A DNA stretch of 57,146 nt, counting the filler, from Basidioascus undulatus (taxonomy: Eukaryota), in NCBI GenBank assembly GCA_000826855.1. It is 4 parts of 4 records of this genome, joined end to end, with 100 filler letters (N's around TTAATTAATTAA, not from the genome) between each part and the next. Parts side by side here need not be neighbours in the genome. Positions count along the whole stretch, not along the records: positions 1 to 14,226 come from JTLS01000749.1; 3 more parts are not named here. One strand, written 5' to 3'. Shown here piece by piece: positions 1 through 57,146 of the stretch (positions are counted from its first letter, which is position 1; every line of letters starts with the position of its first letter). The position numbers and the translations under genes were made by a program. Under the pieces are notes generated by a model. It saw only the letters and a program-made list of their open reading frames with translations, was not told the origin of the DNA and did not search any database.

Positions 1-2
1 AG

Positions 3-155
3 GGCACGCCGACGCCGACTAGCGCGCCCGGCACGCCCGTCCCTACGTCGGCCGCGCCCACGCCTACGCTTCCGCCCACGACGGCAACCGCGCCCACGCC
101 GACGCCCACGCCGACGCCCACGCACAGTGCGCCGGGCACGCCGATGCAGATGTGA
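3..155 (+). CDS. 3' end of a gene cut off by the contig start; Pro/Thr-rich C-terminus
   Basis: Open frame from 3 reads GTPTPTSAPGTPVPTSAAPTPTLPPTTATAPTPTPTPTPTHSAPGTPMQM, ending at TGA 153-155 and followed by pyrimidine-rich UTR-like sequence. Confidence 0.55.
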   Translation, partial: GTPTPTSAPGTPVPTSAAPTPTLPPTTATAPTPTPTPTPTHSAPGTPMQM

Positions 156-1753
156 AGTCCGCTGCGGTCGGCGTGCGGCTTTTCTTACGTTCCCCGTTCT
201 CTCCTTCGCACACATCAAAAGCCGCCGTCGAGGCGATATGCATTATCGTCGTCCATTCCCTCTCTCTCTCGTCTCCCCGCTCATCTCTCTTTCTCTCTCC
301 CCTCTGTCATGGAACCCTCTTCCGCGCTCCATCCTGTTGTATTACCGCCCCGTCCCGTCATCGTCCACGTCTCTGCTTGCTTGCTTGCTTGCTTCTTTAC
401 ATCACACACACCACACCACACCACCCCTACACCACACCGCCCCGCACCGCTGCATCGCCACTGTTTGTCCTCCCATCCGTCCGTTTGTATCACGTCCACA
501 CCCTCACACACCTCCCCTCTCCGCCACACGCACGTTGCATTCCTAGACTCCCTATACTTCGCGCTAATTCGGCTTTTTACATCTCGATTACACGACATCA
601 ACGACGTTTGGTTTCAATCCGCCCGCGGTTTGCTTTGTCTGTGGCTGTGTGAACGGTCTGGCCTTGACGAGCGCATGTCCGCCGCATTCTGTCCAGCAAG
701 GCGCCGCGACTCGACCACCTCTGTGGCTGATGCTCCGCCGTGCAGCTGACGGACCCATCTGGGGCTGTGGAAGAGTCTGTCTCTGGCCCCGCAGTTACGC
801 GCGGCGAAGTCACTTTATTCTCCGAGCGATGGTCTAGGCAAAGGCGAGATATGACGGTGTGGAGCGTCTGTTGGTGGAGAACTGAACTGCGGGGATTTCT
901 GGGGAGATAACGGGGTGTCAGAGGCACGAGCAACCTCAAGGGAATTCATTCTGCTGCTTTACTAGGTGTCAATGAGTCTCATGGAAACACGACAGGGGGG
1001 CGTCTACCGTGCGCGGAGAACCACACCTGTACGTGGATGATGACGCAGAGGGCTAGCGACGGAGTGCGGAGAGACTTTCATTATTGAAAACTCCAGTGAA
1101 GTGTGTTGGGTTAAAACAAGTGCAGTATGAAGCTGGGTATTGAGCGACGAGACCTTACCCGGAGGCGCCACAGGCTGTCATGCAAGACAGGCTGCCGCAG
1201 TTGTACGTCGGGCGAGCGTGCCTCCTGAACTGAACTTGTCTACGTGTGGGAATGTAATCATATGTATGAATCGGTTATTTCTCAAGAACTTCGAACGAGG
1301 GAGCGGTCACCAACCTGCGCGAAAGACAGTGAAAGACTCGGTGGGGAGACAATGTGCTTGCCCCCGCATGCGTTCTACAGGAATTGTCTCAATAGTAGCC
1401 CGAAGGAGGTCCCCAATCATGCCGCTGAAAATAATAGAACGTAATCTCTCTGGGTCGAGGGCCTCGGGAAGGGGTCTCAATGTCCCGACCACAGCTGAAA
1501 CTCACGAAATCGGTAGCCAGCCTGTCCTTCTGAAACCTCTACTCGCTCGATGTCTATCCTTTCAAGCTCGCCTTGGGCCGTTTAACCTTGAGCATTTGGG
1601 CGGACCTCAAGGTCATGAATGAAGCAGCTGATCACTTCTTTGCGAACATCCAACGAACTGTCTCGCGATTAGATTCTCTTCCGCCCCCGGTCGTTGTTTT
1701 CCACTTTTTTCGCGCCGGCACCCTCTCCTGATCACCAGCTCCGCCCTGGGGCG

Positions 1754-2898
1754 ATGCCCGTCGTAACTCGATCGCGCAGCGGTCGGTTTTCGCCGCCGAC
1801 ACTACCGCTAGAGATCTACACCCTCGTCGCCCGGGAGCTTGCGCCGCTGCCAAACCGAGAGCTCTTCAAGAAGCCGAAGCGTCACGGCCGTGCAGCATTG
1901 ATCGCCCTGTCGTGCGCCAGCCGGGCTATGAGACGACTGTGTTTTCGGATGCAGTTCGAGTATGTTTGTTGTGCGAGCGATGAGGCGCTGGCGGACTTGA
2001 GTGAGGTGGATGGCGCTCATGAGTTGTTCGCAGTCGCGTGGTGCGTCCCTGCCTATAGCTCATGTGTCCAACATTTTCATGAGAACGTAAGCCTACGAGC
2101 AGCTCTTTATTGCTCGACCTGCGCTCTATCACACCCACCGGCCTGTCTCTTCTCTACCTCGTTGCCACGCGCATGCCCAACCTGCGTTCGATCTGCCTCA
2201 AAGGCGTACCTTGCCGGCCTTGGTATCATAGCCCGTGTCCCACATCCACTATAGCGGGGGCCATCCGCTCCTGCCCCAGTCTCGAGGCTGCGTTCCTGCC
2301 TCAGCGCATTGGACCGCTCGCAGATGCCGTCCTCCTGGGTTTGCGCTCGGAGCAGACGCGAGCGCTGTCGGTGCCCGGCAACGTCAAGCTGGACTTTTTG
2401 GTTTCTCTTCTGCCGCGGCTAGAGGTACTCGTACTTGATCGAATGTTGGAAAGGCGAGGCAGCCTGGTGCGCATGCCATTGACGGTCCATCGCCTTCGAG
2501 TGACTGAAGCACGACTACCCCCACAGCGCCACGATTTGCCTATTTTGCGCAAGCTCCCCTTCCTCCGCCACATCTCCCACGGCTCAGATCTCGACTCCAA
2601 GCCGTTCCACTCGTCCGCATCCAGGCAAAGTCGTCGCCAGCAAGCCACACTGGCCCTCGGGGAAGTCTGTGGCAGGCTCGAGACGGCGCGCTGGAGGAGC
2701 TGGGAGGTCGACACGGAAGGCTGGAAGTGCTGGGCTGGCTTCCAGGTGTGGGGTATCGTTCGAGATTCAGAGGGGACAGTGCAGAAGACTGAGCTGTTAG
2801 AGACGGAACGTGCTCCGGATCGGTGGTGGAAAGACGAGGGGGATCTCGGCTGGCTGGAAAAGACGAGGCGGAGGTTCTCTACACCAGACTCTGATTGA
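1754..2898 (+). CDS. F-box-like/LRR hypothetical protein (2 exons)
   Basis: N-terminal LPLEIYTLVARELA...ALIALSCASRAMRRLC resembles an F-box. GTGCGT donor at 2041 links to the 2110-2898 ORF, which has LRR-like units (MPNLRSICL, CPSLEAAFL, LPRLEVLVL, LPFLRHI). Confidence 0.6.
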
Positions 2899-3842
2899 AC
2901 ATGTTTTATGCGGATTGTACCCATGCTTTCTGATTATGAGTGACTAAAAAGGGACACGTGAGCTGGAAGACAACACGCCGGTGTCAGTACAAACTTGGTG
3001 CGTGGAGGGACATTGACAATAGGCGATATAGAGTGAGAACCGTTCAATAGCATAGGAATATTTGTTGTTCAAGCTCACAGCAAACATTCTGAATGTTGTA
3101 TGTCTTGTACGTGTGGCCTTCAATGCAACCGCCTATCTCCCCATTTTGACATGGTGAAGGGACGATGCTGACGGGTCAGCAGCAAGCGTCGTTGCGAATC
3201 TTTCCTCCATCAAAATATGTACATGCGTGCTCGGCGGCTTTGCTGTGAATTGGGAAATGTTGAAACGCTCCCAGTACGGCAGCTCCCCACTCCTCCTCCG
3301 CGGCTTACCATGCTTGCCTGATGACAAAACCAAGTGAGGGCCTATCATGCTAGAAGTATATGCACTAAATATATCAGCGCATCATAATCAGCAAGTTTCC
3401 GCTTTCTGCATGCAGTGGACTTGCAGCTCGACAGAGCGTGCTATCGTTATCAGCGTCCCTCAACGACTCAGCGTGCAGCTCTGCCGCTCATACGGCGTTT
3501 CTTCGATCGGTAAGAGGCTTCGATCAGTACCGGTATCAGGATATGTGGGAGGGTGGGTCCAGTTTAGGGGTTATCGCGTGCTAACAGGTAAATGAAGGAC
3601 TAAGACTCCCGAACAGATCGAAGGCATGCGGGGTAACGCAAGGCAGCGGTTCTTATCATCCTCCCTTCACCCTGTTGCCCCGGTTCTTCTTCGCTCAGTT
3701 CTGCACTTTCTACCCGCTTTCCCTGCCCTGAAAGAAGACAGATTAAATGTTTAATTGCTGGTGCTGCGGCAATTTAGGACAGTAGCAAGCTCTTGGCGCC
3801 TGCAAGGCCCGGAGGAAGCTGCCCTCAGAGATAAGGAGAGGG

Positions 3843-3850
3843 TATAAAAA
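3843..3850 (+). promoter_or_regulatory. TATA box of the peptide-precursor gene
   Basis: TATAAAAA about 110 nt upstream of ATG 3956. Confidence 0.55.
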
Positions 3851-3955
3851 CCCAGCACTGTCGGCGTCTTGAAGACCTCTTCACACAGATTTTTCGCTCA
3901 TTAATATTAATACCTCCATACGCTCTCTACTTCACTTTCCAATTCCATCACGAGG

Positions 3956-4713
3956 ATGTTTGGATCGCGCGTCGCCCTCTGTACCATCGCTGGCCTGATG
4001 TTGTGTTAGTTCAACTTCGCTCGAGCTGTACAGATTGTGCTGAGCAGATGGCTGTTACACCCTTAGTGACTACTCTTTGGGTTGAGGCCTCTCCGATTGG
4101 AGGCTCTATCGACAACAAGCGTGCTGGTGAGCTGATTCTGGTTCTGAGATGCAATAATGCTCAAGTGTCTGACAGTACTGCCGCACAATGTAGAGCTTAC
4201 GCCGATTGCCGAGTGAGTGGGTTTGGATTTGTTCTATTCAGTCTTGTATTAAATTTGTTCTCCAAGGTACCTTGATCAGACGGTCAGCTCCACGGAGCAG
4301 GAACTCGGGGGCGCTCGACGCTCTAGGCCTCAAGGCTGACAAGAAGCGTGCAGAGTGTGTCCCCCTGAAATGCTACTCAGCCCTTTACGGTCCTAGCTCA
4401 CACTGCTAATATAATAGGCTCACTCCAATCGCCGAGTACCTTAACGACACAGTGGCCGACACTGAGGCCGAGCTCGGCGGTGTCTTTGACGCGTTGAGCC
4501 TCAAGGCAGACAAGCGTCGCAGTGCGAAGAAACGCCTCGGTACGTGCTAGCAGTCTTTCTTCTATCGAGAAAAACCACACACTAAAATTCACTTCCTGGA
4601 CAGAGCTCACGCCCCTCGTTGAGCACCTGGACATGGGGGTCGAAGACCTTGAGAAGCAGCTCGGGACCGCTCTCGAGGCGCTCGGTCTCAAGGCTGGGAA
4701 GCGCGCTCAGTGA
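3956..4713 (+). CDS. Secreted Kex2-processed repeat protein (precursor of three 33-aa peptides); one frameshift in this assembly
   Basis: Six exons with GT-AG ends (3956-4004, 4067-4126, 4194-4212, 4267-4354, 4418-4539, 4604-4713) give a signal peptide, SPIGGSIDN-KR and three homologous repeats bounded by KR/KKR. Repeat 1 is 2 nt short at the G-run 4307-4311. Confidence 0.8.
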
Positions 4714-5723
4714 ACACTCTCGCGCAGACAAAGTCAATAATCTCTTTCCTTTGTTCTTCTTAACTATCCCTTTGACGTATCCTAAAGGTCTTGCGGTTCC
4801 GAAATATTCGTGTTCCCTGCTTCGCTTTGCGTGTCGTGTGTGTTGGTGCGACCGCCTGAATGACGTTTGATGGTCGGCAAGCGTCCTACCGTGCACAGCA
4901 GTTGCCGCTGTTTAAATAAAAAAGGTGGTATGGACGATCTTAAAAGCAAGGAGAACCGTATAGACAGGCTTCATTACTGAGACGGTACTTGCACATAGCG
5001 ACTCGTTGCTTCATAGAGGTCACCCGCTCCCACCGCAAGTGGTTCACGGCGATATCGCCGTCGACGATGGAGAGGAATTGTGCCTCTTATGTTTTACTAT
5101 GCTTGTCTTGTGAATCTCGAGCGATCTTATCCTTCGCGAGTAGACGGACCGTCCAGCGTATGCGCAGGCCGAATTCTGAAGCTTGCAGCCTCGCATTGCT
5201 GCGCGCCGGCGTGCCCCATGAATGTCTGCCCTGCTGTCACTGAACGTGGCCTACTCCACAAGACTTTTTGTTCTAGTTTGAGCCGTGATAAGCGCGAGGA
5301 AAGAGTACACTGTCGTCTTTCAGGCCGCCAGCTCGCAAGGGAGAAGACAGGCGGAGATGGAAACACGCGACACACCCACTTCGAGGTCCCAAAAATATTC
5401 ATGCGTGTGCCATGGCGGCCCTGGAGTACCCTGCCGCCCGTCGACGATGCGAGTGTCATGCGCACGTTCTTTCAGCATCCTCGATGAGTGCACCAGTGAT
5501 CCGTCTACCCGGCAAACACATGCCTCATGCCCAGCGCGGAAATGGGTTGAGATACGGACTGTTCCCGCACCACTCTCATTGCCGTGCGCCACGCAGGGCC
5601 ACAGTCTTGACCATAGTTGTTCCTGACTGAGTAGCACCTCTCCGAATGTAGAAGAAGTTGTCTCGAGTTGCGGTGGTCGCATCCTTATCCTACAGCCCGT
5701 GTCCGCTGGCTTGCTCATTCGTT

Positions 5724-8012
5724 ATGGCTTCCGACCGTTCGATCGCTTCGCATGACGAGAAGAAGGACGTCCATGATGTTGTTCAGGTTACGGGCCATCT
5801 GCTCCGTCTCAGACGACCAAGGAGCGGCTCTCTGCTGCGTTTACTATCGCGTGCGCGGGCTTCGCACTCATCTCGGATGGTTATCAGAACAACTTGATGG
5901 TGCGTTCATTGTCCTTGTTCCTCAGGCCTTCCACTGGTTTTGATCTATATTCTTCTTTCCCCTCCTCAGACCATGACAAACATGGGTGATGCTATTTCAT
6001 CGAAGGTCTCTCGCTCACGAGGGACCTTTCGCAGGTCGTGTAGGGCAAAATGTATGGGAGCGCACGACACCGCAACCAAGACCCGTGTTAGCAATGCGCT
6101 GCTCGTTGGTGCCATCATCTGGCAGCTCACAGTGTGAGGTTCCAACACCCTACCATCTCCCCAGCCTCTTTCTGACATGTCTTCTTTTAGAGGCTGGATC
6201 TGCGACCGCTTCGGTCGTAAAGTGGCTGTAGGTTGTGTATTCCTCCCGCCAGTGTTCCTGCCTTATAAAACTCCTGCACAGATTGCCGGCGCCATGCTTT
6301 TTACCGTCATTGGAGCCATCATTGGCACGGCTGCGCACGGGGCCAACAGGAGTCTGTCTGGTGAGCCCCCCAGTCTTCATCGACGGACACTGCGAGCACC
6401 CCAAACTGACTTGCCTTCATACAGGATTCTTTTCGGCGATGGCCTTTGCGAGAGGGAAACGGGGACTGTAGTGGGCGGAGAGTATGGTGCATCCTCTACT
6501 GCCGCTGCGGAGGCTGCGAATGAGCGTATGCACAAGCGTGGGTGGAGGCAATGCTTTCGCATCTACAGGACGCTGTGCTGACCTCCAGTTCATGTACAGA
6601 GCGCGGACCGGGTTACATCATGGTCACGAAGTGAGCATTTGTTTCCCAGTATTGCCCTTTGTTATATCAGTCTGACCTTTGAAAAACCAGCTTCACGCTC
6701 TGCTTCGGCGGCCCTCTGGTAGTCTCGATCTTCCTTATCGTGCTCAGCGCAGCCGACGAAGACCATCTCCCCACGGTGTGGCGGACATGGTCAGCCCAAT
6801 GCCATACTTCCTACCACCTACCACCTAGTTCTGACATTCGAAAACCAGCTTCGGCATGGGCATCGTCTTCCCGCTGTCGGTGCTATTCTTCCGCCTACGC
6901 ATGCTCAATAGCGTCCTGTACCATCGCGGTGCAATCAAAAGTGCCTAGAGAGACGCCTACGAGCCCTTCATTTCATTACTTTCCTCCTTTCTTCCTCTAT
7001 AGAACGCTCATGGAACTCTATCCTGTCAGAGCGTGTCCCCTATCGTCTGATCTTCAAGCGCCTTCTCCTGGTTGTGCGACCCACTTTTTCCGGAAAATAG
7101 GTTTAATAGTGAATTCTCACTGTTTAGCCTTTGCGACTTCGTTATGAGATATCCCATTATCAGATCCCCGAGCTCAAATAGCTGACCTTTGCGATTGCTC
7201 CATCCGCAGACGTTGCCTGTGCGTACTCCCACTTCTCTCTGCGCACTTCCCACACCTTTTTCGACAAACCCCAAACAGCCTAACGAGGTTTTTATCCCCA
7301 GAACGGCATATTCAGCGGCACGAACATCTCGAGTGTCGTCAAGCACTCCGACATCAAAAAGACTGCGGAGTGGCAGCTGCTGCTTGGCGCCCTTTCTCTC
7401 CCCGGCGTCTTCGTCGGCGCATGGCTCTGTAACAATATCGGACGGCGCTGGACCATGGTGGCCGGCTTCAGCGGCTATCTTTTTATCAGGCTCATCATCG
7501 GCTGCGCGTATGACAAGGTCACGAAGATCGTGCCGCTCTTGTACGTCCCCTTTTCCCCATATGCGCTCACCTGTATTACATGTACGAAACTAACGAGAAG
7601 GTTGCTTCGCATAGCGTTGTTCTTTATGGTAGGCACCCAACCATGTTTGCGGTTAGCTGTGTAATACAGAAGCTGACGCTTCCCTCTTGCACAGGCTTAA
7701 TGCAGTCCTCCGGCAACGCCGGTAAGTCTCCATGATCCACCCACTTTGAACATGGCGCTCACTTTTGAATCGAACCCTTTCTCCAGGACCCGGGAACATG
7801 ATCAGCCTCACCTCCAGCGAGTCCTTCGCCAGTACGTCTACCCCATCCATCCACTACCCACCCATCCTCCCACCTTTTCCCTCCCTCTCTTTCTCTCCCT
7901 TTCTGAACCACCCCCTCACTCGGCCCAGCGGCCGTCCGCGGCACTTGCTAGCTACGACATCTCCGCCACTGTGGGCAAAGCCGGCACTGGGATCGGGACG
8001 GAGGCTTCCTGA
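5724..8012 (+). pseudogene. GIT1-like MFS glycerophosphodiester permease, decayed and 3'-truncated
   Basis: Motifs across many exons: ISDGYQNNL, RVSNALLVGAI, GWICDRFGRK, VGGEY...AAAEAANE, TVWRT, KTAEWQLLLG, GRRWTM, VGKAG. Frameshift between AMAFARG and TGTVVGGEY (~6455-6462); early TGA at 8010-8012. Confidence 0.7.
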
Positions 8013-8395
8013 CCGTGGAGCGCTCAACATGACCAACAACTCCGGTGTCGCGGTCCTACTTTAACGGTACAACAGCCAGTGCTCTGGAGACTGTGGCGAA
8101 TGGTTAGGGAAGGGAAGCGAAGGCGATGAGAGGCTGGGCACCCGAGAACTAGGAAGAAAACGGGGCTGATACTGGTATCTGGGCCGTGTCGACCCAGGTT
8201 TCCGTAGTACGAATAACAACAAAGGGACAAGGCACGTCTTTGGGGTGTTGCGCCATTGCACGCATCGACGCAGCTTCAACGACAGCGGCCCGTTTCTGCC
8301 GTTCGGGAGACCTCGAGATATCTCACAAGCAGCGCATTTGAAAACTCGTTTGAAATTTTCTACATAAGAAGCTGTCACAGACAATCCTCGTCGTC

Positions 8396-8611
8396 CCCGG
8401 CAAACGGCCGGGAGCGAGCTCGCTCGTGATAAAGTCGCTCGTGCTCCACCCGGGGTCGATCATCGGCTGCTTTTACTCCCCGGACCCGGCCTCCAATTAC
8501 TGCACGTACAACGCTGTCGTAAGCTCCCTACCGTCTTTGCGAGGCGTCTGAGAAGAAGCTGACGGTGATGTGGCGGGATGGGATGGAAAGACGGGGCCGA
8601 GGCGGAGGTGA
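8396..8611 (+). pseudogene. Internal fragment paralogous to the secreted Cys-rich gene at 9058
   Basis: 8408-8518 aligns codon for codon with 9181-9291. Intron 8519-8590 is 70/72 identical to intron 9292-9363. No start codon or signal peptide, and a stop follows soon after the intron. Confidence 0.8.
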
Positions 8612-8812
8612 CGCCGGGACGCTTCCTGTGTTCACATTGGGTAGCAGGCCTGCTCGTCATGCCTCCCTGGGAGGCGTAGCCCTCTCATCCCACCAGACTC
8701 CTCGAGACCTCCTCTTTCCAGCTGGTCCAGCCGTTCTTCCACTTGACCATGGAAATCTCACGTTAGGTCTGGGGCAGGCAAATGGTAGCCGGCTTCTTCT
8801 GAATCTGCCAGC

Positions 8813-8887
8813 CATGCAGTCGCCCCGCCCCGCCAAACATGCAGTCGCCCCGCCCCGCCAAACATGCAGTCGCCCCGCCCCGCCAAA
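8813..8887 (+). repeat. Three tandem copies of a 25-bp unit in a promoter
   Basis: CATGCAGTCGCCCCGCCCCGCCAAA x3, exact. Confidence 0.9.
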
Positions 8888-8923
8888 TATGTCCGCCCCT
8901 TGCGCGTCGAGGTTCGGGCCTTG

Positions 8924-8930
8924 TATAAAA
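8924..8930 (+). promoter_or_regulatory. TATA box of the small secreted protein gene
   Basis: TATAAAA about 130 nt upstream of ATG 9058, followed by a CT-rich leader. Confidence 0.55.
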
Positions 8931-9057
8931 GAGCCGGCTGCACACCTCATTCTCCAGCAAGAAAGCAGCTTCTCACTCATTCTCTTCACTCTCTCGCAGT
9001 CCCTGGCATCAACACCCACCCCCGCCTTCACACAGCCAGCTCCGGCCCTCTATCATC

Positions 9058-9471
9058 ATGCTGACTCGCATCCTCCTCCTCTCCACCGCGGCCTTCGCTC
9101 TCGTCAGTGCCAACCCGCACCAGGACAGGAACGAGGGGAAGCATCCCTCGGTGTGCGCGCGGTGCCCGGCAAAGGGCCCGCCGGGAACGACCTCGCTCGC
9201 TCAAGAGTCGCTCGTGCTCGACCCGGCGCCGATCATCGGCTGCGCTTACTCCCCGGACCCGACCTCCTTTTTCTGCACGTACAACGCTGTCGTAAGCTCC
9301 CTACTGTCTTTGCGAGGCGTCTGAGAAGAAGCTGACGATGATGTGGCGGGATGGGATGGAAAGACGGGGGCGAGGCTTGTGGAGAATGTTCTCTTCACGA
9401 ATACGGAAGGCCTCTTCTTCAACGTTGAGGGCTGTCCGCGTAACGCGGACATCAGCAAGTGCCCGAAGTAG
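9058..9471 (+). CDS. Small secreted cysteine-rich protein (113 aa, 6 Cys), effector-like
   Basis: Signal peptide MLTRILLLSTAAFALVSA; exon 1 9058-9291; intron GTAAGC..GCTGAC..AAG; exon 2 9364-9471 reads TGARLVENVLFTNTEGLFFNVEGCPRNADISKCPK*. Confidence 0.8.
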
Positions 9472-11963
9472 AGCGGGCAGGGGCATCAATGAAGACCGCA
9501 TGATGCAACTTGCAGTCATTGTACATGTCATGTCAGTGCGTTGACGCTGAAGACTGTATTCTTTCCATGTCTGAGTGTTTGGCTAACATCGTCCGCTTGT
9601 TGTCTCTCAGTCTTCCCCTCCTGATCACTGTGTCAATCTCAACTTGAGATCATCTAATTATTTATCAAGCCCCCACTCTAATCACTGCCTGCTTCTCCAC
9701 CTCTCTTGAACCCTCTTCAACCTTCGATTTTCCCACTCTGAATTGTCGTTCGGTTCATCCACATCGTCTTCAGTGTTCACTGTGTGTGCATTGAGCTCTG
9801 CAGTACAGCACTGAGCTCCCATACGGATCCTTCACTGCTACCATTCGTCTCACGATACTACCCCTACGGTCACAGTCCTCTCCCCTATCGTCTCACGATG
9901 CCACAGGTTCCGACCGTTTGCACCCAACCACACGAGCCTAGGCTCCCTTTGGGAGCAGGGAGTGGACCTAGTCGTCTCACGATGCAACCTACCTTAGGGA
10001 GCTTGTCACAGCTACAGCGAGCAGCCCCCCTCTGAGCTGCTCTGGTACTACAGTACCAACCCATGAATTGCAAGCTCTCGTATTGTTTTGCAGAAACTGT
10101 CTATACCAATTAGCATAACCTGGATGACTCAGGCTTGTACGTCACGTGCTGGTTCTTGTGTGACTCTGAGCTCAGTCTGTCTTGACTTTTCAGGTGGAAA
10201 GAAACTGTGCGAATGATACTGCACACATTGGATTTTTCCCTTCTGTTGCTGCACTTGCCCCGAGGCATGGACGATTGCCATTTGCAGTGCTAGAGTTCTG
10301 CTCAGAGTATGCGGAATTGTCCAAGAAAGGAAAACAAGTCCTAAGTTCTGGGAAGGGACCAAGGCACAAGACATCAGATACAAGACTGAAGGATATATAG
10401 CTTTTCATAACCAGGAAAGCTAACCAGTTCTGCAAGTTCGGGAAATATTCCCTGAAACGGCGTTATACAGCAACAGCTTTTGCTAGACTTGCGAGGCTCA
10501 CCACTGACATGCGAAAGCAGCTTCCCTTCAACCAACAAGCTGGACCTCCGCATTGCCTCGATTAATTTGAAGAGCTTCTCAAAACTTAGGAAGAGTACTG
10601 CAATGACGCTGCTCAAACTCTAATGAGGTGTTGAGCCTGATCGAATCGTCGATCCACCGCAGTCATTTGAAGGCTGCTGGCATGCCCACGCTGGTTTGCT
10701 CGCATTGCATTTCAAACTGCCTTTCTACCGGCTCCATGTGTTTCCGGCCCCCCGCCTTTAGCTCTTTTTCCGAGGTCTATTCGTATTGCTATATTTTCAG
10801 TAAGTGTACCTACCGCCCCTGGTCTCCGACGCCGACCAACCCTTCCTGCCCGCTCAATCCACCATCTCCCTCCCACCGGCTGCACCCCCCTCGCTCGCAC
10901 CATGCCGGTCCTTGCACAAACGAGGGAGTCTCACGCTTTCAAAGAGGACGAGAAGCATCATCCTCCTACCCGCTGGAGGGGTGTGGTGGGACGACTTGCG
11001 TCTCTGGGGGCGCGGAAGGGGCGGGCACGTGAAGGGAGACTCGACGTCGCTCGATGCTGGACCGGAGCTAGGCGAAGAGCAGGGGGCTGAGGCGGTGGAT
11101 TTGGAGGTACCCCCAGAACAAGATGTGGATTGGCCGAAGTATCTATACGGGCTTTCGGAAAGCAGCTGCTGAACGGGGGGGTTCTGGGCAGAGCCTCTAC
11201 AGCGTGCACCACGCTTTCAATGACGACGAAGCTTCGATCCACACGGCCCGACGAATCAGTCTATCTCCAAACAGCCGTTCATCCAGACCCTCTCCACCAA
11301 CCTCCATCCACTGCCCGCTCCCCCATCAGCGCTCGCTTTCTTTGTCCTATAAGAGTCAGTCCGCCATCGGACGTCGGGCGTACTTGCTGCAGCTGAGACG
11401 ACAGCTGGAAGTTCATCTTGCTCAGCCTGCGATCAGTACCTGGCGGGCACCCGCGCGACACTGAACCCCCCGTGTTCGCGCTAAAACTTGCGCGGCTTCT
11501 GTATGTGTCCTACCGAATGGTAGCCTCCTTAGTGCACACACCCGACGCATCCGCACACCTCCTCCCAGTCGCACTCAGCAAAAACAGCACAAAGCACACA
11601 TTAACACGCTCGCAGCGTAGCATTTTGGGGGTGTGTAGGCAACGCGTAGGCAGGCAACATCGGCGGGCGGGGCGTAAGACGGGGGCGGGGCGTAATCGAG
11701 TGCGGTGGACGGGACGAACGTGAACAGGGGGACAGGAAAACGGGAGGGCAGGAGAGCGGATAACACAACAACAGACGGGCGGGAACGGACGGATGCGAAG
11801 AGTGGAGGAGGGGTATGTGGGGCGGTATCTGATCTGAGCGCGCGAAGACATGCGTGGAATGTAACGAGGGGAAATCGAATGGGAAAAAGGGGGAAAGCGA
11901 AAGGTCCGGCTGGGCCTGACGAGAGAAGAGAGAGAAGAGGTGTGGGGCAGGGGATGGGAGAGA

Positions 11964-12335
11964 TCATCGATGTCCCTGCGCTTGAGCCTGCGCGTGCGCC
12001 TGAGCCTGCGCCTGCTGCTGGAACAAGAACGTCTGTCGCGCCACCCACCCGCATCCTTGTCAGCGCCGTGCCCTCCAAACAACCCCTCATGCGCGAATGC
12101 AAACGCACCTGCAGTCTCTGCCGCTGCGCCGGGTCCTGCATGAGCGCCTGGAGCTGGTCCATGCTGAGCCCGCCGGCCTGCTGTGGCGGCTGCTGGGGCT
12201 GCTGCTGGGGCATGCCAGCATACGGGGGCGGTGGCGGACGGCCAGGCATCATCCCCACGCCGACGCCCATGCCGACGCCCATGCCCATGCCCATTCCCAT
12301 GTTCCCCATGCCAATGCCTGGCGGGAGGCCGTACG

Positions 12336-12375
<40 letters not shown>

Positions 12376-13024
12376 GGCGAACTGCTGCTGTTGGCCAAAC
12401 TGCGGCTGGAGCTGGACGGGCTGCTGGGGCGGTGGTGGGGGTGGTGGTTGATGCCCCGCGAACTGCATCGGCATCTGCGGCATCTGCATGTGCGGGTGCG
12501 TGGGCATGGGCGGCTGGTGTGCGAGTGGGTGGGGCGCGAGGTGCTGCTGCGGTGGTGGTTGGGGGTGGAGTTGTTGGGGCTGAGGTTGGGGCTGCGGGGC
12601 GGTGAGGGTGGGGAGCGGTTGGTTGATGTACACTATCGCGACGAGACGCGGGGACGGCGCGGCGCCGGAGGCGGCGGCGCCCGCGTTGGACGCGACGAAC
12701 ATGACCATGCCGTGTTCGCCGCTGGGTCCAAACTTGACCAGTGCGACCTAGATCCTCCGCCTTACCTCAGTTCCACACCCTACCAGACACCGAACGTGGA
12801 AGTGGAAGAGGGGGAATGGGGAGGACGCACCGTCTTCTTCCCATCCAAATTCCGCGCCAAGCTATCATACAGCGCCTGGTTCTGCGCGCCGGCGCCCTGG
12901 ACGGCGACGAACGCGACGGCGGGCGCGCCCGCGGCCTGGCTGTGCTCGCGGAGCTGGGCCATGTTGTTCGGCATGACGGACGTGATCTGGAGCTTGGCCG
13001 GCCAGAGGGAGGCGATGCGATCGC
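11964..13024 (-). CDS. MED25 ACID/PTOV-like domain plus Gln/Pro/Met-rich tail; 5' part missing
   Basis: Exons 13024-12831, 12747-12109, 12032-11964 read DRIASLWPAKLQITSVM...LYDSLARNLDGKKT-VALVKF...GMVMFV...RLVAIVYINQPLP, then poly-Q. Confidence 0.55.
12338..12374 (-). repeat. CAG trinucleotide repeat (poly-Gln)
   Basis: (CTG)n on the plus strand, inside the Q-rich exon. Confidence 0.85.
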
Positions 13025-13177
13025 TGCGTTCCCATTCCGCCCCATTTCCAGATCCCGTCAGCTTCAGCTCCCGGGTGGGGAGTATATGAGGGGGAGAGGG
13101 GGGAAGCTGGTGAGGGGGTAGGACTGGGACGGCTTGCTCTTAGAACACACAGGGCTCTCTCTTCATTCTTTCTGGGG

Positions 13178-13696
13178 TTAATATGTACCGGGTAGAAGGA
13201 TGCTGCGCTTTGCCCTTGCTGTTGATGTAACTCGGATACTTCTGTTGTAGACGTCCCTTTCCACATACTGTAGTGCTGGACGATGCGGAGCCGGGTTAGA
13301 CCCGACCATAGATTTCGCTGTGTTCACCCGGATCGTTCGGGATGCTTGGAACTTCGTGATGAACAAGGCGGGGTTGCAAGTCGAGCGCTGTTCGTGGTTG
13401 CCAGACCAACAGACTGCGCGGCCCGTAGCGAAATCATCGGCCGTCCCGGGGAAGGAACGGTCTCTCGCTTCCTGCTGCATGATCCAATCGTTAAACCTGT
13501 GCACTATGACTTGAGACACGGCTTGTGGTAGGTAGTACCGTTCGTCGTCTCCAGCGTATACGTAGTTTCTGAAGAGTCGCCCCGGGGCCTGCTCTTGTAA
13601 CCACGATTTACTTTGGCATATATTTATTTCTGTTGAAGTCGTGTATGGAGCTAAACTGAGAATATCTGGATGCGACATGTTAAACTGCATGCGCAT
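13178..13696 (-). CDS. Hypothetical ORF or gene relic (172 aa)
   Basis: Long open frame with globular-like composition in lower-GC DNA; no family recognised. Confidence 0.25.
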   Translation of the reverse strand: MRMQFNMSHPDILSLAPYTTSTEINICQSKSWLQEQAPGRLFRNYVYAGDDERYYLPQAVSQVIVHRFNDWIMQQEARDRSFPGTADDFATGRAVCWSGNHEQRSTCNPALFITKFQASRTIRVNTAKSMVGSNPAPHRPALQYVERDVYNRSIRVTSTARAKRSILLPGTY

Positions 13697-14226
13697 AAGG
13701 TGAAGTAAGGTGTCTGCGTAGTCGGTTGGCTGTTGAAATGCACTGTTTCACATTGGTGACATCGCCCAGTAGAGTTTGAGGTACCTTTGCCAGACTAGAC
13801 CTCCACGTCCCAACCGAGCCGATAAGAACAGATAGAGGTGTAAGTAACGCTTTGCAGTAGGCGGTGCAGAGGCGGTCAGCAAGCATGCCAAGCATTGGCA
13901 GGCTCAGCGACCGACACAGCTGAACGCAGCAAGTTACCGATTGTTGGGAAAAACGGGAGTAGCATGATGCATGGTTCTAGTTTCACTTTAATTCCTGCAG
14001 TCTGTGCAGGTTAGGTGAGCGAGCACAGCCTTGGGCGTTGCACAGCATGTCAGCCGCTGTCGCGAGTCTTCTGCCGCTGGCAAGACCTTGGACGCGGATG
14101 GCGACTTGCTTCTTTCCTCTTGATCCCTCACTCAAAGCTCAATAACGCCCTTTGAACATCGCTCAACTCCAACGGGCCTCCTCGGCAAATAAATTAATTG
14201 AATCGCAATTTCACCCCCCCCCCCCC

Positions 14227-14326
14227 NNNNNNNNNNNNNNNNNNNNNNNNNNNNNNNNNNNNNNNNNNNNTTAATTAATTAANNNNNNNNNNNNNNNNNN
14301 NNNNNNNNNNNNNNNNNNNNNNNNNN
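14227..14326. other. Artificial contig spacer
   Basis: N44-TTAATTAATTAA-N44, with stops in all six frames. Confidence 0.97.
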
Positions 14327-17300
14327 TGGGGGAGGGACGGAGGCGGTGGCATCGAGGGGGGAGGAGAGGAGGACGAGCTGCAGGGCCCAAAGAAGTCAGC
14401 CTTCTGCAAGACACGGCCGCGTGAAAGTGGGAAGTGGCTTACGGAAAGACGGAGCAGAGTAGGGGTTCGCATTCGACCGGCCGCCGCCTGAGTAAAGGCT
14501 CGCCGGCGGCGGCATGTACGGGTTGCTGCCGCCGCGCGGCGGGCCGAAGAGGCCGGGCACGTAGTCGTCGAGCTTGATGAGTTGGTTGTTGCTGAGGGGT
14601 TCGAACACATTTGTCAGCGAGGGAGCCGCGAATGCAGTTGCGTGGGGAGGCAGAAAAAACGCACTGTCGGCGCATACACATGTCCCTGTCGACGGTGATG
14701 ATCCTGTTGGCGGCATGGAGCTCTACGCGGACCTGCCCGCCATTCGTGCCCTTGATGATGCCGATCATGCCCTTGTGCGTGCCGCGGATGATCTGGACGG
14801 GCGCGTTCTCGAGCCGGTCGCGCTCGCCGCCGCGGCCCATCATCGACGAGCCGACCATGCCGCCGCGCTCGGCGTTCGGGTTCAGCGGCGCGAGCGCGGG
14901 GTTCATCCGGCTCAGGTCCGGCCCCGCCGCGCTGGCGCCGTTGCCGAGCGCCTTGGGCGCGACGGACGCGAGCGAGCGCGCGCGCGTGACGAACACGCCG
15001 CCGTTCTCGGAGATCTCGCGGTTGTGGAGGAAGGCGAACTGCGAGCGGTAGATGTGCAGGACTTGGCCTTTCCGACCCTGAGGCAGCGCAGCAAACGCGG
15101 TCAGTCATAACGCAGGGAGACGGTTGCCGGACAGCGATGGAACGCACCTCGCCCTCGATCTCCTTCACCATGTCCCCAATGCGCATCTCGTGGCCCGTAG
15201 AGTCCGTAGCGACGGCACGGCGCGAGTCCCGGCGCATGCTGATCTGCCGCGGCCCGACGACGCGAACAGAGCCATTCTGGTCGAGCACGCGGAAGGTGTT
15301 GTGCTCGGTCTTGAAGATAACACCCGCCGTCTGCTGGCTGTGATTTGGCAGTACACTGTCAGCTGAGCAAGGCAGTGAAGGAGAATTGAACCCACTCGAG
15401 TTGGACAAGGTCGTGCAGCTCGTAGTCGCCCACAGTGTTCGTGCTCGCGCCAATCTCAGCCGCCTCGCGGACGTCCTTCGCAAACACGGTAACCTGCGAA
15501 GCGCCACGCAATAAGTGAGCACGCGTCTCCCGGGACTCGAGCTGCCGAACGAACACACCTCGGTTTGAGACAAGTCGGACATGAGCGTGACGGTATTGCC
15601 GTCGGTCGCGACGACCAGACCCGTCTCGTCGACGTTCTTGCCGGCCATGACCTTGACGTGGGCGCCCGGCTTGAAGCGCTTCCGGATGCTCCGTGCCTGG
15701 ACCTCGACGAGCTGCTCGTCGAGGTCGGTCGCTTCGAGGCGGGCGCGGATGGTGACGACGTCGCCGCGGATGGTCTCGACGGTGCCGTCGATGCCTGCCT
15801 GCTCGCCCTCGAAGACCTCGACGTGGTCGCCGGGCTGGAGAACGGCGGTGGAGGCCTTGCGGGACGCCTCGGCGATGACGCTGAGGTCGAACTCGGTCGC
15901 GTTCGGCATGCCCGTCCCGTCGCGGTCGCCGCCCGTGAAGCGGGTGATCTCGTCGAGGGTCGGGTTGACGTCCTCGGTCTGCAGCCCTGAGATCTTGATG
16001 TCCTTCTCAATGAAGCCGTCCTTGAACGTGTCGCCCTGGAAGACGTAGCTGTTGCCGCGCTTGACGCTGCTCCGCGCGCCGTACACCTTGATCACGTCCG
16101 CGTGCGAGTACAGCCGCTGCGGCGGGCGGAACGCGATCGCCTGGCTCGACCCGCCGGCGGCGCCTGCGCCCTTCTTCCGCTTCTTGCCGTCCGAGCCCGT
16201 GAACGTGTTGTCGTCCTTCGGGTTGAGGTCGATGCGCGGGACGAACTTGACTCCAGCGATGTCGCCGTTCTCTGTGACGTCCATGACCTGCGCGAGGTCG
16301 CCCGCGTACTTCCCGCGCTTGATGCGTACCCACGTGCCGGGGACGAGCTCGACCGTCTGCTTCTTGATCTTGAGCAGGTCCGCCATCTCGTCGATCGGCA
16401 CGAGGACAAAGCCGCGCGAGGGGTACACGCCGACGAGGCCGTTGATCGCGTTCGTGACGTGCGCCTGCGAGCGCGCCTCGATGTAGATCATGCCCGAGAG
16501 CGAGTCGCGGCAGAAGGCGGAGATGAAGTCGAGCGGCTTGGAGGTGTACTCGACGTCGAGGAACTTGCGCATCAGCGAGAAGACGAGGTCGCGCTCGCGG
16601 CCAGGCTACACCATCCCATCAGTCCACCAGCGTCAGCACCATGTCCACAGGTCCTGCAAGATCCGCCTTCTTGATCGGATCGCCAGCCCATTGCCCCACT
16701 CCCGCCCTCCACAGCCCCAGCCCAAGAAGTCAAGTCACTGACCTTGCACCGCACGCCCCAAATGTTGGCGTCGTTCACACTGGGCATGAGCAGCCGCTGA
16801 GGGATCTGGTCGACGTCGCCCTGGTAGCGCATGCCCATGCGGCCGTAGCGCTCCTTGAGCTCCTCGGCGACCTTCTCCGCGTCGCGGTCCTCCATCTCGC
16901 GGTGGCGGCGGTCGAGGCGCGTGTGCTCGTTCCGCCCCGCGCGCCCGATCGGCTCGTCCATCTCGGGACGGTCCTCAATGAAGCCCTCCGCTGTGGGAGA
17001 GAAAGCGTGCGGGTCAGTGGCAGTGGGCGGGATGGGATGGGGAGGGTGAAAGACGCACCGTCTCGCCCGAGCTCCTCCTCGTCCTCCTCCATCTCCTCAT
17101 CCTCATCGTCGACCTAGGAGGGTTGACAGAGGGATGAGCGAACAGCCTAAGCGGTGATAGTAAGATGGCACAGCGTACCTCGGCTTCGACATCGAGGAAG
17201 CGGTTCCGCTTGTTCTTGCGACGGCGCTTCCGTCCCGCCCGTCCATCGTCTTCGTCTTCGTCTTCCTCGTCCTCCTCATCGTCCTCCTCATCCTCATCTT

Positions 17301-17633
17301 CCTCCTCGTCCTCTTCCTCTTCATCCTCGCCTCCTCTCACGCCATCCTCCTGGACGCGCTCGTCCTCGCTGCCCTCGTCCTCCTGAAGGAATGGAAGCCG
17401 GTATCAAAGACAGGCGGAGACGAGGTGGCGAGGGATGGGAGAGGGTGGCGGAGGGTTCAAAGAGCATGCAAAGAAGGCCCGAATGTCAGATAGAGCATAA
17501 GCAGTAAGAAGTAAGGGATGTGGCGGACGTCTCTGGGCCGCCTGGGAGCGGGCGCGGTCTGAGGCTCGTCCGAGTCCGAGTCCGAGTCGTACGGGTCGCG
17601 CTTCGGGGAGCGCTCAACAGGCGAGCTCGACAT
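14327..17633 (-). CDS. SPT5: Transcription elongation factor Spt5 (3' end runs to the contig edge)
   Basis: Acidic N-terminus, [38 protein letters not shown] (NGN domain), GMIYIEA, and KOW motifs ([53 protein letters not shown]). Confidence 0.97.
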
Positions 17634-17899
17634 GGCGGGTGCCGCTCAGCTAGAAAATGTGTAAGAATGCGCCGGCTAGAGATGAAAGGACGAGCGTGCG
17701 AGTGGTTGAAAGCCAAAGTGCGAATTCCGGGCAACGCGCCCAAGTGCCTCGCTCACGCACTGTCGGTGTTTACCGCCTAATCGCCGACGGACCTTGAATT
17801 CAGGATTCTTCTGTCAAGCGCAAGGCCCAGTCAAAGTTGCTTCGCCTGGCAAGAGCACTCTCCCTTTTACCGTCCGACCCTCCGGCAAACGACTTCGCG

Positions 17900-19104
17900 A
17901 TGGCGAGTAGCTCTTTCGCTGGCTTCGGCGACCAGACACCCGCCGCTGCTGTACACAGCCCCGCCGTGCTGCCCGCTCGCTCGCTCGCGCTAGCGGCGCA
18001 CATTTCGAGCGGGTGCTGGGACGGCGGCGGCGGGTGGTCGTGCGTCTTCTTCGGGGGTGAATGTGCTGACCCTCCCCCCCTTCTCCCATTTTCGCCCTGT
18101 TCGTGATCTGTAGGCTCCTACCGACAAGAAGGTGCGTTGGCGGCATGCTGTTGCGGTTATACCGCGAGTCCGGGGCGAATGCTGATCTTCGCTTTGCTCC
18201 CGCGCCCTCCAGACCAAGACGCCCAAGACGCGCTCGGCTATCTCCGATGTCGTGACCCGCGAGTACACCATCAACCTCCACAAGAGGGTCCACGGCCGGT
18301 GCGTCCCTTTCCAGCGAGTGTAGCGCTGGCGAAGGCAATCGTGCTTACCCCTGCCCGCCGCAACAGCTCCTTCAAGAAGCGCTCGCCCTGGGCTGTCAAG
18401 TCCATCGTCGAGTTTGCCGAGAAGGCGATGGGGACCAGGGACGTCCGTCTCGACCCCAAGCTCAACCAGCAGGTGTGGTCGCGCGGCATCCGCAACCCGC
18501 CCCGCCGCATCCGCATCCGTCTCGAGCGTGCGTCCCCCGTTTCTTCTCCCCCCCTTTCCCTCTCCCCCCTCCTCTCTTTCCGGCTGCGTTGCGGGGCTGG
18601 GGCTAGGCTAGGCTAGGCGGGAGGGAGTGCGACAGGACGGTCACAGTGTAGCAGTGGTGCGCGACGGAGAACCCCAACCCTCTGGAGGACACGCACCCTC
18701 TTCGCGGGCCTTGGTGCCTTCTCTCTCTCTTCCACTATCCCTACAGAGCGACTCGCGTCGTGCCTCCCCCACGCCTGAAACGCAGTCGGCTCTGCCGTTC
18801 GTGAGAACGTGCGCGGCTGACGTGGTCACCCCATGGATGATGCTGCTTTCAGGGAAGCGCAACGACGCCGAGGACGCCAAGGTCTGTCTCTTCTTCCTTT
18901 TCCCCTGCTGTCTTCTCTACCGACCGTTTGCTAACGTTCGCCGCTTTCCTCGCCTACAGGAGAAGCTCTACACCTACGCTTCCTACGTCCCCGTTGTCGA
19001 CTTCAAGGGTCTCGAGACCACCGTCGTCGACGTGCGTATTCCCTCCTGCTCTTCGTCGTCCCGACGCTGTGAGCTGACTTGGTGGGACAATGCAGGTCGA
19101 GTAA
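17900..19104 (+). CDS. RPL31: 60S ribosomal protein eL31
   Basis: Spliced product [47 protein letters not shown]...[34 protein letters not shown]...[11 protein letters not shown]. Confidence 0.97.
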
Positions 19105-19856
19105 GCTTTCCGAGCTTCCGTTACGACGCTGTCTTGTCTCTCCTGCGCGTGGTTTGTTAGGCCGTATGCATCATGTACACTACGATGCCATCAATGCTTT
19201 CGAGGGTCTGTTCGCGTCTGCTCAAAGTGCACCACGTCGGGCTCATGAAAGAAGTTGCATCTCGAGCAAGTTTCTGAAAGCAGAGCAGTCAGTTTTGACT
19301 TCCGGCCCGCGATGCGCGGCGGGGGAAGGGATGATGGATCGACCGCCGCTGTCATCTGGTTCCGGCGCTGTCCAAGCAAGCACTCCTTGCTGCTGCGTCT
19401 ACCCTCTACCATCTCGTTCTCAAAGACTACCTTGGAAGGCCTCCGTTGCCGTTGACTTGTACACCGACCTGCTTCACAGACTGAGCCAGCAGCAGACGGC
19501 AGGCTGGAGGGTGCTCGTCGGTGCGGAGGGCACGGAGTCGTCAGCCCTTCGAGCCTCCAGTCTCCCTACGCGCGCATTCCCGTTCCTCCTCATTCACTCC
19601 AACATGATGGACGACATTAACAGATACCATTCTCACATTTTCGAGCATCAAATTTCTCTCTTCTGCGGCGAAGACGACTGCCCCGCGCTGACTAATCGCT
19701 TCACAACGATGTCGCGATTCCTCGTGCAAACGACCCGTTCGACGCTCGCAGCGCCTGCGCACGTTCTTCTCACCAACAGCTCACAGCTCATTTGCTTGCA
19801 TTCCCTTTCCCTCCTCCCACCTATCCTCTCATTTCCTACCCTCCACCCCACCCACG

Positions 19857-21217
19857 ATGTGCCCCATCTCCAACGACTCCAATGGCAACGGCGCCTCTGC
19901 AGCTGCGCATGAGCTCGTGCGCTCCTCCGACCCGGTGCACCCCGCCAACCTTATCGGCGAGATCTGCCGTGGTATGTACAACTTGGGGTGGGTGACGGGC
20001 ACGGGTGGGGGGATCTCCATAAGACAGGGGTGGGTCTTCCGCTTATATAAAAGGTTTCTGTGGTGGGGGAGGAGCTGATTGGGAGAGAGGTCGGCAGGGA
20101 CCAGGTGTGGATTGCGCCGAGCGGTGAGTGCTTGTAGTGGGTGCGGGGGGGGTGGGGATGCTGAAGGTTTGTGAGGTCGGGGGGATGGGGGAACAGGTGT
20201 CCAGAAGGAGCGGATCAAGCCGGAGGACATCTTTGTGCTCACGCTTAAGGACCGGACGCTGCTGCGCCAGCCGGGGAGGGGGCTGAAAGAGTCGGCTTGG
20301 TGCGTTTACTTCCTTTTTTCAGCTGTGCTTGTCCTTTAGGTGGACGGGGAATGCTGATGGGAATCTGGGGGAGGACAGCACCCCGCTGTTTTACAATGCG
20401 TACACCCTCCGTAACGCAGGGAGCTGCATTCACTCGCACTCGCAGAACGTTGGTGCGTCTCCCCCCCCTCCCCCCCACGCCCAGCTTCACGCTTCGATCC
20501 TCACTCACTGACGTGAATGGGTGGTGCGGCAGTGATGGTTTCCATGCTGTGGGGGAAGGAGTTCTCGAGTTCGTTTCCTTCATCTCATTGGGTCAGGTCG
20601 ACCAAGCACAATGCGTTGACAGCCCGTGTGAGCGTAGTCTCCCACCAGGAGATGATCAAGGGCGTGCGCATCGGGGGCGTGGGCAAGGCGCTCAGCTACC
20701 TTGACACGCTGCGCGTGCCTATCATCGAGAACACGCCGGACGAGGAGGACCTGACGGATGGGATGGCGGAGGTGCGTGAGCTCATGCTCTTCCAAAACCC
20801 GACGAGCTTTCTTTTTGGCTGATGGATGACGGGCGCGGCAGGCGATGAGCAAGTACCCTGATGCGCCGGCGGTCATTGTGAGGCGACATGGGATCTATGT
20901 GTGGGGTGAGTTTGTGTCTGGGGGGGAGTGTATGAGGACGCGCTGATGAAAGAGGAGGCGGATAGGCGAGACGTGGGAGAAGGCGAAGACGCAGATCGAA
21001 GTACGTCTCTCCTCCGTTTATCCATCTCTGCGCCCGCTTACACGAACCTCTCGCAGTGCCTCGACTACCTCTGCGAACTGGCTGTGTACGAGGCTGTTTC
21101 CCCGCTGCACGGGGAGAGCATGGCTGACTGGGCTGATGGGGTGGAAACAGGAAGATGCGCCTTGCGGGGCTGCGCACTGTTATGGATGAGGGGGAGGTTA
21201 TCGTCCCTGGATACTGA
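19857..21217 (+). CDS. MDE1: Methylthioribulose-1-phosphate dehydratase (methionine salvage)
   Basis: [91 protein letters not shown]. Confidence 0.95.
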
Positions 21218-21596
21218 GATGACTGATTGGAAAGGTGTAGAGGTGTCGAGCGGCTACATTGATTCTTGATGACACGATGCGTGTGCTCAGGATGTGTGCG
21301 ACGGCGAGTGTCAGGCAGGCAGAAGTACGCATGCTCGTGGCCAGTAGTGTCCGCCCACAACAGCTCAATGGAAGTCCCATTGCATCAGCCGCTAGTCTGC
21401 CCAAGTTCTAGAAAGTTTTCATGCAGCATGCGTCGAAGATCAGTGCTTCTAAATCAGGGCACAGCGGCGATAACGCATCCGATTCGACCGCTGATCTCAT
21501 TTTGATCACGTCCCTTCGAGGCAGTCACGCGTCTTTCTTTCAAGCGGCAACTTCTTCCTTCCTGCCTTTACCGCCGTTTCACAGTCCACCCACCCT

Positions 21597-24500
21597 ATGC
21601 CGCTTTTCTCAACGGACGATATCCCCGACGCTGCTGCTGAGTCGCGCGCGGAAATGCACGAAGGCGGCAGTGGGGTGACCACGCCTGGCACGGAGTCGGA
21701 CACGACGCCGGAGGGGTTCGAGTCGATCCACTCCCCCCCCATCCCCATGCCCCGCGGCCGCTCGCGCGACGCGTATGAAGATCCCGAGGGCCCGTTCTTC
21801 TCCCACAAAGAGCACAGGACTATGCATGAGGTCCGTCGCCGCCCATCCTCACCCGCGCCGTCTTCCTGGGGCTGAGTGATCGAAACGCCGGTTGGGTGTT
21901 GCCGGGGGGATGATGATGTACAGGCGGATGGAAAGTACCTCTCGCACCACCACTCCGAGCTGGGGAGCTCGTACGTCTCCTCCGCGTCGATGCATTCCGC
22001 GCCGAGCGAGCACGCGTCCAGCCCCGTCGAGTCATCGGCGATGCGGGCGGGCCGCCGCCCGTCCATTGCGCCCTTCACGCCTGCGAGCCCGAAGCCCGCG
22101 GGGGCGTCGCAGGAGCGGGAGCGAGAGCAGGGCGGGGAGGAGGATAAGTTCGCGAAGGAGTTTGAGGGACTGAAGGTCAATGGGCAGCTCCCTGCAGGCG
22201 CGGTGGAGTACACGGGCGATGAGGAGGCGGCGCAGGGTCATGGGACGGCTATACCGCCTCTCAGTAAGTGCACGCTGTGCATCGAGCTAGGCTTCGGGAC
22301 TGACGAGGAGGTCCATGCCTCCAGGCGAGGAGATCACCGCTGAGCTGCGAGCGCTGTACAAGTCGTTCCAGAATTGCCTGGACCTGCGCGACAAGTGCGT
22401 GCTCTGGATGCTCTCCCTTCAAACACGCGCTCACTGACCCCCGTCCACCTCCCGCAGGTACATGAGCGTCTCTGCCCAGCGGATGGAGGACGACCCGCGG
22501 AACTACGACGGGTCCTTCCACCCGGCGCGCGAGCCCGGCTCCGACGCCCCCTTGCACAAGCCGTGGCGCGTGTACCCTCCCCCGCCCAAGCCGTTCTGGT
22601 ACCGCCAGGGCGAGCTGGGCGGCACGGAGCTCCCGCAGGAGCCGCCGCGCGAGGGCAAGACCGAATTCAAATGGGAGGACGCGGGCGAGATGCCCGGCGC
22701 GCACCAGTGGGACTTCGAGATGGACGATAAGGGCGTGTATCAGGTTTACTCTGGCGGGAAAGGTGCGTGCGATGGTTGGGGTGGGGTGGGAGAGGGTTGG
22801 TTGGCTGACGGGGTGGAGGATGCGTAGAGGAAAAGAAGCAGCTCTTCAATATCCCGTCGATTCGCGACTACTTCATGGACCTCGATTATATTCTTTCCGT
22901 CATCTCGGATGGACCGGCGAAGAGCTTCGCATTTCGCCGCCTCAAGTACCTACAGAGCAAGTGGGAGATGTACACGCTTCTCAACGAGTACCAGGAGCTC
23001 GCAGACATGAAGGTGGGTAGCTGCGCGCTGATGGCTGACGTACCGTTTTGTAGTGCTGACACGAAGCGGATTTGATTTACAGCGCGTTCCTCACCGGTAT
23101 GTCTGATTGCAACCCTTAACCGAAGAAATGCGCAAGAGCTCATGCCGCGACGTACAGTGACTTCTACAACGTACGCAAGGTGGACACGCACATTCACCAC
23201 TCTGCCTGCTTCAATCAGGTCCGTCTCCCATCGCCTTCTTCCTTCACGTCCTGCGACATTGCTGACAGCGATCGCTACAGAAACACTTGCTGCGCTTCAT
23301 CAAGTACAAGCTCCGCAAGCACCCCGACGTGCGGACTGCACCAAAGGATGCTGAAACGCCTCCGCTGACGATGACTTGCGGGTGCAGGACGTCGTGATCC
23401 ACCGTGACGGCAAGGACCTGACACTCAAGGAAGTGTTCGAGTCGCTCAACCTCACGGCGTACGACCTCTCTATCGACACGCTCGACATGCACGCGCACCA
23501 AGACTCGTTCCACCGCTTCGACAAGTTCAAGTGCGTCTTCCATTTTCTATTTACGCAGTCGTGTTTGACGTGCGTCTCCTCCGAGCAGCTTGAAGTACAA
23601 CCCTAGTGCGTCTGGAGTAGTCGCTCGCAGTCAGTCTCCACCTTTGCTTATGTTCGTCCGCAGTCGGCGAGTCTCGCTTGCGCGAGGTCTTCCTCAAGAC
23701 CGACAACTTCATCGAAGGGCGGTATCTTGCGGAGATCACGAAGGGTGCGCTCGCTTTGTTCCAGCAACAGTGTGCGCGTGTCTCACCTAGCTTCCCTGGG
23801 TTGCAGAGGTCATGAGCGATATCGAGGACAGCAAATACCAGGCGAGCGAGTGGCGCATCAGCATCTATGGCCGGTGCGGAACTCTTCTTACTCCTATCGA
23901 AATTTACGCTAACGTGGCTTCGTGCAGCTCGACCTCTGAGTGGGACAAGCTCGCCAAGTGGGTCATCAACAACAAACTCTTCTCGGACAACATCCGCTGG
24001 CTCGTCCAGATCCCGCGCCTCTACCACGTCTACAAGGGCGCCGGCCTGGTCGAGAACTTCGAGGACATCGTCCGCAGTATGTCTTCTCGCCGCATCCAGA
24101 GCTCTACGGCAGACTCTGATCGTGAAGAGCCGTGGAGACATCTTCCTCCCCCTGTTCGAGGTGACCAAGGACCCGAGCTCCCACCCCGAGCTGCACGTCT
24201 TCCTCCAGCGCGTCATCGGCTTCGACAGCGTCGACGATGAGTCCAAGGCGGAGAGGCGGCTGTACCGCAAGTTCCCCTAGTGAGTCTCGAGTGGTGCCGG
24301 TGTTGCGCAACTGCCGCTGATCGATGGTCCCGGCAGCCCTCGCGTGTGGGACACGAAGCAGAACCCGCCCTACAGCTACTGGTCCGTGGTTCTTTTCACT
24401 TTCTTGTTCGGCCACTCTGATCCGGCGCCTGTAGGATCTACTACATGTACGCCAACATGGCGTCCCTCAACTCGTGGCGGCGCGAGCGTGGCTTCAGTAC

Positions 24501-25641
24501 GTCGTGACTCTTGGTGTCGTCGTGCTCGTCGCTCACCGCTCTCATACCTTCCTCAGACACCTTCGTTCTCCGTCCGCACGCCGGCGAAGCCGGCGACACG
24601 GACCACCTGACCTCGGCGTTCCTCACCTCGCACTCCATCTCGCACGGCATCCTTCTCCGCAAGGTGCCCGCGCTCCACTACCTCTACTACCTCAAGCAGA
24701 TCGGCATCTCGATGTCGCCGCTCAGCAACAACGCCCTCTTCCTCACCTACGAGCGCAACCCCTTCCCCGACTTCTTCCGCACGGGCTTGAACGTCTCCTT
24801 GTCGACGGACGACCCGCTCATGCTTGCGTTCACTAAGGTGAGTCGCTTGAGAGCGTCTGGTGGGGAGATGTGTTCTTACATGCGGTGTGGGCGTTCAGGA
24901 ACCGCTGCTCGAGGAGTACAGCGTTGCTGCTCAGGTATGTGCCACATTCAAGAGTAGAACGCCCGACCGAGGCTTTGGCTAAACTTTCATATGCTACGTT
25001 ATAGATCTACAAGCTCTCGCCGGCGGACATGTGCGAGCTTGCACGGAACTCCGTCTTGCAGAGCGGGTTCGAGATGGAGATCAAGCGGCACTGGTCGTCA
25101 GTTCTTTCTTCCTTTCCGGGACATGCCACTGACCGGAATTCGTGCAGGCTCGGGCAGAGGTTCTATCTTCCCGGTCCCGCTGGCAACGACATTCACAAGG
25201 TACGACTGCTTTCACATGGGGTCGTTATGTTAAGTTACTCACCTCGCATTGTTTCCTCAGACGAACGTCCCCAACATCCGCCTCGCCTTCCGCTGGGAAA
25301 CGCTGCAGCAGGAGCTCGCCCTCATCGGCGCTGCCGCGCCCCAACCTCTCATCACCGCCACCCCTCGTCTGAAGCCGTCCCAGAACATGGCGCCTCCTCC
25401 GCTCAGCTCGGCAAACGTCGCGCACCGCCCCCCGAATGCCTTCGGCTCAGGCCAGCACTCGAACCAGGAGCTCGGGGCCGCTGCTGCAGCTGGTGCGGGT
25501 GGCGTTGGATTTGGGATGCCGGACGTGACTCCTGGCGCGCATCAACCGCCGCTGGGTCTCGTCAGCAGGAGGCGCAGCCCGAGCGTTCTTGCTTCGGGGC
25601 CGGTCACGCCTATGGTCGACGGGGACACGCAGGGCAAGTAA
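21597..25641 (+). CDS. AMD1: AMP deaminase
   Basis: [100 protein letters not shown]; more than 20 exons. Confidence 0.97.
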
Positions 25642-28542
25642 GGGTTTGGACTTATAGATGCATGCTCTGCTCGCGAGACTCTTCGCACTACGTTTGCCTG
25701 TCTTTTGCTCGTCTGTGCGACGTACCGCGCAAGTGGCAAGTGAGCAGTTGCGGCACATGCTCGTCCGACTCTTGTATTCACATGGGTAAGACCCTTGGAG
25801 CGCCTTGCCACTACGGCCATGTGAACGGCGGAAAGCAGATGGAGCAAACGAAGTCTGGTCGCAACGAGCATTCCGGTGTGATTTTTTTGGGGGAGGGCAT
25901 GATTTTCTTTGGCATGAAATTCGCTAAAGTGTCCCGCACTCCAGGCGATGGAATGATCTGGATTTCAAGAATAATGGAGAAGTACTGCATTCCGCATGAC
26001 GAGCTTTGCGCGGAGATGATATTTATCAAGAGACCGTGAGTATTGATCGATGAATACCGTTCAGACAAAGAATGCTGAACTGATCTCCCATTATTGTCAG
26101 ATGGTATGGCAAGATCATGTTTCTCTATGTGCGCATCTCTTCAATTGTTACATAAAAGCACCTTTTGCGAGCTGATCGTCATTGTGCTTCTTGCAGGAGG
26201 GAGAATTAGGTGAGCAAGGGACTGAACATGACTAGCTCCCCTTATCATGAAGATTAGCCGTTTGGAAATTACTGTGATCGAGCAGTCCGCCAAGTTTCTA
26301 TCGAACTACGCGGAGGCTCGCTTGAAGCGCATTTGCGTTTCAAGACAGCGGTGAAGGAACGGGTCGCGGAGCTTATGGCGAGTTACCTGTAGAGCCGCAC
26401 ATCATCCGTTGACGACTTGAAGATGTAATGCATTGGAAACTAAGCTACTGTGGACCTCTGTTGTTGAATTCGTGGCCTGGGAGCACGCAGTCTTGCAGAA
26501 AAGTTATGCATTGCTGGCCCATTGCGCCCGCGCGCTCCCAATGCTCGTTTTTGTTCGGCAATCTCACCACGGCAACGAAATGTGGCGACCAATAGTATTT
26601 GGCCCACTAGTGAGCTAGACTTTCACGTGCTGAGCAGATGTGAGGGCCAGTCCAACATGCTGCGGCTCCTGCATCGTCTCCCTCTGAGCCGGACGCACCG
26701 CAAGACGCTGGATGGCGAGCTGTCCGTCAGAGATCGGCAGGGTCTTGAATCTGTGCCAGAACCCCGTCAGAACAAAAGTGATCAAATGGATTGTTCATTT
26801 CCTTGCAGATAAACGCCACTCACAAGTCATTGCTCAAATTTGTCGAGCACAGTCACGCCCTTTCATTCTCCACTCTCCCCGGGGGCTTTGCATAATACCT
26901 TTCAAGTCCAAGGAAATACGGAATGAAACCTTCCAAGGTCTTTACTGACGGTTCGCACCATAGTGCAAGAGCCAAGGCGGGGTGCGACAACAGGTGCACG
27001 TATGCGGTCGCGCTGTGTGCTGCAGCGGCAGGGGATTTCGGAGGTGGTGTTTGGGCATTTGGGAGGAGTTCTCCTGGACGCCCGTCGTAATAAGGGTTTA
27101 AATTACAGTGGTCTGGAGCTCGAATGGTCAACGGGGGCAATACTGGGATGGTCGGGGTTGGATTCGAGCTGGGGCGGGTTCTTGGGCATGGCAGGTGGGG
27201 TCCGAATGGCTAGAGCTTAGCTAACAGGATGTGTCTGGTAATTTTTGCGTCGTGTAGGTAGCAGTGGACTGCGTGTCGGTGAATGCGGCGGTTGTTGTCT
27301 GATATGGTGAGCAGCCTAGAAGGGTGCATTCCGACAATATGAGCCTTGAAACAACAACTAAGGCCTGTGATATGGGCACCCCAAAAGGGCTTACCGAATT
27401 GTTTACACACTTCGCATTTGCTGTCCACCTGTCCCGTGCAGTCCTGCTTCTCCGCTGCGGCAAGCAGCCCAGTTCCCCTGCGTACTCCGGTGTACTCCTC
27501 CCCGTGCTGAAAGATACGGGAACCCCGCACCCCCGACGCTGGATCTCCTCGGAAAGAAATTCCTCGTCACAGGTTGCTCTCAAGAAAGCGCACGTCTGGG
27601 AGAGCGTGACGGCGTCAGAGAGGGAGAGGGCGTTGCGGAAGCGGAAGAGGAGCTCGCAGTGAAGTCAATCGATAAGATTTGATGCCATCGTGGTATGCAT
27701 TAATAATAAATTCGAAGAGATGGCATGGAGAGGTGTAGGTGAAGGAAGGAACGGAAGAGCGAAGGGACGGGAGCGGCAGCGGGAACAATTGCAACAACTC
27801 GGTAACGGATCAGCCTGACGCCGTACTCCCTGGCTAGCGTCACCCCGGAAACTAATGCTCGAGTGATTTGAGAAGGAAGAGTAACGGTTTTGCCCGTGAG
27901 GAAGACGCGACCAACGCTTTCGAAGGGAAGCCGACAGGCATTCACTTTGCAGTGCAGTGCCGGCCGCCTTCGTCCGCCCAGAAGCAGTGAAGTTGGAAGA
28001 CGTGAAGCAGTATTAAGAGTTTCTTTTTCTAAGAAGGCTGCTCTGTATCTCAATGAGTAAAGCTGGATAGCATAATTAAGCTTGGGAAGATCTGGTTGAC
28101 TGTGAAGGCGTGGGCCTGCCTGTCGGCTCACGGAGCCGCTTTCGCTCCTTACGACCTATGAACCTAGGGTCTTCGAACCAAACAACTCTGCCTATAAACT
28201 CTGCATATACTGTTTGATAATGGGTGCCCAGAGTTTTGCTGAGGTGGACTGCAGGTAGGGACCGCGCTGAGATACGTCCGTCCGCAGTCAGGACTAACCC
28301 TTCGGAGGGCCAAGGCCGGACCTGATTGTTTCCTAGTCAAACAAGAAGGCCTCGGTGACCGGTCACCTGCAGTGTCCACCGGACAATGGAAACAGACTGC
28401 AAGCGTTGCAAGCCGTTGCAAGCGAAGCCCAAACGGCCTCTATCTCGCTCAGCTCACGCGGCTGTTCAGTGCGCCTCCCACAGCATGACCTCCCTTCGTG
28501 CTCCTTTGCTTGTTCCTCATCCTCTCTGGCCTTTTGGCTTAG

Positions 28543-28642
28543 NNNNNNNNNNNNNNNNNNNNNNNNNNNNNNNNNNNNNNNNNNNNTTAATTAATTAANN
28601 NNNNNNNNNNNNNNNNNNNNNNNNNNNNNNNNNNNNNNNNNN
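28543..28642. other. Artificial contig spacer
   Basis: N44-TTAATTAATTAA-N44. Confidence 0.97.
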
Positions 28643-28717
28643 GAGACGGGATATCATGCCCCCTTATCCCCCCTTCTCTCCTCCCCTCTTGTTTCACTTT
28701 CCCAACTGCAATCGCAG

Positions 28718-28977
28718 GTGGTGCGATCCTTGGCGCGCTCCCTGCGTTCTTCGGTGTCAAAGAGCCAATAGTGGTCCTTACTCTCGGTGTAAAACTCACC
28801 AACTCTACAACCGTCACCTGCCCCGCTGGGAGGAGCACGACCACGTACAAGTATAATTGCGGGGGGATAAAGGTCGAGCGTGGCAAGATCGCCGGCTGGG
28901 TCATGGGCGTGCTGCTAGGCAGTTCTGGGGGCGCGCTCGGCTGGGCGGCCCTGAACGGGACCAAGAAGCAACGGTAG
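28718..28977 (+). CDS. Probable terminal exon of a membrane protein cut by the contig start
   Basis: Pyrimidine tract and CGCAG acceptor, then GAILGALPAFFGV...IAGWVMGVLLGSSGGALGWAAL with two hydrophobic segments. Confidence 0.4.
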
Positions 28978-29674
28978 AATGCAGATGGACGCCGGGCATG
29001 CTGTTGTCTCAGGCGCGGTGGGATCTGCTATCGCTGTTGGGTTCTGCGTGGCTCTCACGTTGTTGACTTCAGTTGCGGTGTCAATGACTGCGGATTTGGA
29101 GCCGGCCGAGAGGACTTCTGCGTGATGCAACCTTAAGCACAGAAGGGATATGCAAAGATCTTCCATTTTTTAACAGTCCAGCTGTTAGTCTGGCACGTTT
29201 AGATCAGGACGGTGGTGCTTAAAGGTTGCAGACTGCAGTGAGCCTACGCAACGGGCTGATTCAGACCTACACAGCTGTTAAGCTGCGAGCCCTCCAGCGG
29301 AGCGAGTGTAATGGGGAATTTCCTGAGATCTCAATTGTGTATGAAAAAGCTGAATATGTCTTCCGAAAGTGGATAGTACCTACCTGGATCCGAGGGTACA
29401 ACTCGGAGCATTTTGGCGCTTTCAAAAGACTCTGCATCCCGTGACTGACTTGGCTTCCTTCCACTCAGAAGCTTCTTTTAATATGCGTCCGTCGTCGGCC
29501 CCGTCGATCAAACGCAACGCGGACATCGTTCGGTCGACGCGAGCTCGCGGGCTCGCGAACCAGGAGCTCCTGGCGACCCAGCTGCCTGCTTCTTCACCTT
29601 CATCAAGCGCCTGTGTACACCTCAGCACTCGCTATTCAGCTCATCTCTTTCACCTCAAATTAACAGAGGGAAGC

Positions 29675-32600
29675 ATGGGGCTGTTCAGAAAGCCTTCCTT
29701 CTCGTCGTCCAAGAAGAGTCGCGCAGCCGCGGAGAGCGAGCAGCCCGCGCTCCCGGCGAAGGCGGAGCGGCAGGGGGGTGGGGAGGGGGAGGATATGGTT
29801 CCTCAGGGAGGAGAAGGGAACGAGGAGACTGTCAGGAACAAGTCAAGCAGGTGAGCAGTGCTTGGTCCTACCGGCGAAGGGTCAGGCCCAGATGTTCCTT
29901 CGGCCCCTGGTGCTCGCTAGGCAGGCCATTCGACTGTCCACGATGCTCAATGTTTAATGCTAAACCGATGTACCCACATGGTCAGACGAAAACGGCTCTC
30001 CCTCCTCGGTCACCGCGCCGCACGTCCGGCCTCCGCTCTCATCCGCAACTTCTCCCTCTCCTCTCCGTCGAAGTCGTCCTCTTCCCGCTCCCCCACCAGC
30101 ACTACAGGCACCACGTCTGCCTCTGTCTCTCCTTCGCCGTCCAGCACCAATGTCGCGCCCCTCGTCGTTGACGAGTCTACGCTGCGCGGCAAGCCTGCGC
30201 TCGTAACTGAGCCAGAGGAGATCTCGCCGCCGACGCCGAAGCAGGCGTCATTTGCGCGCGAAGACGAGGCATCACTTCCGCGCGTAAATGGCGTGTATTC
30301 CAACCACACCTCCTCCGCGGCCGCCCTCTCCTCCACCTCCTCCCTTTCGACCATCGGCGAGTACGCGACTCCGTCCGAAGGCCCCTCCCCGTCCTCCTCT
30401 CTCCAGTCCCTTCCCCTTCCCTCTCTCCAATCCATCAACCAACCGCGTACACGCGAACCCCCCACCCTTGGCCCTCTTCCCCCGTCCGACCCATCCGACC
30501 CTCTTTTCCCGCATCCGCCCGGCCAGTCCTTCACTACCGACCTGCAGCTCGTCAAGCGCGCGCTCGACCTCTTCCTCAACTCGCGCATGCGCGAGGCAGA
30601 GCAGATCGTGCTCGTAGGCAGCGGCGCGATCGCTGATGACGACGCCTCGACGCCGTCGTTCGGCACCCCCGGCGGCGCTGAGCAGACCGACAGCTCTTCT
30701 TCGCTCCCTCGCGTGCAGCGACGCAGCAGCATTCCGCCGAGCCCAGGTGGCACTGGCGGCCCAGGCGCATGGATAAGCCTAGGAGGCGGGCACACGCCGA
30801 CGAACAGCGAGAAGGAAAAGGAGAAGGAGATGGGGAGGATGTACTTCGCTCTAGGGTACGCTTTGATACAAGCGATCAAGGTACGAAAGTCTCTGTCGTT
30901 TTTCCAAATCCTCACAGTTTGTTCACCTCCGTTGCGCGCTGGTCGTAGGCGATGATGACCTTCGAGCCGGAGGACCTCGAGCACGCGATCTCGCTCGCTC
31001 GCTCTGCGCACTCGCTCGCGCACGCGCTGCGCAAGCCCACCGCGTCCTGGGGTGAGGGCGTCAGCCGCCTTGTCAAGGGGCATGGCGGCGCGGGGAGTCT
31101 GAAGGGCATGACGCCGTGGGAGCGGCATGCCGAATTGGTCGCTGCCGAGACTGGGCTTATCAAGGTACGCCCTTGGAAGAGTCGGTTTGATGAAGGGTGG
31201 ATTCCTTGGGGATGGGCCGAGCCGCCAGTGAGACAAGGTTGATGCTCATTGAAGGGAACTGCATGGTTAGTCGATCGTGTCGATCATCTATGCTGGCGAT
31301 GTGTTTGCTTTCCTGAAGGAAGCGTAAGTCGCTGCGCTGCTCGTATCCTTGTGGTAGGTCACAATCTCATGCTGATTTGCGATCGTACCCTGCGCTACAG
31401 CATCAATATGCGCAACTGCCATGTCCGTCCTTCCTCACTTCAAAGCCCGTTTCTCCCGCACCGCTTGGTTGACACGGTCTGCCGCCGCTCCATGATGTAC
31501 AGGCCGCCTACCGTTCCCTCGCGTCGTTCGTGGAGGAATACCAGAGCGATTCGTCTAATCTCCCGCTTGACGCCGATTTTCTTTCCGGCGTCGAACTCGG
31601 CAATGGCATCATGAACCTCACGCTTTCGCTGCTCCCCGGAAAAGTGCTGAAGGTCTGTCTCGCTCCGCCGAGGACATCATTTTTTGTGTCAACCTTATGG
31701 GAATGTATAAACAGGTTATGGAAGCGTTCGGATACGGCGGAGACCGCAAGTACGCGCTCGACCTCTTGGGCAGGGCAGGTGGATGGAGGGACGACCGAGA
31801 TGGTCCGGGTGTTTGCGAAGAGGACGAGGGCATCAGGCGCCAGATGTCCGAGTGCGTGGTCTCGTGTTCCATTTACAGGGACCAGTTGCGGCTTTTTCTT
31901 CATCGACAAAACTGACTCGGATGAGGAGGGTAGACTTACCCTCCTCAATTTCCATCTCGTCATTTCTACCTTCATACCCGCGCCCGACGTCAACGTGCCG
32001 CTGGCTGCAAAGATCCTGCATTATAATCTCAAACGGTATCCTCGAGGTACGGCCACTTCGTTACATTAGCTGATACTGCATAATTAAGCTAAGCGAGATC
32101 TCGCTGGGCCGGGCATGCCCGTTTAGGCATCTTCTTTCTCTACTTCAGCGGGCGCCTGTACGCGACGCAGAACCTCAACGAGAAGGCGATCGAGCAGCTG
32201 GAGTTGGCGAAGGCGAACGAGAAGGAGCACGTGCAATTACAGTGCGTTCCTGACATTCTACGTGATTGCTCTGTGCTCAGTATCGTTTATCCTCGAAACT
32301 GCACGGCAGGCATATCTGCATCTGGGACGAAGCTCTCGTACGAGTGCAGCCCCTTATCCTCCAAGCTAGAAGCTAACCCGCACGCTGTATTTAGAACTTT
32401 ATGTCGCTCAACGACTGGCCGCACGGCGAGGAATGCTGGGCGACGCTCGCGTCCGAGTCCAACTGGTCTAAGGCGATCTACACGTACGCCAGGGCCGCGT
32501 GCATCATTGACTCGGGTGTCGCGGGACGCGAGGCCGAGGTCGCGCAGGCGATGGGGCAAGTGCCTACACTGATGAAGCGGATCGGCGGGAAATCGGTTCC

Positions 32601-33589
32601 GATGGAGGTGCGTATCGGCGTTGTCCTTTGAAAGCGTCTGCGACTGACCGAAAGGCACGGAACCGCTCCGGAACAGAAATACGCCGCGAGGAAAGCACGA
32701 AGATTCACCAAGCAGGGCGGGCAGCTCACCCTCCCTGCGCTCGAGATCGCGTACCACCTCCACTCCATCGGCCACGCAAGCCCACAAATTCTGTGGGATC
32801 GGACGCTCCCGCGCGTGAAGGAGGTGCTTGCGGAGCTGGAGAAGTTCCGGCGCGGGAAAGAGGCGGAGTGGGGCGATGGCGAGCAGTTCTGGGACGGTGC
32901 GTAGGGGCGTTTCGTTGCACGTGAGGGCGGGCGGCTGACCTAGTCCGTTGGCTGGATGGGTGCGTCGTACAGATTGGTGTACGACGCAGTTCCTGCTTGG
33001 CGTAACGTTGCGATTCTTGGCCTATCCGGTGCGTCGCCCTGTCCATGCCGTGAAGGGTGTCCATCCTCCTGTATGCGTGGTGCAGCTGACACAGATCTGC
33101 CCGCCCCGCGACTGCAGGACGAGAACGCGGTCATTGAGGCGCTCCTTCCGCCGATCGAGCAGGCCGACGCTGCGCGACAGGCCGCGGACGCGTTCAAGGC
33201 CGTCATCGAGTACGGCCCGCAGATCCAGCTCGAGCACTGGGTTGTGTACTTCACGCGTGCGTCTGCGTTTATCTCCCATGGTAACATTACCCGCGCTTAC
33301 CCTGAGGACACCGCCTGGCGCCATCCAGATTTCGAGCTAGGCAGGCTGCACGCGTGCATGGGCGAGCGCAAGGCGGCCAAGCACCACCTCGAGCTCGTCA
33401 TGTCGGGGAAGCACCTCGAGGTCGGACCGTCGGGCAAGAAGGTGCGCGCCTATCTTTCCATGTTCTCCAGAGTGATATCGGTGTACTCATGACGTTGCGG
33501 CGCTGCAGGGCGGCAAGTACTCGATGCAGTCCGCCGTGCTCGTCCGCGCCAACGCCGCGCTCGACGGGCTCAAGAACGGCAGCAAGTGA
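29675..33589 (+). CDS. IML2/TTC39-family TPR protein
   Basis: ALDLFLNSRMREAE, MYFALGYALIQAIKAMMTFEPEDL, ERHAELVAAE, FLSGVELGNG, LSLLPGKVLK, FGYGGDR, ESNWSKAIYTY, GKSVPMEKYAARKA, FELGRL, KGGKYSMQ. Confidence 0.88.
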
Positions 33590-34487
33590 AACCAAACCCC
33601 CTGCGGTCTGTTGTCTCCTTTACCGGCTTGCGACCACTTTCTTTCCTTTTCTTACTTTCTTCCTTTCACCGCCACCGGCCGGTCGCCTCCATACCTGTAT
33701 CGATTAATCAACACCTCGTGCTCCATCTTTCTTTCCCACTCTTTATCGGTTTCGTTGTCTCCTCCTCTCCCCTTGCCGTCCCGGGCCAGTCGTTCGTTCG
33801 CTTGTTGTCATTGCTTGTTGTCTTTTCCCTGCTGAGGAACTTGTTCGGGATAAACGAGATACCCGTTGCATACATTGCTTCAAGGGATCCCGGGGATTTG
33901 CAGTTGCAAAGGGCGATGACTAGACTGTGACAGGCAGCAAGGCAGGCTTGGTGAACTTGGGCACGGCGATGCACCGTTGGATGACCCATAAATTACTTGC
34001 CCCTTGAACGCATTCTAGAGCCGTCGTCTGGCGTTTCCCAGTTGCCTCAGCCGACTCCCGACTTGACAGCCAGTTGGCAGCTGCAGCCGCTCAGTAATAC
34101 TCCAGCAGCACAAAAAGGGTCTATAGCGTAGCATCGCAAAGTCTATCATAGAGCAGCAGCAGCGAGCAACAAAACAACTAGAGAAAGGGCCAAGTGCGAG
34201 AACGAAGGGGGAAGGAAAAGTGAACGAGCGAAGAATGGGTGGGGAAATGTACGTGCGGAGGATCGAGAAGATAAGTATGTAGGTTGATAGGCGGTGGGGT
34301 GGGTGGGTGAAGGTTTGTGCGGGGTGAAGGATGGATAGGTGGGTGCGCGGGGTGAGGGTGGGAGGCTGTATGGTACATTTTGCGTATAAAGTCGTACTTC
34401 GTAAAGGGAAAGAAAAAGAAAAGAAGAAGCCAACAAAGAGCGACAGAGGCGGCAAGCCACGGCCATTCTTCCCCCGTCTTGATGCGT

Positions 34488-36536
34488 TTAGTGCGGCGCC
34501 CACTCCGTAACGCCCATGAGCCTGTCGCGTCCCGCCCGCTCCAATCAGCCATCTAACCAGCCCACCTGCGCTATCGCTCCCGCACCCAGCAACCAAACTC
34601 ACATGAAGCTCTCATAGCTCGGCTCCTTGCCCTCCAGGCGGACCTCGTACTTCTGCACCTCGCTCCAACGGCGCATAAGCCTGCGCCAGTAGCACGCCGT
34701 CGCGGCGGGGGTGAGGTACCGCTCGCGGAGCGCGTTCCACGCGTTGTCCGCGATCATCTGCACGCGCTCCGGGTCGGCCAGGAGCGCGTCCATGACCTGC
34801 GGGAGCGCCGCCCAGGGGTTCGAGGACGGCTCGCGCACGTGCGCTTGTGCCGCGGGCTGGAGGGACGTGAGGGACGGGATCTCGATGATGTTTTGCGTGG
34901 GGGAGGTCGGGGAGGAGTCGAGCAGGTGGTGGAAGTGCTGTGGGGTGATGGGGACGGGGTGAGGAAGAAATGAGGGTGGAGGAGAGGAGGGGAGACGGAC
35001 TTGAATGAATTCTTGCGGGTGCATGACGACGACCGAGCGGCACTGGAGGAGGTACCTGGCGAGGCGAACAAGGTCAATCCAACGAGAGAAAAAGGGATTT
35101 TCAAAAGGCACGCAGCACGACGCACTTTAGTCTACCCGAGTACGCCCAGCCCTCGACGTGCGCGAGGTACTTGTACCCGCAGTGCTCTTCCATCGTAAGG
35201 AGGTCGCCGGGCTGGATTTTGCCCCAGTCCATCGCGCGCACGTCCGACCACCCGTACCCCTTCGCGGCCGCGATCAGCTGGTGCCGAATGTCGACCATCC
35301 TACACGCAAGGGTTAGCCGGAATACGGGAGGGTTTGAAGGGAAGGGAGGGGAGGACGCAGGGAAGAGGGGAAGGGGAGACAAGGACGCACGGAGCACCGC
35401 GCCAGAAGAGCTTGTCCTTCTTCGTTGAGTACCCGTGCGAGTTCTCGTACCTGCAAGCATCTCACGAGTTCAGACGAAGCCCAGCGAGGCAGGACAGAAG
35501 AGAAAGAGAGGCACGCACGCGAGTGCCTTATCGCGCACTTCGACGAACGACCCCACGCCCGGCTCGGGCCACGACCACCAGCCGAAGTCTGTCCGGAACC
35601 ACCGCTTCCTCAAGTCAGAGTGTTGTCCTGTCCCTGAAAGAAAGGAAGGCAGGAGAGGGGGGACAACGCACCGGGCATGAGCCACAGTGCCTCCTGGTCG
35701 GCCTTGCGGTCGAGCACCCACGCGGGGCGGTCGCCGTACCCTGCGTCGAGAGTCTGGATGACGAAGCTGGTGCGGAATTCCGGGGTGAGCGAGGAGAAGA
35801 GTGGGAGGGGGAGGGGGAGAGGAGAGGGGCGCACTCGATATCGGGTATCGGCTCGGGGGAGGTGATGAGCGCCTCGTGGATGGCGGCGAGGGAGGCCATC
35901 GTGCGCGTGTTCATGCCCTTGTCGAACTTCTTGACGTACATCTGTCCTCCTGACGCCGCGTGAGTCCCACCCACCCAAAGAAGAAAGGCACAAGGCAAGA
36001 ATGAGGCGACGCACCCGCCCATCCTTGATGATCACCCGCGCGTTCGCATTCTCCGCCGCCTTCTCCAGGTCCTCCCTGCTCACCCCGCCCCTTGCCGCAT
36101 ACCAGTCCCTTGCGCGGTCCGCCTCGCGATATAGCTCTGGAAACAGCGCGTCGCACTGCGCGGGGCTCATCTGGCGGTCCATGGCGGTCTCGAACTGGCT
36201 TCCATTGGGCTGGTGCGCAGCCAACGGACGCGAGAGGCACTGTGCCCCGGCGTCTAATTGGGACACGGGGGAGGGCTCGGGGAAGTAGAGCGGGATGGGG
36301 GGCGGCGGGGGGCCGGCGAGGAGGTGCAAGAGGAGGAGGAGGATCGTGGATGTTGCGAGGCCCGCGAGGAAGGAGGGCGAGGGGCGGAAGCAGTCTTTGG
36401 TGAGGGGTGAGAGGGAGGGGAGGCGCAGGTGCCCGATGCCGGTGCGGTTGCGCGGGGATGACGGGCGCGAGGAGGTGGGCAGGACGGAGTACTTCGCATT
36501 GCTGCTGCTGCCGGCAGGGGTGCTGCTGCTCGCCAT
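34488..36536 (-). CDS. Glycosyltransferase family 90 (CAP10-like) type II membrane protein
   Basis: N-terminal TM segment, QCDALFPELY, EPIPDIEFVI, WLMPDFGWWSWPEP, KLFWRG, MEEHCGYKYLAHVEGWAYSGRLKYLLQCRSVVV, IADN...LRERYLTPAATACYWR. Confidence 0.9.
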
Positions 36537-37399
36537 GCTCGTGAGCGGGAAGGAGGCGAAGGCCGAGGAGGACGCGCTGCTGGAGGTGGGTGAGGTGGAG
36601 AACGCGCGTGAGGAGGCAGAGGGCGGCGGCGAGCGCCTGTGAGGGGAGTGTGGCAGGATGGTGGGCAACGTACAGGAAGATGAGCGTAGAAAGCAAGGAG
36701 CCTGTCGATGTCAGTGTAAAGATCAGCAAGCGAGCAGGCGCAGTCGACCGACCGCGGAGAGGGTCGCCCGTTTCAGGGCACGCGGCAGGCGGGGCCTCTG
36801 CCGTACCTAGTTAGATCCTACTAGGGGCCGCCAAGCCTGCCCATCCGCCCTAGCGCTCCATCGGCGCAGCACGATGCGCCCTGATATAGAATCCCGGTTT
36901 CGCTATGCGTGATGTGCGACGGATGGTGCGGGCGGTGGCGGCGGGCGGCGGCGAAAGGAGAATGGAGTACAGAGGAGGTGGAAGGTCGGACGGCCGAGGA
37001 GGAATCAGCGGCAGATGGAGTGTGGAAGGCAGCGATGTCAGAGTGCGCACGACCAACATCTCTTTCAACAAGTGCCGGGGGTTCTCAGCGTGCTGTTTGT
37101 TGTAACATGCTTGCAGACTTGAGATAGTGTACGCTAGAGTACAGAGCTCGAGGACGAATCCAAGTCGACATACGCTAGTTCCTGTCTGCTAAGTGTCCTG
37201 CCTGCAGCCAAACGACCTTCTCTCCTCTACTCCAGTCTTTCTATTCTTCTCTCCCAAAGAGGATTAATCAGCTAAGAAGCGCGAGAGAGTAGGAACCCAA
37301 GGCACATCGACCATCCAGCCCCTCGGCCAGCCATCCCATTCCAATAACTGCCTGGCCAGAAGTCCTCCTCCGTCCAACCATGCAATCCATCCACATCCG

Positions 37400-38319
37400 C
37401 TACCAATCACCCAGCAGCCCCGCGCCCTGCCCTGGCACCAACCCTGGCAATCCTCCCTGCCCCGTCCCCGTCCGCGTCGTCGCCCCGCCCCCGGCGCCAG
37501 CCCACAGCCTCCTCGCCAGCGCCGCTCTCCTCCCCGCACTGCCCACCTGCCCCTCCGCGCGCTCTCGCACCTCCGGCGGGCGCGCATGCACGAGCATGTG
37601 GAAGAGTGTGTGGGGGGTGACGGTGAGGAGGGGGGGTGAGGGACCGGTGGGCTCGTCGTCGGAGGGGCAAGGGGCGCGAGCGGGTTTCTCTGTGGTGGAG
37701 GGAGGGGTGAGCTGGGAAGGGAGAGGCGGAGAGACGACTTACCGGATGGGGATCTGGGTGGAGTGGGTGAGGAGGAAGAAGAAGAGGGAGAGAAGGGATC
37801 GGGCTCGGAAGAGGGGCGGTAGGAGAGGTCGTAGGTTACTAGGACTAGGAGGAGCTGGATCGCCGCTAGGAGCGTATCGACGCAGAGGAGTGTCCGTCTA
37901 CTTGGGCTTTCCGCTGTTCTTCCCCTTCCAATCAGCCTGCTCCTCTCCTTCATTCCAAACCACAACAAAACCAAACTCACCACGCCCAATCCAATCCATC
38001 ACCGCCCCACTCGCCAGCGCGACGCCCGGCGGCGGGGCGCCCCACGCGTGCCCGAGGGCGCCCCACGCCCACCCGGCAAGAATGAGGGCGAGGAAGAAGC
38101 GAAGGGAGCGCGCGGGGTGGAGCGTTGCGGGCGACTCCAGCTGGATGTGGATTGTCGTGCGCAGGAGGAGGGAGAACAGGGAGGACTGTGGGAGGCAGAT
38201 GAGTTGGGAAGGAAGAGGAAGAGAGAGGGCGGGGGAAGGGGACGGACATCGAGGAAGTAGAGATGTGAGGAGAGGACATAGTAGAGGCTGTCGAGCTGCT
38301 CGGACGGACGGGTGAGCAT
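37400..38319 (-). CDS. DUF1746 membrane protein (Dsc4/Vld1-like)
   Basis: QLDSLYYVLSSHLYFLD-SSLFSLLLR, GAVMDWIG, LLCVDTLLAAIQLLLV match the recalled DUF1746 pattern. Confidence 0.7.
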
Positions 38320-38752
38320 GCAAGATGAGAACGTCGAGATGGACAGAGGCCGGGACGCACGGACTGACAGAACTCTCGCCGGGTCGCTTCTGTTTGCCAT
38401 CGTAGTGAATATTCAGTCCAACGTGCCACAGCGGATGACATGATGCATCGGTGTGCAACGTACCCATTGACGACAAGATGAAAGGTAAGGTAGAGCAAGA
38501 CAGCCAGCGCGTGCCCAAGCAGCGCGTTCGTCATTCCACGCGCGTATAGTATTGAGACATTAGCCTCACTACTAGCACTACTAGCCTCGCAGTGGACTCC
38601 TCAACACGCTCTCCCTTCGCTCCCAACGTCGACCTTCTCCTCCTCGCTTGACTTATTGGCCCAGGCAGGTCGCTCGTTCTATTTCTTGTTTGTGAGTGTC
38701 CATACCTTGAGGCCCTTGTGTTTCTTGCTCACCTTAGACGCACCCAAGCAGC

Positions 38753-40061
38753 ATGCCCGCGTCCGCAGGCCGCTCGACATCGCGGCCCCCAGCGGCGGCG
38801 AGCAGCACGAGCGCGAGCGGGGGGTCGTTCTTCCCCGCTCCCTTCAAGCTCACGGACTACGCGCCCCCACCGCACCTCTCCTCCGCGGCGCGCGCGCCCC
38901 CGCGCAAGCGGCGGCGCGTCTTCCGCTCCCCCTCGCCGCCCTTCGCGCCGGACGACCCCTCGCCCGACGCGGTCGCGTACAACCGGTATCAGGCGACGCT
39001 GCGCCTGTCCGCGGCGTGGGAGCGCGTCATCGCGCGGTACAGCGCCGTGGACGACGATGCCGAGGACGAGATCGACCTCTCCACGGGCGAGGTCGTCCTC
39101 GACCGTGGGTTCGTGCGCGGGATGGCGCGCCGCCGCTGGGGCGGGGAGAGCGGCAGCGAGGGCGATGGCGAGGAGGGGCAGAAGGAGGCGTGGGAGACGG
39201 ACGAGGACGAGCTCGGCGGGGCGGACGACCCCGATACGCTCGATAACCAGTTCGCACCCCCCGCGATGGTCGCACAACGCGCGCAGGACGCCGACGACCT
39301 CGCGGAGTTTCTGGCGGCCGAGGCGGCGCTGCGCAATCGGGAGGAGAGCCCTGCGTCCGGGGATGACGAGGACGACGACGAGGTGGAATTCATCTCGCAC
39401 ACGCGCACAAGGCTCGACCTCCGCCCGAAGCTGCTCAAGGAGGGCCTCAAGGCGGAGGGCGAGGACGAGCTCGCGCTGTGGCAGCAGCGCGAGCGGCAGA
39501 AGCAGAATCTGAAGCTGGAGGACCTCACGCCGCCCGTCTCTGTTGCATCCACATCTTCATCCATCATCTCCTCTTCCCCTGCTCCGCGTCCCCTTCCCCT
39601 CCCTACTGCCCCAAAAGAACTACCTACATTCACACCCAAACCTCTACCTTCCGCACCCGCACCCGTACAATGCACCCTCCTCCCACGTCCCCCCAAACCC
39701 GCACCCGCACCGCGCCCTCTCCCGTCCGCCCTCGCTGTACTTCCACCTCCCCTCGCGCATCTCGTCCCTCTCCTCTCCCCTCTCCTCCCCCTGCCTAAGG
39801 AGGTCCTCCTCCCTCCCTACCCAGCCGTCCCCAACCCTCCGGACGCACACGCGCCCTTCCCTCGCCGAGCCCCACTCGCACTCCGACAAGGCCGTGCCCG
39901 CCCTCCGCCCGGCTAGGATGGACAGCGTGCGCGCTGCGGCGAGTCGTGAGGCGGCGCAGAGCGCAAGGGAACGGGTGGGGAGGATTATGGCGAGGCCGGC
40001 GGTTTTCGCGGGCTCGGGCTCGGGACGGAAGAAGCGGGAGGAGGTTGAGGGGTGGATTTAA
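38753..40061 (+). CDS. SCM3: Centromeric histone (CENP-A/Cse4) chaperone Scm3; probable frameshift in the C-terminal low-complexity part
   Basis: RLSAAWERVIARYS...EDEIDLSTGEVVLDRGFVRGM matches the Scm3 domain. The first ORF ends at 39916; a second frame continues to 40061. Confidence 0.8.
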
Positions 40062-40807
40062 GGGCGCGCTGGTTCGCGCTCGCTGGAATTGAGGGGGGTG
40101 TTGTACGAGATTGGGATGGAGCTGGACTCCATTGCTGGATGGATGGACACGGACGGACGACCACTTCCTCTTACCCGCCTTCTTTCTGCGTCTCCCCACT
40201 TTCGTCTATTGGGTCTTGCATTGTCCTTTTTGACTTTGTATCGCATCGCATCGCAGCATCGCAACGCAGTGCAGGGCAATGCATCCTTAGGTTTGCATGA
40301 GTGGAGTTGTGCATTGCGTCTGTGAATGTATCTGTAAGCCGGCTGCCAACAGAGCGCGACTAAGAAGGAGTATTCTGCCGAGTACGGAAGTGCGTAGCGT
40401 CAAGGTGATCATCAAGCCGCTTGCGAATGAGCGGAGGACTGAAGGGTTGAAGTCAACAGACGAGGGTTTCTGAGGGGCTCGGATGCCACGAAGAGGCAGA
40501 AGCGAAGACGCCCGGGGCAACCGGAGGGTACGGGGTGGAGTGCGACTGCGTCTGACTGCTGCAAGGGCGGCTGGCAAGCAGGTGCGCGCGGTGGAGATCG
40601 CTGGATATGTGGCGAGCGTCACGCTGCTTGCTGTGTTGACCGACGGCGAAGCGCGGCGAGGAAAGAAGACGACGTCGGTCGTCCCCTAGGCCTGATCAAC
40701 CCTCAAGGCATGGGATCAAGGCATGGGACGCCTCGTCGGACGGCCTGCACCTGCACGACGCGACCCAACCCGGCCCCACAACGGCCAGGGCGACAAACGC
40801 TGCATAG

Positions 40808-42117
40808 GTATCCCACACACATTCCCGAGCGCACGAGAAAAAGAGTGGTACGCTTGATCCATCCACCGCCCCCCCGCAGCCCACCTCCTCGCAGCCCTCC
40901 GGGAAGGGCGCCAAGGGGAAGGGCAAAGCCGCCGCCGCCGCCGCCGCCTCTGCCGGGCAGTCTGCCGAGGACAAACGAGAGCGGGATCCCTGGGCGGGGG
41001 TGAACAAGGAGGATCGGAAGGGGCTGGAGGAGAGGGTTCGGATGCTGGTGCACTGTGCGTTTCCTCTCTCCTTCCTCAAGCGAGAACGTGAGAGCTGAAC
41101 AGATGAGGAACCAGTGGGCTACCGCGCCCTCGCCTTCACCCACCACATCACCTCCTTCCACCCCTCCACGCACATCTGCCCCTTCCCGCCGTCCTCCACC
41201 CACCCGCTCTTTCCCTCCCTCGACCCGCGCACCTCTCCGCGGGCGCCCACGCCAATCCTCCAACTCACGCGCCTCCTCCTCACGCTCTCCTCGTCCTCCC
41301 TCGGCCCGACCACCTCCCACAATCTCACCTCCTCCAACGCCGCCCTCCTCGCGGGGTACGATATCCTCTCCGTCCGCCCGCTCGACTTGCCGAGCTTCAC
41401 CTCCGCGTGCCTCGTGCTCGGTGCGCCCACAGCGCATGCAGCGCATATTATCTCGCTGGACCTGAGTGCGGCGCCCAGGCTGCCCTTTCAGCTCAAGCGC
41501 GCGACAGTGGGGAAGGCGCTGGCGGACGGGGTCGTGTTCGAGGTGTGCTACGGCGGGGCGTTGGAAGGCGGGGAGGGGAGAAGGAGGAACTTGATTGCGG
41601 GGGCGAGGGAGGTCGTGAGGGTCACGGGCGGGAAGGGGGTCATTTTGAGCGGGGAGGTGAGGGATGCTATGGGGCTGCGGGGGCCGGAGGATGTGATCAA
41701 TCTGTGAGTGCTGGTCTTTGCGGAGGGGAGACGGGGGAGGATGCTGAGAAGGCGAGGGAACAGGGGAACTGTTTTCGGGCTGAACCAGGCGCTTGCGAGA
41801 CGGGCGATTTCGGATACGTGTCGGGCCGTGGTACTTCGGGCGGGTGCGTCCATCCTCTTCCCTCTTCTCCTTCCTCTCTTTCTGTTCGACCTCTGACCCA
41901 GCCCCCTCCCCGCGCGCCAGAAACCCGAAAAACATACCGCGGCGTCCTCTCCGCGCCCACGCTGATCATGCCGAGCCCCAATTCCAAGCGTGAGCGGGCG
42001 GAAGAGGTGCAGGACGGGATGGACGTGGATACTCCAGCGGGCGAGGGCGTGAAGGAAGAGGAGCGGAATGGGAAGGGGAAGAAGGCTCGGCTGTCCTTTA
42101 ATGGTGGTGCATCATAA
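40808..42117 (+). CDS. RPP1: RNase P/MRP subunit p30; start exon not identified
   Basis: LGYRALAFTH, LQLTRLLL, YDILSVRP, IISLDL..RLPF, GVVFEVCY, RRNLIAGAREVVRVTGGKGVILSG, LRGPEDVINL, RAETRKTYRGV. Confidence 0.9.
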
Positions 42118-42163
42118 TAACGTTAATCATTCGAGTCGTGAACGAAAAAAAATCCTCTATGCT

Positions 42164-42747
42164 CTATGCTCTACGCAGTCCCGGCAGCCCCACCCCCCTC
42201 CCCTCCACGCACCGCAGCGCATCCCCCATATCGCCCAAGTCCAGTCCAAACCACCGCTTCAGCGCCTCGATCCGCTCCTCCTCCGTCTCGCACGTCTCCA
42301 GCACCTCCCCTTCCTCCCCTCCCTGCCCATTTTTCTTTCCGTTCCCTCCCTCCTCCCCTCCCTCCCCAGCCTCCTTCCCTCTCCCGTCCCCTCCCTTCCC
42401 CGACGCCTCTCGACCGGAACCGAAACCGGACCCGGCAACCGAGCGCGACCCCCAGCGCCGCCGCTTCACCTCCTTCCCCAGCAAACTAACCTGCCCCACC
42501 ACCCTCCCTGGGTCCTCGGGGTCTACAAGCTTCACGGCAGCGAGGACCGAAGAAGTGAAGATGCTCCCCGCCTTGAGCGACATCGCATACGTCATTAGCT
42601 CGTAGTCCGCCTGGTGGAACTCGAGGGTGGTAAAGACGTAGAGCGGCACCTCCTCCGCCTTTCCCTCCTCCCCCTTTTTGGGGAAGTGGGAGAGGAGGTA
42701 GAGCTGGTGTGGGTGGAGGGCGCCCGCAGAGGGGAGCGGGGAGGACT
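42164..42747 (-). CDS. Arylamine N-acetyltransferase family, last exon (5' part lost at the contig edge)
   Basis: PLYVFTTLEFHQADYELMTY...SIFTSSVLA...ETEEERIEALKRWFGLDL is typical of the fungal NAT C-terminal domain. Confidence 0.75.
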
Positions 42748-42846
42748 CTAGGAGCATGATTTGATGGTTTGTTGAGAAAGATAGTCAGCGAAGGGATGGA
42801 GTGGGGGTTCAAAAAGGATATACTTAATTTCGTAAACTATCCTTGG

Positions 42847-42946
42847 NNNNNNNNNNNNNNNNNNNNNNNNNNNNNNNNNNNNNNNNNNNNTTAATTAATT
42901 AANNNNNNNNNNNNNNNNNNNNNNNNNNNNNNNNNNNNNNNNNNNN
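42847..42946. other. Artificial contig spacer
   Basis: N44-TTAATTAATTAA-N44. Confidence 0.97.
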
Positions 42947-44270
42947 GGGGGAGGGCGGGGAGGGTTGATGGCGGGCGCGGGAGGGGCGTCGGTGGGGAGG
43001 GGAGGAGGAGTGCGGAGAGGAGGTAGGTAGATAGGTGTTGGGCGGCGGCGTAGCGCGGGGGGTGCGGCTTCGTAGAGGAGGGGGACGGGGAGCAGAGGAC
43101 GCCGAGGAGGTTGTCGATTGCGTCGAAGTAGGTTGGGCGCTGCGGGGGTCGTCAATGAACACTCTGGCAAGGTGGAAAGGGAGGGAGGAGGAAACGCACC
43201 TTGCTAATCGCCTTCCACCACCACCCCTCGGCCTCCTCGAGCCTCCCCTGCGCGCGATACACCGTCGCCAGATTGCTCATCGCCTCGACGTACTCGGGGT
43301 CAATCACGAGTATCCGCCTGCTGGCCTGCTCGCTCTCGCCTAGCTCTCCCGCCGAGAACGCCGCGCAGGAGAGGAGGAGGAGGACGGGGAGGTGCGCGGG
43401 GTGGAGCGTGTGGAGCGTACGGAGGAGTGGGAGGAGCGTCGGGTGCGTCGGGGAGGTCGTGTAGAGCTGCTGAGCTTGGGCGAGGACGACTGGGAGGGGG
43501 ATCGACTGTGGTTGCGGAGGCTGGGGCGGAGGAGGAGGAGGGGGGGGGGCGGGCCCGGCGCCGTAGTGCAGCGGACTGAGCTGGCTCGCCCAGGGCCCGC
43601 CGCCCGCGCCTGGCCAGCCCCAACCCTGCGGCCGGACGTGGTACGGGCTCGGGGAGAGGTGGCCTGGGCTTGAAGGTGCGCCTCCGCCTCCCCCGCCGCC
43701 GCTGCGGAGATTGAATGCTTGGGGCGGGGGGAGCGGCGGCGGGGGAGGGATGAGCTTAGACTGCGCCTGCTGCTGGAAGTGCGGGTGGTGCGGTGGGGTT
43801 GGGGGAGGCGGAGAGAAGTGCTGCTGGAGGTGAGGAGGTGGGTGTGGAAGGGGATGGTGTGGGTGCGGGTGGTGCAGGTGCGGCGGCGGAGGAGGCAGCT
43901 GGCCAGGGACGGTCGTGCCCAGCGGGACGCGGTGCTGATACCCCGGGTGGATGTGCTCGTGGTGTTGGGGGTGTTGGTTGTGATGGAGCATCAACTCAGC
44001 CGCCAACGCGCCCTTCCTCCTCCGCTCCCTCCCCGCGTCCTCCTCCGCGCCCACGCTCGCCGGCGCCCAGCGACTGTCGACCGCCAAGCCCGCCGCGCGC
44101 CCTCCGACGCGCCTGAGCCCGCCCGGCCGGGGAGGCGGGGAGTGCTCGGGCGGGGAAATGGACATCGGGCGCGGGAAGAGGGAGGACTGGTACAGGTGCT
44201 GCTGGTGCTGCGGGGGAGTGGACGGCCAGAAGTCGATGACTTGTGAGTGCGACAACGAGGGGGACGCCAT
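42947..44270 (-). CDS. TPR protein, probably the N-terminal part of a GT41 O-GlcNAc transferase
   Basis: His/Pro/Gln-rich N-terminus, then LHPAHLPVLLLLSC...ILVIDPEYVEAMSNLATVYRAQGRLEEAEGWWWKAISK-RPTYFDAIDNLLGVLC. The catalytic domain lies beyond the contig end. Confidence 0.7.
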
Positions 44271-45399
44271 CGCCGCCGCTGCCGACACCGCTCAAGAAAT
44301 ACGATCCCTGTGTGCGGATTAAGTCACTGGACGCGCACATGGGTGCACGCATGCTCGATTCTCGGCGTCGGAGCGGAGCGCACCTTGCTCCTTCTTTGTC
44401 TAATAGTGAACCAGGACCATACAATAGCGAGCACAAAGAGGACAACGGCGAGCACGACCCGATCAATAACGAGGAACTCAGAAAGACAGACGGAGACGAT
44501 GAGGGCGAGATGGTGAATGAATGGGTTTGAAGGAAGCGAGGAGGCGGCGAAGCAGGCCTTTCCGCCATTTCCGCCGCCCCCGACGTCATCGCCGAGTTTA
44601 CGCTCGGTTTCGGCGACGGGCCATGTGCACCAGCGAAGGGTGGAGTCTTCATGAATGTGATGATAGGAGTCGCATTCTTGAGGAGAATGCAGTATTTTGG
44701 AGGGCGGGCAATGTGTGTTACAGGGAGTTAGGAGAGCGAGGCAGTGAGCGACAGGAGCAGCTGCAAGCAGCGCGAGAAGACGCGGCGAGGCAACCAAGTA
44801 TTTCAAAGTTCGTGGCTGCTCAAATACTCGCGGTGAAAACAGTTCAACGTCTTGGGCTCTAAAACGATAGAGAAAAGTTTTACCTGACAGCTAACAGTCC
44901 TCGAGAAAGGGCAGTGGCAAGCAAGGCCAGCAGCCACAGCCACCCTCCGCTTCATCTCCATGCTTGAAACACTTCCACACCCGGCCACTCCGTGGAAATA
45001 TGTTGTTTGTGAAGTTTAGATATGCTCAGTAGATTCATCTGAGACTATAGTGCTCGTGAATCGGTGATCTGGGAAGAGCCGAGCCGACCCGCTGTGACAG
45101 CTCTGCATCGTGCTGTCTCGCCCCCCAACTTGTACGAAGGTGTGCGCCAGCAGCAGCTGGAAGTGCAGAGTAATCCAGGTTCACCTCCTAAATTGCCATG
45201 CATTCCCATCCCGCCCACCACCCTTTCGCTCCCTGACTACATGTTCAAAGTCCGGACCGACCACGGCATTCCTGCACGGGAAGACATTCAGGGAGCCCTG
45301 CGTCTGGTATACAGACGCTTCACCTCTGGGCTATATAAAGCACATTCAGTATAATGTGTCTCGTGAAAAGTCCAAACTCAAAAGCAAGCAAGCATTCGT

Positions 45400-45434
45400 A
45401 GGCACACGGCACACAGCACACGGCACACGGCACA
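45400..45434 (+). repeat. 7-bp tandem repeat (GGCACAC) about x5
   Basis: GGCACAC GGCACAC AGCACAC GGCACAC GGCACA. Confidence 0.8.
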
Positions 45435-45574
45435 TGAGCGCCCTTGCGCCGCAGCATATTGGAGAGCAAGGAATCGATCTCACCGCAATAGGATGGTAGG
45501 ACATTAGAACCTGCTCCATGTATCCTATGCAACACGCTTCCCTAATTGGCACAACTTGCAAAAGAACAAAATAC

Positions 45575-45655
45575 CGGCCTGAGCGGGAATGGAACCCGGG
45601 ACCTCTCCCAAACCGCAAGCCCTAAGGGAAAATCATACTACTAGACCATCACGCC
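45575..45655 (-). tRNA. tRNA-Pro(AGG) with a 9-nt intron, probably a pseudogene
   Basis: Cloverleaf GGCGTGA/TCAGGCC, anticodon arm TTCCC-TTAGGG[CTTGCGGTT]T-GGGAG, T-rich terminator. Defects: G:G in the acceptor stem, C:C in the T stem, T loop TTCCATT, D loop lacking GG. Confidence 0.75.
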
Positions 45656-46694
45656 ATTGAGATCTCTTTGCAAGTCAGTAATTTTCATTATAGTCGTTAT
45701 GAAGCTTCGAGCAGGATGAGCCTGGCTCTGGGCTTGCAGAGGAGGTGGGGACTGACATGCGAGCGTTTCGCTCAGCTTCAGACGATGGAGATAACGCTCG
45801 AATGGTGCGCTGGAGAGACGCTGGGTATAGGCCAATGTGGGACGGGACGGGAGGGATGGGAAAGACTGAGTGCGGAGGAGCGGCGAAGGAAGCGAGGGGG
45901 TACGAGGGGGAGCAAAGGACTGATCGGAGAACATGTACCGACAATAGACGCACAAGCAGCAGGGGAGAAGAAGAAGAATGGATTGGAAGTTTGGACAGGC
46001 AGAAATTTGGTGGGAGTTTGGGAGAAGCATACGGGAAAGGGAACAGATGGGAATGTTGTGGTGAGCGACGATTGCAGCGTCAACGTAGGAGGTGAGCACC
46101 GGGCGCGGCGGTGCTGGAAATGCCATAACATCCCCCCAAATTCTGTCAAACATGCACATAAAAGCATGCACAGACGGTCTGACTTTCACATTGACCTGTG
46201 ATAGAAGAGTCGTTTGATCGGCTGTGCTTACGCGTCGCGACGTAGCAGCTGCTCCCTTGCCTTACTGACCGTCCCTAGCAATGCCGCATCCGTCGGCCCA
46301 TATGCCCCTGGTCCGCCTCAATCAAATTAGAGAAGCATAGCGCATGAAGACAGTCGAAGCCAAGCCAGAGGAAAGCCGGAGGCGGCTCTCTGGAGGAAAA
46401 CTGTAGGTAGCTCTCAGCTTCGGCTCTGACCCCCCAGCATGCACTATCTCGCATGTTTGAGATTGGGCTGCCTTGGGGACTTGTCAATGCCAGTGGTAAC
46501 TTGAGTGATTAGGCAGAACCTCGGCGCCTGGAGATTCAAGGCTGGGGCCTCTTCGCAGCCAACTTCCAAAACGCGCGTACCGCTAATTGAGCTTCCGCCG
46601 TCCCGCCGCCGACGATGGGATACAGATCGAGCGCATCTCGGCGCATCGTTTCCTGCAACTCTGGTGCTCACTTTAGCTATCGCAGACGTATAAT

Positions 46695-48452
46695 ATGAAA
46701 TTCGTAACTCTGCTGCTCACAGGAGCTGTGGCCTCCGCTGCGCCTTTGGAGGCTTTCCACAGTACGTGCGCCCGCACTGTTTCCGAACTCGAGCCAGCTG
46801 ACGCCTAACAAGCTTTCTCCAGATTACATTCGCGGCATTGGTAAGAGAGAGGCAGAAGCCGCATACCTGAGTGCAGCAAGCATAACCCCGCCAATCTTCC
46901 GGCGCACGACTGCCTGCACGACCCTACCCGCGCACTCGATATAGCCATCATCGGTGCGCCTAGCGACCTCGCAGTAAGCCAACCATCCCCCATCCGTCCT
47001 AACGCCCTCGACTAAACTTCCCCTGAAGGTCTCCAATCGCGCCGGCACGCGCTTCGGCCCCTTGGGAATCCGGCGGGGCAGCACGTTCCGCGTTGGGCCT
47101 GGATGGGGATACAGCATCCAGTGGGGCTTCAACCCCTTCGAGCAGGGCTTGGAAGTGGTTGACTGTGGAGATGTATGTGGAGCTTTCGGAGTGATGAGAG
47201 TGGGTTGAGAGGCTGATTATAATTGGGGCGAGGAAGATTCCGCTCGAACCGAGGGCAGCACCGCAGAAGGGCATCGCCCTGATCGAGCATGCCATCGAGG
47301 CACTTTCGGGGAGGGAGACGGTCAACTCTAGCTGGACTGTCCCACGGATCATTACTCTGGGCGGGGAACACACCATCGTGAATATCATCCCAGGCTCGAA
47401 CACCTCTTCGCGGTTGCCGCTCACAGGTGCCTTCGCAGACATTGCCTATTCTGCGGGCTCTCGCAAAAATTCTTGGGCCTGTCTCCCTTGTTGTAGGTAA
47501 TTCCTAGCTCTTGTGCTGGATATGTATACTGAAATCCGGACGACAACGCAGCAATTCGACGCCCATACCGACACCTGGGGACCGGGAGGGAAATTCGAGG
47601 ACGCGCCCGAGGACCCGGCTGAGGTATACCCGTGGCATGGGAACCGTTCTGGTGAGCGCCCCAGCTGGACTATGCAAACGAGCACATCCCATAGAGACCT
47701 AGCTGCCACCCTCGGCAGGATTGCGTCCAAGCAAGGGCTCCTCGCGAACAACTCCATCCACGTCGGCATTCGCACCCTCTTTAGCGTGTGTTTCCCCTTC
47801 CTTGCCCTCTCTTCACCCCAGCTAACTTTATCCCCGTCCTCAGGGCCCCCACGACCTGGCCGTCGAGGCAGAGTGCGGTTTCGCGATCTACACATCCGAA
47901 GGCGTCGAGCAGCTCGCGGATCGTCGAGATCATCCGCGAGCGCGTCGGCAACTCGCCGGTCTACTTGAGCTTCGATATCGATAGTATCGACCCGATGGCA
48001 GCGCCCGCTAGTGAGTGGGATGAGAGGGTAGTGGAAGAATGGGCTTGCTGACCGGGTGGGTGGCACTTGCGGCTGGGACGCCGGAAGCAGGCGGGCTGAC
48101 GCCGAGAGGCTAAGATCATGCTTCGGTTCGTGGTCGTAGTTTCAAGTCAAGCTTTCCTTCTCTGAACTCTCTCACACAGGGGTCTGGCGGGCCTCAACAT
48201 TGTCGGTGCCGACCTGGTCGAAGTGTCCCCGCCATTCGACACGCAAGGCAAATAGACCAACACTCTGCATGTTCCCCGCCCGCCACACTCGCTCATGTCT
48301 GACATCTCGCACATTGTTACACAGCCGAGATCACTCAGCTTCTGGCAGCCGACCTCGTATACCATGAGATTGCGCTGCTGACACAGGCTCCGCGAGCGGT
48401 TAAGGCTGCCGGGCCTGAGCATGGTGGACTGCACATTCAGGGGGAGCTTTAA
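46695..48452 (+). pseudogene. Agmatinase/ureohydrolase (arginase family) with signal peptide, disrupted
   Basis: DIAIIGAP, GTRFGPLGIR, VVDCGD, ITLGGEHTI, FDAHTDTW, HVGIR, VYLSFDIDSIDP, GTPEAGGLT, VGADLVEVSPPFD. Frameshift at ~47916-47919, no AG acceptor near 48070, and GGDH changed to GGEH. Confidence 0.8.
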
Positions 48453-49277
48453 GGGTTGACAGTAGCTTCGCTTTGCGACCATAAAATTACCCCCGAATCT
48501 CTTATAGAGATCATCTTGTCATCGACCGCCAGTCTTGACAGGGAGAAAAAACCTCAAAGCTGTACAGCGTGGGCACACGCTAGAAAACGAGAATCTGGAT
48601 CTTTCAGCTGAGAGGAAGCCTAAGCGCCACATCTCTGAGAAGAGTGTAGAAGATGTTTGAGCGTGGTTTTTACAAAAACGATCGACTTTCTTTCACGCAG
48701 TGTGCGGTGCGCACAAGGCGCTCAGCGGCAAGAAGTTCTTGGCGCTGTTCAGATGAGGGCAAGCGTAACCCTGGCTCCTAGAGTAAAAATGCGAGTTATT
48801 CCTTAAGTGTATAACCAGGTACAAAAACTCTGGCTGTTAGACGGAAAGGAGAAGAATCTGATGCAGGCAGAAGTATACATTGGCCGCCTGGGCCTGCCAT
48901 GCACGGCCATCACGGCCCTCAACATGTCTGAAAGGTCATGAGATATTCTCAAGCACCTACGAATGCCTCACTTCTGGCGAGGCGATCATGTCGACGCCGG
49001 ACCGTCCGAACCGCTTCCACAAGTTCGCATCGCGGCGAAAGCTGTCCTGCGAGCGCGTGACCAGTTGTAGCATGCGGTGCAATACTGGCTATCACAGTCG
49101 CCGCGTTCCATTCGCCTTGATGAAGCGCCGAAGATACGGCAACACGGCAAGCCCCTATTTGGGAACTGCCCGGTTGCATGCATCACGAGACTGTGCCTGC
49201 AGCAGTTTTAACGAAAGCTGGTTGTGGACCCTTGTCTGATCGCCTTCCAGCGACGACAGCTAGTTTCCACTATCACC

Positions 49278-52200
49278 ATGGCCAACAGAAGCCTTACCAG
49301 CAGGATCACGAGCAACCCGTACATCGTCGGTAAGAAATCTAGATTCCGTGGTGGGAAGCAACACAGGACTAACCCACCCTTGGTACACAAACAGGGTCCT
49401 TCGCATGTATCGGAGGCGGGCTGTATGTTCTTTCACCCCGCATCTTGATTTTACAATGGCACATCCATCTAAAAACATTCTCCAGGTTCGGATTGGACAT
49501 CTCGTCCATGTCCTCCATGCCGTAAGCCGGTCTCAAAGTCTCTGCACCTGGAGTCGTTGCTGAAGGTGGTCCTCGTCAGAAACAACCCGGACTTCAACCG
49601 TGAGGCACAGGGCTGTTTCGAAGTGTAATTATCCTGAATGATAGCCTGAGGAGCTCTTGACAGGATACTTCGGCTATCCGAGCAGCGACCTTCTCGGAGT
49701 GAGTTATCGTCTGGCTTGAGTGCCTGCAACTGAGGTGGCTTACAAAGCGGACCAGGGAATCACGGCGTCGATGCCTGCCGGATCTTTTGCAGGGGCCTTG
49801 GTATGATCGCCTGGAATCATCACGGCAGAATACCACCGGCCAACGCTCACGCATGGTGGTGCATTCAGCTGGTGGGCAAGCTCGCCGACTGGATCGGTCG
49901 CCGAGGAACAATCATTGCCAGCGGCCTGATCTGGTCTGTAGGTTCCGTCGGTTCCATTCATACAGGAATATATAGCTTAGATACTTGCAACAGTTCGGCT
50001 GCGTCTTGCAGAGCGCTGCCCAGAACGTTCCAATGCTGGTTGCCGGGCGTGTCATCGCCGGTCTCGCAGTTGGTCTAGCTTCAACAACTGTCCCTCTGTA
50101 TCAGTCTGAGGTTTGTAGAAATGTTTTGGAAAATGGTTTTTAAATTCACTGGCACTGTCCGGGGCGTACAGATCACAGCCCCGCACATTCGCGGCCGCAT
50201 GGTCTCCCTCCAGCAATGTGAGTGTGACTGCTCTGAAGGTGAAGTTCTTCTGACACAACCTTCTGTTTCAGGGAGTATTACTTGGGGAATTCTCATTCAG
50301 TATTTTATCCAGTTTGGTATGTATTGACGTGTCAGAGACGCAGCGTTGTTCCTCACATGCGTTTGCCGCAGGATGCTCCTACGTCGACGGCGTTGGCTCG
50401 TTCCGCATTCGTGAGGTCTTCTAAACCATAGTACTGTACTCTGTTCTCAGATTCACCCGCAGCGTGGGGGTTGCAACTCATCCCGGGACTGGTACTGAGC
50501 GCCGGAATGATCGTGTTCCCCGAGTCGTGAGTCTCCCACTGCCAGCACTACACTTGCGATACATTGTACTAAACTCTGATAACTTTTCCATCCACCGACA
50601 GCCCGCGATGGCTCATGGACCAGTAATTTTTATATTATACCACCTATGGACATAGCAGCAGAGCCTGACCCCAAATTCTAGCAATCGCGAGGAGGAAGCG
50701 CTTCAGATTCTTTCCGATGTCCATGGCGGTGGAGACAAGAGCGCTCCGCTTGTTCAACTTGAGTACAACGAGATCAAGCAGCAGATCGACTTTGACGTGG
50801 GTCCCTCAGTCCTACTAAAATATAGGCAGATGCTGAAGTCGACACGCTTATGTGAGAACAGCGCACTCAAGCCGCTAGGTCCTACCTGGATCTTGTGAAG
50901 CCGGGCGTATTCCGCCGCGTCTTTTTGGGCATGGTGAGTCCAATGCCTCTCTTTAGTGCTGTATGAAACACTAACACTGTTGACGGTCAGGCGTTGCAAA
51001 TGTGGTCTCAGCTGACAGGTGCGTTGCGGTGCGTTATGGAGATGTGCATGCACATTGACCGTTAACGTTGTCCCCAATAGGCATGAATGTGAGTTTTGGT
51101 AGTTTCCTTTGGCAAGTATGTGATCTGACGCTCCATAACCTACAGGTCATGATGTACTGTAAGTGAGCTTGCGGGCTTTGAGCGATCGTGCTCACTCAAC
51201 AGCGGCTGTGTAGATATCACTTTGGTCTTCGAGTCCGCTGGAAGTGAGTAACCAAGTTATTTTTGCCCATACCTGACCGGTCTGATGTTTTGCTTTGCTT
51301 GGCGTCAGTCACTGGGCGTCGTGGCACTCTCATCGCGTCTTCTGTCCAATACGTTCTCAACATGGTGTAAGACTGTCCAGCCTCGGGTGCTTAATATTCC
51401 TCCTAACACTCCAGCTACAGATTTACCATCCCCACAATTATATACATTGACAAGTAGGGGCCTTCCTTGCCTCTGATGCTGAGCGTTCAATGAAGTGTTC
51501 AACCCCTTGTTCAGGTGGGGCCGCCGTCCGTTGCTCCTCATTGGCAGTTCATTCATGGCGAGTCATATCATCGGATTAAACCGTATATTTGACACAATGC
51601 TAAGCGGTATTCTCGAAATGCAGTGCTTCTGGTAAGGCTATTTGATGATATTTGATTGGATTCTCCTTTGACGATGCTCGCCTAATGCTGTACACGGCAT
51701 GCAGGCTGTTCCTTGTTGGAGGACTTCAAAAGGGCTTCGGGGACACATATGAAGTCGACAATGGCAACGGTGGAACGGAAGAGAAGTTCCTCATCCGCGG
51801 TCAGCTGCCTTCATGAAAGCTTCGGCTAGAAGCCCTCGCTGAACAGAATTGATCCCAGGGCACGACTCTATCACCAAGGTGAGAACATGCTTATTCGTTC
51901 GTGATGAAACGTAAGTCCTTACAGCTGCTTTGTAGGGGGTGATTGTCTGCTCCTACTTCTTTGTTATCAGTGCGTACCTGATTCCTCCTTACCCACTATT
52001 AGTCTGAGAGGACTGAAGCTGACCTCTCACTTGCTTTTCCAGGCTGTGAGAGATCCGCACAACGTCTATTTGGAAGGTTTACTGATTTAACACGATAGTT
52101 GCTTTAACCTGGGGACCCGTTTCCTGGACCTACCCGGTATGCAAGGGGCAGAAAACGATGATTGAGTTGCTGATACCTGGTGCCCCTCTCCCAGTCCGAA

Positions 52201-52883
52201 ATCTTCGACCAACGAACAAGGGCCAAGGCCGTTTCGCTGAGTAGTAAGCTTGAAGAGTTACGAGATCGGACCGGTCACGGCTAACTTTGATCTTACTACA
52301 GCCGCGACGAACTGGGCGTTCAAGTGCGTGAGGCCAGACGACAGTCCAAATCTGCAAATCTGCGGAACCCCATGGCTTATACCTTCACAGCTTCGCACTC
52401 GCTTACGCCGTGCCTCCTGCTCTCGAGAACATCAACGCTGGAACTTACATGGTGCAGTTTGGGTCGACGTATACTCCATGCTAGTCGGAAGGCTGATCAT
52501 CTGCATCGCGATATCACTCGCGCAGATCTTTGGCGGGTTCTGCTTCGCCATGACCATCCACGTCTTCTTCATGTATCCCGAAACGAAGTCTGTCGTTCCC
52601 TGAATTCTTCAAGGATACCGTTATAGCTACTAACGCTGACATCTAATTGTCTCAGGGGCCGCACTCTCGAAGAAATGGAAGAGCTCTGGAACAGGTAATT
52701 GGGGACCTAAGCGCTTCAAACAGCGTAAAGACAGACATGTGGCTGATCGAGTGGACTGTTTGCAGTGGACACGTTTTCAACGCTTGGAAGCTCAAGCCCC
52801 ACGTCGGCAAGAAGACCCTTGAGGAGGTCGTCGGCCACGAGAAAGCCGTGGCCATTCACGAAGAGGACGACCGCAAGGTCTGA
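49278..52883 (+). CDS. MFS sugar porter, HGT1-like high-affinity glucose transporter (about 34 exons)
   Basis: [121 protein letters not shown]. Confidence 0.93.
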
Positions 52884-53135
52884 GTGCCCAGCGCACCACT
52901 TAGCGTCACAAAACTATGCCATCTTCCTTTGGTTCTGAGTGTCCCTACTCCCGTAGTTACTGGTCTTCTTAGGTTGTGAAGTACATGTTTGCTGTGCCAT
53001 AATTGGGCCTTGACGATGAAAACCTGTTTTGCACTCCCGTAGTGTCTCTTAGCTTGCGGTACGCCTAGAGTTCGTTGCGGTAAGAGTAGTCAGGACAAAT
53101 TTTCGCTTTGTCCGCCGCTGATCCACATCTCCATC

Positions 53136-54548
53136 ATGTCGTCCTCCACCAGCTGCGGTTTACTCATCCCTACGAGCTCGTCAAAATGTGCTACGAAAAT
53201 CTCGAAGTTTCTGATCTCTACTCGCTCGCACTCACTTGCCATGCGCTGCACGACTTGTCGCTGCCCGCGCTCTACTCAACCGTGCTCATCGATCTGTCGG
53301 CATACGCGCCGGCTTTCCCACCTACTTTCGACCGCCACGTCCGCAATCTCACCCTAGTCTCGGGCCATTACGGGTTCCGCGGAGGGGATGTTCACTCGCA
53401 TGTATACCCCCAGTATTACACTCTGACGCCACCCGAGGTGGCAGACCAGATTGAGCAGCTTGTGACGGGCCTCAAGCTGCTCGAACGTCTTTCAACGAGC
53501 GATCACCTCCTCAGCCTTACGGTCTACGAAAGCTTCCTTCATGCCGAGGAAAGAGCACTATCGCGCGTATGATCGTCGCTGTGTCGCAGCTTACTGGCCT
53601 GACCCGCCTGGTCCTCGTTCTCGGCTTGCCGGAAGAGCAATGGAACGGCACCTTACTTGGAGCTTCGACTATTGGAAAGACCGATTTTGAGCCGCTTCGT
53701 AATCTCGAGTCGCTAGATGTCGAAGGGTGCCTTTGGGTCAATTCGCGCTTTGTTACAGACTTTGTAGAGGACTCCATAGTCGCATCCAGGAGCACCCTGC
53801 GCTCCTTGCGCCTCAACTTCGACCCTTGGGCTGCCACCGATTTCACGAATCCAAACTTCGAGGAGAGTGCCTCTACCCCGTCGACGCGCTTGGAAGTGCT
53901 TGCGCATGTTACGCATGAGCTCATCTCACTGTTCACTCATGATGACCCTCGCGCGTTCTGGTCATTTCTTGGCGCACATCCCAGCATTGTTTCCCTCCGT
54001 GTCACGACACAGCTCGGCGAATGGTTCTTTAGGTACTTCAGGGACCTTCCCTCCTCCGCCCTTCCAAATCTTCGTCCTCTCGCTTGCGATGTCCCCGAAG
54101 CAGCCGACTTTCTGCGCTCCGCAACCGAAAGCTCATTGGCTGAGCTCGACCATGTTGAGCCAGAGGACGGCGGACCCCGAAGCACCGACACTGTGGAGAC
54201 GGTAGTTCGGCTCATGCAAGAGCGTCAGCTCCCCCTCAAAGTCCTCCGAGTCGAGCATTACGAGGATGGGATGAGTCTGCAGGAGGGCTTATTTTCGCTC
54301 GTGCCGTGCTTGCACGACTCGCTGGAGGTGTTTAGATACGTGGGAGGTGCACAAGTAAGCTTCAGCCGCCCCACCCCCTTTTCGGTTACTGTTGACGTCG
54401 TTCCCCGCTTCAGGGTGCATCCATAGCAGCGATATTCTCTCCGTTCGCACGCCTTCCCTCGCTGGAGCTAAATAGCCTGAACGATACGGACGAGCTTCGC
54501 AATGCGCTCGCTCAGTCGCCTCCGCCCCTGAGCATCGTCAGATATTAG
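53136..54548 (+). pseudogene. F-box/LRR-like protein, frameshifted
   Basis: PYELVKMCYENLEVSDLYSLALTCHALHDLSLPALYSTV is F-box-like, followed by LRR-like units. The ATG is out of frame with the F-box (~53165) and there is a second frame change at ~53550-53570. Confidence 0.6.
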
Positions 54549-57146
54549 GTTTTAGTGATATGGGGTAGTGGTGTGCGTGTGTGTGTAGGACGGCGAAAGC
54601 CCAGAAACCGAGCCTGGCCCGATGTGAGTGGGTAAGCGGGCACGTATCATGACTTTCTGATTAGAAATGCGAGCTGAGGCGTGCTGGACGCTGTTCTGCG
54701 AGTAGGTTAGCCTTGGACCTGCACTCAGGTTTCAGGGGAACCAAGATCGTGAACCTCAGCCTGAAAAGAAGGGATCATAGAGCTGAACGTAGTGTGTGGA
54801 TCACACGGACAGCTTTGGAGGCCTCTGTCGCCGACGTCTGCTCTGGGATGGCGTCTGACTCTGCGAAGGTATGTTGATATCCCAGTACTGTACAAAACCT
54901 TCCGTGAACTCGTGAGGCTTAAACTGTTCGAAGGATAAAATGCGGCCTACATGCAGTTGGAAAAACGCAAGCAGTAGTGTGGCTGCTTGGTTACGGCATC
55001 CTCACATTTGGAACTTCGCCGAAGGGCAGGCTAGTGCGTCGCATTTTAGAAAGTATCCCACACAGTTCATGCCGACGGTATGTGCCATCGGATCCAAAGC
55101 ACCACATCACTTCCTTAGTCCCATTGAGAAGCATGCATCCCCAGGAGCATCAATTTGAGGCAAACGAAAGACATTCCCTTTCATTACCAGATGTTTATCA
55201 ATGAACGGGAGCTATCACTTTTACATTGCGATGCAACAAATTCCCACAAACGAAAGCGTAGGAAAACTGTTTGATTCGAAAGAAATGGTCACGCCTTTGG
55301 TTGCGAACTGCGAAAGGGGACAGGATCGGCTTGGCCCAACAAAGTTATGAGCTTCACATTAAAAAATACGGTCCAACGTGATTTAGTCTCATCTTCTGGA
55401 CCCTGAAAAAGGCCTGCGAAAGATGCGGGAAGGAGTAACGGACGACCTCCGCAGTACTCGATGAAAACCCTCTGCCGCTAGGAGGTCGGTGTGGCATTCC
55501 AGACTTCTGTATACAAAAGAATTTAAAGAAGGAAGGCTACATTGGGCGAAGAACGTTCCCATCGGCGACGCTATCCCTGCGCTGCAGTCGCTCAGGCTGT
55601 CTGGACCGTATATCTACACTTTAAGCCATTTGAGTTCGGTGAATAGGCCAAGCAGTGTAAGTATGTCCCAGATCCGGTCTCGGAACGACAAGGACAAGCC
55701 AGGGAGAGTACGAGCATTGTTGGCAGCGAGCGCGGCGATGCCTGCGTAGTCGTCCTAGATTGACGACCGTATGACGATCTGGGGATTATAAGACATGCGA
55801 GGTGAGGCTCAAGTCAGGCTCGCCGTCGAGGAGGTCGGCCTAGAGAATCCAGATGTGGCGAGCAGGGTGAAGTCCTGCGAGGTCGCATGCGACGAGAAAG
55901 CGATCGAAGGCACCAAGATCACCGCCAAGCAGAATGTCAGTTTCGCAGTAGGGATGGGGCTCGGATAATGTCTAAACATCATTAGCGACAGTTCAGAACC
56001 CCGACAGTCCATGATGTGTAGAGCGACTCACTTTCCAAGCCCTGTAGACCAATGCAAGCGTACTACGTTCCGTCCTGCCGTCACCATGATTAACGTCGCC
56101 CTCGGTAACAAAGTCGAAGACCCCGGGACCACGTCTCGTGTGGGAGCAGGGGGAGAGTCATGGCTTTAAAGTGGGGGAGTGAAGTAGAGCGAAAAGGTGT
56201 TATGGGCGTCCGCGTGCTGGGTGCTCGAGTTGGTGAGAATGTGGCGGAAGCTGGACAACTGGACAACCTCGGCGTTGTGAACGTGAGATTTCAGCATTTC
56301 CAGACCGCAGACCAATGCTTGAATCAGCATTACTCGCGGTAGAGCAAAATGCCATTCCGCTTGGGCACTCTTGTGTCGCACGACCACCTTATCTCAATGC
56401 GAGACTGGGCCAACATCATGTCGGTTCTTATTTCAAGGGTTGCGGTTTTTCTGAAGATGTAATTATATGAAGCTGGCCATAGCCTGAGGGGCCGCATCCC
56501 GCGATGCCTACCTGCGGCATGGCAGAAGGGACCTCCCCCGCCTGGAGATTAGCGCGCGGTGTCTAGACAACTTCAAGAGCCGAAATGATGGGTTTATCCA
56601 AAACGAGCGAAGTGAATAAAGCAGCTGGTAGACTCACACGGCTTTCTGAGCCAGCCAAATGCCAAGCCTCCGAACACCGTCTTATCCCCACATAGTCTAG
56701 CTTTCGTTCGCTGGTGCGAAGCTTTTTTCCCTTGTGGTTGTGGTGCTGGCCCAGCCCTTTGTCGCTCTTGTACTCTACCCCTCCTGTAGCCCACTAGCGG
56801 CGTCGCATGCAGAGCTCTTAACCCCTAAACCTTACCTACTAAACTTTTACCGCGCTGCACGCGAAGCATTACAAAAGTCCGTGTGACTAGCAAATGCCGT
56901 CGATCGCGTCCCATCTCAAGGCGCGAAACGTCTGTACAGATCCGGATTCAGGTCCACACACACACACTCTAAAACCCTCGCAATCTATCTTTGTCCTCAA
57001 TTGTTCCTTTTCTCCTGTCGTTCTGCTAGAGTTCAAGTTCCCGGGTCTGTTCCCTTTCCCGTTATGACTAAACGTCAGTATCCCGCGCACATTGAACATG
57101 CATGCTAGATCTGCTAGAGCACTCTATGAGCATAATGCTGTCTTCC

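Follow-up and report, generated by a model that had tools for sequence, protein, structure and literature searches.

Organisation of the gene

The window analysed here, that is, the whole stretch of 57,146 nucleotides (filler included) from Basidioascus undulatus, contains at positions 3956 to 4713 of the plus strand a six-exon gene which is unannotated and was missed by the ORF track. All its features described below lie on the same strand. The gene model, first put forward in an earlier note on this DNA, is confirmed: the five introns, 54 to 67 nt in length, all begin with GT and end with AG, the exons are richer in GC than the introns (0.603 versus 0.442), and a profile built from 51 bacterial peptides (bacterial-only profile) tiles every exon piece of the locus. 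The TATA box reported upstream is also present, as a consensus match only (TATAAAA, 3843–3849), 113 nt 5' of the ATG.

Specifically, exon 1 (3956–4004) carries the ATG and the first 16 codons of a putative signal peptide, whose n-h-c layout was assigned by eye, like the cleavage sites of the precursor (n-region MFGSR, hydrophobic core of about 17 residues, VEA at −3 to −1). Following intron 1 (4005–4066; 62 nt, GTTAGT..TAG, phase 1), exon 2 (4067–4126) encodes the end of the signal peptide (..WVEA), the pro-piece SPIGGSIDN, a KR site and, from unit 1, Ala1 and the first Glu2 base. Intron 2 (4127–4193; 67 nt, GTGAGC..TAG, phase 1, with a CTGAC branch-like site) interrupts this Glu2 codon, while the 19-nt exon 3 (4194–4212) supplies residues 2–8 of unit 1 (ELTPIAE), and intron 3 (4213–4266; 54 nt, GTGAGT..AAG, phase 2) falls within the Glu8 codon. 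The remainder of unit 1, a KKR site, Ala1 of unit 2 and two bases of its Glu2 codon are encoded by exon 4 (4267–4354; 88 nt), which also contains a frame break. Intron 4 (4355–4417; 63 nt, GTGTGT..TAG, with a CTAAT branch-like site) lies within the Glu2 codon of unit 2, and exon 5 (4418–4539) comprises residues 3–33 of unit 2, the linker KR-RSA-KKR, and Leu1 and the first Glu2 base of unit 3. Finally, intron 5 (4540–4603; 64 nt, GTACGT..CAG) splits the Glu2 codon of unit 3, and exon 6 (4604–4713) encodes this unit, the most diverged of the three, followed by KR, AQ and the stop. Splicing restores the conserved junctions AE-LTP and AE-YLD.

When the bacterial-only profile was scanned against 1990 six-frame pieces of the window, it recognised this locus only, namely unit 2 (exon 5, E 9.1e-14), unit 3 (exon 6, E 6.2e-9) and the middle of unit 1 (E 2.6e-5), the next hit, outside the locus, being at E 2. 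Unit 1 is recovered in three pieces, which cover profile positions 1–8 (exon 3), 9–24 and 23–32 and so span both intron 3 and the frame break. These exclusive profile hits, together with the difference in GC content between exons and introns and with the bias towards synonymous differences among the units of L001, a eukaryotic relative described below, place the gene beyond chance, and a chance ORF was rejected as a reading of the locus. Bacterial contamination was likewise rejected on the basis of the spliceosomal introns and of the eukaryotic neighbours (Spt5, RPL31e, AMP deaminase). Neither a second copy of the gene nor an Rfam family was found in the window.

As claimed earlier, an intron splits the Glu2 codon in each of the three units (introns 2, 4 and 5, in phases 1, 2 and 1 in the repaired frame). 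The duplication of an exon unit, proposed on this basis, is plausible, yet the introns are mutually dissimilar: a search for intron–intron similarity, as a sign of duplication of exon plus intron, returned z values of −2.5 to 2.2 and no signal.

The frame break in unit 1

The joined coding sequence amounts to 448 nt and is out of frame. Two bases are missing at about 4313–4316 with respect to all homologues: the assembly text at the break is GCTCGAC (GGCGCT|CGAC), where the relatives encode G-A-L-D, and an unbroken version would read GCTCTCGAC at 4313–4316. The literal translation stops at codon 67 (TGA, 4337–4339) and is 66 residues long, so that the 149-residue precursor described in the earlier note holds once the two bases are added, and not for the sequence as read. 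Beyond the break, unit 1 is still a match to unit 2 at the protein level, by way of synonymous differences, which indicates that the break is recent; it reflects either a mistake in the assembly or a lesion of very recent date.

Were the two-base deletion real, this copy would be a recently inactivated pseudogene of this strain, with a product of at most 66 residues, a reading that we consider unlikely, albeit one to be taken seriously. The 448-nt coding sequence with its stop at codon 67 fits such a dead copy, as does the divergence of unit 3, the comparison of units 2 and 3 (pN 0.35, pS 0.62) being looser than those within L001. In a variant of the same reading, an mRNA skipping exon 4 (360 nt, in frame) would yield a 119-residue product with two units. 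On the other hand, no further lesions are present. None of the ten splice sites is damaged, the frames of units 2 and 3 are open, and 3' of the break the protein sequence has been kept while the DNA changed at synonymous positions. In addition, dropping a CT out of a CTCT run is an error typical of assemblies and reads.

Properties of the 33-residue units

With the break bridged, the three units occupy 99 of the 149 residues of the precursor. In agreement with the earlier description of acidic, Cys-free cores, each unit is 33 residues long, lacks Cys and carries a net charge of −3 to −6 (31–32 residues scored per unit); across the units of the family that were scored, the net charge ranges from −3 to −9. 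Dibasic sites are found at all unit boundaries (NKR, KKR, KR plus KKR, and KR) and none occurs within a unit.

An alignment of 18 units shows that P5 is invariant and that T4, A7, Y9, L10, D11, A15 and L28 are conserved in at least 90% of them. The N-terminal motif TP.AEYLD is conserved across both domains of life, whereas the C-terminal half is variable. AlphaFold2, run with the 18-row alignment, predicted a single helix spanning residues 4–33 with a mean pLDDT of 91; a helix-GG-helix hairpin was rejected, the predicted model being one continuous helix. The units are moderately amphipathic (z of 1.5–2.7 against shuffled sequences in 11 of 12 units, and 0.84 in the twelfth), and conservation follows not just the helical periodicity of hydrophobic residues noted earlier but also specific residues, such as T4, P5, A7, Y9, L10 and D11. 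Because the units are strongly anionic and only moderately amphipathic, and their conservation is residue-specific, the sequences do not favour the surface-active or membrane-active role that had been suggested.

Relatives of the unit in Pseudonocardiaceae

The unit had been thought to lack relatives, and this view has to be abandoned, since homologues were found in Actinobacteria and in two other eukaryotic genes. The exon-5 peptide, used as a phmmer query against 1.84 billion representatives, returned seven hits, three of which are short relatives (P0006, E 2.5e-5; P0008 and P0009, E 4.9e-4 and 9e-4), each 67–69% identical to the query; P0008 and P0009 carry units that are close matches to those of the Actinomycetospora loci. 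Overall, the units show 56–76% identity, over 31–33 residues, to the mature peptide of a very small secreted protein found in a single actinobacterial family, the Pseudonocardiaceae, its records being labelled Pseudonocardia and Actinomycetospora. The lower part of this range refers to the bacterial locus L006 (56–69%, from the alignment) and its upper end to L020 (up to 76%, from the tree).

The bacterial form, made by soil actinobacteria, consists of a signal peptide ending in AxA, followed by a single peptide of 30–34 residues. This order of signal peptide, one unit and stop was observed in all 51 bacterial loci examined, with AxA directly preceding the unit in 49 of them and lying two residues farther upstream in the other two. 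The bacterial unit starts with [AV]E[LIV]TP, that is, with the same residue that follows the KR sites in the B. undulatus gene. The fact that bacteria make exactly one unit, with this very start, supports the secreted-precursor layout proposed earlier, with the 33-residue unit as the functional product. The Pseudonocardiaceae peptide (examples are the 79-residue protein at 2860–3099 of L006, P0008 and P0009) has in common with the fungal gene the 33-residue unit, its N-terminus and the predicted single helix, and differs from it in architecture: one unit after an AxA signal peptide, against three units accompanied by a pro-piece, basic linkers and introns. The fungal gene is a homologue of the bacterial one at the level of the unit only and does not have its single-unit architecture.

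Of 401 genomes sampled from the family, 60 gave a match, as did 10 of 401 sampled from the order, all 10 being already among the family matches; the phylum sample gave 1 of 401, which is the query genome itself. No match fell outside the Pseudonocardiaceae in these family, order and phylum samples of 401 genomes each. The bacterial gene has a GC content of 74%, no introns and no basic flanks. A second bacterial subtype carries a hydrophobic tail (..LVEALAVLLGVS), absent from the eukaryotic genes. In all four Pseudonocardia-type loci the gene maps between purD and an aminotransferase gene; the bacterial neighbours are housekeeping genes, which give no clue to function.

Further eukaryotic genes and the proposed release of the units

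Three eukaryotic loci in total emerged from the library of 1.84 billion representatives, another of 5.8 billion clusters, and a single scan of metagenomes. The two besides the B. undulatus gene, L001 and P0010, contain five and two tandem units, respectively, and are probably fungal, judging by how the genes are built (a TATA box, 50% GC, and a GT..AG intron of 59 nt containing CTGAC). A homologue search with the 169-residue repeat region of L001 recovered P0010 only, and with the 40-residue exon-5 peptide as query neither longer homologous proteins nor ones of near length were found. Beyond the gene itself, L001 and the window show no synteny. A P450 as neighbour of L001 was not borne out by a Pfam search of four flanking frames, none of which gave a match. 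The ten pairs of L001 units differ with pS of 0.33–0.80 and pN of 0.05–0.19, showing that these units are under purifying selection.

Both genes lack dibasic sites (no KR or RR), their units being joined as ..EAR|AE.. The earlier note had raised the case of homologues devoid of such sites as one that would speak against its proposal, and this is what we found in part of the family, namely in L001 and P0010. Kex2 release is therefore not conserved across the eukaryotic branch. Nevertheless, Arg occupies the P1 position in all five inter-unit junctions of L001 and P0010, and wherever extra residues precede a unit they form X-Pro dipeptides: AP-VP behind the signal peptide of L001, and NP and QP at two of the junctions. 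Kex2 cleavage after a single Arg is possible.

Taking these data together, we hold with moderate confidence that the B. undulatus gene encodes a precursor of the Kex2 type, from which anionic helical peptides would be released, and that the unit family was probably acquired from Actinobacteria. The precursor would enter the ER, where its signal peptide would be removed; in the Golgi, a Kex2-type convertase would then cut behind every dibasic site, and the trailing K/R residues would be trimmed by a Kex1-type carboxypeptidase. Three anionic single-helix peptides of about 33 residues would be secreted, sharing their N-terminus (AELTP..) with the bacterial peptides. The conservation of specific N-terminal residues (TP.AEYLD) in bacteria and eukaryotes, next to a variable C-terminal half, suggests that the peptide may act by sequence-specific recognition of an extracellular partner rather than as a detergent-like amphiphile.

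Alternatively, the linked units could constitute a single secreted, all-helical acidic protein that is not processed, the KR sites being incidental. We consider this improbable. In its favour, L001 and P0010, with five and two units, have no dibasic sites, and AlphaFold2 modelled the five-unit L001 protein as all helical; this model, however, was run without an alignment, has no compact fold and a pLDDT of 45.6, and informs on helix propensity only. Moreover, bacteria produce the unit alone, the dibasic sites of the B. undulatus gene stand at all four unit boundaries and never inside the units, and the P1 Arg and X-Pro spacers of L001 and P0010 resemble processing signals.

Origin of the fungal units

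A tree based on 33 columns and rooted at the midpoint places fungal units inside an acidic bacterial subclade (support 93/87), with the hydrophobic-tailed bacterial subtype separated at 95/85; the placement of the window's own units is not resolved in it, and one transfer and two are indistinguishable. Horizontal transfer out of Actinobacteria is the most likely route by which the family came into fungi. After the transfer, introns would have been gained, the unit duplicated in tandem, and dibasic sites acquired in the B. undulatus lineage.

The opposite course, a fungal origin followed by a move into Pseudonocardiaceae, or no transfer at all but convergence, has in our opinion a low probability. 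The midpoint rooting and an alignment of just 33 columns leave some room for it, and the fungal range may be underestimated, the search having covered the two libraries and one metagenome scan. Against a fungal origin, however, the three eukaryotic loci from those sources contrast with a bacterial gene present in 60 of 401 family genomes, at syntenic positions of the core genome and at 74% GC, and another bacterial subtype falls outside the clade to which the fungal units belong. Convergence is rejected, given 56–76% identity over 31–33 residues and mature N-termini that match.

Comparison with known families and processed peptides

Within the libraries covered, the family is undescribed, as the earlier note had anticipated. 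Neither units 2 and 3 nor the bacterial proteins matched any Pfam or NCBIfam family at cut-off, the alpha-factor families included. L001 gave one borderline NCBIfam match, TIGR02697 (28.6 bits versus a cut-off of 27.55), with no single stretch passing alone, which we treated as a repeat artefact. Another phmmer hit, P0004, carries PF12789 (Phage tail repeat like) and resembles the query through a local ..VFDAL.LKAD motif; membership in PF12789 was rejected, as neither the units nor L001 matched this profile even with E values of up to 1 allowed. The best E value in a profile search of PDB sequences was 0.25, and the ESM Atlas yielded unnamed clusters only, all but one of them below 0.9 (best 0.90). 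Full-text searches of the literature retrieved no paper containing the motif, and topical searches none on this peptide family.

The closest parallel in layout is offered by the Kex2-processed repeat proteins of fungi, or KEPs (Le Marquer et al. 2019, PMC6339444; Umemura 2020, PMC7329392). In the former survey, they are defined by an N-terminal signal peptide without a membrane span, by in silico KR/RR cuts that yield four or more fragments, at least three of them similar repeats, and by repeats making up at least 15% of the protein, while XA/XP is taken as the STE13 signature. The B. undulatus gene is alike in having a putative signal peptide and at least three similar peptides, separated by KR/KKR, that take up most of a small protein: with the break bridged, 3 × 33 of 149 residues are repeats, and the number of fragments and repeats agrees with the definition at the level of DNA and units, whereas the literal translation, ending at codon 67, falls short of it. 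As in KEPs with linear products, there is no DUF3328 neighbour among the open frames of at least 85 residues in window positions 1–24,000. The gene differs from KEPs in its core, which is 33 residues long, helical and endowed with bacterial homologues, and in being unreadable unless the frameshift is bridged; its eukaryotic relatives L001 and P0010 fall outside the KR/RR/KK definition. The unit motif has no occurrence in the supplementary tables of the two surveys, in so far as these were available (PMC6339444, PMC7329392).

An ustiloxin-type RiPP precursor, with cores cyclised by DUF3328/UstY enzymes, would share the putative signal peptide and the KR-bounded repeats (layout as in PMC7329392). 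This reading is highly implausible given that, as noticed earlier, DUF3328/UstY is missing from the surroundings (0 of 135 open frames of at least 85 residues in window positions 1–24,000) and that the helical 33-residue cores are far longer than those of ustiloxin.

Other processed peptides provide looser parallels. In yeast alpha-factor and in Candida Ece1/candidalysin, Kex2 cuts after KR, Kex1 trims the ends and Ste13 removes X-Ala/X-Pro, and X-Pro spacers are found in L001 and P0010. Ustiloxin cores are on the scale of tetrapeptides. Candidalysin is hydrophobic with a cationic end, in contrast to the net charge of the units described here, −3 to −9. The repellents of Ustilago maydis Rep1, to which the gene had been likened, form amphipathic amyloid fibrils on aerial hyphae, whereas the unit is predicted to be helical, is very acidic and shows no amyloid sign. 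Dermcidin-derived peptides are an analogy of another kind, also being released by proteolysis, anionic, helical and extracellular; they derive from other organisms and precursors, and the PDB profile search (best E 0.25) indicated no sequence relation.

Significance of the bacterial homology

A new core peptide would in itself be ordinary, because new KEP types are common: PMC7329392 reports 838 types, besides 2560 KEPs that stand alone. The unusual feature lies in a core that is not specific to fungi and corresponds to the whole mature product of a conserved, undescribed secreted mini-protein of one actinobacterial family, the bacterial signal-peptidase boundary being reproduced by the predicted fungal cleavage sites. 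If transfer and processing were confirmed, the gene would represent a worked example of how introns, amplification in tandem and dibasic or X-Pro processing signals fit a bacterial peptide gene for secretion by eukaryotes; no description of a comparable adaptation was found in the literature.

A more speculative proposal, to which we assign little probability, is that a fungus captured the actinobacterial peptide gene and multiplied it into a convertase-processed polyprotein, and that it now secretes a mature peptide identical in kind to that of filamentous actinobacteria, which may mimic, jam or exploit the role of the peptide in the bacteria, for instance as a peptide cue or partner-binding factor of Pseudonocardiaceae. 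If true, it would be a case of inter-kingdom molecular mimicry arising by horizontal transfer and repeat amplification. In addition, the data point to an unstudied secreted peptide of 30–34 residues, detected in 60 of 401 genomes sampled from an actinobacterial family rich in antibiotics, and offer a testable link between fungi and Pseudonocardiaceae.

Gene structure and frame of the window gene

The six-exon splicing suggested in the earlier note is borne out by the sequence of the gene at 3956-4713 (+), whose exons lie at 3956-4004, 4067-4126, 4194-4212, 4267-4354, 4418-4539 and 4604-4713 (all +). All five introns (54-67 nt) are of the GT..AG type, and their GC content is 0.442 versus 0.603 in the exons, as expected in a fungal gene. 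At the N-terminus of the product lies a stretch that, by eye, resembles a signal peptide, followed by a pro-piece ending in KR and by three acidic, Cys-free units of 33 residues. The proposed architecture was recovered in full: dibasic sites mark all the boundaries (NKR, KKR, KR-RSA-KKR and KR-AQ-stop), an intron interrupts the Glu2 codon of units 1, 2 and 3, and a TATAAAA match (+) is located 113 nt 5' of the ATG.

The joined coding sequence (448 nt) loses its frame within unit 1 and reaches a stop at codon 67 (TGA, 4337-4339); the reading frames of the two halves of this unit share two bases (4314-4315). All the relatives read G-A-L-D where unit 1 has GGCGCT|CGAC. Two bases are therefore missing, and the frameshift repair invoked previously amounts to a 2-base insertion. 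The part of unit 1 lying 3' of the break is still similar to unit 2 in protein (LDALGLKADKKR versus FDALSLKADKRR) despite several synonymous differences, which indicates that this segment had been evolving under the repaired frame as protein-coding DNA and, therefore, that the break is recent or artefactual. In addition, introns 3 and 4 share the same phase and, by arithmetic, an mRNA skipping exon 4 would be in frame (360 nt, 119 aa); this predicted form (window 4194-4539) would keep units 2 and 3. We conclude that this is a genuine KEP-type gene, or one that was broken only very recently, KEPs being the Kex2-processed repeat proteins of fungi.

Specifically, once the break is bridged, the product contains at least four KR/RR fragments and at least three similar repeats, as in the operational KEP definition of PMC6339444, and the repeats account for 66% of its length. 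Its likeness to Rep1, alpha-factor and Ece1 is confined to precursor logic, and it is set apart by the bacterial homologue of its core. As previously noted, no DUF3328/UstY gene was found nearby (135 open frames of at least 85 aa in window 1-24000), which makes a linear product more likely than a cyclised one. A search for an already characterised family returned no match to the units in Pfam, NCBIfam or PDB, and the core motif had 0 occurrences in the available supplementary tables of PMC6339444 and PMC7329392 (4 and 3 files, respectively). The motif families named in PMC6339444 ('Conserved secreted peptides') differ from the core, and the unit motifs were found in no paper of the literature library searched.

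A single-unit secreted peptide in Pseudonocardiaceae

The repeated core is common to the window gene and Pseudonocardiaceae, from which it was probably acquired. A phmmer search of 1.84 billion representatives with the exon-5 peptide gave seven matches, three of which are short proteins with 67-69% identity to the query. The other four, long repeat proteins, resemble the query only locally, in a ..VFDAL.LKAD motif; the Pfam PTR family, 'Phage tail repeat like' (PF12789), is present in one of them but is not matched by the units themselves. In the library proteins P0004, P0005 and P0007 the repeats end in ..APSQNAVFDALALKAD and have the ..VFDAL.LKAD motif in common with unit 2, with E values of 3.8e-6 to 3e-5 summed over 5-6 repeats. 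This likeness may reflect chance helical resemblance or very distant kinship.

Pattern scans led to seven loci in named genomes (Pseudonocardia endophytica, P. parietis, Actinomycetospora atypica with two, A. soli, A. aurantiaca and A. sp.) and to five metagenome loci. In the 11 loci of high GC (0.70-0.77), the matched segment forms the C-terminus of a short open frame composed of a signal peptide ending in AxA, a unit of 30-34 residues starting with [AV]E[LIV]TP.. and a stop; 40 further loci obtained from genome matches have the identical layout. The AxA lies immediately before the unit in 49 of the 51 bacterial loci and two residues upstream in the remaining two. The predicted fungal processing sites reproduce the unit boundary that is cut by signal peptidase in bacteria.

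Two bacterial subtypes could be distinguished, one acidic (..TVADTEAE.G..LD.LGLEAAE) and one with a hydrophobic tail (..TIAATSASLVEALAVLLGVS). The latter, represented by L004, L005, L037-L041, L049-L051 and L053, retains an N-terminal AELTPIAEYLD and has the tail ..LVEALAVLLGVS.

In the family of G001, the genome carrying the P. endophytica locus (L006), 60 of 401 sampled genomes gave a match at E <=1e-4. The order-level sample yielded 10/401, all of them also in the family list, and the phylum-level sample 1/401, the query genome itself; no peptide gene was found outside this family among the order- and phylum-level sampled genomes. Two unlinked copies occur in six of the 60 positive genomes (G002, G107, G194, G219, G340 and G360), and they differ in sequence in all four genomes whose second copy was compared (G002, G194, G219 and G340).

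The bacterial genes reside in core-genome settings: between purD and a class I/II aminotransferase gene (L002, L003, L006 and L012), upstream of a PhoD-like phosphatase gene (L007 and L009), or adjoining lepA (L004 and L005, the two loci of the hydrophobic-tail subtype examined). No modification or export genes were found beside the peptide gene in these eight loci, and no Pfam or NCBIfam family describes the peptide.

Homology of the window units beyond chance

A profile built from the 51 bacterial peptides only was run on 1990 six-frame pieces covering the whole window. It matched unit 2 (E 9.1e-14), unit 3 (E 6.2e-9) and the middle of unit 1 (E 2.6e-5), and more weakly exon 3 (E 0.018) and the tail of unit 1, which is out of frame (E 0.22); the best value outside the gene was E 2. 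Unit 1 is matched in three pieces (profile positions 1-8, 9-24 and 23-32), a tiling that independently confirms both the existence of intron 3 and the place where the frame is broken. The likeness is more than chance. The observation made in the earlier note is confirmed; its interpretation finds support in part and has been extended substantially.

Eukaryotic tandem-unit genes

L001, a marine-metagenome scaffold with a GC content of 0.50, contains, in order, a TATA box, an ATG, an exon for the signal peptide (MKTSTIQLFAFASVLSVAFA, followed by APVP), an intron of 59 nt (GT..AG, with a branch-like CTGAC) and a single exon encoding five tandem units. Its junctions are ..GLEAR|AE.. (three) and ..GLEAR-NP-VELTP.. 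(one). P0010 (114 aa, found in a Logan assembly) resembles L001 in its signal peptide, apparently includes a read-through intron and has two units linked through ..GLEAR-QP-AEITP..; P0006 corresponds to part of a protein of the L001 type. The gene structures suggest that L001 and P0010 are fungal. Four frames flanking L001 gave no Pfam match.

The dibasic sites, whose absence from homologues the earlier note listed as a ground for refutation, are not conserved: KR, RR and KK are absent between the units of L001 and P0010. An Arg precedes every inter-unit junction (5/5). With an aliphatic P4, other residues at P2 may also be tolerated by Kex2. Any additional residues between this Arg, or the signal peptide, and a unit are X-Pro dipeptides (AP-VP, NP and QP); the KEP survey uses XA/XP following the cleavage point as its STE13 signature ('Pipeline description', PMC6339444). 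In our view, the Arg residues and X-Pro spacers are evidence of processing into units throughout the eukaryotic branch.

The ten pairs of L001 units show pS of 0.33-0.80 versus pN of 0.05-0.19 (omega about 0.03-0.14 where computable), indicating that each unit is under purifying selection and that the duplications are old. Units 2 and 3 of the window gene give pS 0.62 and pN 0.35, pointing to faster drift of unit 3. No residual similarity was detected among the window-gene introns (pairwise z -2.5 to 2.2), a result that is neutral as to whether exon-plus-intron units were duplicated.

Probable direction of transfer

In a midpoint-rooted maximum-likelihood tree of 61 units (52 distinct; 33 columns), the hydrophobic-tailed subtype is separated at 95/85, all the eukaryotic units fall within the acidic bacterial subclade at 93/87, and the units of L001 and P0010 group together at 95/90. 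The window units have no resolved place, their nearest neighbours being L020 and L006 (identity up to 76%). The eukaryotic units may have a single origin, compatible with the starred branches of this tree; the intron that precedes the first unit has matching phases in the window gene and L001, at positions one codon apart, a weak hint at a common eukaryotic ancestor. In bacteria the peptide gene has a broad, syntenic distribution; very large libraries yielded no more than three eukaryotic loci; and the eukaryotic units are nested in bacterial diversity. On these grounds transfer from bacterium to fungus is the more economical reading, and we hold it to be reasonably likely. The fungal range may be wider than these three loci.

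Predicted structure and physical character

AlphaFold2 (18-row alignment) predicted one continuous helix over residues 4-33 (mean pLDDT 91), not a helix-GG-helix hairpin. The net charge of the units is -3 to -9, except for -1 in one hydrophobic-tailed bacterial unit. Their helical hydrophobic moment is modest (0.19-0.32), with z of 1.5-2.7 against shuffles in 11 of 12 units and 0.84 in the twelfth. P5 is invariant across the 18 aligned units, and T4, A7, Y9, L10, D11, A15 and L28 are conserved in at least 90%, while the C-terminal half switches between an acidic and a hydrophobic form in bacteria. We infer that a role in sequence-specific recognition through the N-terminal TP.AEYLD would account for this pattern better than unspecific activity as a detergent or pore former.

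Other features of the window

The window is eukaryotic in content (GC 0.579) and holds no second copy of the unit. Its intron-split neighbours, a sugar-transporter-like gene (6138-7664, +), Spt5 (14442-17096, -), ribosomal protein L31e (18107-18613, +) and AMP deaminase (22809-26039, +), are ordinary genes, none of which points to peptide processing or modification. A long open frame at 11575-12747 (-), without a Pfam match, is rich in Gln, Pro and Met-Gly runs, with a poly-Q of about 14 residues. Finally, three identical-looking stretches about 14.3 kb apart (14227-14326, 28543-28642 and 42847-42946), each made of 44 N, 12 bases and 44 N, look like masked or withheld sequence rather than assembly gaps.

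Follow-up and report, generated by a model that had tools for sequence, protein, structure and literature searches.

An expressed orphan gene for a small cysteine-rich protein and its transcribed partial duplicate in Basidioascus undulatus: clustered divergence with a nominal and fragile signal of diversifying selection

The window, by which we mean the whole stretch of Basidioascus undulatus DNA that was analysed (57,146 nt), contains fungal genes for Spt5, ribosomal protein L31e, AMP deaminase, Iml2/TPR39 and Scm3, and a sugar-transporter-type exon lies directly upstream of the locus described here. The best protein matches of the Spt5 open frame were from Agaricomycetes (51–61% identity), and a conserved exon of AMP deaminase was 85–90% identical to sequences from Agaricomycetes compared to 72–75% for Pucciniomycotina, indicating that the host is a basidiomycete whose close relatives are absent from the protein collection. 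A low-complexity, TCC/TCG-rich repeat at 17061–17342 (plus strand) matches the acidic N-terminal part of Spt5, whose gene is on the minus strand. The window also carries six runs of 44 N, arranged as three pairs approximately 14.3 kb apart (14227–14326, 28543–28642 and 42847–42946), which are not biological features.

Three sequencing runs cover the locus: X1 (2014) and X2 (2025), which come from two studies and possibly represent the same strain, and X3, which derives from the same sample as X2 and is tentatively labelled as DNA. Contigs from X1 and X2 are genome-like and identical to the window at the locus, with X2 cover absent at 8540–8795. We infer that X3 is derived from RNA, because its contigs contain three skips bounded by GT..AG that have no counterpart in X1 or X2; X3 contigs are absent over 8156–8486 and 8868–8983, and these gaps carry no evidential weight. 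A short dispersed repeat at 8078–8173 shows approximately twofold depth in X1 and X2. Contigs from other places in the genome (1,686, 6,702 and 22,571 nt) overlap it by 46–59 nt with one mismatch and then diverge from the window, and Rfam returned no match for this repeat.

The gene at 9058–9471 on the plus strand is an expressed, spliced orphan gene for a small protein with six cysteines that is putatively secreted. The coding part of exon 1 (9058–9291) comprises 78 codons beginning with the ATG at 9058, and that of exon 2 (9364–9471) comprises 35 codons and a stop; both are supported by translation and by a single 600-nt X3 contig that spans 8984–9291, 9364–9531 and 9628–9733. The existence of this gene, which had been predicted from the sequence, is borne out by the splice joint 9291>9364 (shorter side 168 letters), which removes exactly the 72-nt GT..AG intron at 9292–9363, and this intron carries a branch-point-like CTGAC motif. 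The same mRNA has a second GT..AG intron in its 3' untranslated region (9532–9610), beginning 60 nt past the stop codon. It is represented by the joint 9531>9628, where 18 letters are interposed that correspond to 9611–9627 and one extra T. The extra T, between 9627 and 9628, is absent from the window and from the X1 and X2 contigs.

The spliced product is 113 aa long with cysteines at positions 33, 36, 62, 73, 102 and 111, and the GC content at third codon positions is 0.83. Judged by eye, the N-terminus resembles a signal peptide, starting with M-L-T-R with a basic R4, continuing through a hydrophobic core, and ending in V-S-A before N19. The putative signal peptide would thus occupy the first 18 codons (9058–9111), giving a mature protein of approximately 95 aa. 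With 113 aa and six cysteines, the product falls within the size and cysteine limits (below about 300 aa, at least four cysteines) of the small secreted cysteine-rich proteins or candidate effectors, a class that is defined operationally. Pfam searches with the exon-1 and exon-2 products, each searched separately, found no family at E≤10, and the open reading frames near the gene likewise had no Pfam match. An AlphaFold2 model of the exon-1 product alone, built with no alignment, reached a mean pLDDT of 58.3 and a pTM of 0.41, which is too poor for mapping variable sites.

Upstream of the gene, a TATAAAA motif at 8924–8930 (plus strand) lies 54 nt before 8984, the first base of the mRNA contig, which is a contig end and not a mapped transcription start. 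Further upstream is a GC-box-like tandem repeat of 3.2 copies of a 25-nt unit at 8813–8891 (98% matches, score 151). The run CCCCGCCCCGCC occurs in every unit, and the units may be reiterated binding sites of a zinc-finger regulator. Within this repeat, an additional C follows 8847 in one X2 contig. A stop-free frame of 270 codons at 8523–9335 (plus strand) runs across the fragment intron described below, the intergenic DNA and, in another frame, the gene; it had no Pfam match, and we interpret it as a consequence of high G+C content.

Searches for relatives returned the gene and one partial copy of it. Neither blastn and tblastn nor a repeat search found further copies in the window, and no X1 or X2 contig from elsewhere in the genome matched the gene at 80% likeness. 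A word-index protein search with the exon-1 product gave no matches, and HMMER against 1.84 billion representative proteins gave four at E≤0.001, all of them long repeat proteins aligned through short repeated stretches; three of the four were inspected and judged unrelated. Among metagenome contigs, 594 stretches matched by pattern and none was confirmed by tblastn, and an exact 30-nt intron pattern had no match. The best ESM Atlas cluster, a 93-aa hypothetical protein from Basidiomycota, scored 0.88, where 0.9 is the threshold for more than a lead, and an Rfam search of 7800–10000 at E≤1 found nothing. A literature search for fungal effectors with introns more conserved than their exons yielded nothing directly relevant among the matches listed. 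The original prediction had placed the gene in a rapidly evolving effector family. A multigene family comprises several paralogs, and across the window, the X1 and X2 contigs at 80% likeness, and the protein and metagenome searches we found one gene and one fragment, so that these searches lend the proposed family no support.

The fragment, at 8393–8603 on the plus strand, is a non-coding partial duplicate of 9162–9376 identified by local alignment (211 bp), and the two form the sole long direct repeat in the window. It contains codons 36–78 (the last 43 of exon 1), the intron in full, and the first 13 nt of exon 2, a stretch with one difference at whose end the homology stops. Its exon-like part, 37 ghost codons at 8408–8518, aligns ungapped with 9181–9291 at an offset of 773 nt, and its intron copy at 8519–8590 is identical to the gene intron at 70 of 72 positions. 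Near the 5' end, 9174–9177 of the gene are missing from the fragment, and with this 4-nt indel the frame is no longer in register with the Cys36 codon. Read in the gene's frame, the fragment has a stop at 8351–8353 and no in-frame ATG thereafter, and past the intron its frame continues for six codons (TGPRRR) before a stop. The lack of a start codon and of a signal-peptide part, together with the indel and the early stop, means that the fragment cannot make the protein or encode a paralog. As a truncated, intron-bearing copy with a disrupted frame and no start codon, it is an unprocessed pseudogene fragment.

It had been proposed that the upstream copy is a dead paralog, and the impossibility of coding agrees with this, but the edges of the 211-bp block argue against a full-length copy that was later trimmed. 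A once-functional tandem copy that diverged under diversifying selection and then lost sequence on both sides would account for the excess of residue-changing differences reported below, and for a ghost frame that is open over 37 codons with both cysteines kept. The open frame itself says little, since 51–74% of simulations kept it open after 16 random changes. Moreover, two separate deletions would have had to stop precisely at the two borders of the block while silent sites remained 97% identical, and neither the signal-peptide part nor the remainder of exon 2 has left a trace near the fragment, with blastn and tblastn aligning nothing outside the block formed by 8393–8603 and 9162–9376. We therefore regard a trimmed paralog as quite unlikely.

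The fragment had also been described as promoterless and silent, which the RNA contigs contradict. One X3 contig joins the 32 letters of 8487–8518 to 8591–8842 across a GT..AG skip of 72 nt with no other letters, and this joint indicates transcription of the fragment and removal of its intron. The transcribed stretch downstream of the fragment intron, 8591–8867 on the plus strand, is represented by X3 contigs at 8591–8842 (a 284-nt record) and 8813–8867; it extends into the upstream region of the gene, and the contigs do not define the RNA ends. The contig is unlikely to be a chimera of transcripts from the gene and the fragment, because across the splice joint the two copies have only 25 bases in common, fewer than the 31-letter word of the assembler. 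The fragment is an ordinary partial duplicate, and its transcription and splicing are its mildly unusual trait.

A collapsed or chimeric assembly could in principle have produced the duplicate or its nearly identical intron, and the X1 and X2 contigs do break within both intron copies (8529/8567 and 9302/9340). These breaks arise from words common to both copies that exceed the word size of the assembler. Both junctions of the fragment are nevertheless spanned with no other letters: on the left, a 402-nt contig in X1 and X2 links unique upstream DNA to the exon-like part, and on the right, contigs of 276 nt (X1) and 284 nt (X3) link the 3' end of the fragment to unique DNA past 8603, the spliced X3 contig in addition linking 8487–8518 to 8591–8842. 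Local misassembly is therefore unlikely as the cause of the intron identity, and we consider an artefactual origin of the duplicate extremely improbable.

Comparison of the two copies reproduced exactly the counts of divergence that had been noted. Between 8408–8518 and 9181–9291, 16 of 111 bases and 12 of 37 codons differ, and all 12 changed codons alter the residue (A/T, S/T, V/A, I/Q, K/E, H/D, G/A, S/P, F/A, A/T, N/F and Y/F). Both cysteine codons within the alignment are kept and no codon differs only synonymously. The 72-nt introns, in contrast to the exon parts, have two differences (8532 and 8565). Because the GTG/GCT codon includes a third-position change, the Nei-Gojobori method counts one synonymous and 15 non-synonymous differences (Sd=1, Nd=15) over 28.5 synonymous and 82.5 non-synonymous sites, giving dN 0.208, dS 0.036 and an omega of approximately 5.8, for one unpolarised gene/fragment pair of 37 codons with no outgroup. 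Exon divergence exceeded intron divergence with a Fisher probability of 0.010 when each base was treated as independent, and non-synonymous compared to all silent sites gave p of about 0.001 when every base was counted. In neutral simulations of 16 random substitutions (20,000 per setting), Sd≤1 occurred in 1.7–4.9% of cases and an alignment with no purely synonymous codon in 1.9–4.5%.

Taken together with a gene that is expressed and spliced and whose product is composed like a secreted cysteine-rich protein, these values could reflect an adaptive burst, in which the fragment would be a nearly unchanged neutral fossil (approximately 3% silent divergence) and strong positive selection on the gene would have exchanged as many as 12 of 37 residues between Cys36 and Cys73, as in effectors, toxins and recognition proteins. 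We consider this possible but doubtful. The comparison of dN with dS alone gave a Fisher probability of 0.067. The differences are clustered, with five adjacent pairs (P=0.043) and two changes in four of the 12 altered codons, and when adjacent changes were merged into approximately 10 single events, the probability for exon versus intron rose to 0.13–0.16. The changes showed no significant avoidance of Cys, Gly, Pro or aromatic residues, with p between 0.06 and 1.0 according to which class was used, no family or second allele was found on which selection could be tested, and a pattern with a chance of about one in thirty is expected repeatedly when many windows are scanned. RIP-like mutation was considered and rejected, as transversions make up 10 of the 16 exon differences, and folding z-scores of −0.69 and −0.88 for the introns gave no sign of a structured RNA that would account for their conservation. 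The non-synonymous excess is real, and it is significant only when every base change is taken as independent. Of the strong diversifying selection that had been proposed, an omega nominally above 1 stands, but in one pair of 37 codons it is fragile once clustered changes are merged; the signal is nominal, and the evidence is too thin to demonstrate selection.

The position at which divergence changes also departs from what the adaptive account would lead one to expect. In a two-rate model the best break fell at 8499/8500 (lnL −56.10), which is 19 nt inside the exon, compared to −58.76 for a break at the exon/intron border and −62.39 for a single rate. From 8500 to 8603, 101 of 104 bases are identical (97%), and this low-divergence tract includes the last 19 bases of the exon, all identical, and 12 of the first 13 bases of exon 2, so that it exceeds the intron at both ends. 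Divergence also declines steadily toward the 3' end of the block: mismatches counted from 5' to 3' in blocks of approximately 40 nt were 9 plus the indel, 5, 4, 1 and 2, the last block being 51 nt long. A tract that overruns the intron in this way would look like a gene-conversion tract or a gradient of copying errors. A recent conversion tract limited to the intron had been named as a way in which the argument from intron identity could fail, and a conversion origin is plausible for the tract seen here, which runs past both intron borders. The 19 invariant bases at the end of the exon encode C-T-Y-N-A-V, which may be constrained in the protein, and the change-point is thus no proof of conversion.

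The layout of the locus resembles that of antigenic-variation systems, in which the fragment would be a silent donor cassette. Its variant sequence would pass to the gene through gene conversion, and the conserved intron would serve as homology anchor. A variable coding segment does lie beside a 104-nt tract of 97% identity (8500–8603), in the same orientation and 773 bp upstream of an expressed copy. Against this, homology on the 5' side is poor, with a 4-nt indel and dense mismatches, so that there is no flanking homology on both sides; a single cassette was found and not an array; and the fragment is transcribed, hence not silent. Contigs from X1 and X2 had no other letter over 8858–9302, which includes the variable part of the gene, although the two runs may come from one strain and contigs drop rare variants. 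A donor role is accordingly very improbable.

Some of the clustered differences may instead have arisen by templated mutation. The differences at 8414 and 8418 complete the arms of a 14-nt perfect palindrome at 8412–8425 that is present in the fragment only, the gene copy pairing at five of seven arm positions. Random substitutions created such a palindrome in 0.7% of 50,000 simulations, and palindromes of at least 14 nt number nine in 57 kb, or 0.0175 per 111 nt. Two reports describe template switching between imperfect inverted repeats that homogenises the arms and yields multi-nucleotide mutations (PMC8604942, PMC5453318), and a third describes multinucleotide mutations as nearly always non-synonymous and a known source of false signals of selection (10.1101/165969). 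The palindrome at 8412–8425 carries the signature of a template switch, suggesting that the changes at 8414 and 8418 arose in the non-coding copy, which weighs against the adaptive account. No template was found within 8330–8680 for the clusters at 8427–8432 and 8495–8499. In the gene copy alone, the differences at 9227 and 9229 create an 8-nt perfect palindrome, CGGCGCCG, at 9224–9231. Palindromes as short as this abound in the window (0.50 of 8 nt per 111 nt), and since this one lies in the gene, palindromes do not polarise all of the changes.

The reading that we prefer, with moderate confidence, is that the fragment is a non-coding copy in neutral decay, whose divergence reflects clustered or templated mutation and a conversion-like, mixed history. 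A single event would have copied 211 bp of the gene to a site 773 bp upstream, and the copy would then have decayed neutrally, partly through multi-nucleotide and template-switch mutations. The concentration of differences in the 5' two-thirds of the copy, with very few from 8500 onward, is suggestive of such a mixed history, in which the 3' half may have been copied more faithfully or may later have been homogenised with the gene by gene conversion. The copy is situated in transcribed DNA, and its intact splice signals account for the removal of its intron from the RNA. The sharp ends of the homology, the frameshifting indel, the absence of an in-frame ATG and the stop six codons past the intron are consistent with neutral decay, as are the change-point at 8499/8500, the five adjacent pairs, the four two-hit codons among 12, and the palindrome at 8412–8425. 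Several observations weigh on the other side: so few synonymous changes are unusual under neutrality (1.7–4.9% of simulations), the comparison of non-synonymous with silent sites gave p of about 0.001, constraint on C-T-Y-N-A-V could explain the identical last 19 exon bases, the palindrome made by 9227 and 9229 is in the gene and not in the fragment, and no site is polarised as a change in the gene or the fragment.

A more elaborate scenario, which we think unlikely, combines the adaptive account with the RNA evidence. The fragment would have frozen the ancestral sequence, and the gene would since have replaced about one third of its central-loop residues while silent sites diverged by approximately 3%. 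The fragment would meanwhile have been co-opted to provide a spliced non-coding RNA with its first exon and intron, and this RNA would read through the repeat-bearing upstream region and tune expression of the gene. If an adaptive burst did take place, it would be among the steepest in fungal secreted proteins, and the adjoining ancestral snapshot would polarise the substitutions without a phylogeny. The significance of the locus is mainly as a caution, in that a pattern of exclusively non-synonymous change beside an unchanged intron, seen in one pair of 37 codons, can come from clustered or templated mutations and a patchy history of conversion.

The gene resembles fungal small secreted cysteine-rich proteins in its signal-peptide-like N-terminus, mature length of approximately 95 aa, six cysteines, lack of a Pfam domain and of detectable relatives, and expression. 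Unlike fungal effectors of this kind, it is situated among housekeeping genes (Spt5, L31e, AMP deaminase and Scm3) and not in a repeat-rich compartment, and it is a candidate effector on the basis of sequence and expression. In venom toxin gene families such as the three-finger toxins, introns are conserved and exon segments are reported to be accelerated or switched ('ASSET'; PMC2474615, PMC2711939, PMC3862624). The two copies here are similar to the toxins in that their introns are highly alike, short exon segments differ sharply and the cysteine framework is kept. The toxins, however, are multigene families of complete expressed genes, compared to one gene and one non-coding fragment at this locus. 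Also comparable are the multinucleotide and template-switch mutations that mimic positive selection (10.1101/165969, PMC5453318, PMC8604942), with which the locus shares adjacent changes in clusters, codons hit twice and a quasi-palindrome perfected by two differences. It differs from those systems in that a clear template fits one cluster only, accounting for two of the 16 differences. In yeast, upstream non-coding transcription at SRG1 acts on the neighbouring SER3 promoter; at the fragment locus, unlike SRG1-SER3, RNA contigs are what was seen, and a regulatory effect on the gene would be an analogy. As with transcribed unprocessed pseudogene fragments, a truncated, intron-bearing copy here gives rise to a spliced RNA that heads toward the promoter region of its parent gene.
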